Positions 1 through 42,718 of a stretch of 42,718 bases of DNA are shown here, piece after piece. The notes beneath the pieces are model-generated. The model searched no databases and was not told the origin of the DNA. It was given only the letters and a program-made list of their open reading frames with translations. The first letter of the stretch is position 1. Each line of letters opens with the position of its first letter. The position numbers and the translations under genes were made by a program. Source of the DNA: a virus (Duplodnaviria > Caudoviricetes); the IMG/VR virus record IMGVR_UViG_3300049982_000230, positions 1-42,718 of that record; one strand, 5' to 3'.

Positions 1-43
1 GCCGAAGGACGCATGAGCCGGCCTCGGGCCCCACGCCGCCCTC

Positions 44-49
44 TAGGAT
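44..49 (+). promoter_or_regulatory. Probable -10 element (TAGGAT) of the host tRNA promoter
   Basis: TAnnnT hexamer ending 7 nt before the tRNA 5' end. Confidence 0.5.
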
Positions 50-56
50 CGCGCGC

Positions 57-130
57 GGGCCGGTAGCTCAACCCGGTAGAGCAGCGGACTCATAATCCGT
101 GCGATCCTGGTTCGAATCCAGGTCGGCCCA
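57..130 (+). tRNA. tRNA with CAT anticodon, most likely tRNA-Ile2 (lysidine type); chimeric, with the 3' half supplied by the prophage
   Basis: Cloverleaf: acceptor GGGCCGG/TCGGCCC+A, D-arm GCTC..GAGC, anticodon arm GCGGA-CTCATAA-TCCGT, T-arm CCTGG-TTCGAAT-CCAGG. GACTCATAATC resembles ileX-type tRNAs. No initiator C1:A72 mismatch or 3 G-C pairs. CCA not encoded. Confidence 0.9.
88..130 (+). repeat. attL (13-bp identical core 88-100 plus phage-derived tRNA 3' half)
   Basis: 35/43 identity to 42594-42636. Confidence 0.9.
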
Positions 131-148
131 CTTCGAACTACCTGCAAA

Positions 149-1429
149 TTACGCATTCTCGCGATGTCCGATCTCCGCGCCGTGCACCGAGTGTGCACCG
201 AGCGGTTCGTGAGCTGGCTCTGACAGCGGGCTCGGGCGAGGCCCTGAGAACGCCGCCGTCAAGCGTGCCGCCGCGTCGTGCTGCGGCACGTAGTGGACGT
301 ACTTCATGGTCGTCGCGATGTCCTGGTGGCCCATCCACGCCTGCACGTCCGACAGCGGCGACGTGCGCACGGCGAGCGTGCCGAACGTGTGCCGCAGGTC
401 GTAGGGGATGATCGAGTCGTCGCGCAGCTCGCCGTCGGGGTCGTCGGCGGTGGGCGGCCGCAGGTAGCGCAGATGGTTGAGGCCGGCCTTCGCGAGCGCG
501 GCGTAGAACGCGTCACGGATCACGTCGCCCGAGATCCGGCCGCCGACCTCGGTGCAGAACACCATGTCGGTCGGGCCCGTGAAGTCGCCGCGGCGGCTGA
601 GGCGGTCGAGCGCGGTGATCGCCTGGTCTGACAGCGGCAGGCTACGGGTCCGCTTGCCCTTGGTCGTGGTCTCCTCGCCGCGAGTGAAGTTCCGCGAGAC
701 GCGCACGATGCGGTTGGTGAAGTCGATGTTCTCCCACCGCAGCGCGATGAGCTCGCCGGGGCAGCGGAGCCCGGTGAACGCCCCCACGACGAAGAGGTCG
801 CCCATCATCGGGTCGGCGGCGGCGCGCGCCAAGGCCATGACCTCGTCGGGCTCCAGGACGTTGAACTCGTCGGAGCCGACCAGCGTGACCTTCTCGGCGT
901 CCTCGCACGGGTTGAGCGTGATCCAGCCCTTGCGCTTGGCGCGGGCGAAGACGCCGTGCAGGATCACCATGACCTTCTGGGCGGTGCGATGCGAGACGCG
1001 CTCCAGCAGCCGGTCGCGGAGAGCCTCGACCGCGGCGGTGTCGATCTCCTCCACGCGGGTCTCGGCGCCGAAGAACGGGATCAGGTCGGCGTCGATGACG
1101 TTCTCGTAGTCGGCGAGCGTCGACTTCTTGCGCTGCTTGTCGTCGCGCAGGAACCGCAACCGCTCGTCGCACGCCATCCGGAACGTCGCGCGCGACGGCG
1201 CGATGTTCACGGTCGGGTCCTCGCCGGCGAGCATCGCCTCCAGGCGCGCCTGCGCCTGGCGCTCCGTCACAAACCCCTCCGGCGGCTTGGATCGCTTCGT
1301 CCACAGACGTCCCAGGCGCCGCTGCGGCTGCGACCCGTCAGGGAGCTTGAGCTTCGCGTAGAGCACCGGACCTTCCTGGCGCTCGATCGTGCGCACGTAG
1401 CCCGTGGGGCGCACCGGCATCCTCGGCAC
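149..1429 (-). CDS. int: Tyrosine integrase (start GTG 1429 or ATG 1420)
   Basis: Catalytic motifs TGLR..GE, YDLRHTFG, WMGH, TTMKY; adjacent to attL. Confidence 0.95.
   Translation of the reverse strand: MPRMPVRPTGYVRTIERQEGPVLYAKLKLPDGSQPQRRLGRLWTKRSKPPEGFVTERQAQARLEAMLAGEDPTVNIAPSRATFRMACDERLRFLRDDKQRKKSTLADYENVIDADLIPFFGAETRVEEIDTAAVEALRDRLLERVSHRTAQKVMVILHGVFARAKRKGWITLNPCEDAEKVTLVGSDEFNVLEPDEVMALARAAADPMMGDLFVVGAFTGLRCPGELIALRWENIDFTNRIVRVSRNFTRGEETTTKGKRTRSLPLSDQAITALDRLSRRGDFTGPTDMVFCTEVGGRISGDVIRDAFYAALAKAGLNHLRYLRPPTADDPDGELRDDSIIPYDLRHTFGTLAVRTSPLSDVQAWMGHQDIATTMKYVHYVPQHDAAARLTAAFSGPRPSPLSEPAHEPLGAHSVHGAEIGHRENA
181..202 (+). repeat. Tandem 11-bp repeats (C/T)GTGCACCGAG, probable integrase arm-type sites, inside the int 3' end
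   Basis: The same tandem pair occurs at 42490-42511 next to attR. Confidence 0.75.
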
Positions 1430-1648
1430 CTAGGCGGCCGCGCGGCGCGGCGCCGGTGCGTCGGTCTGCCCGCCGTCGCGCTCGTACGCCTCGATGGCGT
1501 CGAGGCGGTAGCGGTAGTAGCGGCCAAGACGCACGACCGGGATCGCGCCCAGGCGAGTCAGCCTGTAGACGTGGGACTTCGGCACGCGCCAGCGCTCGGC
1601 CAGTTCGTCGGCCGTCAGCAGGTTGGCGGCCTCGAGGCGTTCGGTCAT
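1430..1648 (-). CDS. xis: Excisionase / HTH_17-type DNA-binding protein
   Basis: LLTADELAERWRVPKSHVYRL..GAIPVVRLGRYYRY; GGAGGAG SD; directly upstream of int. Confidence 0.85.
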   Translation of the reverse strand: MTERLEAANLLTADELAERWRVPKSHVYRLTRLGAIPVVRLGRYYRYRLDAIEAYERDGGQTDAPAPRRAAA

Positions 1649-1866
1649 CTGGGCTCCTCCGTCGCGGCGTTGTTCAGGCGGCGGCCACAGCCACCGCAAT
1701 GGGTGCTCGTCGTGGCCCCGCACCACTCGCACCCCGGGCACCGCTTGAACTCCGGGCCGGGCAGCCTGGTGATGACGTCGCGCAGCTCGTCGAGGTCGTC
1801 GTCGTCCAGCAGGGGCAGGCGCGCGCCGACCAGGGCGACGACGTGCTCTGCGAGGTCGTCGTTCAT
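1645..1866 (-). CDS. Small hypothetical protein with C-terminal Cys cluster (zinc-ribbon-like)
   Basis: CPGCEWC...HCGGC; ATGA overlaps at both ends. Confidence 0.65.
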   Translation of the reverse strand: MNDDLAEHVVALVGARLPLLDDDDLDELRDVITRLPGPEFKRCPGCEWCGATTSTHCGGCGRRLNNAATEEPR

Positions 1867-3422
1867 GCCGTCACCAGTGCGGTCGAGGGGGTGAAGTCGG
1901 CGTCGAGCAGGCGGCGGCGGAGGTCGAGCAGCGCGTCGTCGGGCAGCGAGGCGATCATGTCCTCGTCGATCCCGTCGAGCATCTCGGCGAGCTCGGCGCG
2001 GCGCACGGCCTCGAACGGGTCGCCGTCGCCCGCGCTGACGACGTCGGCGAGCGTGCCGGCGCGCGGGCCGGTGCCGAGCGGGGCCTCGATCGACTTGGCG
2101 AACCACAGCGCGGCCGACGCCGCGCGCGCCGCGGCCGCCGCGCGGCGCGCCTGGTCGAGCACGGGCTGGGCGGCGGCGAGCGCGGACTGGCGCACGAGCA
2201 GGCCCCTCTCCGTCGCCCTGGTCGCGCCGGCGACAGCGACGCCGCGCGCCACGGTCACCTCGCCGTGGAGGGCGTTGACGCACAGCCGGTTGCCGCACGT
2301 GCGCCTGACGAACCGGTCGCTCGGCACCGTGCCGACCGCCCGCTCGAAGTAGACCCGGGCCGCTGACTCGTGGCGGTGGGCGCGCCGGGGGTCGGGGAGG
2401 CGCGGGTGTCCCGAATCGGAGAGGTTGCGCAGCCAGACCCAGCAGCCGGTGGCGGCGTCGACCGTGTAGTCGCCGGCAGCGGACTTCCACGTCCGGCGTG
2501 CGGTGAGCGAGGCGCCCTCCAGGGGCAGGCCGCGCACGTAGCTGGGGTCCTGCCACGTGCGGTTGGCGAGGACGTCGCGGATCGTCCAGTGCCGGACGGC
2601 GTACTGCTCGGCGAGCCCACGGATCCGGGCGCCCAGCGCCGCGGCGTTGCGGATCGCCGTCGCGTCCTCGAACGACAGCCGGCCCGTGTTCTCTCGCGAC
2701 ATGTCGGCCAGCGTGCGCAGGCGCCCGTGACCCGGGTTGACGCACAGCCGGCTGTCGCACGTCCGGACCACCTGATGAGCCTTCGGGATCGGCCCGTTGG
2801 CGACCTGCCAGTAGATGCGCCCGGCCATGTTCTCGCCGCGCCCGCGGCGCTCGCCGACGATCGCCATCCCCCGGGTGACCCTGCGGAGCCAGATCCAGCA
2901 GCCGCGCGCGTCGACGCGGTAGTCGCCGCCGGTCGGCGCGTAGCGCCCGACCGAGACCGACTCGCCCTCGGCGGGCAGGCCGTGCGCGACGGCGACGTCG
3001 TCGAGGACCCGGGCCGCGCCGACGGCGACCACCGTCTCGAGGTCGTCGAGGTCCAGGTCGTCGATCGCGCGCGCCGCGGCGGCCACCGCGAGCACGTCCA
3101 GGAGGTCTTCGAGGATGCGGCGCGGCGCCCGGAGCGCCTTGGCGCGCCGGATCTGCCGCACGGCGTCGAGCAGCGTCCGGGCGTGGGAGCGCAGCCGCGA
3201 CAGCGCGCGGGCGGGGTTGGCGGCGGCGCGGAGCGCGGCGATCGCGCGCAGCAGCCGGACCGCGTGCTCGCGCAGCACGTCCAGGCCGTAGATGCCCATC
3301 ACCTCCGGCGCCGAGAGCCGGGCGGTCGCCGGCGTGGTGGCGCCGGCATCCTCCGAACGTCCGATCGCCTCCGGGGGGTCGGGTACATTGGCGGTGTTCA
3401 TCCTGGGATTCATCCCCCTCAC
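1863..3422 (-). CDS. Protein with two degenerate HNH (His-Cys box) domains, an HTH and an acidic sigma-finger-like C-terminus
   Basis: Two GCWxW...TCxxRLCVNxxH repeats; LAEQYAVRHWTIRDV HTH; coupled to neighbours. Confidence 0.75.
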   Translation of the reverse strand: MRGMNPRMNTANVPDPPEAIGRSEDAGATTPATARLSAPEVMGIYGLDVLREHAVRLLRAIAALRAAANPARALSRLRSHARTLLDAVRQIRRAKALRAPRRILEDLLDVLAVAAAARAIDDLDLDDLETVVAVGAARVLDDVAVAHGLPAEGESVSVGRYAPTGGDYRVDARGCWIWLRRVTRGMAIVGERRGRGENMAGRIYWQVANGPIPKAHQVVRTCDSRLCVNPGHGRLRTLADMSRENTGRLSFEDATAIRNAAALGARIRGLAEQYAVRHWTIRDVLANRTWQDPSYVRGLPLEGASLTARRTWKSAAGDYTVDAATGCWVWLRNLSDSGHPRLPDPRRAHRHESAARVYFERAVGTVPSDRFVRRTCGNRLCVNALHGEVTVARGVAVAGATRATERGLLVRQSALAAAQPVLDQARRAAAAARAASAALWFAKSIEAPLGTGPRAGTLADVVSAGDGDPFEAVRRAELAEMLDGIDEDMIASLPDDALLDLRRRLLDADFTPSTALVTA

Positions 3423-3583
3423 GTGGACATCGACGCCGACGGCTGCACACCGTCGGCGTCGCTCGTTCCCGGCAGGTCCGGGTCAGGCTCTCTCGGCGGC
3501 CAGAACGTCCCCAGCGCCAGCAGGCCGATCCCGGCCAGGAGGCACAAGTACGTCACGACGACCACCGCGACGGGCAGGAGCAT
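3419..3583 (-). CDS. Small single-pass membrane protein
   Basis: MLLPVAVVVVTYLCLLAGIGLLALGTFW; TGATG and GTGA overlaps. Confidence 0.65.
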   Translation of the reverse strand: MLLPVAVVVVTYLCLLAGIGLLALGTFWPPREPDPDLPGTSDADGVQPSASMST

Positions 3584-3825
3584 CAGGCGGCCGGGTCCAT
3601 GGGCGAATCGGGCCCGTCGAGCGGTTCGTAGCCGATGATCTGCTCGACGGTGACGCCGTAGAACTGGGCGAGCTTTAGCGCCGTCGGCGCGCTCGGGTCG
3701 CTGCCGCGCTCGAGGTTGCTGAGCGTGCCGCGAGACAGGCCGGTTGCCTTCGAGATCTCGCCCTGTGTGACGCCGCGCCGGAACCGCAGCTGGACGAAGC
3801 GGTTGGAGGTGGTCGCGGTGCTCAT
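3583..3825 (-). CDS. XRE-family HTH regulator
   Basis: LRFRRGVTQGEISKATGLSRGTLSNLERG..P...LAQFYGVTVEQI. Confidence 0.85.
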   Translation of the reverse strand: MSTATTSNRFVQLRFRRGVTQGEISKATGLSRGTLSNLERGSDPSAPTALKLAQFYGVTVEQIIGYEPLDGPDSPMDPAA

Positions 3826-4073
3826 GCGCTGGCCGTCGTCGTCTCGCGCACACGCCGACTCCGTCGGTCGAGGGTGAGCGGGAACAGCTCGTCGACTGCC
3901 ACACCGAGGTCCTTGGCGAACTTGGCCTGGGTGGACCTGAACGGCGTGTAGCCGGCCTCGACGCGACGAACGGTCATTCCCGCGCATCCGATACGGACGC
4001 CGTACTGCTCGGGGCTGAGTCCCAGGCGCACGCGGTGCTGGTGGATGCGTCTCGCTACAAGTCGTGCTGACAT
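3822..4073 (-). CDS. Cro-like XRE HTH protein
   Basis: RVRLGLSPEQYGVRIGCAGMTVRRVEAG; first gene after the strong promoter; divergent from the repressor. Confidence 0.8.
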   Translation of the reverse strand: MSARLVARRIHQHRVRLGLSPEQYGVRIGCAGMTVRRVEAGYTPFRSTQAKFAKDLGVAVDELFPLTLDRRSRRVRETTTASA

Positions 4074-4082
4074 CGTGCGGCG

Positions 4083-4111
4083 ACGTTACACGTCTAGCGC
4101 AAAGGTGTCAA
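4083..4111 (-). promoter_or_regulatory. Consensus sigma-A promoter for the early (cro-xis-int) operon
   Basis: TTGACA - 17 bp - TAACGT, ending 9 nt before the cro ATG (near-leaderless). Confidence 0.8.
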
Positions 4112-4206
4112 CCCGTGTGCATAGATTAGAAGCCCACTGCACAGCTTACGTTGACTCCGCACGCTTGTACACCCGTTCGCTGTCCCGGGCGCGTAGAACC
4201 CTCTCT

Positions 4207-4734
4207 ATGACGACCCAAGAGGACACGAAGCGCCGCATCGAAGCCGCCCGCATCCTGCGCGACCTCAGCCAGCGCGACATGGACGAAGCCGGCCACGCGG
4301 ACGGCCTCGGCCGCCAAGAGCTCAGTCGCGTCGAGCGTGGCCGCCTGCCTCTTACGCGCGTGCGGCGCGACGCCCTGGTGCGCATCCTTCGGGTGCCCGA
4401 GCGATGGTTCCTTGAGGAGGATGTCGACGACGTCGTGGGGCTCTGGGAGCCGTTCGAGCAGATCGCCGCGATCACCCGCACGCTTTCTGCTCTCGCCGCA
4501 GACTCGCGGCTCGAGGAGCTGCCCGGCCAGGCGCGCGAGGCCCTCTTCGAACTGCTCGACGAGTACCGGCAGCAGCTCGATCGCGAAGCGTACGAGCGCG
4601 AGCGCTTCACCCGTGAAACCCCGATGCCATCCGTAGCGGCGCGGGCGCGAGAGGCTGCCCAGCGGCTTGCCGACACTCCGCCCACATCTCGACGAACACC
4701 GCGCGCTTCTGGTGATGAGGGCCGAGGTCGATGA
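4207..4734 (+). CDS. Probable immunity repressor (N-terminal XRE HTH)
   Basis: IEAARILRDLSQRDM...LSRVERG...LRVPERWF; divergent from cro; no SD, possibly leaderless. Confidence 0.75.
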   Translation: MTTQEDTKRRIEAARILRDLSQRDMDEAGHADGLGRQELSRVERGRLPLTRVRRDALVRILRVPERWFLEEDVDDVVGLWEPFEQIAAITRTLSALAADSRLEELPGQAREALFELLDEYRQQLDREAYERERFTRETPMPSVAARAREAAQRLADTPPTSRRTPRASGDEGRGR

Positions 4735-4867
4735 GCGCCGCCTCCGCGGCGCGCGCCATCGTCGCCCATGCCGCCCGTTCCTCTGCGTCCTCGGTGGCCG
4801 GGTCGATCCCGGCGATCACCGTGACGGCCGCCATGAGCGGCAACTGGACCCACGAACCATCGTCCAC
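4607..4867 (-). CDS. Possible small protein antisense to and overlapping the repressor 3' end (start GTG 4867 or ATG 4834)
   Basis: GC-rich third codon positions and protein-like composition; no recognisable family. Confidence 0.4.
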   Translation of the reverse strand: MDDGSWVQLPLMAAVTVIAGIDPATEDAEERAAWATMARAAEAALIDLGPHHQKRAVFVEMWAECRQAAGQPLAPAPLRMASGFHG

Positions 4868-5000
4868 GGGGTTCCCCCTGCCCCCGGCCGCGCCATCGCC
4901 TCCGCTCGCAGATTGGAGACTCTCGCCCCCGGCGGCCATCGGCAGCGAGGTCGAGGACGCTAGGCCGACCATCGGACGGCAAACCGGACGGAGACACATC

Positions 5001-5618
5001 GTGCTCATTAGACGGGTCGGTCTCAGCATTGGTTGCGCGGTGGCGTTTGTGGCCGCCGCGGCGGGCTCACCAGCCATGGCGGCCGAGGACTACGCGCCAA
5101 CCTCGGAGCAGGCCAGCGACATCGCCACCGTGCTGCATGAGGCGGAGGACTGCCTGCAGACGGGGATCTCGACGGTAGACCGACGCTGGGCCGTCGCGGA
5201 GTTCGTCGGTCTCGCCGGTCGCGACGGCTGCCGCGCGGTCGCGCTACCTCGGGTACTACTACGTGAGCGCACTGATGGCATCTGGGAGGTCAAGGCGCGC
5301 GTGTCGTTCTTGCGACGATGCCCGATCAAGGCGGTGCCCACCCGCGTCGCTCGGAAGCTCGGAGCGTGCGTCGAGGCCAAACCGAAGGACCGGTTCTGCG
5401 GGAGCCTTCACCTCAAGGCAGGCCCAGCCGAGATGCACGCGATCGGCACGAGCTGCAAGGTCGCCAGGGTCGTGCTCAAGCGCCGCGCTCGCCATCGTCG
5501 GCTACCGGCCGGCTGGGCGTGCTCTGGCGGCGGCGTGAACCCTGCGGTACGGGCGACGTGTAGGAACGGCTCCCGGCGAGCGGTGCTCTACCAGCCAGAG
5601 TCTGTGTACGGCGAGTAG
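5001..5618 (+). CDS. Secreted cysteine-rich protein (moron)
   Basis: GGAGA SD + GTG; signal peptide ending AMA|A; multiple Cys in the mature part. Confidence 0.7.
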   Translation: MLIRRVGLSIGCAVAFVAAAAGSPAMAAEDYAPTSEQASDIATVLHEAEDCLQTGISTVDRRWAVAEFVGLAGRDGCRAVALPRVLLRERTDGIWEVKARVSFLRRCPIKAVPTRVARKLGACVEAKPKDRFCGSLHLKAGPAEMHAIGTSCKVARVVLKRRARHRRLPAGWACSGGGVNPAVRATCRNGSRRAVLYQPESVYGE

Positions 5619-5621
5619 ACG

Positions 5622-5927
5622 ATGGCTGACTCATTCGAGGAGCTGGTGGATTCGGTGCCGCCGGAGGCCGGTCTCGCGGACGAGGCGCGTGCCGAGCTGG
5701 TGGTCCTCGCCCGTTCGGCCGATCGCGAGAGCTCGCGCGCCGACGCCGGCGAGACCACGCACGAGCTGGGCGCGACGATGGCGCGGTTCCTGCTGCGCTT
5801 CACGGAGGTCGTCGGCTTCGGCCGCCCGGAGACCGTGCGGAAGATCGTGGAGGAGCTGCAGGTGTCGATCGACGAGGCCGACGCGCGGGCGCTGGAGGAG
5901 TTCCGCCGCGGCCTTGACGTCCCCTAG
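5622..5927 (+). CDS. Hypothetical acidic helical protein
   Basis: Good codon bias; follows the previous gene by 3 nt; ends at the terminator. Confidence 0.7.
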   Translation: MADSFEELVDSVPPEAGLADEARAELVVLARSADRESSRADAGETTHELGATMARFLLRFTEVVGFGRPETVRKIVEELQVSIDEADARALEEFRRGLDVP

Positions 5928-5933
5928 AACGAC

Positions 5934-5970
5934 GAACGCCCTCCCCGGCGCTAGGCCTAGGAGGGCGTTC
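5934..5970. terminator. Hairpin terminator between convergent moron and lysis genes
   Basis: GAACGCCCTCC/GGAGGGCGTTC 11-bp stem; GTCGTTCT tail on the - strand. Confidence 0.7.
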
Positions 5971-5999
5971 GGTGCGGCGTTCTGGGTTGGGACGCGCGC

Positions 6000-7085
6000 T
6001 CAGCGCCTCGTCGGCCCCGTGGCGGTGCAGGTGACGCCGCGCGCGGTGAGCGCCCGCTTGCGGCGCACGGCGTTCGCTTCGGCCTTGCCGTGCGGCCGGC
6101 CGTGCGCGCGCCACCAGTTCAGCTTCCGGCACGTGATGCGGTCGGGGGCGGTGATGACGCCGGCGCGGACCTGGCGGAGGAACACGTCCCAGGGGAAGTT
6201 CTTGCCGACGTCCCAGTGGGAGTTGCCGCACTCCAGGTGGTCGTGGTCGGTGATGCCCGGGGTGAACGCGCAGCCGACGGGGTCGACGAACTTCATCGGT
6301 GCGCCGATCCGCTTGACGAGGTCGCGGACGAACGCCGCCAGGGTGCCGCGGCGGAACATGTCGGTGGCCAGCCAGGAGGCGCGCGATCGGTCGTTGGTCA
6401 CGATCTCGATCGAGTAGTAGGCGCTGTTGGCGGCGAGCTGCGCCCACGCCTTGCGCGCGAACGGGACGAGCAGCAGGCAGCGCGATGTCAGCGGCTCGAA
6501 CAGGGCGTTGGCCGAGGCGCCGAAGCTCGGCGTGTCGAACAGGCGCCGGATCGCGTCGGCCGAGCCCGGGGCGCTGACGGTGAAGTGCAGCGCGACGCCG
6601 ACACGTCGGGCGGTCAGGGCCCCCTGGTTGCGGACGGGCGCGGTCTTGCAGCTGTAGTTCTGGGCGCCCGCTGGCTTGGCCGGCGCGACGAGCTCGTCGT
6701 GCGCGAGCTCGGCGGTGTCCTTGCGGCCGGCGGCGAGCTGGGCGGCCGAGACGCCGGGCGGGGTTTCGTCGCGCATGTCCTCGTGGACGTCCGGGGTGCT
6801 CGCCGCCGGCGCCCGCTTCTCTGCGGCCGCGGCCTGCTCGTCGGGCTCGAGCTGGTTGTCGGTGTCGACGGTGAGCGCCTGGGCGTGGCCGGGCAGTTCG
6901 CCGTGCGGCGTGGCCGCGACGGTCAGCACCGTGAACGTGCGAACGTGGTCGGGCTGGCCGTCGCCGTTGTCATCGACGCCGATGGTCACGCCGAGCGTGA
7001 TGCCGCCGGCGGCGAGCAGCACGGCGATGAGCGGCCAGAGGCGCGTGATGAGCGCGCGCAGGCGCTCCCGGTCGGGCAGGTTCAT
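6000..7085 (-). CDS. Endolysin, Amidase_2-type N-acetylmuramoyl-L-alanine amidase with N-terminal hydrophobic helix
   Basis: VALHFT, AWAQ..ANS..YSIEI, ITDH...HWDVG..FPW motifs; end of late operon. Confidence 0.85.
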   Translation of the reverse strand: MNLPDRERLRALITRLWPLIAVLLAAGGITLGVTIGVDDNGDGQPDHVRTFTVLTVAATPHGELPGHAQALTVDTDNQLEPDEQAAAAEKRAPAASTPDVHEDMRDETPPGVSAAQLAAGRKDTAELAHDELVAPAKPAGAQNYSCKTAPVRNQGALTARRVGVALHFTVSAPGSADAIRRLFDTPSFGASANALFEPLTSRCLLLVPFARKAWAQLAANSAYYSIEIVTNDRSRASWLATDMFRRGTLAAFVRDLVKRIGAPMKFVDPVGCAFTPGITDHDHLECGNSHWDVGKNFPWDVFLRQVRAGVITAPDRITCRKLNWWRAHGRPHGKAEANAVRRKRALTARGVTCTATGPTRR

Positions 7086-7088
7086 GTG

Positions 7089-7103
7089 GTCCCTCCTGGG
7101 GAC
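7089..7103 (-). promoter_or_regulatory. SD-sequestering hairpin GTCCC-CAGGA-GGGAC
   Basis: 5-bp stem; same loop as upstream of scaffold, terS and HNH. Confidence 0.55.
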
Positions 7104-7143
7104 GTGTGGTGACCGCCAGGCGAAGGCGCTGGCGGAAGGTCGT

Positions 7144-7476
7144 TCAGTCGGGCGCCGTGACGCCGAGCTCGTCGAAGCGAGCGAGCATGCGGCTCATCCG
7201 GGCGCGGAGCTCGTCGCGCTCGGCGGCGCAGCGCTCGAACTTGGCGTCGAGCTCGTCGAGGGCCTCGCGCAGACGGACGTTGTCGGCCTCGTAGTGCTCA
7301 AGCGCGGTGTCGAGCGCGGCGCGCCAGGACTCGCGCTCGGATGCGGCGCTCTGCTGGATGACCCTGCCGCGGTTCGGGCCGAGCATGCGGGCGCCCGTGA
7401 AGGCGCCGCCGGCCGATCCGAGCAGGACGCCGATGGCGGCCAGGCTGCTGAGGTCCAGCCCGATAGCGCCGATCAC
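7144..7476 (-). CDS. Lysis-module protein: TM helix plus coiled coil
   Basis: LSSLAAIGVLLGSAGGAFTG followed by a heptad-rich helix; GTGA overlap. Confidence 0.7.
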   Translation of the reverse strand: MIGAIGLDLSSLAAIGVLLGSAGGAFTGARMLGPNRGRVIQQSAASERESWRAALDTALEHYEADNVRLREALDELDAKFERCAAERDELRARMSRMLARFDELGVTAPD

Positions 7477-7934
7477 GTACCGGACCGTCGGTCGCGGTGT
7501 GGGCCGCGGATGTTGAGGACGCGGCGCTCGCGGCGGGCGGCGAACAGCAGGTCGCTGATGCGGCCCTGCAGGACGTAGGCGACCAGCGCCATCGAGGCGG
7601 CGGTGACGCCGCCACCGACCGGGCCGCGGTTGATGAGGATCGCGCCGCCGTTGATGACGACGAACCCGAGCAGCGCGCAGAGCCCGACCAGCTCCATCTT
7701 CGGTCGCAGGCCCAGGACCCCGGCCGCGGCCAGCAGGCCGCCGACGGCCTGGTAGAGCAGCCATGCGACGACGATCCAGCCGTCGAGCGCCTCGACCGCG
7801 CTAGACGTGGTGAGGAGGCTGCGGTCGATGAGGCCGGCGGTGCCGATCAGGAACGAGATCAGGCCGTAGGCGGCGATCGCACGCCCGCGGCGGCGGTAGG
7901 CGAACCCGTCGCTTGGATCCAGGGAGCTGGTCAT
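7473..7934 (-). CDS. Four-TM membrane protein, holin-like
   Basis: Four hydrophobic segments, basic C-terminus, position in lysis cassette. Confidence 0.7.
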   Translation of the reverse strand: MTSSLDPSDGFAYRRRGRAIAAYGLISFLIGTAGLIDRSLLTTSSAVEALDGWIVVAWLLYQAVGGLLAAAGVLGLRPKMELVGLCALLGFVVINGGAILINRGPVGGGVTAASMALVAYVLQGRISDLLFAARRERRVLNIRGPHRDRRSGT

Positions 7935-7937
7935 CGG

Positions 7938-8723
7938 CTACTTGACGCGGATGAGCCGGTTGACGGCGACCACCGGATGGACGGTGTTATGGCTGGCGTC
8001 GGCGGGGCGCGCGTTGAGCGGGTGGCCGTGGTTCTGGGAACCCTCCACGTCGTATTGGGTGGTCGCTGTGTTGAGGTTGCCCGTCGGGCCGCTGCCACCC
8101 ACATCGACCTGCACGCTGGCGTTCTGAAACCAGCGGCGGTACTTCAGCTGGGCCCACGCGATCGGGTTGCCCGTCGTGCCGGAGCCGTTGACGCCGGACT
8201 CGGCGGCGGTGAGCGTGTGGCGTTCCTCGCCGAGGACGTTGCCCAGCGATGCCTGGACGCGGGTGTTGCCCGTCTGATTCGGGCCGCCCATATTCGACGG
8301 TGCGATCGTGCCGCGGCCGCGGTGGTCGGGGAGCGTGATGTTCGTCGAGGTCCCGCCGATGATGTCCGAGTAGGTGGTGCTCACCGAGGTGCGCGCGATT
8401 GAGCGACCATCGGCTAGGAGCAGGAAGCCGCCGGGCGGGTCGGAGGTCCGGAGCGTCTCGACGAATTCGCCGATGCCGACGCTGCCGGCGAGCTGCCAGT
8501 TCGCGCCGTCGGCGACGACCTCGTAGCCGAGATCGGTGACGAGGTAGCGCTGGCCGGCCCTGGTCGCCGCGGGTCGGTCGGCCCACAGGCCGGCCGACCA
8601 CGGCGTGAGCTTGGAATCGACGTCGGCGCCGAGGGCGGCGAAGCCGGCGTCGATGTCGGAGATGACGTTGCTGCCGCGCAGCATGCGCAGGAGCCAGTTG
8701 GTGGTGGTGTCGTAGGTGGCCAT
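7938..8723 (-). CDS. Tail fibre protein with tail-collar domain
   Basis: PGGFLLLADG..LPDHRGR..GEERHTLT..HNTVHP..NRLIRVK collar-type motifs. Confidence 0.8.
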   Translation of the reverse strand: MATYDTTTNWLLRMLRGSNVISDIDAGFAALGADVDSKLTPWSAGLWADRPAATRAGQRYLVTDLGYEVVADGANWQLAGSVGIGEFVETLRTSDPPGGFLLLADGRSIARTSVSTTYSDIIGGTSTNITLPDHRGRGTIAPSNMGGPNQTGNTRVQASLGNVLGEERHTLTAAESGVNGSGTTGNPIAWAQLKYRRWFQNASVQVDVGGSGPTGNLNTATTQYDVEGSQNHGHPLNARPADASHNTVHPVVAVNRLIRVK

Positions 8724-8733
8724 GCGCGCCCTC

Positions 8734-9354
8734 CTAGGTGATGTCGGTCAGAGTGGCGTCGTCGATCGTCGCCGTCGTGACGTTGTCGATGATCTTGCTG
8801 CCCTGATTGATGATCGGTTCGTCGGTGATGACGTGGTGGATCGTGAGGTCGACGGGCACGACGCGCTCCCAGGCAAGCTCGAGCGCGGTGGTGTCGGCCG
8901 GCGTCTCGCTCGTCCGGGTGATGATCGTCAGGTCGTCCGGCGCGTCGGCGGCGGGCGAGCCGGGGTCGCTGCGCTCGATCAGCGAGGCGTAGGGCGATGG
9001 CCCGCTGAGGTGGCGCTTGGTCTCCTCGATGATCGCGTCGTTCGTGCCTCGGCGACGGTCGAAGGGGCTGCTGATCTCCGCGCGGCGCTGCGCGTCGGTC
9101 ATCGACGGCAGCGGCCGCGCGCCGGTGGCGTTGGCCAGCAGCGGAAGCCATTCGGGCGGGGCGACGTCGGGGGCGAGGTAGGCGGCGGCGCCGGGGTACT
9201 CGGCCAGCGCCCACACCTCCTCGTCGCCGCGCACGAGCGCCGAGATCAGCGTCAGCGTGTAGAAGCCGTCGGACTTGTCGCGGCGAGCGAGGGGCTGCAG
9301 CAGCGCGTAGCCGCGGGCGGCGGCGGTGCCGTCGTCGAGGGTGACGAGGGTCAT
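8734..9354 (-). CDS. Baseplate wedge protein, P2 gpI-like
   Basis: YLAPDVAPPEWLPLLA...RRRGT..AI motif; downstream of baseplate J. Confidence 0.8.
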   Translation of the reverse strand: MTLVTLDDGTAAARGYALLQPLARRDKSDGFYTLTLISALVRGDEEVWALAEYPGAAAYLAPDVAPPEWLPLLANATGARPLPSMTDAQRRAEISSPFDRRRGTNDAIIEETKRHLSGPSPYASLIERSDPGSPAADAPDDLTIITRTSETPADTTALELAWERVVPVDLTIHHVITDEPIINQGSKIIDNVTTATIDDATLTDIT

Positions 9355-10511
9355 GGCGCCTCGGTGACGGTGATCGTGCCGGCCTGCGGCAGCTCGCGGG
9401 GCGTGCTGAGCGTCACGTGGTCGCTGGAGCCGTCGCCGATCTGCAGCGTCTTGATGTACGAGACGCCGTCGACCTGGGCTGCCTCGGCGATCAGCGCGTT
9501 CTTGTGGATGGTGCGCTCGGGCTGGAAGTTCGCGGGCGTGCCGTCGCCGGCCTGCGGACGCATCCAGCCACCGGGCGCGAGGACGGCCTGAAGGGCGGCC
9601 TGAACGCCGGCGAGCACGGTCGGCTTGTCGTGCTCGGGGTCGATGACGACGGTCGCGGTGACCGCGACGGTGACGTAGGACGGGCTGACGACGAAGACGT
9701 TCCAGTTGGTCTCGCGACGCACGACGAGGTCCGCGCGGATCGTCTCCAGGACCGGGTCGAGGAGGGTGCCGCCGACGGCCGTGGCGACGACGGCGGTGAC
9801 GGTGCGCGCCTGGTCGCTGAGGCCGGTGTCCGCGTCGTAGCCCTTGATCGCCCACGCCCACCCGACGGCCGGGTTGCGCCGCACGTAGATCGCGACGTTC
9901 TCGGCGGTGACGGGCGTCGGCGAGAGGATGCGCATCTCGTCGCGGAGACGCAGGTCGTAGGCCTCGATCGTCTCCGGGTCGGTACCGCCTGACAGTGGCG
10001 CGTCGAGCGCGACGCCGCCCTCGGCCAGCCAGTCCAGCGAGTCGAGCTCGACGTCGCCGGCGAGATCGTTGAAGTCGGCGCCGAACTCGATCGTCTGCAC
10101 CGCCACGCTGCCGGTGCTGGTGCCGGCGGCGATGTCGAGGTCCTCGATGGTCTCGAGCTCGGCGTCGCCGAGGAACACGGTCGCGCCGGCGTCGAGCTGG
10201 TGGCCGGCCGTGTCGATGGCGGTGAGCGTGATGGTGCTGCCCGCCGGGGTGCCGAGGCCGCGCGGGACGCCGAAGATCGAGCCGAGCAGCTCGCGGATCT
10301 CGTTTGCGAGGCGGTCATTGAGCGCGGCGCGGGACTCGGCGGAGACCTGCGCCGAGGAGGCCAGCATGTTCGTGTCGGGCGCGCCGGGCACAGGCCGCCA
10401 TGCGGGCATCAGGGTGCGCATCTCGGCGGTCTGCTGGTCGCGGATGTCCGCGGGCAACGCGCTGAGAGGGACGGCGAAGACGTCGCCGCTGGAGGTGATC
10501 GGGTCGGCCAT
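9351..10511 (-). CDS. Baseplate J-like protein
   Basis: GGTDPETIEAYDLR, PVTAEN, VDGVSY motifs; size and position. Confidence 0.9.
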   Translation of the reverse strand: MADPITSSGDVFAVPLSALPADIRDQQTAEMRTLMPAWRPVPGAPDTNMLASSAQVSAESRAALNDRLANEIRELLGSIFGVPRGLGTPAGSTITLTAIDTAGHQLDAGATVFLGDAELETIEDLDIAAGTSTGSVAVQTIEFGADFNDLAGDVELDSLDWLAEGGVALDAPLSGGTDPETIEAYDLRLRDEMRILSPTPVTAENVAIYVRRNPAVGWAWAIKGYDADTGLSDQARTVTAVVATAVGGTLLDPVLETIRADLVVRRETNWNVFVVSPSYVTVAVTATVVIDPEHDKPTVLAGVQAALQAVLAPGGWMRPQAGDGTPANFQPERTIHKNALIAEAAQVDGVSYIKTLQIGDGSSDHVTLSTPRELPQAGTITVTEAP

Positions 10512-10840
10512 CAGGTTGTGATCCGCAGTCGAATGGAACGGGGCTGGTCGTCGGCCTCGACGACGGTCACGGCGATGTGGACGGGGCGCTGCTCCTGGTC
10601 GTTGAGGGCGGCCTCGATGAGCGCGGCGGCCTCCTCGGCGTCGCGGCGGCCGAGTGGGCTGGGGATGCCGAGTCCGCGCGCCACGGGCAGGGTGCCGAGG
10701 CGGATGCCCGCGATCAGGTGGGCGCTCTGGCGGATCTCGGCGTCGGAGTCCTGCTCAACGGCTGCCAGCGTCTGGGAGCCGTCGGGCAGCGTGATCGCCG
10801 CCGGCGGCCACGCGAGGTGAAGTGCGGGGGCATCGGCCAT
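10511..10840 (-). CDS. Baseplate wedge / sheath initiator, gp25/gpW-like
   Basis: VEQDSDAEIRQS..GTLP...LGIP..IEAALNDQE; upstream of J. Confidence 0.7.
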   Translation of the reverse strand: MADAPALHLAWPPAAITLPDGSQTLAAVEQDSDAEIRQSAHLIAGIRLGTLPVARGLGIPSPLGRRDAEEAAALIEAALNDQEQRPVHIAVTVVEADDQPRSIRLRITT

Positions 10841-10843
10841 CGG

Positions 10844-11098
10844 TCACGCCTCCTTCGGTCGCCAGTTGGCGACCCACAGGCCGCCGTCGCTGTCCTCGTA
10901 GAACGTGCACGGGTCGTCGCGCTGCGGCTCGCGGCCGTCGCTGCGCTGCGGCCAGCCGTAGCAGGGCCCGTGCTGAAACTCGCCGTCGTCGAGGGCCTCG
11001 CAGAGCACCATCACGCTCTCGTCGGCCGCCGGCGCGGTGGCGATCGTCGCGGCGAACATCAACGGCTCGAGCGCCTGGGTCAGGCGGCGGCGGTTCAT
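10844..11098 (-). CDS. Short baseplate spike-position protein (OB-fold-sized)
   Basis: 84 aa between hub and gp25-like gene; PQRDDPCTFY..GLWVANW. Confidence 0.55.
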   Translation of the reverse strand: MNRRRLTQALEPLMFAATIATAPAADESVMVLCEALDDGEFQHGPCYGWPQRSDGREPQRDDPCTFYEDSDGGLWVANWRPKEA

Positions 11099-13056
11099 GC
11101 GGGCCGCGCTCCGACGTGGACGTGGTCGTGATGGTCGGGCGCCTTCCAGATCACCTGGATGCGGAGGCCGGCGTGGACGATCGTGAAGAGCCCGCCGGCC
11201 TGCGCGGACCGGACGGCCTTGGCCTGCGGCCAGCCGGCCGCCATGAGCGCCGCGGTGGCGATCGCGTCGCCGACCGGCCCGTCGTTCGTGCCGCGGTTCA
11301 GGACCATCCCGAGATCCACCGCATGGCCCGTCGAGTGGTCGGAGATCAGCCCCGATGACGCGTACTTCTTGTGGTTGGTGCCGCAGGAGACGATGAGCGG
11401 CTTGCCGTAGATCCCGGCGACGAGCTCGACGTACCTGGTCGTCTCGAAGGTGACCGGCTGGCCCGGCTTGTTGACCCCGTCCGGGAACTCGACGTGGCCG
11501 CGCTTGCCGTCGTTGAGGAGGGCGTCGAGCTCCGCGCTCTTGGTCTTCTTGGCGGGCTTCCTGGTGGCCTTCTTCGGGACCTCGGTGACCGGCTGGGTGA
11601 GCGTGACCGAGAGCGTCGGCTGGCTCGCGGTGGCCGTCACGGTCTCGACGAGCCACGGGCCGTTCGCCACCCCGGCCTCGGCGACCTCGGCCACGCCGCC
11701 GGGCGGCGTGATCCAGGCGTCGCGGAGCACCGTGAGGTCGATCGTCTGCACGCCCGCGGCCATGTTGTCGTCGATCGCGATGCGCTCGGTCAGGGCCGCG
11801 TCGGTCGGTGTGATCGTCTGGTGCGGCGTGGCGAGGATGAGGTCCTGGTCGCGAGCGACGACGAGCCGGTTGCCGCAGGTGAAGCGGCGACGGCCGAGCT
11901 GCTGCGAGTAGCGGTCGAGCATCGCCCAGGAGGACTCCGCTTTCGTCGCGGTCCCGCGACGCCACTCGGCCGGCCGCGCCGCCTTGGCCTTCTTGGAGTC
12001 GTGGGCCGCTCCGGTCACCGTGTGCCAGAGCGCCAGCGTCTTGCCCGACCACTGCTCGATGATCTGCACGCCCTCGGCGTGGTGCTCGTCGTAGCGTCTG
12101 GGGTAGGCGGAACCTTGGACCTGCTGTGCGATCCAGCCGGCGGTCTGCGTGGGGTTCTCGCGGGCGATCTTGATCGCGCCGCCCTTGCCCCAGAAGCCGA
12201 CGTTCAGGAAGACCCGGCCGCAGGCCGCGGGATCGCGGTTGTCGATGTCGATGCCGCGTCGCCGCATGGCCGCCACGGTCGCCCCGCGGACCTGGAGGAT
12301 GCCTGCGCTGTCGGCGTCGCCGCCGGCGGGGTTGTCGAACGGACCCGAGCCCTTGTAGCCGGCGGGCTCGACGATGCAGGCGAGGACGAGCGCGAGCGCT
12401 GCCCGCGCAGACGCCTTCTCCTCGACGGCCGTCTGCAACTCAATGTTGATGTTCTTGAGCTGCTCGGTGGTGGCCGGGTGCCCGCCGAGGGTGACGTTCT
12501 TGGACGAGTCCTGCGAGAAGCCGTAGTCGCCGACGCTGCCGCCGTCGATGTCGGTCGTCGGCAGCGTCTCGCCGGGTCGCGGCGCCACGACCGTGAGGTC
12601 GAACCCGGTCGCGGCGCTGGCCTCGCGGGCGAGCAGGTTGACCAGGGCCTCGATGCCGAGGCTGTGGGACTTGCGCAGCGCGCCGGTCTGGCCCTTGAGT
12701 GCGGCGGCGCCGAGGTCCCAGAACTTCAGCGCGGTGGTGGTGCCGTCGAGGCTGAAGCCGCCGATGCGGTTGGGGCGGTACATCCGCCAGCGCCGGAAGC
12801 CGACGAAGCGCTCCCCCAGATCCAGTTCGACGCGGTCGCCGAGCAGCTCGTGGGCTCGGAGGATCGACAGGTCGGGGTCGATGATCGGCAGCGAGAGCAC
12901 GGACGCGCCGTCCATGGTCAGCTCGACGCTGACGTCGCCGAGCGCCCGGCGCAGCTTGGTCGTGGTCGCGACGCCGTTGAGCGTGGAGAGCGCGCCCATG
13001 TCGCTGAGGTCGAGCTTGGGCAGCACCGGCAGCAGCCGGCGGGTCTTGGTGGCCAT
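11095..13056 (-). CDS. Baseplate hub with inserted lysozyme-like domain and C-terminal Zn-peptidase-like domain
   Basis: Hub-like beta segments; IVE..GDADSAGILQ..AQQVQGSAYPRRY; SDHSTGHAVD...HHDHVHVG. Confidence 0.75.
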   Translation of the reverse strand: MATKTRRLLPVLPKLDLSDMGALSTLNGVATTTKLRRALGDVSVELTMDGASVLSLPIIDPDLSILRAHELLGDRVELDLGERFVGFRRWRMYRPNRIGGFSLDGTTTALKFWDLGAAALKGQTGALRKSHSLGIEALVNLLAREASAATGFDLTVVAPRPGETLPTTDIDGGSVGDYGFSQDSSKNVTLGGHPATTEQLKNINIELQTAVEEKASARAALALVLACIVEPAGYKGSGPFDNPAGGDADSAGILQVRGATVAAMRRRGIDIDNRDPAACGRVFLNVGFWGKGGAIKIARENPTQTAGWIAQQVQGSAYPRRYDEHHAEGVQIIEQWSGKTLALWHTVTGAAHDSKKAKAARPAEWRRGTATKAESSWAMLDRYSQQLGRRRFTCGNRLVVARDQDLILATPHQTITPTDAALTERIAIDDNMAAGVQTIDLTVLRDAWITPPGGVAEVAEAGVANGPWLVETVTATASQPTLSVTLTQPVTEVPKKATRKPAKKTKSAELDALLNDGKRGHVEFPDGVNKPGQPVTFETTRYVELVAGIYGKPLIVSCGTNHKKYASSGLISDHSTGHAVDLGMVLNRGTNDGPVGDAIATAALMAAGWPQAKAVRSAQAGGLFTIVHAGLRIQVIWKAPDHHDHVHVGARPA

Positions 13057-13796
13057 CAGGTCGCCGAGACCTGCGACGGGATCCAGATGCGCTTGCCCTC
13101 CGGGAGGTTGGCGAAGCTCTTGATCGTCGGGTTGGCGGCCCGGATCGAGTTGAAGCGCGCCGCGTCGCCGAGGTAGTGCTCGGCGAGATCGTGCAGCGTG
13201 TCGGTCTTCTTCCAGTGGTGCTCGCGTCGCTTGGTCAGTGCGGTCGCCTTCGGGTTGACCGCGGTGGTGTCGCTCGGTGCCGAGTAGGCCATCAGGTCGA
13301 CGGTGGCCTTGGCCCGGCAGCACTGGCCGGAGAACGAGAGGGTCTCGAGCTCCTCGATCGCGAGGTCGTCGACGACCCACCGCACCCCGGGATACGGCAC
13401 CTTGCCGATCGCCATGAGCGACGGCGGGGTCTTGAGCTGGTCCTTGACCGTGAGCGCGCGGAGCCCGTCGAGGTCCTCCTCGACGGACTTCTGCTCGAAC
13501 AGCTTGTCGACGAGCAGCGTGAGGCGGATCTTGCGGACCTTGTACCCATTCCAATGCAGCACGGGGTCGGCGAACGGCCGCTCGATCGGCTCCCAGCCGC
13601 CGGTGCGCTCGTTGAGCACCTGCGGCAGCTCGAAGTGGCGCAGGACGAGGGTCAGGTTCGCCTTCTCGGCCCACAGGATCACGCGGCCGCGGATCCACTC
13701 CGGCGCCGCCAGGCGGCCCTTCTTCGGGGCCTGGCCCTGCGGCCCGGAGCTGATCGCCTTCGGCGGCGGCGGGTCGACCTGGCGCTTGACGGCCAT
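13056..13796 (-). CDS. Tail tube initiator with C-terminal LysM
   Basis: DTLHDLAEHYLGDAARFNSIRAANP...GKRIWIP; follows tape measure. Confidence 0.8.
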   Translation of the reverse strand: MAVKRQVDPPPPKAISSGPQGQAPKKGRLAAPEWIRGRVILWAEKANLTLVLRHFELPQVLNERTGGWEPIERPFADPVLHWNGYKVRKIRLTLLVDKLFEQKSVEEDLDGLRALTVKDQLKTPPSLMAIGKVPYPGVRWVVDDLAIEELETLSFSGQCCRAKATVDLMAYSAPSDTTAVNPKATALTKRREHHWKKTDTLHDLAEHYLGDAARFNSIRAANPTIKSFANLPEGKRIWIPSQVSAT

Positions 13797-16051
13797 CAGG
13801 TGTTGCGGCCGTCATCGTCGAGGTGCACGCGATCGACCACGCGGGCGAGCTCGCGCTCGGCCACCTTCAGGACGATGACGTTCTCCATGACACGGCCCGT
13901 CGGCGCCGCGGTCCCGGCGGCCACCGCTGCAGCGGCGCGCGCGGGCACGATCGGGGTGTGCCGCACGGTCGCGACGACCGCCGACTGCGCGGCCGACATG
14001 ACGTGCGAGCCGCGCGGGAGATTCAGCAGCTCCGGGCCGCGCTCGCCGACCCACACCGCCCCGGGCCTCATCACGGTGCCGCCGCTGGCCAGGCCGTCGG
14101 CGTTGATCTTCGGGATCCCGAACTCCTTGCCGCCGACCCCGGGGACCCAGCCGGGGATCTTGAAGTGCAGGCGCCCGGCGGTGTTGTTCCACACGGTCGC
14201 GAAGCCGCGCACGATCGCGCGCAGGCCGAGCATCAGGCCGTCCTTGAGGTGGCCGCCGAGGCTCTTGCCGACCGAGACCATCTTGCCGCCCAGCGACCGC
14301 AGTCCCTGGATCAGCGTCGCCCCGACGCGCCAGCCGATGCGCGCGACGTTCGAGACGAGCTCGCCGAGCTTGCCCGTGACGGCGGCTACGGCGCGGGCGG
14401 CCTCGATGTGGACCTTCAGCCAGAACCGGGCGACGGCCACGCCGAAGCGCACGAACGGGGCGAGCAGCCGACCGACGAGACCGGCCAGGCGGCCGAGGAA
14501 GCCGCCGACGGCCTTGATGGCAGGCACCATCGCCTTCAGCTCGCTCTTGAACCACACCCCGACTTTGCCGACGACGCCGAGTGCGCCGTCGAGCTTGGCC
14601 AGCATCTCGATGCCCTTGAGGAAGACCGGGCCCGCGAAGACGAAGCCCAGGACCTTGCCGATGCCCTCGATGACGCCGCGCAGCGGGCGGGCCTTCTGTC
14701 CGAGCCAGCCGAGCGCGACCGCGATGATCTTGATGAACGGCAGCAGTGACTTGATCGCGCCGAGGACGCCCTCGCCGATGCCCTTGGCCAGCGGCCACAG
14801 GACGTTGGTGACGAGCGGGGCGGCGGGCTTGATCGCGTCGAGCAGCTGCGCGCCGAACTGCACGAGCTGCGGGATGACGGTGGCGATGACCGAGGCGATG
14901 CCGCGCACGCCGCTGGCGAGGAAGCTGCCGATGCTGGCGATGTCGACGCTCTTGAGCGCGGGCCCGACACGGGCGATCGCTCCGGCGATGATCTGGATGA
15001 CCGCCGCGACGGCGGGCAGCACGGCGCGGCCGAGCTGCACGAACGTGGCGAGGATCGTGCCGACGATGAGCCCGAGCGGCTTCAGGCTCCGCATGAACGT
15101 CTGCCCGAACTCGCTGATCCCGGGGCCCAGGACGCCCTTCAGCGGCGCGGCCGCGGCGGAGAAGAACGTGCCGACCGCGCCGGCGAACGCGCGCAGGGTC
15201 GACACGGCGCCGCGGTAGCGGTCGGGGGTGAACCACTGCGCGACGTCGGCCATCAGGCCGCTGATCGCGCGCAGGGCGCCGATCGCCAGCGGCAGGCCGA
15301 TGGTCGCGAGGCTGACGAACAGCCGGATCGCGTTGCCGGCGAGGCCGCCCAGGGCGGTGACGGCCTGCGGGAGTTGGGCGAGCATGGAGCGCAGTTGCGG
15401 GCCCATGCCGGCGAGCTCGCGGCCGAGGGTCCGGAACATCGTGGCGGTGGCGGTGGCCATGGCGCCCAGCGGCGGGCCGAGGCTGCGCACGAGCGGCAGC
15501 AGCGAGCGGAGCCCGTCGGCGATGCCGCGCATGACCCGGTCGGCGCCGGTCGCCGCGACCTGGATGAAGGTCTGCTTGAGCGCGCCGGCGGCGCCGACGA
15601 GGTCATAGGCCGCCGATCCGACGATCGACTTCATCTGCTGGAAGCGGCCGATGACGCCCGCGGCCATGAGCCCGGCGCCGGCGAGCACGCCGCCCATGCC
15701 GGCGATGAGCGCGACGGACCAGACCAGCGCCGCTGCGCTGACCTGGCCGAACGCGACGACGAGCGCGGGCAGGGCGATGGCGGCCAGGCCGAGCGCGGCG
15801 AGCTTCAGGCCGACCATCGTTGCCGTCATGCCGGTGGTGGCGATGCTGGCCAGCGCCTCGGCCCGTGCGAGGCCCGCGAGCTGGCGCTGCAGCCGGCCGA
15901 ACGCGGCCGCGGCGACGACCGCCTCTTCGCCGGACTGGCGGGTCTGGTCGCCCAGGTGGTCCATGCCGTCTGCGACGCCATGCGCCTCCGCGGCAGCCTT
16001 GAGGCCGCCGCGGATCTGGATGATGATCGCTGCGGTTTCGCGTCGTCCCAC
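13796..16051 (-). CDS. Tape measure protein
   Basis: 751 aa Ala/Gly/Leu-rich amphipathic; C-terminal LASGG..VGERGPEL; GGAGGTGA SD. Confidence 0.9.
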   Translation of the reverse strand: MGRRETAAIIIQIRGGLKAAAEAHGVADGMDHLGDQTRQSGEEAVVAAAAFGRLQRQLAGLARAEALASIATTGMTATMVGLKLAALGLAAIALPALVVAFGQVSAAALVWSVALIAGMGGVLAGAGLMAAGVIGRFQQMKSIVGSAAYDLVGAAGALKQTFIQVAATGADRVMRGIADGLRSLLPLVRSLGPPLGAMATATATMFRTLGRELAGMGPQLRSMLAQLPQAVTALGGLAGNAIRLFVSLATIGLPLAIGALRAISGLMADVAQWFTPDRYRGAVSTLRAFAGAVGTFFSAAAAPLKGVLGPGISEFGQTFMRSLKPLGLIVGTILATFVQLGRAVLPAVAAVIQIIAGAIARVGPALKSVDIASIGSFLASGVRGIASVIATVIPQLVQFGAQLLDAIKPAAPLVTNVLWPLAKGIGEGVLGAIKSLLPFIKIIAVALGWLGQKARPLRGVIEGIGKVLGFVFAGPVFLKGIEMLAKLDGALGVVGKVGVWFKSELKAMVPAIKAVGGFLGRLAGLVGRLLAPFVRFGVAVARFWLKVHIEAARAVAAVTGKLGELVSNVARIGWRVGATLIQGLRSLGGKMVSVGKSLGGHLKDGLMLGLRAIVRGFATVWNNTAGRLHFKIPGWVPGVGGKEFGIPKINADGLASGGTVMRPGAVWVGERGPELLNLPRGSHVMSAAQSAVVATVRHTPIVPARAAAAVAAGTAAPTGRVMENVIVLKVAERELARVVDRVHLDDDGRNT

Positions 16052-16084
16052 GCGATCACCTCCCTAGGGGTCAGGCGGTTCCGT

Positions 16085-16276
16085 TCAGCCGGAGAGCTTG
16101 TGCGCCATCTCGCTGGCGAGGTAGTCGAGCTCGCCGCGACGCATCTCGGTCGCGCGCTTCAGGCCGTGCTCGATGAGGCCACGCTCGACGCGCCCGGCGA
16201 CGAGGTAGTGGTGGGGGTCGATACCCCGCAGGAGCAGGGCGGCCGTCTGTTCGACGGCCGCCGCCCCTAGTTTCCC
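16085..16276 (-). CDS. -1 frameshift extension of the tail assembly chaperone (gpGT-like)
   Basis: Slippery G-GGA-AAC at 16270-16276 just before TAG; the -1 frame is open with good codon bias to TGA at 16085. Confidence 0.8.
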   Translation of the reverse strand, partial: GKLGAAAVEQTAALLLRGIDPHHYLVAGRVERGLIEHGLKRATEMRRGELDYLASEMAHKLSG

Positions 16277-16908
16277 TGGAGCGCCGCCTCCAGCGCCTCA
16301 CCCGAGAGGCCGGAGGAGAACATCTCCACGATCTGCGCGGTGCCGCGCAGCGGGGAGTAGTTATTGTCCTGGCCCCAGCGGTGGAGCCGCATGGCGACGT
16401 CGACCGAGGACGCGTCGGGCTCAAGGTCGTCGAGCTTGAACAGCGGCACCAGCCGCCGGTCGTAGCGCAACGGCCCGTCGATCCCCTCGACGCCCTGCTC
16501 CTGCAGCGCGGTGTGCAGCTCGACGAGCTCGCCGTCGTCGTTGCGCCAGAGCAGCATCGTGCAGGCGCGGGCGAGCAGGATCGCCGAGCGCTGGTTGGAG
16601 CCCTCGATGTCGACGTCGTCCTGGCCGGTGCGCTTGCGGAGCTGCTCGCGCCTCTTGGCGAGCTTGTTGATGTCCTCGATCTCGTCGTCGCCGAGCGCCC
16701 GGTAGCGGGCGTACAGGCGTCGGACCTTGCCGACGGGCAGATCCTTGATCCGCCCCTGGTCATCGGCTGCGTCGTCGACCTCGACGTGGACCTGGTCGAG
16801 GATGGACCCGGGCCGCGCCGGGCCCGGCACCACGGCGACCGGTTCCGCAGGCGGCTCGTCGGCGCCGGGCGCCTGGTCGTCGTCGATCACGATGTCGTCG
16901 TCGATCAC
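16267..16908 (-). CDS. Tail assembly chaperone (gpG-like)
   Basis: Between tube and tape measure; ends in the slippery site. Confidence 0.8.
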   Translation of the reverse strand: MIDDDIVIDDDQAPGADEPPAEPVAVVPGPARPGSILDQVHVEVDDAADDQGRIKDLPVGKVRRLYARYRALGDDEIEDINKLAKRREQLRKRTGQDDVDIEGSNQRSAILLARACTMLLWRNDDGELVELHTALQEQGVEGIDGPLRYDRRLVPLFKLDDLEPDASSVDVAMRLHRWGQDNNYSPLRGTAQIVEMFSSGLSGEALEAALQGN

Positions 16909-17336
16909 GGCCGGAGCTCCAGCGTGACGGTGATCTGCGAGCCGTCGCCGCCGCCGGCCTCGCCCTCCGGGAGCTTGATCTCCGTGAGCGTGCCGATCGC
17001 CGTATCGATCGGCGTCGCCGTCTCCGGGACGCCGAAGTCGTCGAGCATCCAGATCGGCAGCTTGACCTCGGTCCGGCCGCGGCGCGGCTTGAGCGCCTTG
17101 TAGACCGCGGGGTCGCGGCTGCGCTTGAACGGGCGGGTCAGCGTCACCGACTCGGCGGTCTGCTTGCCGCCGATCGGGACGGTGCCGTCCTCGGGGTCGG
17201 TGACGGTGGTGTTGTCGGAGCCGAATGTCAGCTCGCTGCGGTTCCAGTACCCGTAGCTCTCGTCCACGCCCGTGATCGGGTTGGGGACGAGCAGCTCGGC
17301 GCGCCAGTTCTTCTGGCCGAGGATCTCGAAAGGCAC
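16905..17336 (-). CDS. Tail tube protein
   Basis: 143 aa, follows sheath; GGKQTAESVTLTRPF. Confidence 0.8.
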   Translation of the reverse strand: MPFEILGQKNWRAELLVPNPITGVDESYGYWNRSELTFGSDNTTVTDPEDGTVPIGGKQTAESVTLTRPFKRSRDPAVYKALKPRRGRTEVKLPIWMLDDFGVPETATPIDTAIGTLTEIKLPEGEAGGGDGSQITVTLELRP

Positions 17337-17349
17337 GGTCCTGGTCCTC

Positions 17350-18762
17350 CTAGAGCGACTGGTTGATGGGAACGACGGGGATGAGCAGGTCGGCCCAGTC
17401 GGAGCTGTTGCCGAACCGCACGCGGACGAGTGCGTGCAGCTCGCGCGCGGCCATCGTCGTGGAGGTGTTGACCGAGTCGACGTCGATCGAGTAGCCGGGG
17501 TCGGCCTCGTTGCCGAAGATCGCCCGGGCGAGCTGGTAGGCCCGGCTCAGGCCATCGAGGCGGCCCGCGTAGGACGCGAGCGTGGACGGGTCGACCGGCT
17601 GGGCGATCATGCCGCGGGCGATGGCCTCGGCGTCGAACTTGTAGGCCATGCGGATCGTCTGCTGGTGCAGATCCTGGTCCAGCTGGACGAGACTGAGCGA
17701 GCAGAACCCCCACGAGCTGACGACCGTTCCGTCGTCGGTCGGGACGTTGATGCCTGCGGCGTAGAGGTCGGACCGGTCGGCGTCGCTCCATTCGGAGAAC
17801 AGCCGCGTGACCGTGGTCGCGTAGCCGTTGGTCGGGCCGTAGCCGGGGACCGCGATCCCCTGCTCGCCCTCGACGCGGCTCTCGATGCCGGCCTGAACCG
17901 CCGTCCACGGGACCAGCCGCTCGGGCTGGTTGGCGATCGGCTTGGCGTACACCCAACCGGCCCACGTGCCGCCGTGCTCGACGAGGTCCGGGGCGTCGGC
18001 CTGGATCGCCGAGGCGTAATCGAGCGCCTGCGTCTTGGTGACCGAGGAGGCGAGGTCCAGCCGGGCCTTGCGGTTGTTGACCTTGCAGTGGGCAAGGATC
18101 GCCTGCTGGACGTCGGGGTCGTCGATGCCGGGCGCGATGAAGCGACCGGGGCCGTAGCGGCGGTCGAGCTTGTCGAGCGCCTTCTGGTAGTCCGCGACCG
18201 TGACGTTGCCGCGATCGTCGGTGCCTCCAGCCAGGGCGGTCGCGGCGACGACCGCCGGCAGCGCCGCACCGGTGCCGATGGTGACGATGTCGTTGTCGTC
18301 GCTCCAAGCAACGAGCTCCTGGACCGTGGTCGCCACGGGCGAGGTCGCGACGGTCACGCCGTTCTCGCGGATGATGATGCGACGCTGGCCGGTGGCCGGC
18401 TGGGTGATCTCGTAGGTGAGGCTGTCTCCCCAGACGCCGACGGACTTCGCCGTGATCGAGATGCTGCCGCTGATCGCCTTGGTCGAGGGGAGCGCGGCCG
18501 GGCCGTAGACCCGGGCGTAGGTGATGAGCGGGGCGCCCTCGGCCAGCACGGTCGCCAGCGAGTCGAACAGCGGGCTGTAGTTGACGCGCGGGCCGATGCC
18601 GTCGATGAGGTCGGTGATGCCGGCGGCCTGGCCGAGGTCGCCGCGATCGGCGAAGCCGATGGCGAAGACGTTGCGGGTGGACGGCGGACCGAAGCGACGG
18701 GCGGCGAGCTCTGCGAACTCGACGCTGTAGCCGGGCGGCGCCGGGATGATGCTGCTAGGCAT
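17350..18762 (-). CDS. Contractile tail sheath protein
   Basis: ITAKSVGVWG, LAGGTD, LYAAGIN, SSWG, VDVDSVNT..MAAREL motifs. Confidence 0.9.
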   Translation of the reverse strand: MPSSIIPAPPGYSVEFAELAARRFGPPSTRNVFAIGFADRGDLGQAAGITDLIDGIGPRVNYSPLFDSLATVLAEGAPLITYARVYGPAALPSTKAISGSISITAKSVGVWGDSLTYEITQPATGQRRIIIRENGVTVATSPVATTVQELVAWSDDNDIVTIGTGAALPAVVAATALAGGTDDRGNVTVADYQKALDKLDRRYGPGRFIAPGIDDPDVQQAILAHCKVNNRKARLDLASSVTKTQALDYASAIQADAPDLVEHGGTWAGWVYAKPIANQPERLVPWTAVQAGIESRVEGEQGIAVPGYGPTNGYATTVTRLFSEWSDADRSDLYAAGINVPTDDGTVVSSWGFCSLSLVQLDQDLHQQTIRMAYKFDAEAIARGMIAQPVDPSTLASYAGRLDGLSRAYQLARAIFGNEADPGYSIDVDSVNTSTTMAARELHALVRVRFGNSSDWADLLIPVVPINQSL

Positions 18763-19048
18763 CCAGGGTCTCCTCATCCTGCGGGGTGGTCCGGCGACGC
18801 CGGCTGGTCTTCGGCTTGCCGGTCTCGCCGGCGCCGTCCTGCTCGTCGCCCTGATCGGGCTCGGCGTTGGCCACGGGCTCGGCTTCGGGCTCGGGGTCCT
18901 CGACCTCGACGCGCACAACGGCGCCGGACTCGAGGTGCCGAGCGTTCTGTTCGATGTCGAAATCGTCGAGAACGGCGCCTGGCTCGGCCGGGCTGCCGCT
19001 GACGATGACCGGGGTCCGTGACGCGACGATGTACGCGTGCTTGGGCAT
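18755..19048 (-). CDS. Small virion-region hypothetical protein
   Basis: GAGGAG SD; overlaps the sheath start; typical pre-sheath small gene. Confidence 0.7.
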   Translation of the reverse strand: MPKHAYIVASRTPVIVSGSPAEPGAVLDDFDIEQNARHLESGAVVRVEVEDPEPEAEPVANAEPDQGDEQDGAGETGKPKTSRRRRTTPQDEETLDA

Positions 19049-19172
19049 GGAGACTTCTCCTCGTATCGGGGGAGGTTCGGGACGGCCCTCTGATGGGCCC
19101 GCAGACGGGCGAGACAGCGGTTTGGCTCGCTTTCGCGGGCTCAGGCGGGGAACTCGGCGCGCCGCGTACTAC

Positions 19173-19373
19173 TCACGCAGAGCGACGACTGGGCGCGGAG
19201 CGCTGAGCCGGGGCTCGATACCCGAGGGCGGCGGTCAGCACGATGGCGAGGATCTGCGCGAGTTCGGCTCGGTCGAACTTGCCGGAGGCCACAACGTTGA
19301 CCAACAGCGCGGTGCTCTGAGCCACGAGCGGCTCGTACACCTTGGGACTGATCTTCCGCAGCCATTCGGTCAT
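19173..19373 (-). CDS. Small two-helix holin-like protein
   Basis: ISPKV...LAIVLTAALGYRAP resembles actinophage small holins; two moderately hydrophobic segments. Confidence 0.5.
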   Translation of the reverse strand: MTEWLRKISPKVYEPLVAQSTALLVNVVASGKFDRAELAQILAIVLTAALGYRAPAQRSAPSRRSA

Positions 19374-19443
19374 CCGACTCTCCATTCAGATGGGCTCCGC
19401 GAGCGCTAGCCGGATGGCTAGCGATAGCTGAGGAGCCGAGGGT

Positions 19444-19449
19444 TACTGT
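19444..19449 (+). promoter_or_regulatory. -10 element (TACTGT) for a leaderless methyltransferase mRNA
   Basis: TAnnnT 6 nt before ATG; no SD. Confidence 0.55.
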
Positions 19450-19455
19450 CGCCCT

Positions 19456-20250
19456 ATGCGACTCCGTCACCATCTCGCTGAGCTCGACGCCTACCGCAAG
19501 GACGCGCTTGGCTTCCGTGACTTCGCCCGCGTCCTTCGAGTGCGGCTGAGCCAGAGCAAGCTCGGGCCGCTCGTCTGCCCGAACCCGATCACCGTCGCCG
19601 TGCGCCTGCGGAGCTTCGGCCCCGAGCCGCTCTGGCTGCGCAGCCACAAGAGCGACATCTCGGTACTCAACGAGCAGTTGCTCTCCCACATCTACGACGC
19701 CGTGCTCCCGCACACGGACGGCGCCCGCACGATCGTCGACCTTGGCGCCAACACCGGCATCGTCGCCAGGTGGCTACTGGCCCGACACCCCAAGGCCAGG
19801 ATCGTGTGCGTCGAACCCGCCGCTGAGAACGTCGCGCTCCTGGAGTGGAACCTCGCCGAGCATGGCCATCGTTCCGCGATCGTCGCCCGCTGTGTCGGCG
19901 GCAGCCGCCGGCCCGTGATGGTCGGCACGACGAACGGCGCGTGGGCGTACGCGATGACCGACGCCGACGGAGCGGAGGCGAACTCGTCGGTCGTGACGAT
20001 GGACGACGTCATCGTTGAGCACGGCCTCGACAAGATCGACCTGCTCAAGTGCGACACCGAGGGCGCCGAGTGGGAGACGTTCGAGCGCTGCGATGGATGG
20101 ATCGATCGTGTCCACGCGATGGTGGTCGAGCTGCACGGCGGCCGGCTGCCGCGGATGCTGGAGTCCATCGGCACCGGCTGGAACGTGTTGACCACCGACC
20201 ACGACCCGCGCCGTAAGCAGGAGACGGTCACGCTGGCCCGGGCGGCGTAG
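19456..20250 (+). CDS. FkbM-family SAM-dependent methyltransferase (moron)
   Basis: IVDLGANTG, CVEP..EN, IDLLKCDTEGAEWE, MVVELH; antisense to the structural operon. Confidence 0.9.
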   Translation: MRLRHHLAELDAYRKDALGFRDFARVLRVRLSQSKLGPLVCPNPITVAVRLRSFGPEPLWLRSHKSDISVLNEQLLSHIYDAVLPHTDGARTIVDLGANTGIVARWLLARHPKARIVCVEPAAENVALLEWNLAEHGHRSAIVARCVGGSRRPVMVGTTNGAWAYAMTDADGAEANSSVVTMDDVIVEHGLDKIDLLKCDTEGAEWETFERCDGWIDRVHAMVVELHGGRLPRMLESIGTGWNVLTTDHDPRRKQETVTLARAA

Positions 20251-20253
20251 GCC

Positions 20254-20943
20254 CTAGGCCGGGAACCAGGCGCCGGCGACGCGGACTTTGACCGGCTTCT
20301 CGACCCACGCTCCGGCGATCCTGGCGAGAATTGTGGAGGTGGCCCCGCCCGCTGCGACGTTGCCGGCGTAGAAGTCACCGACGGCCGAGAGGGAACCGGT
20401 GTCGTAGCCCGCGAGCACCGGGAAGAACGGACCGGCGAACGACGTATCGGTAACGGTGTGAGCGAGCGTCTCAACCCCGCCGCGGTCGCGGTAGATGCGC
20501 ATCACGCCGGTGTCAGCGGTGCGCCGGAAGATGATGAGGTCGGTCGGGACGACGTCAATGCTGCCGGTCGCGCCCGCGGCGTCGATGCCATCGGTGTACT
20601 TCGAGTAGGCGATCGTCTCATTGCCAGCGGCGTTCTGCACGACGGCGAAGACGTAGCCGTCGGCGGTGCCGGCGCCCGGCTGCTGGACCAGCCCGAGACC
20701 CTGGGTCAGGCCGTCGCCTGACGGCATCACAGCGACGGTGAACGCCACCTCGATGTCCTGCTCGCCATCGAGGCTCAGCGTGTCGAGATAGGCGGCCCGG
20801 TAGAACTCGAACAGGGCAGTGTTGTTGAAGATGCTCGGCGTACCGCCTGCTCCATCTCCGAACGGGTCGGCCGTCCAGCCCACGCCCAGGTTGTTGGAGA
20901 CCGCCCGGTTGAAGTTGTCTCGCAGCGGAACGGTGACGGGCAT
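20254..20943 (-). CDS. Fibre/receptor-binding-type beta-sandwich protein
   Basis: DNFNRA..LGVGW start; C-terminal ARIAGAW..KVRVAGAW motif seen in phage fibre accessory proteins. Confidence 0.65.
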   Translation of the reverse strand: MPVTVPLRDNFNRAVSNNLGVGWTADPFGDGAGGTPSIFNNTALFEFYRAAYLDTLSLDGEQDIEVAFTVAVMPSGDGLTQGLGLVQQPGAGTADGYVFAVVQNAAGNETIAYSKYTDGIDAAGATGSIDVVPTDLIIFRRTADTGVMRIYRDRGGVETLAHTVTDTSFAGPFFPVLAGYDTGSLSAVGDFYAGNVAAGGATSTILARIAGAWVEKPVKVRVAGAWFPA

Positions 20944-20948
20944 CGGTT

Positions 20949-22232
20949 CTACCTCTCGTAGGCGCCGGCGTCGGGCGAGCCATCGCGCGCCTTGCCGGTC
21001 AGGTCGGTGGCCGTCGCCAGCGAGCCCAGTGCCTTCCCGATCGCGAACGAGCCCGACGCGAGGGTGAAGTCGCCGCCGGCCGCGTTGGTGAACATCGGCG
21101 CCCATGTGGTGGACGTGTCGCCGTCGCCGGCGTGCACGCAGCCCGACCCCGTGAAGATGTTGTTCTTCCACTGGTTGGCCGCCCGGAGCCCGTAGAGCTG
21201 GTTCAGCGCGGTGCAGGTCGAGCCCGAGTTGACGATGTTGTTGGCGAACGTCACCTGCGACGGCGGCGCCGGGCTCGTCTCGGTGTTGACGAAGCCGTCG
21301 AGCGTGTTGTTGACCATCTGGACGACGCTGTCGATGTAGACGGCCGCCGCGACCCCGCCGACGTTGGCGATCACCGTGTTCTCGAGCCGGTCGTTGCTGC
21401 CTGCGCCGTAGCCGCCGGAGATGAACCAGCCCTGGAACCCGGTCGGCGGCGAGCTGCCGGTGCACGAGCCACCCGACCACGTGGAGTTCTTGACCGTGAG
21501 GTTGGACCCCGCCATCTTCTGCAGGAAGTCCTGGTGGTCGCCGCTGTTCGTCGGGCACGAGAAGTTGAACATGTCGACGTTGTCGAGCGTGATCCCGTTG
21601 CACGCCGCCCCGCCGTTGACCGCGCCCTTCGTCCAGATCTGGACGCCGTCGCCGCGGAAGATGTTCGTCATCGTCACGTCCTTGATCAGGACGTTGCCGC
21701 ACTCGCCGGTGAAGATGACGTTGCCGATCACCGTGGGCGAGTTGTCGTGCATCGTGGCGCCCTGCAGCGTGAAGTTCGTGACCGTCGTGCTGTAGCCGAT
21801 CGTGACGTAGTTGTCGTTGCCGTCGAGCTTCTGGGTGGGGCTGACGTTGATGCCCTGCCCGCCCGCGCCCGTGGTCCCGTCGACCGTGATGCCGTCGACG
21901 CCGGAGAAGCTCCATCCGTTGGTGATGTTGACCTGTGCGCCCGGCGCCAGCCGGTAGGTGACGCGCGCACCGCCCTTGGCCGTGAGGCCGCTCAGCGACG
22001 CCTGCGAGCTCGTGTAGGTCCCTGCGGCCACCGAGATCGTGTCGCCCGGCGCGGCCGCGGTATAGGCGCTGGCCCACGACGCGCACGGCGCCGCCTGCGT
22101 GCAGGCCGTGCCTGAGCCGGTCGGGCTGACGAACCGGTTGGCGGTGGGCCCGCTGCCGACGATGCCGCCGGCGATCGCGGTCGCGATCAGCGCGCTGACG
22201 GCGACCCATGCGCCCGTGCGTCGGTACCTCAC
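20949..22232 (-). CDS. Pectin-lyase-fold (right-handed beta-helix) protein with N-terminal signal peptide/TM
   Basis: FVSPTGS..CTQAAPC..PGDTISVAAGTY; Asn/Gly/Thr-rich repeats; DLTGKARDGSPDAGAYE end. Confidence 0.8.
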   Translation of the reverse strand: MRYRRTGAWVAVSALIATAIAGGIVGSGPTANRFVSPTGSGTACTQAAPCASWASAYTAAAPGDTISVAAGTYTSSQASLSGLTAKGGARVTYRLAPGAQVNITNGWSFSGVDGITVDGTTGAGGQGINVSPTQKLDGNDNYVTIGYSTTVTNFTLQGATMHDNSPTVIGNVIFTGECGNVLIKDVTMTNIFRGDGVQIWTKGAVNGGAACNGITLDNVDMFNFSCPTNSGDHQDFLQKMAGSNLTVKNSTWSGGSCTGSSPPTGFQGWFISGGYGAGSNDRLENTVIANVGGVAAAVYIDSVVQMVNNTLDGFVNTETSPAPPSQVTFANNIVNSGSTCTALNQLYGLRAANQWKNNIFTGSGCVHAGDGDTSTTWAPMFTNAAGGDFTLASGSFAIGKALGSLATATDLTGKARDGSPDAGAYER

Positions 22233-22927
22233 GACACGGGCACCCAGAGGTCACGGCCGTCGAGCGCCGCGATGCCGGGATCGGCGGGACCGAGGAAGAT
22301 CGCGGTCCGCGCGCCCGCGTCGCGGGCCCGGTAGGCCGAGCCCGTCCACTCCACGACCTGGATCAAGTACTGCGTGTCCACGATCCCGTGGACGCTCGTC
22401 GTGTCGGCCTCGTGCGTCGTGATCGCCGACGTGATCTCGGCGTCGGTCGCCGCGGTCGCCGCGTCCTGCTTCGCCGCGAGCGCCGCCGCCAGGCCCGTGA
22501 TGTCGGTCTGCGCGTGCGTGTGCGTCGCGGCGGCCTTCGTCGCCAGCCCGGGCACGGTCGGTGCGGCGGCCGTGCCGCCGAGGTCGCCGGCGAGCTGCAC
22601 GACGCCCTTCGTGTCAGCGTCGGCGTCCGGTGCACTCCCGCCCCCGCTTCCCACCAAACTCAGCCAGTGTGCTGAGAGGTCGCCGGCGAACGTCGCGCCC
22701 GCCGTGTGGTCGTTCGTGGCGGCGTACGTCTGGCCACCGCTGGTGACCATGTCGTTGGTTTTGTACGCCGTCCCGGTGACCCAAGCGCCGCGGTAGATGC
22801 CGCTGCTGACGCCGGACGGGCCCGGCGCGCCGGACGGGCCCGGCGCGCCGGACGGCCCGGCGGGCCCCTCGTAGAACTCGACTGCGGCGGACGGCCGGGG
22901 CGGCGCGTCGGGATTGAACTTGGTCAT
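22229..22927 (-). CDS. Fibre protein with short collagen-like repeat and CBM-like module
   Basis: GPSGAP repeats; YRGAWVTGTAYKTNDMV; KGVVQLAGDLGGTAAAPTVPGL; HTHAQTDITGL. Confidence 0.75.
   Translation of the reverse strand: MTKFNPDAPPRPSAAVEFYEGPAGPSGAPGPSGAPGPSGVSSGIYRGAWVTGTAYKTNDMVTSGGQTYAATNDHTAGATFAGDLSAHWLSLVGSGGGSAPDADADTKGVVQLAGDLGGTAAAPTVPGLATKAAATHTHAQTDITGLAAALAAKQDAATAATDAEITSAITTHEADTTSVHGIVDTQYLIQVVEWTGSAYRARDAGARTAIFLGPADPGIAALDGRDLWVPVS
22811..22860. repeat. 18-bp tandem repeat encoding collagen-like GPSGAP
   Basis: GCCGGACGGGCCCGGCGC x2 plus a partial copy. Confidence 0.8.
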
Positions 22928-23574
22928 CAGTCCTCCGGGTCGATGATCTCGGCGCGCACGTCGACATCGGCGGTCGCGACGGTGGGAACGGGCGGCCACG
23001 GCTGGTGAGGGTCGGGGCGCGGGTCTGCGTCTGAGGGCGGGCCGGCACCGCGCTGACCGAGCAGCACGCCGTGGGCGGCGTAACGGAGGTCGGCCGCGAC
23101 GAGCGTGCGCTCGCGTTCGGGGTCGATGCGCGTGAAGTCCTCGTCGATGGGCTCGAGGTCGCGCGCCAGGCCGCCGCACGTCGGGCGGTCCAGCAGCAGC
23201 GCCGAGACGGCGGCGGTGTGGCGGTGCAGCAGGTCCCCGGTCGTGGCGATGTCGTTGGAGCTGGCGACGACGAAGACGCCGAGCTCCAACGTCCCCCACA
23301 TCGTGCCGTCGGGGTCGACGAGCTTGTCGGTGGTGCCGACGACCCAGATCACGAGCGCGGGGAGCTGCTCGCCGGCGCGGATCATCGCGGCGTGCCGGAC
23401 GGTGTAGGACTGCGGGACGATCGTACTGCCGGGCTCGATCGCGTGGCCCTCGGTGTCGGTGTTCTGGCGCTCGTAGGCGGCCACGTACTCCGGCATCCAC
23501 GCTTCGAGGTCGTCCTTGAGGCCCTGGGCGACCTTCCAGCGCGAGACGAGCGGGCCGTAGCGGTCGGCGCTCAT
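22927..23574 (-). CDS. Probable tail terminator / completion protein
   Basis: Position; LPALVIW..WGTLELGVFV..LLLDRPTCGG. Confidence 0.6.
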   Translation of the reverse strand: MSADRYGPLVSRWKVAQGLKDDLEAWMPEYVAAYERQNTDTEGHAIEPGSTIVPQSYTVRHAAMIRAGEQLPALVIWVVGTTDKLVDPDGTMWGTLELGVFVVASSNDIATTGDLLHRHTAAVSALLLDRPTCGGLARDLEPIDEDFTRIDPERERTLVAADLRYAAHGVLLGQRGAGPPSDADPRPDPHQPWPPVPTVATADVDVRAEIIDPED

Positions 23575-24104
23575 CGCCTGCCGCCGGTGATGACGCGGCG
23601 CTCGAGGAGCCAGTGCAGGACGTCGCCGGTCGCGTCGCGGTGCGCGATCGGGTCAAAGCTCATCGGGTCGCGGGCCTCGCGGTTGCCGTGGCGGTCGCCC
23701 TGGAAGTTGCCGTAGGCGATCGGGCCCTGGGCCTTGAGCCCGACGCGGACGTCGAGCGCGCCGCGCAGCGCCACGATGCTGTCGCGCTGCCCGAGCGCGT
23801 GCCGCGTCGTCAGCGTCCGCTCCAGCGTGCCTGAGAGGTGCAGCGGGGGGCCGTCGGGGTCGCCCTTGACCCGGATCGTGCCGCCGGCGGCGAAGTGGCC
23901 GATCGGGTAGCGGTAGCGCTTGCGGGTCGACGGGAGCTTCGGCGCCCACGGCTTCTCGTCGAAGAGGCGACGTTCGGACTCGATCCAGCGGTCGCGCACG
24001 AGCTCGCCGGCGGGGCGCATGCGCTCCGAGCGCCCGGCGATGGCGCGGTAGCTGTCGGCGATCGCCAGGACGCCGTCCTGGCCGATGACGATCTCCATGC
24101 CCAC
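23571..24104 (-). CDS. Neck / virion morphogenesis protein (Mu gpG-like)
   Basis: SERRLF..WAPKLPST..LHLSGTLERTL..YGNFQ..ARDPM. Confidence 0.65.
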   Translation of the reverse strand: MGMEIVIGQDGVLAIADSYRAIAGRSERMRPAGELVRDRWIESERRLFDEKPWAPKLPSTRKRYRYPIGHFAAGGTIRVKGDPDGPPLHLSGTLERTLTTRHALGQRDSIVALRGALDVRVGLKAQGPIAYGNFQGDRHGNREARDPMSFDPIAHRDATGDVLHWLLERRVITGGRR

Positions 24105-24105
24105 G

Positions 24106-24606
24106 TTAGATCGCGCCGTCGCTGTCGGGGCCGTTGGCGATCTGGTGCGGCAGCAGCGAGAGGTCCTCGGCGACGTCGGCGGTGACCAGGCGGATTCTGT
24201 GGATGCGCCATCCGCCGACGCTGTTGGACTGCGCGGTGGCCACGAGCGCCTTGATCTGCTCGCGCGCCATGCGGCCGAGCTGGTCGATGAGCGCGGCGAT
24301 GGTGTCTGAGCCGTCGTCGTAGAACGACGTGGCGATCTTCAGGGCGGCGTAGGCGGCGGCGGCGTCCTTGGCGCTCTCGACGAAGTCCGCGAACTCGTCG
24401 GCCTCCGGATCGAAGTTCGGCTTGCCGAGCTGCAGCGCGAGGTAGCGCGCCGCGCTCTCGGCGTAGAGCTCGGCGACCTCGGCCGTCGGCCGGGTCTTGT
24501 CGGTGAACGTGCCCTCTTCGCCGCCGCCCCCCGAACGCGTGAGCGTCCGGATGCACGACCCGACCCGCGGGAGGTCGGGCGTGATGAGGGCGGCGGCGAC
24601 GGGCAC
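24106..24606 (-). CDS. Head-tail adaptor
   Basis: GTFTDKTRPT..AAAYAALKIATSFY; position after capsid genes. Confidence 0.65.
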   Translation of the reverse strand: MPVAAALITPDLPRVGSCIRTLTRSGGGGEEGTFTDKTRPTAEVAELYAESAARYLALQLGKPNFDPEADEFADFVESAKDAAAAYAALKIATSFYDDGSDTIAALIDQLGRMAREQIKALVATAQSNSVGGWRIHRIRLVTADVAEDLSLLPHQIANGPDSDGAI

Positions 24607-24610
24607 GGGC

Positions 24611-24811
24611 TCAGCCGCGGCGCGGCTTGTGGTGGTCGTGGGCGCTGGGCGAGGTCGGGCCGCTCTGCTGGCTGTAGTCCTCGTCAGCGAACGGGGACGG
24701 CGACTCGCCGATGAACCCCTTCGCCTGGTCGGCGGCCACGGTCTCCTGGGCCTCGTGCTGGCCGGCGTCGCCGGCCGGGCGGTCCTTGTCCTTCGGGGGG
24801 TTGGTGCTCAT
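24611..24811 (-). CDS. Small head-region hypothetical protein
   Basis: GGGAGG SD; AKGFIG..P...EDYS. Confidence 0.65.
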   Translation of the reverse strand: MSTNPPKDKDRPAGDAGQHEAQETVAADQAKGFIGESPSPFADEDYSQQSGPTSPSAHDHHKPRRG

Positions 24812-24825
24812 GGTGGGTCGCCTCC

Positions 24826-25230
24826 CTAGGCGCGGTTGATCTCGACCTGGACGAGGCCGCCGGGGTTGGCCAGGCCGGAGCCGGCGACCGTCTCGACGAC
24901 GGCGAGGACGTCGCCGGCGGCGACGTTGGTCGCGCTGGCGACGGCCGAGAGCGTGAACGCCTTCTCGTCGAAGGCGACGCCGTTGGCGCCGGTCACGAAG
25001 TCGAGCGTCGCGATGACGGTCGACCCGGCGCCGGCCTGGCCCTTGTTGACGAGGGTCAGCGTGCGCTTGTTGGTGTTGTCACCCGTGACCGCGGCCTCGG
25101 GCGTGTAGGAGACGCTGGCGACGACGCCGTCAAACGGCGCCTCGCCGAGCGTCTGGTCGCCCGCGACGGCGGCGCCGAGCGCGGGCAGCGTGGTGTTGAG
25201 CTTCCGGAGAAGCGGAGCGGAGTCGGTCAT
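24826..25230 (-). CDS. Probable capsid decoration protein
   Basis: 134 aa beta-rich, immediately after the MCP; GGAGG SD. Confidence 0.65.
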   Translation of the reverse strand: MTDSAPLLRKLNTTLPALGAAVAGDQTLGEAPFDGVVASVSYTPEAAVTGDNTNKRTLTLVNKGQAGAGSTVIATLDFVTGANGVAFDEKAFTLSAVASATNVAAGDVLAVVETVAGSGLANPGGLVQVEINRA

Positions 25231-25243
25231 GCGATCAGGCCTC

Positions 25244-26380
25244 CTAGCTGGCCGGGGACTGCAGGACGGCGGCCGGGTAGCGCAGCTCCTCGACGACCTG
25301 GTCGTAGTTGATGGTGTTCGCGACCTGCCAGCCGACGCGCATCACCATGCGCATGGCGACCATGTCCTGCTGGGCGAGGTTGAACACGATCTCGCCCGTC
25401 GCCGGGTCCTGGATCACGGCCTCGGTCAGCAGCTTCCAGGTGACGTCCTTGCGCAGCCCGAACACGAACTCGGTCGGGTCGAACGCGACGAGCTCGGCGC
25501 TCGAGACCGCGGTCGGCCACTGGCCGCGCATCGGGAACCGGATGTCGAGGCTGTCGATCTCGACGAGGTCCTTGGTGATCTTGATCTCGCCGTAGCGGTC
25601 GCCGGTGTCGTTGCGCGCGGCGCGGGCCAGGCCCTTGATCGTCTTGCGCGCGACGGCCTGCTCGGCGTCGTAGCCGTCGGTCTCCATCGCGCTCATCACC
25701 GCGCCGATGTCGCCGACGATGCCGCCCTGCTTGACCGTGGCGGTGCCGCGCGTGACGACGTTGCCCGCTGCGATGGCGCCGGCGACGACGTTGGTCGGGA
25801 ACGACGACGGGGCGCTCGTGCCGAAGAACACCGTCGAGTCGATGAGCCGGCCGCCGGCCTGCTCGCAGAGCGGGCGGACCTCGTCCCAGATCGGGAAGCC
25901 GGCGTCGTCGATGACGGCCTCCGGGATCGGCACGATGACCGCGAGCTCCTCGATGTCGATGAACTTGTTCTTCCACGCGGCCTTGCTGGTCTGCTTCATG
26001 CCGGTGTCGCCGGTGACCCAGTAGGCGATCGGCAGCGCGGAGAGGACGGGCAGGCGCACCTGGGCGCTGCCGACGGGCACGCGGGTGAACTGGCTCATCA
26101 CCGCGCTGTCGTTGACGAGGTTCTTCCGGAACGCCTGCGACACCTCTTCGGGCATCGTGGCCTCGGCGTCGCCGCGGTTGATGAGCGCGTTGAGGGGCAC
26201 GCCGCTGGCCTGCAGCGCGGCGAGCCGGGTCGGCCACGCGGCCTCGAGCTGGCGCGCGAGGTCGGTCAGGCCGTACGGGATGGTGATGCGGGGGGTGCGG
26301 TCACGCACGGTGGCGTGGATCGCGGAGACGCCCGCGACGGCCAGGAGGCCGACGATGAGGGCGACGAGGACGGTGGGCAC
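25244..26380 (-). CDS. Major capsid protein (HK97 fold) with 60-aa N-terminal extension
   Basis: MPEEVS, LPIAYWV.G, EELAVIVPIPE, NLAQQDMVAMR..RVGWQ; strong GGAGGAG SD at GTG 26380 (alternative GTG 26200 lacks an SD). Confidence 0.9.
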   Translation of the reverse strand: MPTVLVALIVGLLAVAGVSAIHATVRDRTPRITIPYGLTDLARQLEAAWPTRLAALQASGVPLNALINRGDAEATMPEEVSQAFRKNLVNDSAVMSQFTRVPVGSAQVRLPVLSALPIAYWVTGDTGMKQTSKAAWKNKFIDIEELAVIVPIPEAVIDDAGFPIWDEVRPLCEQAGGRLIDSTVFFGTSAPSSFPTNVVAGAIAAGNVVTRGTATVKQGGIVGDIGAVMSAMETDGYDAEQAVARKTIKGLARAARNDTGDRYGEIKITKDLVEIDSLDIRFPMRGQWPTAVSSAELVAFDPTEFVFGLRKDVTWKLLTEAVIQDPATGEIVFNLAQQDMVAMRMVMRVGWQVANTINYDQVVEELRYPAAVLQSPAS

Positions 26381-26443
26381 GGTGGCTCCTCCTGGTCGTT
26401 TCGATGAGGTGAGGCCGCCCACCGGGGGCGTCCTGTGCTGCTG

Positions 26444-27139
26444 TCAGCGCCGGCCTGCGGCGCGACGGATGGCGGCGTCCATGTCGCTGGAGCTGCCGCC
26501 GCCGAGGCCCTGGGGGCCGCGGGGCACGTGGGGACCGCGGGGGCGCTCGCCGCCCGCGGCGAAGACGTCGTCGCCGTAGACCTTGGCCGCGGCCTTCAGG
26601 GCCGCTTCGAGGTTGGTCGGCTCGTCGTCGTCGTCGAACTCGACGGTGTCGAGCAGCTTGGCCGCGGCCTTCGCGCGGCCGCCGGTCAGGCCGTGATCGG
26701 CGAGGCCGAGGATGACGTTGGCGGTGCGGAGCTTCTGTGTCCCCGTCTCGCCGCGCTTGGTGCCTTCCTCGGCGTCCTTCTTGAGCTTGTCGGCCTCGCT
26801 GAGGCCCTGCTCCTCGAGCTTCTTGAGCTTGGCCTCGGTGTCGCGGAGCTTCTTGCGCGTCGCGGCGTTCTCGCCGCGCAGACCCTTGACGTAGTCGGCG
26901 TCGAACTTGCCGTCCTTGGGATCGCCGCTCGCGCCGGCACCCTCGCCGCCGCCTTCGCCGCCTTCGTCGCCCGAGCCCGCGCCGCCTTCGCCGCCGGCCC
27001 CTTCGCCGCCCGCCTCGCCCTCGCAGAGCGGGACGCCGCTCAGGTGCAGGGCCGCGTCGATCGCGGGCCAGGACGGACGCATAAGCTCGGCGAGCTCCAG
27101 CGCGTCGGGATGGATCGTGTTGCTGTCCACCAGGGACAT
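26444..27139 (-). CDS. Capsid scaffolding protein
   Basis: Gly/Glu linker, FDADYVKGLRGENAATR, coiled coil, DMDAAIRRAAGR end. Confidence 0.85.
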   Translation of the reverse strand: MSLVDSNTIHPDALELAELMRPSWPAIDAALHLSGVPLCEGEAGGEGAGGEGGAGSGDEGGEGGGEGAGASGDPKDGKFDADYVKGLRGENAATRKKLRDTEAKLKKLEEQGLSEADKLKKDAEEGTKRGETGTQKLRTANVILGLADHGLTGGRAKAAAKLLDTVEFDDDDEPTNLEAALKAAAKVYGDDVFAAGGERPRGPHVPRGPQGLGGGSSSDMDAAIRRAAGRR

Positions 27140-27143
27140 GGGG

Positions 27144-27158
27144 CACCCTCCTGGGGTG
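27144..27158 (-). promoter_or_regulatory. SD-sequestering hairpin CACCC-CAGGA-GGGTG
   Basis: 5-bp stem, shared loop. Confidence 0.55.
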
Positions 27159-27199
27159 GGTCTGTGAGGCGGCCGGTCGGGATGGCCAGGCCGTGCGGG

Positions 27200-28066
27200 T
27201 CAGGCGGCCTGCGCCTGAAGGGCGACCAGCGGCGTCTCGGCGAGCGCCACGTTGGTCTGGCCGAGACGCTCCGTCGCGATCTGCGCCAGGTCGGCGAAGT
27301 CGATGCGGCCGTCTCGGATGAGCTGCGCCTTGGCCGCGCCGCCGCGGCCGTGGAAGGTCGCGTCCTGCTCGGCGGGGGTCTTGGCGGCGAAGATCTCGTG
27401 CCCGCGGGGGCGTCCCCAGTCCTGGTCGTTGACGTGCAGGACCACGGGCTCGGCGATGCAGCGGTCGCGGGTGTGGACGACCATGTCCTCCTCGGCGGGA
27501 TGCACCGATCCGTCCATGAGCGCCAGGCAGGCGCCGCAGGCGCCCGGCTCGGCGACGCGGCGCCAGCCGAGCACATCGGGGAGCTGCGCCATCCGCGCCC
27601 GGGCAGCGTCGCGCCAGGCACCGACGGCGGCGTCGTGAGCGACGCGCGCGGCCTCGACCGCGAGGGCCTGGCGCCGGAAGGCCTCGACGCGGTCGTTGCT
27701 GAGCGCGATGCCGTGGCGGCGGGCGAAGGCTCGGGCCGCGACCCGGCTGCGGCCCTCGGACTCGGCGAGCCGGCTCGCGATCGGCACGACGAACTCGTCG
27801 CGCGTCAACGGCGCCGGCGCGGGGATCCGTGGCGGCCCGGTGGGCGCCAGCGCGACGATCGCATCGACGTACGCCGTGGCGGCGCGCGTGGCCAGGTTCG
27901 CGGCACCGGAGCGCCACAGCGCCGAGGCGACCCACCACCGAGGCTCGAGGCCGCCGTCGCTGCGGGCGACCTTGACGCCGGTCCGGATCGCGGCGACGGC
28001 CTGGCGCTCCAGCTCGACGTGCGCCTCGTCGGTGACGCTACGCGCCCGCTGCGGCTGCGGCTGCAT
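27200..28066 (-). CDS. MuF-like minor head protein (start uncertain)
   Basis: WRRVAEPGACGAC...HTRDRC motif; follows portal. Confidence 0.75.
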   Translation of the reverse strand: MQPQPQRARSVTDEAHVELERQAVAAIRTGVKVARSDGGLEPRWWVASALWRSGAANLATRAATAYVDAIVALAPTGPPRIPAPAPLTRDEFVVPIASRLAESEGRSRVAARAFARRHGIALSNDRVEAFRRQALAVEAARVAHDAAVGAWRDAARARMAQLPDVLGWRRVAEPGACGACLALMDGSVHPAEEDMVVHTRDRCIAEPVVLHVNDQDWGRPRGHEIFAAKTPAEQDATFHGRGGAAKAQLIRDGRIDFADLAQIATERLGQTNVALAETPLVALQAQAA

Positions 28067-29585
28067 CTGGCGGCGGCGGTTCGGGCGGCAGGCCGCTGGC
28101 ACCGGAGATGCCCAGGCGCAGGCCGTCGAGCTGCGCCTCCTCCTGCGCCCAGCGCCGCCAGCGCTTGATGGTCTGCGGCGACCGGCCGTCCAGCTCCCAG
28201 AGCGCCCGCTGGGGCACGCCGATCGTCTTGAGCTTGACCAGCGCGTCGACGCGCTGGGCCTCGGAGGTGGTCTCCGGGTCGGCCCACATCGTCTCGGCGC
28301 CCCATGCCTCGGCGCGCTTGATGTCGCCCTTGATGAGGAACGCGATCCGCAGCGCCTCTTCCCACGTCTCGCCGGCGAACCGCATGGCGCGGCGCGTGCG
28401 GGCGACGAGGCCGTCCTGGGACGCGATCAGGGCGTCGGCCGAGACGTTGATGAGCTTCGCGAGCAGGTAGTGCGGCGGGGTGCGCGTCAGCGCGGCGAAG
28501 TGCTGGGTCAGCAGCTCGATGCCGTTGACGTAGGACGACAGGTCGGAGGTCTGCAGCTCCTGGATCGACGGCGTGACCTGCTTGCCTTCGTCGTCGACTG
28601 CGGCCTCCAGGCCGATCCACCGGTTGACGCCGCCGATGATGCTCTTGTCGGGCTGGCCGTCGGCGCCGACGGGGATCTCGACGCCGATGAGCACGCGCTG
28701 GCGGTAGGAGGTGAACTCCGAGGCGACCAGCATGTCGGCCATCAGCTTGTTGATGGCGTCGTTCAGCGGGACGCCGGCCTCGAAGGCGCTGGTCCCTCGC
28801 CCGTAGATGTCGGGGTCGTTGAGGAACTCCAGGATCGGCACGAGGCCGAGCTGGTTCGGGGTGGCGGCGGTCACGGCCCAGCGTTGCGGGCTCGTGCCCT
28901 TGCCGCCGGCCATCTCCCAGACCATCTCGGGGGTGAACAGCAGCGCCTGCCAGCTCCCGTCGAGCTCGCGCCAGCGCTTGAACCCGGCGACCCGCTTCCG
29001 GCGGTTGGCCGGGTCGTGCAGCACGATCGTCTGGAGCGGGTCCTCGACGGTGATCGTCGGCTCGCCGGTGTCCTCGTCGGGCCAGACCAGCGTGTAGCTG
29101 TAGCCCGTGGAGAGCATCTCGGTGTGCGCGAGGTCGGAGTCCAGGTCGAGCCGGTTGCGCTGCCAGATCTCCCACGCGGCCTCGTCGGCATCGGCGGTCT
29201 CGACGTCGGCCGCCGCGGCGTCGGGCGTCGCGGGATCCGCCGCCGGGTCGAGCTTCGGGGCCCCCAGCACGTCGTCGGCCATCCCGAACCGGAAGCCATG
29301 GATCGCCATGCGCTCGATCGCGGCGTCGACCACGATGCGACACCAGTTGTCGACGACCATGCCGAAGTCGCGACCAAACGTCTCGCGCCACTTCTTGGTG
29401 GCGAACGACATCGGGTGCTTGCCGTCGCGGTAGTTGCGCAGCGCGATGATCAGCGGCGCGCGGTCGTCCAGGGCCTTGGTCAGCCGGCCTGCCAGTTCGA
29501 GCGCGCGTGCCTCGGCGGCCTCATCCGGCGGGGGGTCGAAGACGATGGGGGCGTCGTCGACCGCGGGTTTTGCGAGCAGGGTCAT
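28038..29585 (-). CDS. Portal protein (SPP1 gp6-like)
   Basis: NWCRIVVDA..ERM, IWQRNRLD, TPPHYL..NVSADAL, WADPET. Confidence 0.9.
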   Translation of the reverse strand: MTLLAKPAVDDAPIVFDPPPDEAAEARALELAGRLTKALDDRAPLIIALRNYRDGKHPMSFATKKWRETFGRDFGMVVDNWCRIVVDAAIERMAIHGFRFGMADDVLGAPKLDPAADPATPDAAAADVETADADEAAWEIWQRNRLDLDSDLAHTEMLSTGYSYTLVWPDEDTGEPTITVEDPLQTIVLHDPANRRKRVAGFKRWRELDGSWQALLFTPEMVWEMAGGKGTSPQRWAVTAATPNQLGLVPILEFLNDPDIYGRGTSAFEAGVPLNDAINKLMADMLVASEFTSYRQRVLIGVEIPVGADGQPDKSIIGGVNRWIGLEAAVDDEGKQVTPSIQELQTSDLSSYVNGIELLTQHFAALTRTPPHYLLAKLINVSADALIASQDGLVARTRRAMRFAGETWEEALRIAFLIKGDIKRAEAWGAETMWADPETTSEAQRVDALVKLKTIGVPQRALWELDGRSPQTIKRWRRWAQEEAQLDGLRLGISGASGLPPEPPPPDAAAAAAGA

Positions 29586-29596
29586 GGGCGGACTCC

Positions 29597-31276
29597 TCAG
29601 TCGAGCGCGACCATGCGGCCGGCGCGGCGCTTATGTCGCCGCCGCGCGCGCTCCCACAGGCCCTCGGTGTGTGCATCGACGGCGGCCTGGTGCGCGAGGG
29701 TCGCGGCCGGGGCGGCGTCGATCTTGCGAGGCGAGCCCTTGCGGTCCTTGGTCAGGACGTAGAGCTCGCGGTTGCCGGCGCGCATCGCGTGCACGGCGGT
29801 GACGCCCGTGACGTACTTCTTCTGGGCGTTGCGGAAGTGGTCGCGCATCAGGTCGCCGAAGTCCCCTGACGCCTGCGCGCGGGCGCGGCCGGTCTGGATC
29901 GAGCCGGTGAACCCGCCGACCGCGTCGGCCATGCGCCGCTCGCCCTGGGTCGGGAAGCGCTTCCAGATCCCCGGCCAGCGACCGGCCCACTGGCCGAGCT
30001 CGGTCTCCCAGTAGGGCGGGTCGCCGAGCGCGCGGACGATGATGAACTCCTCGTGCGCGGCCTCGACCGCCTCGTGGACCTCGTCCTCGGGGACCTCCCA
30101 GGACTGCGAGCCGTCGTGCTGCCAGATCTTCAGCGGGATGATCCGGAAGTCCTCGGTGCAGCCGATCAGCGCGGTCGCGTCGAACTCGCGCGAGCCGTCG
30201 AAGCCCAGCGCCATCGGCTCGCCCGGGGTCGTGGTGACGCCGGGGTCGAAGAGGGCGGCCAGCTCGCCGCCGGTCAGCCACGCGTTGGCGCCCGATGTCG
30301 ACTGGTTGAGCCAGTAGCGCCGGAAGTCCGATTCGCTGGCGGTGGGGTCCTGCGCGTCGCTGGCGATCAGTTCGAGGTCCATGACCTCGGCGAAGGGGCC
30401 GTAGACCTCGCGCAGCGCCGGGATGACCTCGTCGGCGTTGCGGATGTCCTTGACCGGCGGCGCCTCGCGGTGGTTGTAGAGCAGGCCGGCCTTGGCCTGG
30501 GCCTCCGGGGTCTTCAGCGTCGCGGCGTACTCCGCGGCGCGCTCGGCGATCGAGTCCATGCCGGGCCGGAAGGCCGTCGTGGTCTCCAGCATCCACGGCT
30601 CGGCGTCCTTGAGCTTGCGCAGGTTGCGCGAGACGACCGCGTGCATGTCGCGGAGCTCTTCGATCTCGGCGAGGTGGGTCTCGTCGTCGACCGCGAAGGT
30701 CTCCTTGCCGCCGTCCTTCGAGGCGCCCGAAGCGGTCGATGGCCGGATCTCACCGCCGCCCGGCAGGAAGATGCGTGTCCGGCCGATGTCGTCGCCGGAG
30801 AACCCGTACGCATCGACGACGTCGTCGCCGGCGAGCATCACCCGGACGTTGTCGTAGGTGTTGCCCGCCTGGGTCGCCTCGGTCGCCAGGCACCGGATGA
30901 ACGGCGACGCCAGCGGCGCGCCGACGGGCTCGCCGGGCTCGTACTCGTAGCCCCACCACGACGTCTCGCCCTCTTCGGCCCAGTGGTCGAACCGGCAATC
31001 GCCGATCGCCTCGAAACAGACGATCTCGCCCGCGATCTCGGACTTCGACCGACCCTTCGGCCGGCTCAGGATGGCGCGCCGGTACACGCGCCGCCCGGCC
31101 CGCGCATGCCCCTTCGGGAAGAGGCGGTAGCAGTCGCAGATGAACCCGACGATCTCGTCGTCGAGGACGATCTCCTCGCCGATGACCGTGCCGGGGCCGT
31201 GTCGGAGGAACTTCTCGATCCAGGCGACCGCGGCCCACCCCAGCGTGGGGTAGTCCCCGAGCGCCGGGAGGGTCAC
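29597..31276 (-). CDS. terL: Terminase large subunit
   Basis: Walker A SRPKGRSKS, Walker B FAVDDETH, nuclease LGFDGS..DATA, KIDAA. Confidence 0.92.
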   Translation of the reverse strand: MTLPALGDYPTLGWAAVAWIEKFLRHGPGTVIGEEIVLDDEIVGFICDCYRLFPKGHARAGRRVYRRAILSRPKGRSKSEIAGEIVCFEAIGDCRFDHWAEEGETSWWGYEYEPGEPVGAPLASPFIRCLATEATQAGNTYDNVRVMLAGDDVVDAYGFSGDDIGRTRIFLPGGGEIRPSTASGASKDGGKETFAVDDETHLAEIEELRDMHAVVSRNLRKLKDAEPWMLETTTAFRPGMDSIAERAAEYAATLKTPEAQAKAGLLYNHREAPPVKDIRNADEVIPALREVYGPFAEVMDLELIASDAQDPTASESDFRRYWLNQSTSGANAWLTGGELAALFDPGVTTTPGEPMALGFDGSREFDATALIGCTEDFRIIPLKIWQHDGSQSWEVPEDEVHEAVEAAHEEFIIVRALGDPPYWETELGQWAGRWPGIWKRFPTQGERRMADAVGGFTGSIQTGRARAQASGDFGDLMRDHFRNAQKKYVTGVTAVHAMRAGNRELYVLTKDRKGSPRKIDAAPAATLAHQAAVDAHTEGLWERARRRHKRRAGRMVALD

Positions 31277-31734
31277 GTCGCAGCTTTGATCCGAGCGCGC
31301 CGCTCACGCTGCTTGGCCATGTCGATCGGCTCGTCGTCGCCGGCGGGCTTGCCGTCGGCCTCGACCGCGGACTGCACCTGGACCTGCAACCGCTGCCGCG
31401 CGAGCGGGCTCGCGCCGAAGTTGTTCTCCAACTGGCGCAACTCGCCCTGCGCCTGGGCGCCGAGCTTGCCGAGCATCGCGAGCGAGTGCAGCGAGCAGAG
31501 CCGCGCGATCGGGTGGCGGTCCGAGTCGGTGTACAACACGCCGTAGTCGGTCCACAACGCGGTCCAATACTCGGTCGCGAGCTGGCGGCGGCGCTTGGTG
31601 AGCGTCGTCTCACCCGGCATAGGCGGGATCGGGACTACGCCCCGGGTGATCGTGCGCCACTGGCGCTGGCCGAGGTTGCGCCGCTGACGCGACGACGTGC
31701 CGTCCGCCTTGGGCGGCGCGGGCGTGGGAGCCAT
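31273..31734 (-). CDS. terS: Terminase small subunit
   Basis: PAPPK..RQRRN, YWTALW, ELRQLE..FGASPLARQRL; GTGA-coupled to terL. Confidence 0.85.
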   Translation of the reverse strand: MAPTPAPPKADGTSSRQRRNLGQRQWRTITRGVVPIPPMPGETTLTKRRRQLATEYWTALWTDYGVLYTDSDRHPIARLCSLHSLAMLGKLGAQAQGELRQLENNFGASPLARQRLQVQVQSAVEADGKPAGDDEPIDMAKQRERRARIKAAT

Positions 31735-31736
31735 GG

Positions 31737-31781
31737 TCGACCTCCTGGGTCAATCGGGCTATAGCCCGGCTCCAGGCCAGG
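31737..31781 (-). promoter_or_regulatory. Two GGA-loop hairpins in the terS leader (CTGGA loop 31765-31781; CAGGA loop over the SD 31737-31753)
   Basis: 6-bp stems, each with one G-U pair on the - strand; overlapping 14-bp palindrome CGGGCTATAGCCCG at 31755-31768. Confidence 0.55.
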
Positions 31782-31789
31782 GCTAGTTC

Positions 31790-32010
31790 ATGTCCATCAA
31801 GGCCATGTTGATTGCGTTGCCAGCACTGCTAGTTGATGGCATTGCCAATCGTGCAAGTTGGGGCACTACGGGGCCGAAATCGACCTTTTGATGCGTACAC
31901 ACCGCGAGGCACTACCCCGTGCGGTTCCTGTCCCCCTCTGGCCGAGGGGGTTCCCCCCCACTCCGGTAGGGAATGGGGGCTTCGGCATTCCCTACGGGCG
32001 CGGTAGGGAA
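31790..32010. other. Putative cos / packaging initiation region
   Basis: Largely non-coding, lower GC, between the HNH gene cluster and terS; G/C runs and inverted repeat CCCCCTC-N5-GAGGGGG (31932-31950). Confidence 0.55.
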
Positions 32011-32357
32011 CGGGCGCGCGGCGGAGCGGACGCGGGCCTCACGTAGGCCCGGGCCGTCGCCGTCGTGGCGAGGCGGCAGTCCTCGAAGCGCTGGCCACGC
32101 TTCGCCAGCGCTCGCCGCAGGAAGTCCTCGATGGGCGCGGCGTACCGGCCAAGCTCCCAGCCGGGCAGCAGCAGCACGTCGGTCGCGAGCGGCATCAGGC
32201 CGTGCGGGAAGATCGGGCTGCAGGTGGTGATGACGCGCGCGCCGAGGAACTCACCGTGCGTGCGCGCGTAGATCTGCGCCTGCTCGTGGCTGGGCGCGAC
32301 GACGACGAGCGGCCCGCGCCGCTCGGGCGGCTCGGTCCGCCGACGGAACCGGCGCAT
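31992..32357 (-). CDS. Hypothetical protein with LVVVAPSHEQA motif
   Basis: TGATG coupling; codon bias. Confidence 0.6.
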   Translation of the reverse strand: MRRFRRRTEPPERRGPLVVVAPSHEQAQIYARTHGEFLGARVITTCSPIFPHGLMPLATDVLLLPGWELGRYAAPIEDFLRRALAKRGQRFEDCRLATTATARAYVRPASAPPRARSLPRP

Positions 32358-32548
32358 CAGCCGGCCGTCCCTGGCGAGCTGGGGGTTCCGACCGGGCGTT
32401 CCGCGCCCGGCGGCGTCTTGACGATCAGCTCGCAGATCCCGTCTTCCGCGCGCTCCAAGCGGAGGAGGACGACGGGCTCGCTGTCGGTGTCGAGGAGTTG
32501 CTCGACCATCTCGCGCGAGACGCGCACGAGCTCGTGATCGGGCGTCAT
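32357..32548 (-). CDS. Hypothetical protein (63 aa)
   Basis: TGATG overlaps at both ends. Confidence 0.6.
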   Translation of the reverse strand: MTPDHELVRVSREMVEQLLDTDSEPVVLLRLERAEDGICELIVKTPPGAERPVGTPSSPGTAG

Positions 32549-32838
32549 CAGGCGGCCGCGTCCCGGGCGAGCTGGGTGACCGCGTCGATGGCGAGGCGGA
32601 CGGCGTCGAGGCGCTCGCCAGGCGCGTCGTAGGGCACCGTCGACTCGATCGCGCCGCCCTTGTGCTCGCGGGCGATGCGGATCGTGCGCTGCGTGACCGG
32701 CACCAGGCGCACGACCGCGAACTCGTGGTCGAGCATCGCCTGGAGGCGGTAGCCGAGGCGGCGGGCCTCGGCGATCTCGCTGCGGAAGATCTCGGCGAGC
32801 GGGACCTGGATGGCGGGGGATGCGGCGGCGGCGTTCAT
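32548..32838 (-). CDS. Hypothetical protein (96 aa)
   Basis: GAGGAGG SD; codon bias. Confidence 0.7.
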   Translation of the reverse strand: MNAAAASPAIQVPLAEIFRSEIAEARRLGYRLQAMLDHEFAVVRLVPVTQRTIRIAREHKGGAIESTVPYDAPGERLDAVRLAIDAVTQLARDAAA

Positions 32839-32849
32839 GGCAGGCCTCC

Positions 32850-33176
32850 TCAGTTGCGGGCGCCGGCGGCACGATCCGCGGCGCGATGGCAGGACGGGCA
32901 GAGCAGCAGGGCGTCAGGCTGGACGATCGCGCCGCCCTGGCTGATCGGCGTCGGGTGGTGCAGGTCGAGCTCGGGGTGCTTCTCGCCGCAGTCCTCGCAG
33001 CAGCCCTTGGTGCGGCGGATGGCGGCGGCGCGGGCCTTGCGGTGAGCCGAGTTGCCGGCCAGGGCGCGGCTGCTGGGGCTGCGGCGCTTCCACGGCCCGA
33101 CCTGGTGGGCCTGGCAGCGGTTGCGGTAGGTCGCGTCGGCCGGGCAGACGGCGCACTTGGTGGGCGCACGAGGCAT
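32850..33176 (-). CDS. Packaging-associated HNH endonuclease (HK97 gp74-like)
   Basis: CEDC..LHH..P.SQGG..LLCPSCH; upstream of cos/terS. Confidence 0.85.
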   Translation of the reverse strand: MPRAPTKCAVCPADATYRNRCQAHQVGPWKRRSPSSRALAGNSAHRKARAAAIRRTKGCCEDCGEKHPELDLHHPTPISQGGAIVQPDALLLCPSCHRAADRAAGARN

Positions 33177-33181
33177 GCGAG

Positions 33182-33323
33182 GCCTCCTGGGCGAAGTAGG
33201 GCCGGGCCCCGGGATCGGCCCGGGCACCCGGCTGGGGAAGGACGCGCGCCCTGGGAGGAACGGCGCGCGTCGCTGCATCGTCGATCGCGAATCAGCCGGC
33301 GTGCCTGCCAGGGGCGCCGGCTG
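33182..33323 (-). promoter_or_regulatory. Structured leader: three long hairpins plus a CAGGA hairpin over the HNH SD
   Basis: Stems at 33293-33323, 33241-33271, 33201-33232 and 33182-33192. Confidence 0.5.
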
Positions 33324-33329
33324 GCTGCC

Positions 33330-33485
33330 TCACGACGAAGATCGGTTCTCCCAGTGGCCGATCGGGCTGTTGAGCGTCGGCATCGGCTCGTGCGGCTGCT
33401 CAGCGGTCCCCGAGCAGGTATCCGCGGCGAAGACGACCGTGCCGCAGACCGGGCAGTAGCGGATCGTGAGCTCTGCGCTGCTCAT
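33330..33485 (-). CDS. 51-aa Cys/His zinc-finger-like protein (below ORF-track cutoff)
   Basis: MSSAELTIRYCPVCGTVVFAADTCSG..PH; codon bias; ATGA overlap. Confidence 0.55.
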   Translation of the reverse strand: MSSAELTIRYCPVCGTVVFAADTCSGTAEQPHEPMPTLNSPIGHWENRSSS

Positions 33486-33604
33486 GGGCGTGCGAGGGCT
33501 ACAGCTTCAGACGGCTCGTAGCGCGGTCCGCTATCGCGGGGCTGGCGTGCTCGCGCGGAAGTGTAGCGCTGGAGCGCGGCGGAACCTAGGCGCTGATGGC
33601 TCAT
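33482..33604 (-). CDS. Possible 40-aa peptide
   Basis: ATGA overlaps at both ends; weak codon bias. Confidence 0.35.
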   Translation of the reverse strand: MSHQRLGSAALQRYTSARARQPRDSGPRYEPSEAVALARP

Positions 33605-34179
33605 GCCTGATCGCCTTCGAGCATCCCGTCGAGACGGTCGAGGATCGCGAGCGCACGCTGACGGGCCTCCTCGCCGGCCTGTGGCGTCGTGCTGACGAAC
33701 GCCACCGAGTCGCCGGCTGCGATCGCCGCGGCAGCCATGATGTCGATGCACCGCCGGCGGTGTGCGCGGTGGCTCTGGCCCGAGCCCAGCAGCACGACCC
33801 GCTCGCCGCGGTACATGCGCTCCATGAAGTCGACCTGCCACGGCTCCAGCGCCATGCCGCCAATCTGCTCGTGGAGCTTCTCGACGAACTCGCGGATGTC
33901 GCCCATCCACGCACCACCGGCCTGGTCATCGCCCTCGGCGGGCGTCCCGTGGTCGCCCAGTTCGTACGGGCCGCCGCAGACGACATCCACGGTCGGCTCG
34001 GAGCCGAGGCCGCCGTCGAAGTTCATGGTGACCCGCAGGACCTCCCACTCGTCGGTCTCGTCGGGCAGCCTGATGAAGTCTCCACGCACAGGGGCGCGAG
34101 GGAACGGCGCGTCGCGGTACGGGTAGACGTCGCCGCCGTCCCACAGGCCAGCGCCGATGAACCGCAGCCGGACCTTCAT
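33601..34179 (-). CDS. Hypothetical protein; C-terminal half resembles a degenerate terminase ATPase N-terminus
   Basis: LEPWQ..RVVLL..VAFVSTT; ATGA coupling. Confidence 0.65.
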   Translation of the reverse strand: MKVRLRFIGAGLWDGGDVYPYRDAPFPRAPVRGDFIRLPDETDEWEVLRVTMNFDGGLGSEPTVDVVCGGPYELGDHGTPAEGDDQAGGAWMGDIREFVEKLHEQIGGMALEPWQVDFMERMYRGERVVLLGSGQSHRAHRRRCIDIMAAAAIAAGDSVAFVSTTPQAGEEARQRALAILDRLDGMLEGDQA

Positions 34180-34595
34180 GCGCCGGGCGCTCGGTGCTCG
34201 CCCTCGGTGGGCGGCGCTGGCACGTCGTACTCCTGGATCGACCACTCGCTGGCAATGCCGGCCCGCACGCCGTCCTCGGTCGGGGCTGGGCGCTGGGCAT
34301 AGCGAGCGGGCCGCGGCGGATCCTCGCCGACGACGTGCACCGAGACCGCAGGAAGCCCAGGCGCTGATCGGCTTTCCTCGGCCCGGCGGGCTTCAGCAGA
34401 GGCGTGGTGTTCGCGAGCGATCCTCACCGCGTCGGGGAGCAGCCGGTCGAGATGCTCGGCTAGCGCCTGCTCGGCCTGCGTCGTGTCCCAGAAGAACGCC
34501 CGCGACGGGACGTTCACGAACCCGTCGAGGTCCGTCGCCGGCGCCCACCCCCACGGCTCGCCCGTGTCCTGCCAGCAGATGGCGTAGAGCTTCAT
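34176..34595 (-). CDS. Hypothetical protein (139 aa)
   Basis: TGATG/ATGA coupling. Confidence 0.65.
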   Translation of the reverse strand: MKLYAICWQDTGEPWGWAPATDLDGFVNVPSRAFFWDTTQAEQALAEHLDRLLPDAVRIAREHHASAEARRAEESRSAPGLPAVSVHVVGEDPPRPARYAQRPAPTEDGVRAGIASEWSIQEYDVPAPPTEGEHRAPGA

Positions 34596-35227
34596 CAGGC
34601 TCCCGCGGCGGCTTCGAGCTCGGAGAGGACGCGGCGCAGGTCCGCGAGCGCGATCGGCGCCGTCTTGAGGCTCGTCGGCGGTGTGATCTTGACGCCCAGC
34701 TCGCCCAGCTCGAACTTGTAGGTCTTGCCGCGGGCGTCGCGGACGCTGACCTCGACCTTCTTGGTGACCTTCGGCTCGTCGTCGTTCATGTGGTCGATCC
34801 TCTCTGATTGGTCCGGGCCGCCGCGGGGATGTCGTGAGCCCGAAGCGACGCATTCGACCTCGAATGCGGTCCGGCCAAGGCAGGTGTCACACGTCCCGCG
34901 CTTGCCTACTTCGGCGGGCTGCGACTCATCTCGCCAGCCACGATGCTTCGGGTGCTCAAGGCACTGCCAGACGACGACGCGGCCCTTGTCAATATCGCGC
35001 TGCCACGGGTTCGCTCCGGTCATTGACCCAGATTCCTCGCGGCTCTCCTCCTGGCCCTGGCCGGGCGCCGAGCGCCCCGCGATCAGTCGCAGCACAGCGT
35101 CGGCGGACTCCGGGGAGTGCGTCACGGTGTGCAGCAGGTCGATCACGTCGCCGAGGCGCACACGCTCGTCGGGGTCGTAGGGCTGATCGGGGTGGCGCGG
35201 GTCGTGGCCCTCAGGCATGCCCGCCAT
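34595..35227 (-). CDS. Hypothetical mosaic ORF with internal SD+ATG at 35023 and 34789
   Basis: Single open frame with three module-like parts. Confidence 0.55.
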   Translation of the reverse strand: MAGMPEGHDPRHPDQPYDPDERVRLGDVIDLLHTVTHSPESADAVLRLIAGRSAPGQGQEESREESGSMTGANPWQRDIDKGRVVVWQCLEHPKHRGWRDESQPAEVGKRGTCDTCLGRTAFEVECVASGSRHPRGGPDQSERIDHMNDDEPKVTKKVEVSVRDARGKTYKFELGELGVKITPPTSLKTAPIALADLRRVLSELEAAAGA

Positions 35228-36077
35228 CCTCTCGCTTCGGCGCGCGCTCCTGGCCCAGCGCGCTCTCTCGCTGTGCGGCGTCCTCGTTCGAGATCGTCAC
35301 GCCCAGCTGCTCGAGCGGGCTGACGCCGATCGTTGGCACCCAGCTCTGGCCCTCGGCGGGCGCCTCGTGATCGTCAGAAGGATCGGAGTCCCGGCGGTCC
35401 GCCATCCCCTCCGTAAACGCGAGCAGGCGGTGCGCGAGGTCGCGTGCCTCGCTCGGCTTCAGGCTGTAGATCCTGCGGCCCTCGGGGTCGAACAGGCCGA
35501 TCGATCGGCTGATCGGGAAGGGCCAGCCGTCGGACTTGTCCAGCTCGCGGAACGTGATGTCGCTCATGACGCCGATTCTCCCGGCTCTCGGAACGGCCAC
35601 GTGGCAGCCACACCTATCGCAGTGGACCACCGGCCCCGGCGCGCTCTCGATCGCCGCGCCCTCAGCGGGATCGAGCAACCATCCGCAATGGCACACGGCC
35701 GCGTCCTGCTCATTGATCCACGCCACCGGATCGGGCGGATGGCCGCACGGCACCTCGCGCCAGAACCCCGCCGGCGGCGCCGCACCTCCGTCCTGGCCCG
35801 TGACCGCGGCCAGCGCCTCGCGGACCTCCACCGTGACGGCCATGTGGTCGGTGCCCGTCTCTCCCGACCAGCCGCAGACGATCTCGATGATCTGATCGAC
35901 CAGCTGGTCGGTGACAACGACGGGGGCAGCGACGCGGTCGGCCGCCGCCAGCACGTCGGCGGCGAGGTGGTCGAAGAGGTAGCCGTCGAGGTCGTGGGCG
36001 AGCATCCATGCCTCGGCCGCCTTCGTCGCGGCCTCCAGGCGCGGGCCCGGCGCGCTCTCACTTCGTGGTTCGTTCAT
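35211..36077 (-). CDS. Hypothetical mosaic ORF with Cys motifs and internal SD+ATG at 35567
   Basis: AGGAGG upstream; CHCG, CDRC. Confidence 0.55.
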   Translation of the reverse strand: MNEPRSESAPGPRLEAATKAAEAWMLAHDLDGYLFDHLAADVLAAADRVAAPVVVTDQLVDQIIEIVCGWSGETGTDHMAVTVEVREALAAVTGQDGGAAPPAGFWREVPCGHPPDPVAWINEQDAAVCHCGWLLDPAEGAAIESAPGPVVHCDRCGCHVAVPRAGRIGVMSDITFRELDKSDGWPFPISRSIGLFDPEGRRIYSLKPSEARDLAHRLLAFTEGMADRRDSDPSDDHEAPAEGQSWVPTIGVSPLEQLGVTISNEDAAQRESALGQERAPKREDGGHA

Positions 36078-36113
36078 CAGAGGGGGCGTCCTCCTGGTTG
36101 GTTGGCGTGGGAC

Positions 36114-37418
36114 CTACGCCGCCGCGGCGCTGGCCGTGGTCGCCATGGGGTTCTCGTAGAAGGTCTGGTACTCGCCGAGCAGCGAGATCGGGAAGCTCTT
36201 GAGCCGCGCGCCGCGGTACTTCGCCACGCGCAGCAGGCCGTCGTCGATCGGGTCCAGCGTGTCGGCGTCCTGGGCGCGCCAGACGAAGAGGACGTTGTCG
36301 GGGCGGTTGACCAGCTCGGCGCAGTCGCGGACGTCGCCGAGGCCGGGCAGCGGCCAGGTGCCGTCCGCGCCGACGCGGGCGCGGTTGACGTGCCCGGTCA
36401 GGATGACGTGGCAGCCGGTGTCCTTGGCGAGCGCGTCGAGGTGCTGGACGGCGGACTCCAGCGTCTCGTTGCGCTTGCGGCCGGACTCGTGCGGCAGCCC
36501 TTGGACGATGTCGACGGCGAGGACGTCGAGGCGGCGCCGGCGCGCTTCGCGGGCGATGTCGCGGGCCGTCCAGTCGGCGGCGCCGATCATCGCGACGGGC
36601 TGCTCGCTCATGGCGGTGATGATGGCCTGGCACTCGTCGGCGGTGAGCTCGCCGAGGCCGGCGGTGGCCTGCTGGATGCGGCCGAACTTGACGCGGGCGA
36701 GACGGGCGAAGATGCGCTCGGCGCGCTCGTCGACCGTCATCTCGTTGACGAACAGCGCGGCGTTGGCGCCGGAGCGAGCCATGGAGTCCAGGGACATGTC
36801 GACGAAGATCGACTTGCCGTGTGAGACCGGGCCGCCGATGAATGTGAGCTGGCCGCGGCGCGCGCCGCCGCCTGAGAGGGCGTTGAGGGTCTGCAGCGGC
36901 CAGCGGTAGCGGACACGGTCCTTGTCCTCGATCGCGGCCATGAGCCGCAGGCCGATGTCGTGAGGGCTGTTCCATCCGCTGCCGGGGCGGCGGCGGTCCT
37001 CGACGCCGGAGAGGCGCTGTTCGGCGAGGTCCCACGCGTCGCGGTCGAGCGTGTCGATGGCGAGGCGCGCCTCGTTCAGGGCGGTGCTCCGCTCGCGCCA
37101 GCGGGCGAGCTCGGCGACCCGCGAGGCCACGTCCTTGATCGCGTCGATCTTCGGCGCGAAGGCCGTGAGGCTGTCGAGGCCGGCCTCCCCGCCGATCAGC
37201 GCCAGGGTGCCGGCGAGGCGCATCCGCTCGGCGACCGCGCGGGGGTCGACGCTGACGCCGTCGTCGCGCATGTCGGCGACGACCTGGACGATGGCGCGGC
37301 AGGCAGGTTCGGCGAAGTCCTCCGGGGCGGTGCGATCGAGGACGGCGTCGGCGGCGGCGTCGGCGAGCAGGGTCGCCGCGGCTGTGGCGCGCTCGGCGCC
37401 TGCGCTGTCGATGCTCAC
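36114..37418 (-). CDS. dnaB: DnaB-like replicative helicase
   Basis: Walker A GGPVSHGKS, NEM, LAKDTGCHVI..HVNR, LRVAKYRG; DnaB N-terminal domain. Confidence 0.88.
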   Translation of the reverse strand: MSIDSAGAERATAAATLLADAAADAVLDRTAPEDFAEPACRAIVQVVADMRDDGVSVDPRAVAERMRLAGTLALIGGEAGLDSLTAFAPKIDAIKDVASRVAELARWRERSTALNEARLAIDTLDRDAWDLAEQRLSGVEDRRRPGSGWNSPHDIGLRLMAAIEDKDRVRYRWPLQTLNALSGGGARRGQLTFIGGPVSHGKSIFVDMSLDSMARSGANAALFVNEMTVDERAERIFARLARVKFGRIQQATAGLGELTADECQAIITAMSEQPVAMIGAADWTARDIAREARRRRLDVLAVDIVQGLPHESGRKRNETLESAVQHLDALAKDTGCHVILTGHVNRARVGADGTWPLPGLGDVRDCAELVNRPDNVLFVWRAQDADTLDPIDDGLLRVAKYRGARLKSFPISLLGEYQTFYENPMATTASAAAA

Positions 37419-38224
37419 GCGGCCTCGGACCGGCGCTGCTCGATCTTCTGCACGACGTGCTCGAGCTGCTCGACGAGGTCGCGCGTGTCGACCCCGGCGC
37501 GCTCGGCGGCGAGGATGTTCTCCCGGGTCCGGGACGCGAGGCTCCGCGCCATGCGACGGGTCTCGGTGTCGCCGCGCGCCTCGGTGTGGCGCTCGGCGGC
37601 GTCGGTCGCCCACGCCACGCCGAGCGTGGCGGTGTCGACGACCTCGACGGCCTCCAGGGCGCGCGCCGGGATCGTGGTGTAGCCGAGGACCGCGTCATCC
37701 GCGACGTCGCCGCGGGAGGCGGGCAGCAGGAACCGCGGCTCCTGCTGCTCGTCGAGGCGAAACCGGATCGGCCAGACGAGCGTGTCGGCGTGGCGCTGGG
37801 CGAAGCGCTGGCCGATGACCCGGCGCAGGAACACGGCCGGGTCGCGGCCGGCCTCGCGCTCACGGCGCTCACGGCGGGCCACCCAGTCCTTGTCGTGCCG
37901 CCGGACCCACCAGGCGGCGAGGTCCTCGGGCGTGCGATGGCCGGCGGCGCGGGCGTCCTCGGCGGTGACGGCGCCGATCGGCGAGGGCTTGGTGGTGCAG
38001 GCGGTGACGATGATGTGGGCTCGCTCGTAGTGGTCGGCGGCGTCGCCGTCCAGCGGCGCGGAGTAGCGGAACGGGATGCGCGTGCCGATGGCGGGCGTGA
38101 ACGGCCGGGTCTTGTACTCGGTGCCGTTGCCGCGTGCGATGGTCTTCGAGGGTGTGGCGAGGATGTGGGTCATGGTCTGGCGGCCGGCGAGGATCGCTCG
38201 GGCCTGCGAGGCGGTGAAGTTCAA
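37415..38224 (-). CDS. ASCH/PUA-like domain protein (TTG start)
   Basis: F...ARAILAGRQTMT...VTAEDARAAG..WW..VWPIRF pattern; GGAGG SD. Confidence 0.65.
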   Translation of the reverse strand: MNFTASQARAILAGRQTMTHILATPSKTIARGNGTEYKTRPFTPAIGTRIPFRYSAPLDGDAADHYERAHIIVTACTTKPSPIGAVTAEDARAAGHRTPEDLAAWWVRRHDKDWVARRERREREAGRDPAVFLRRVIGQRFAQRHADTLVWPIRFRLDEQQEPRFLLPASRGDVADDAVLGYTTIPARALEAVEVVDTATLGVAWATDAAERHTEARGDTETRRMARSLASRTRENILAAERAGVDTRDLVEQLEHVVQKIEQRRSEAA

Positions 38225-38331
38225 GACGGAGACCTCCGATTGACCTGCTTTGCTTTCGGGTCTCCACTACGTGACGGGTCCCTGGGGGGGCGGTTGCGGG
38301 CAGCTTCTCGGATCCCCCCAGGGGCTCGCCG

Positions 38332-38658
38332 CTACGGCGCTCGCGGCCGTCGCGACCAAGTGCAGGCGGTTGGCGCGAGAGCCGCCTTGAGCAGGCGGCG
38401 GGCGATGGTGGGGTAGTCGCCGGCGAGGTCGTCGAAGCCTCCAGTGGCGCGGTCGATGCGGGCGATCTCCTCGCTGAGCGCCGTGACCATCGTCGTGGTC
38501 GGCTCGCCACTGGCCAGCGCGATGACGTTCATGAGCTGCTGCCCGGACCGCAGACGGACGGCGGCCGCGTCGGCGTCGGGCACGACGTACCGCACCACGA
38601 TCTCGAAGCGGTCGACGTCGGGGTACTGCGAGACGCGGACGAGGCTCGCGTTGATCAC
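38332..38658 (-). CDS. Hypothetical protein (108 aa)
   Basis: GTGA overlap; codon bias. Confidence 0.6.
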   Translation of the reverse strand: MINASLVRVSQYPDVDRFEIVVRYVVPDADAAAVRLRSGQQLMNVIALASGEPTTTMVTALSEEIARIDRATGGFDDLAGDYPTIARRLLKAALAPTACTWSRRPRAP

Positions 38659-39830
38659 GCGGCCGTCACCGCGGTGTCGAGCGCGTCGCCGACGAGCGCG
38701 ACGGCCTGCTCGCCGAGGACGACCATCCGGCGGGTCACTGCCGCTTGGGCGGCGAGCCGGTCGATGACTCCTGTCGTCACGGGGGTCTGGTCGTTGATCT
38801 CGCCGTTCTCGCGCAGCGGGTAGCTCATGTCGGCGGTTGCGGCGGCGGCGAGGCCGGCGACCAGGCCGGCGGGCAACGGCCCGGGGTTCGGGTTGTCGCG
38901 GTGCGCGCCGACGGCCTGGAGGTCGTCGATCGCCGACATGAGCGCGGCGTAGGCCTCGTGGTGGCCCTGCCAGCACTCGTCGGCCTCTGGGCGGTTCTCC
39001 AGGATGGAGATCGTGGCGACGTCGTGGTGGTAGCTCTCGCAGGCCTGCTCGAGCCGCGCCGCCGCGGCGGCGCGCAGGTAGGTGAGCAGCTCGTCGTCGA
39101 CGGCGATCGTCGGGAACGCCCCGTCGTCCTGACCGCTGGTTCGCGGCTGGTCGTCGTGGAGGTGAAGGTCGGCGCCGGCGGCGCGCAGGCTCGCGAGGAA
39201 CGCAGCCTCGCGCTCGGCGCCGAGCTCGATGACCCAGCCGGGCGAGCAGTAGGTCCAGCACTCGTACGCGTCGGCCGCATCCATCGACTCGCGCTCGGCC
39301 AGGATGTCGCGGATGCGCGTCCAGCGCGCGAGGTCGGGTGCGACGGCCGCGATGGCGTCGACGTCGGCCTCCATCCCACGGACGTTGGTGCCGATCTGCA
39401 GCAGCGCGCGCGTCGCCGTGAGGCTCATCTCCTCGACCATGTCGTCGGGGATCACGACGTGGCCGGCCGGGGCGGTGTTCCGGATCTCCGCGTCGTCGGC
39501 GGCGCGGCGTGCGAGCGTGTCGCGCTCGGCGGCCATGCGATGCGCGACGTACTCCTCGCGGTAGGCGCCGTATGAGCTGCGCCAGCCGATCACCGGGAGG
39601 CCGTCGAGGAGCTCCGCGAGGCGCTTCATCGCCGCGAACCGCGCCTGGCAGTCCTCCAGCCGAGCCGAGCCGACGTCGCCGTCGCAGGCGGCGCCGATGT
39701 GCTCGACGACGGCCTCGGCCTCCTCGCGGAAGGCCCAGAGCAGGGTGTCGGTGAGCGTGACGCGCTGATCGTCGGTGAGCGGCGTCGCGGGGGCCATGTC
39801 GGTGAGCGGTGGGGCGGTGGTGGCAGGCAT
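38655..39830 (-). CDS. Hypothetical helical protein (391 aa)
   Basis: GAGGAG SD; strong codon bias. Confidence 0.75.
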   Translation of the reverse strand: MPATTAPPLTDMAPATPLTDDQRVTLTDTLLWAFREEAEAVVEHIGAACDGDVGSARLEDCQARFAAMKRLAELLDGLPVIGWRSSYGAYREEYVAHRMAAERDTLARRAADDAEIRNTAPAGHVVIPDDMVEEMSLTATRALLQIGTNVRGMEADVDAIAAVAPDLARWTRIRDILAERESMDAADAYECWTYCSPGWVIELGAEREAAFLASLRAAGADLHLHDDQPRTSGQDDGAFPTIAVDDELLTYLRAAAAARLEQACESYHHDVATISILENRPEADECWQGHHEAYAALMSAIDDLQAVGAHRDNPNPGPLPAGLVAGLAAAATADMSYPLRENGEINDQTPVTTGVIDRLAAQAAVTRRMVVLGEQAVALVGDALDTAVTAA

Positions 39831-39851
39831 TGGTTCTCCTCGGTTGGGGGG

Positions 39852-40625
39852 TTAGGCGGCCTGGGGCAGGCGGCGGTCGTGTCCGGTGATCTCCCACGCC
39901 TCGCAGTAGCCGACGAGGCGACTGGCGATGGCCTTGCCGAACGGCTCGGGCCAGTGCGTCGCGAGCTGCCCGATGGGCAGGTTGGTGGTGACGAGCAGCG
40001 GGCGGCTGTCGGAGATCGCGTTGTCGATCGCCGAGAACAACGGCTCGGCGGCGTGCGCCGTCGGGCGGGTCTTGTCCAGGTCGTCGAGGACGAGCGCGCC
40101 GGCGGTGCGCAGCGCCCGGATCGTGGCGGCCCGGATCGGGTCGTCGAAGGCGAGGCCGAGGTTGATCGTGACCTCGTGGACGCGCAGCCAGGTGAGCGCC
40201 CCGACCTCGAGCATGTGGCGCTTCGCCGCCGCGCCGGCGATCGTGGTCTTGCCGACTCCGAACGGGCCGGTCAGTAGCAGGCCGGCCAGGTCGCCGGACG
40301 CGAAGCGGCGCGCGGCGGCCAGCGGCTCCACGCGGCCCGGTGCGTCGAGCGCCTCCAGCGTGCACTCGGGGCCATGCAGCGACTTCGGCAGCCCGGAGTA
40401 GGAGATCCGCTCCGCGAACCTGGCCTGACGGATGTCAGCGGCGTGCTGGGCGTCCTGTGCGTCCGTCTCGGCGGCGTGCGCCGCGGCGCAGCTCGCGCAC
40501 TGCAGCGGGAGCCGCTGGAGCATGGCGCGCACCTTCGCCGACGTCGCCGCCGACACCTCGATGACGTCCTCGGTCGGCGCGCCGCAGCCTGCGCAGGGGC
40601 CCTTCCGGGTCTCGGTCTCGCTCAT
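39852..40625 (-). CDS. DnaC/IstB-like AAA+ helicase loader
   Basis: CxxC..CxxC, Walker A GPFGVGKT, LVLDDL, VTTNL, IASRL. Confidence 0.9.
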   Translation of the reverse strand: MSETETRKGPCAGCGAPTEDVIEVSAATSAKVRAMLQRLPLQCASCAAAHAAETDAQDAQHAADIRQARFAERISYSGLPKSLHGPECTLEALDAPGRVEPLAAARRFASGDLAGLLLTGPFGVGKTTIAGAAAKRHMLEVGALTWLRVHEVTINLGLAFDDPIRAATIRALRTAGALVLDDLDKTRPTAHAAEPLFSAIDNAISDSRPLLVTTNLPIGQLATHWPEPFGKAIASRLVGYCEAWEITGHDRRLPQAA

Positions 40626-41581
40626 GATGCCCTCTTCGTGGTCGAGTTGTACTTGTCGATGCTCGGGCCGGCGGCGGCCGGCGCGGGGTTGCGGGCCTGC
40701 TCCAGATTGCGCTCGACGACGCCCGGCCCGAAGACGTTGCCGAGGTGCGGGCGGGCGGGCAGCCAGTAGGGCTGCGCGAGCTGGGCGGTGACCATGCGGT
40801 GCGCGATCTCGGCGGTGATCTCCGGGTGCTCGGCCAGGGCCGTGAGGACGCGGCTGAGGTTGTCGCTCGGCGCGCCGCTGGCCTTGAGCGGGGCGTAGCC
40901 GGTGCTGGCCTGCTCGTTGAAGTCGGCGAGGATCGACTCGGCGAGCGCCTGGCGCTCGGCCGGGACGACGCGGCCGCCGTGCTTGATCTTCGGCGGCTCG
41001 GTTCCGCTCGCGCCCGCGACCACACTGAGTGGTGTTCTCGTTGTTGGTCCTTGCCTTAACCCTTGCCCTTGCCCTTGACCCTCAGGTGAGGGTCGGGTGA
41101 GGTTCACCCCATTTGGCTCTGTAGAGCCATTTAGGTGAGGTTCACCTGAACCTCGTGTGACGTTCACCTGAGGTTCATCGGCTAGCCGATCGGCCAGCTC
41201 GTGGAACGTCGTGTCGCGGTACTCGGCGACGAACGCGACGCGGAGCTCGTGCTCGTCGGGGACCACGCGAAGGTCGGTGATGATGCCCTTCGCGATCTGC
41301 ACGGTCCTCGTGCGCAGGTGCTTGACGCGAGTGCGGACCCAGAGGACGTTGTCGACGTAGAAGAGGAACCGGCCGGCTGTCAGCTCGGCGAGCGCGTCCG
41401 TGAGGCGCTTCTCGGTGAGCTTGCCCTCGCACATCGACCGGCGCGAGACCTTGTAGAGCCCCGCCATGTTCGCCCGCGGGTTCGTGAACGACCACAGGTA
41501 GAGCAGCATCGCGTCGGCCGAGAGATCCTCGACGTCGGGATCGGACCACATGGCCACCTGGACGTCGCCGAAGCGGGCCAC
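40622..41581 (-). CDS. Phage replication initiator (lambda O-like organisation)
   Basis: WSDP..LS..AMLLYLW..TNP..NMAGLY N-terminus; central iteron-coded linker; upstream of loader. Confidence 0.8.
   Translation of the reverse strand: MARFGDVQVAMWSDPDVEDLSADAMLLYLWSFTNPRANMAGLYKVSRRSMCEGKLTEKRLTDALAELTAGRFLFYVDNVLWVRTRVKHLRTRTVQIAKGIITDLRVVPDEHELRVAFVAEYRDTTFHELADRLADEPQVNVTRGSGEPHLNGSTEPNGVNLTRPSPEGQGQGQGLRQGPTTRTPLSVVAGASGTEPPKIKHGGRVVPAERQALAESILADFNEQASTGYAPLKASGAPSDNLSRVLTALAEHPEITAEIAHRMVTAQLAQPYWLPARPHLGNVFGPGVVERNLEQARNPAPAAAGPSIDKYNSTTKRAS
41049..41177. repeat. Probable replication origin: TGA(G/C)G(T/G)TCA-type iterons in both orientations plus CCTTG repeats
   Basis: Copies at about 41076, 41087, 41098, 41136, 41147, 41158 and 41169; lower GC; inside the initiator gene. 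Confidence 0.75.
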
Positions 41582-41962
41582 CTACCGATCGCCCCCCTCG
41601 GCGGCCCGGACGCCGCCGCCGATGCACTCGCAGGTGCCGCCAGCGACGGTGACCGTGCCGAGCCGAATGGCCGCCCAGCCGGTGCCGCCGCACGACGGGC
41701 AGTCCGGCCGGGCGCGACTCGCGTCGCGCGGCAGGTCGTGCCCGGCCGTGGTCGTGCTGAGGATCATGAGCGGGTGCTCCAGGCGCTCGTGCATGACGGC
41801 CGCGGCGCGCGCGAGCGTCTCCGTCTGGTGCCGGTGGACCTCGCCTACCGACTGCAGCGCAGCCGTCATCCGCCGGCATGCCGCCGCGAAGTCGAAGACC
41901 CCGGCGCGCAGCGGGCCTGTGACCATGAACGCGTCCCAGGCCTGGTGCTCCGCGGAGCGCAT
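41582..41962 (-). CDS. Hypothetical protein with CPSCGGTGW...CEC zinc finger
   Basis: Cys motif; coupled to neighbours. Confidence 0.65.
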   Translation of the reverse strand: MRSAEHQAWDAFMVTGPLRAGVFDFAAACRRMTAALQSVGEVHRHQTETLARAAAVMHERLEHPLMILSTTTAGHDLPRDASRARPDCPSCGGTGWAAIRLGTVTVAGGTCECIGGGVRAAEGGDR

Positions 41963-42258
41963 CACGCCGAGCCCACGAGCGAGGAGTCGACGATGACGAA
42001 GGTGCCGTCCCGCGCGCCCACGGCCACGACGACCGCGCCGCCGAAGCCGTCGAAGCCATACGTGATCGGTGGGCTCCACGCCGGCCGCAGCCGGTAGGCG
42101 ACACGCAGCACCCGAGGGTGATCAACCGCCCAGCGCAGGGCCCGCGGAAGCCGCTCGCGGAAGACCTGTCGCACCGCATCCTCGTGCCGGGCGGCAGCGA
42201 CATCGAAGAGGCGCTCAGCCAGCAGCTCGTGGTGCTCGGTGGGCGACGACAGGCTCAC
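41962..42258 (-). CDS. Hypothetical protein (98 aa)
   Basis: GTGA and TGATG overlaps. Confidence 0.6.
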   Translation of the reverse strand: MSLSSPTEHHELLAERLFDVAAARHEDAVRQVFRERLPRALRWAVDHPRVLRVAYRLRPAWSPPITYGFDGFGGAVVVAVGARDGTFVIVDSSLVGSA

Positions 42259-42599
42259 GTGAGGACCCCGTAGACGATCGCGGCGACCAGGACGAACAGG
42301 AGCGCGAGGACGAACCGCGCGGGCCCGGTCAGGACGATGGCGCGGCAGCTCAACTGCGCGCACTCGCGCGTCCAGAGCGACGTGTGGCGGAGCTGGCTGA
42401 CGACGTAGCCGTGATGGTGGCGGCGGCCCGCGCGCTGGCGGGCGCTTAGGGCTCGGCTGCGCCCGGGCGTCGCCGAGCGCAACTGAGCGCGTGCACCGAG
42501 CGTGCACCGAACCACCCCCTGCGGACCCCTCCCGGCGGGAACTGAGGAGCACTGATCCCCCGTGGCAGAGCTAAGCCCTCCACGGAGGATCGCACTCAT
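42255..42599 (-). CDS. Membrane protein with C-terminal TM helix; start uncertain (longest frame begins at the att-core CAT)
   Basis: The last ~55 codons have strong codon bias and encode FVLALLFVLVAAIVYGVLT. Confidence 0.45.
   Translation of the reverse strand: MSAILRGGLSSATGDQCSSVPAGRGPQGVVRCTLGARAQLRSATPGRSRALSARQRAGRRHHHGYVVSQLRHTSLWTRECAQLSCRAIVLTGPARFVLALLFVLVAAIVYGVLT
42490..42511 (+). repeat. Tandem CGTGCACCGA(G/A) repeats, probable arm-type sites
   Basis: Match to 181-202. Confidence 0.75.
42554..42591 (-). promoter_or_regulatory. Long RNA hairpin adjacent to the att core (sib-like candidate)
   Basis: 17-bp stem with one bulge; two G-U pairs form only on the - strand; no U tract. 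Confidence 0.55.
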
Positions 42600-42636
42600 A
42601 ATCCGTCAGATGAAGGTTCGAATCCTTCTCGGCCCA
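42594..42636 (+). repeat. attR: displaced original 3' half of the host tRNA
   Basis: ACTCATAATCCGT-CAGAT-GAAGG-TTCGAAT-CCTTC-TCGGCCCA. Confidence 0.9.
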
Positions 42637-42718
42637 TCGACCGCGATCAGCATTCGTGATGGCGCCCAGCAGCTCAGATCCGAGGTGTAGGCTGGCGCCG
42701 GAGGACCGCGCGAATGTC

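Follow-up and report, generated by a model that had tools for sequence, protein, structure and literature searches.

A portable N-terminal leader on the scaffolding and capsid proteins of phages with probable Solirubrobacterales hosts

The scaffolding protein and the major capsid protein (MCP) of the soil phage described here carry near their N termini a common leader of about 32 residues, which is helical, has the consensus IPxGLLxLAxxLExxWPxxLAxLxASGVPLN and ends in SGVPL[N/C]. This leader is a portable N-terminal tag, patchily spread over unrelated proteins, and in capsids it stands exactly in place of the initiator Met. In the best explanation, to which we give about an even chance, phages place the leader on the scaffold, the capsid protein and a few other proteins, and its helix would serve as the docking site for a factor, most likely a protease, of the probable Solirubrobacterales host. 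We infer that this host enzyme would recognise a helix followed by an extended stretch and would cut past ...SGVPL[N/C], and that in the present phage a predicted anchor would keep the capsid subunits attached to the inner side of the membrane for as long as they are uncut. The cut is perhaps incidental in the forms without an anchor, as in the staphylococcal phage 80alpha, and would be needed in the anchored forms.

The leader in the head module of the phage

The window, which is the whole stretch of DNA analysed and the entire record IMGVR_UViG_3300049982_000230 (42,718 bases), encodes an integrase, replication genes and a contractile tail, and the phage is temperate. The head module lies on the minus strand, in the order terminase small and large subunits (29597..31734; PF25673, phrog_9), SPP1-type portal (28038..29585; PF05133, phrog_104), a MuF-like minor head protein of 300 residues with the pattern C-x2-C ... 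H-x2-D-x-C (27200..28102; phrog_1522, E 3.5e-5), scaffold and MCP. The scaffold gene (26444..27139; 231 residues) starts at ATG 27139 with a Shine-Dalgarno duplex energy of -10.5 and matches phrog_4708, 233 and 194, as well as PF06810 with an E value of 8.6e-7 that falls short of the curated cut-off of that family. The MCP gene (25244..26380; 378 residues, starting at GTG 26380) matches PF05065 (E 1e-14) and phrog_10; its profile matches 8ECI (E 4.5e-137) and the 80alpha capsid 6B0X (E 3.8e-16), and 8ECI is also the top Foldseek match. Both sequence and fold place the MCP among the HK97-fold proteins, and by its sequence it is of the Bridgette/Muddy/80alpha type. The Pfam domains begin at residue 74 of the MCP and at residue 84 of the scaffold. 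Many window genes have no family assignment. An FkbM-type methyltransferase gene (19456-20250, plus strand) lies on the opposite strand amid the virion genes, and the stretch from tail terminator to tail sheath (20254-22927, minus strand) holds fibre-like and carbohydrate-binding genes (CBM_5_12, DUF5123), including one for a 427-residue protein with a hydrophobic, signal-like N-terminal stretch.

When scaffold residues 8-38 are aligned with MCP residues 33-63, 14 of 31 positions are identical without any gap (BLOSUM62 score 58). Shuffling the N-terminal stretch 5000 times never reaches this score, and shuffling the entire scaffold 5000 times reaches it in 26 cases. The common motif reported by the first-pass annotation is in agreement with these values, and its 31-residue core is retained; its end is moved by one residue, to C39 of the scaffold and N64 of the MCP. 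The scaffold leader thus comprises residues 8-39 (TIHPDA...SGVPLC; 27023..27118, minus strand), with a predicted cut at C39|E40, and the capsid leader residues 33-64 (TIPYG...SGVPLN; 26189..26284, minus strand), with a predicted cut at N64|A65. The scaffold and capsid leaders of the window resemble each other (0.42) no more than they resemble the leaders of other phages (mean 0.456). In two other loci (L023 and L035) the scaffold and capsid leaders of the same phage are each other's best match, which fits within-phage copying or a phage-specific partner.

The capsid leader is preceded by the Shine-Dalgarno sequence GGAGGAG (26386..26392, minus strand), 5 nucleotides ahead of GTG 26380. Its duplex energy with a short anti-Shine-Dalgarno sequence is -10.0, compared with -3.7 for GTG 26422 and -2.5 for GTG 26200, and the strong site noted at first pass is therefore real. 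The coding pattern also extends above 26200, since the third codon position is G or C in 9-10 of 10 codons per block over MCP residues 7-66. The Val whose codon would be the alternative start is encoded by GTG in just 9 of the 30 leaders with DNA; the Ser codons of the leader are TCN in some and AGC in others, and third codon positions are the least conserved, in a set of 30 loci mostly collected with a DNA pattern in which certain codons were preset. The rare GTG, the switch of Ser codons and the variable third positions indicate that the leader is selected as protein. Five other capsid genes (L152, L153, L156, L213 and Bridgette gp6, L229:3968) have, where the start is expected, no ATG, GTG or TTG with a Shine-Dalgarno sequence, and the reading there is ...VIPIPY[N/D]; it is possible that these use a non-canonical start, or that the annotated start is 12 residues too early.

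Spread and register of the leader

Among the best 120 of 4286 capsid homologues, 91 are leaderless, 18 carry the leader alone and 11 carry a hydrophobic helix followed by the leader. A quick tree of the capsid bodies needs 13 gains or losses of the leader, of which at least five are forced by well-supported branches. The leader is also present on 11 of 29 scaffold homologues, the rest being without a leader or having short ones of other kinds. Searched with a profile, 1.84 billion proteins give 66 matches, with the motif in 63 and ending within the first 65 residues in 61; most of the carriers are scaffolds or capsids, as judged from Pfam, PHROGs and by eye, many have no family, and no recognisable host housekeeping protein is found among them. 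The leader-bearing capsids span phrog_10, 1650, 212 and 371 and include delta-fused forms, which the leader precedes in L021, P0180 and P0195. The motif is therefore conserved across many phages, and the condition under which the first-pass annotation would have abandoned its proposal, absence of the motif from related phages, does not hold. Five further carriers (P0196, P0202, P0204, P0207 and P0209) are family-less proteins, neither scaffold nor capsid, and in four of them a Met directly follows the leader, as if it had been fused onto the old start. In P0184 a capsid-type start is joined to a BTAD domain, which may be a misassembly.

Leader-bearing loci were found with DNA patterns, the first of which was real in 23 of 30 matches and the looser ones in 1 of 39 and 3 of 27, mostly chance. 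Counted without the duplicates L016, L017, L033, L036, L059, L067, L129 and L133, and with the scaffold of L065 judged by eye, there are 28 distinct loci, of which 5 have the leader on both proteins, 14 only on the scaffold and 9 only on the capsid. Release of the capsid together with the scaffold, as it had been proposed for this phage, is not a general rule. Seven scaffold homologues (P0127, P0128, P0130, P0133, P0136, P0139 and P0140) and the loci L001:5349-5903, L002, L022:7903-8733 and L034:5932-6774 have further leader types in the same slot; the types seen in this group are PRLAG, PVIAG, PPIAGG, LLF|DGEG and MFAPD. The scaffold leader of L001, L022 and L034 is of a different type from that of the capsid of the same phage. 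The leader types of the scaffold slot suggest a family of interchangeable, host-matched tags. Runs of genes that by eye look like glycosyltransferases lie directly past the capsid gene in L009, L019, L022, L028 and L034.

The main argument for a removable piece comes from the register. It can be measured in 27 of the 29 leader-bearing capsids, and in 25 of them 5 residues separate the leader end from the conserved I-x-R, the same number as between the Met and I-x-R in 79 of 91 leaderless capsids; the exceptions are the window capsid and P0011, with 2 residues. The end of the leader is thus the start of the leaderless relatives, in agreement with the first-pass observation that the protein body begins right after the motif, and the predicted cut would generate an A-Y-D-N start, which the leaderless forms obtain by removal of Met. 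The same register is preserved in a second capsid family, as seen when comparing N|AVTL of L023 with M|AYTL of L025. Prp-type leaders (LQLF, LQKF, IRFF, TQFF) occupy the same slot in L195, L211, L215, L216, L217 and L222, which are more distant loci of the capsid family of the window. Because the register matches and Prp-type leaders fill this slot, the leader is best understood as a removable piece, as in 80alpha.

In the 95 unique leaders the conserved positions line one face of the helix, and S-G-V-P-L-[N/C] comes next. The hydrophobic stripe on this face and the near-invariant L, W, L, G and P are accompanied by variable junction residues; the frequencies of W, G and P are inflated by the anchoring pattern, and 6 non-fitting matches are excluded from this set. 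At the junction, P1 is N in 67%, C in 20% and otherwise A, M or L (12%), and P1' is A, E, D or another residue.

The membrane-type helix, the host and the candidate enzymes

The MCP begins with a hydrophobic helix (residues 1-23, followed by basic residues; 26312..26380, minus strand), a predicted N-out/C-in anchor. The mean Kyte-Doolittle value of residues 4-21 is 2.8, and the AlphaFold2 model has helices at residues 2-26 and 38-58 with linkers to the body that are of low confidence. The membrane-type helix recognised at first pass recurs in 11 capsid homologues, i.e. in 11 of the 29 leader-bearing capsids (two pairs being near-identical), and requires 7 changes on the capsid tree. The basic residues that flank a membrane helix indicate its cytoplasmic side (the positive-inside rule). 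In all 11 capsids there are 0-1 basic residues before the hydrophobic segment and 2-5 after it, as in an N-out/C-in anchor, and this suggests that the helix is a single-pass anchor with the leader and the capsid body in the cytoplasm; alternatively, it is possible that the helix is a signal peptide. In 5 other carriers the pre-leader is basic, and in 4 of these it has a high hydrophobic moment (strongly amphipathic), which is a weaker hint of membrane association. Membrane tethering, as proposed at first pass, is not the core of the system, since a transmembrane-type helix is absent in 18 of 29 leader-bearing capsids and in all scaffolds seen.

The only named genome that carries the leader is a Solirubrobacteraceae MAG (order Solirubrobacterales). 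In 401 genomes of this order, real matches occur in 5, each on phage head genes, and 11 further, weak matches are partial and mostly off-frame; the class and phylum samples (401 genomes each, overlapping with the order sample) add one weak match, L254 in the phylum sample. The probable host is thus a member of the Solirubrobacterales, an assignment that comes from one 2.7 kb MAG contig and four genomes of its order. No host protein with the leader is found by profile in the 401 + 401 + 401 overlapping genome samples (19 to 150 candidates scored per genome). A looser search in 5 genomes gives weak matches only, a DNA pattern for the leader has a single, off-frame match in 5 genomes, and a search of the ESM Atlas (best score 0.85) gives no lead.

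Several enzymes were considered. Prp, which was discovered via L27, is rejected: it is found in none of 5 host-order genomes (PF04327; controls positive in 3 of 14), and L27 begins MAHKK in all 5, without an N-terminal extension. No strict JAMM motif is present in the coding-like frames of the window or of 22 loci, and Prok-JAB has no match in 64 window ORFs and one per genome in 5 of 5 host-order genomes. L020 (5682-6080) and L030 (10056-10451) encode, between the portal and the MuF-like gene, a small HExxH protein that belongs to no PHROG family; it is rejected as the phage protease because only these 2 loci have it in common. Sortase sites carry LPXTG or LAXTG, and prepilin-peptidase sites are followed by a hydrophobic helix; both readings are rejected, the position being wrong and no hydrophobic helix following the site. 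Beyond common phage genes, no non-structural gene is common to the leader-bearing loci within the fetched flanks. In the first-pass annotation the head module was said to contain no protease gene; scans with Pfam and PHROGs find no peptidase family in 13 + 51 window ORFs, as claimed, but PHROGs labels the 300-residue gene 'head maturation protease' (phrog_1522, E 3.5e-5). This gene is nevertheless MuF-like: a profile of 16 of its relatives matches Bridgette gp4, a 'MuF-like minor capsid protein' (E 3e-24). Its single-sequence fold, at a pLDDT of 43, is uninformative. As a protease matched to the leader it is rejected, because it is present in 43 of 100 loci without the leader and shows no correlation. 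L004 has both leaders and yet no gene between portal and scaffold. Absence of a prohead protease had also been taken as evidence, an argument that does not survive: L008 and L021 have the leader and their own head protease, and Bridgette has neither the leader nor an annotated protease, so that the leader is no stand-in for a prohead protease. The proposed search with a profile of the motif has found other carriers among phages, and neither a host carrier nor a co-occurring peptidase.

The most economical explanation is a host factor; the cellular genomes with a real match all belong to the Solirubrobacterales. Speaking against a host protease, no host substrate is found, the scaffolds of L001, L022 and L034 bear another leader type, cleavage is dispensable in 80alpha (PMC5744158), the variable junction is loose for a protease site, and the conserved amphipathic helix of 30 residues could simply be a binding surface. 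This last point leads to the alternative that survives best, a serious possibility that we nevertheless consider rather unlikely: the leader would be an assembly tag, uncleaved or incidentally cleaved, whose amphipathic helix attaches to a host chaperone, to the membrane surface or to further copies of the leader and so co-locates scaffold and capsid. Conservation of the stripe and of the near-invariant residues next to a variable junction agrees with such a tag, as do the membrane-type pre-leaders of 16 carriers, the scaffold-only state being the commonest (14 of 28 loci), and the findings on 80alpha, where uncleavable mutants are viable, the scaffold leader is essential and a common chaperone is suggested (PMC5744158). 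However, the conservation ends sharply at one residue, which is the start of the leaderless relatives, and an uncleaved transmembrane helix on every subunit would be hard to reconcile with a free virion.

It is improbable that the leader is cut by a phage protease that escapes recognition by sequence, be it MuF-like or encoded outside the head module. The phrog_1522 label, the MuF-like gene in 15 leader-bearing loci, the own-phage best matches of L023 and L035, the small HExxH gene of L020 and L030 and the many window genes without a family would be compatible with it. MuF-like genes are, however, also present in 43 of the 100 loci without the leader and are absent between portal and scaffold in L004, L007, L015, L023, L025 and L111, and neither a strict JAMM motif (window and 22 loci) nor another common gene in the fetched flanks is found. 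Self-cleavage of the junction without an enzyme, by Asn cyclisation or a Cys-based acyl shift, is highly improbable: Asn or Cys is last in 87% of the 95 leaders and neither protease nor host substrate is found, but Ala, Met or Leu takes this position in 12%, there is no folded autoprocessing domain around the site, and the next residue is unconstrained. Equally remote is a capsid made from GTG 26200, with the upstream frame an untranslated relic or chance likeness. A start there would give a capsid of normal length (M-P-L-N-A-L-I-N-R), as in the leaderless homologues, a second start is possible, and past the leader the window capsid lacks 3 residues of the usual length, but the Shine-Dalgarno energies, the codon usage of the leaders, the third-position pattern and the hydrophobic helix kept in 11 homologues all argue against it.

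Comparison with known systems and meaning

The host-protease reading has its closest precedent in 80alpha, where, according to two reports, the leaders of the capsid protein gp47 and the scaffold gp46 are cut at F|A by the host protease Prp (PMC9405229, PMC5744158), the motif of L27 for Prp being MLxx(D/N)LQ(F/L)F|A (PMC9405229). In the second of these, uncleavable mutants are described as viable and the scaffold leader alone as essential, and its authors suggest a common chaperone (PMC5744158). The present system resembles that of 80alpha in that a leader is common to scaffold and capsid and ends at the mature start, in the same slot of the same capsid family (6B0X); both also lack a phage prohead protease, have the leader on non-homologous virion proteins of other phages and have a capsid leader that is evolutionarily dispensable. 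The differences are in the leader itself, which is of unrelated sequence, about 32 residues long and helical, compared with 13-14 residues in 80alpha, and does not contain the L27 motif, as the first-pass annotation had stated; in the 5 of 5 host-order genomes (the host being inferred) without Prp or an extended L27 and in the host substrate, of which none is found; and in the optional transmembrane-type helix and a cleavage that is here only predicted.

The Arthrobacter phage Bridgette (8ECI; MH834603) has the same order of portal, MuF-like, scaffold and capsid genes, no annotated protease and a capsid that is 49% identical to the window MCP over residues 61-373, but its scaffold and capsid are without the leader, and the leader profile has no match in the 100 loci of Bridgette type that form the set without a leader. 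In the HK97 type a long coiled-coil delta domain is fused to the capsid protein, with a U35/S49 protease gene upstream, and this domain is removed by the phage prohead protease; T4 assembles its procapsid on the membrane. Removal of an N-terminal piece in head maturation, as proposed here, and membrane-associated head assembly therefore have precedents. Unlike in HK97, there is a separate scaffold gene, a 64-residue extension and no peptidase family, so that the extension is not a delta domain, and the leader is no scaffold domain either, since it also precedes delta-fused capsids; unlike in T4, it is the major capsid protein that bears the predicted anchor. The actinobacterial phages Patience and Adjutor have capsids that are reported as modelled without the first 19 and 27 residues (PMC11965321), and are comparable in that an N-terminal extension is missing from the model. 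The short Gly-ending actinobacterial leaders (PVIAG, PRLAG, AIAGG) occur on homologues of the window scaffold, and in L022 and L034 they accompany a capsid with SGVPLN; they have another motif (PL[N/C] here), this phage has no JAMM gene, and the present leader is not one of them. No description of an SGVPL[N/C] leader was found in the open literature searched. The leader would work like that of 80alpha, but with a different motif and without Prp, and is apparently undescribed.

In its most far-reaching form, which we put forward tentatively, the proposal is that the Solirubrobacterales have an undescribed, probably membrane-associated protease directed by the leader, and that some HK97-fold capsid proteins are integral membrane precursors, whose heads would nucleate on the membrane and whose subunits would be freed by the host cut. 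What 80alpha gains from its leader is in question, because the cut is dispensable and the scaffold leader essential. The cut should be essential in the anchored forms, and the question of what such leaders are for thereby becomes testable. With an unrelated leader occupying the slot of the 80alpha leader in another phylum, it seems that phages have repeatedly adopted host-matched tags for their head proteins. The leader may serve as bait for a processing enzyme or chaperone in the Thermoleophilia, a little-studied soil lineage, and as a marker by which uncultured phages could be assigned to such hosts.
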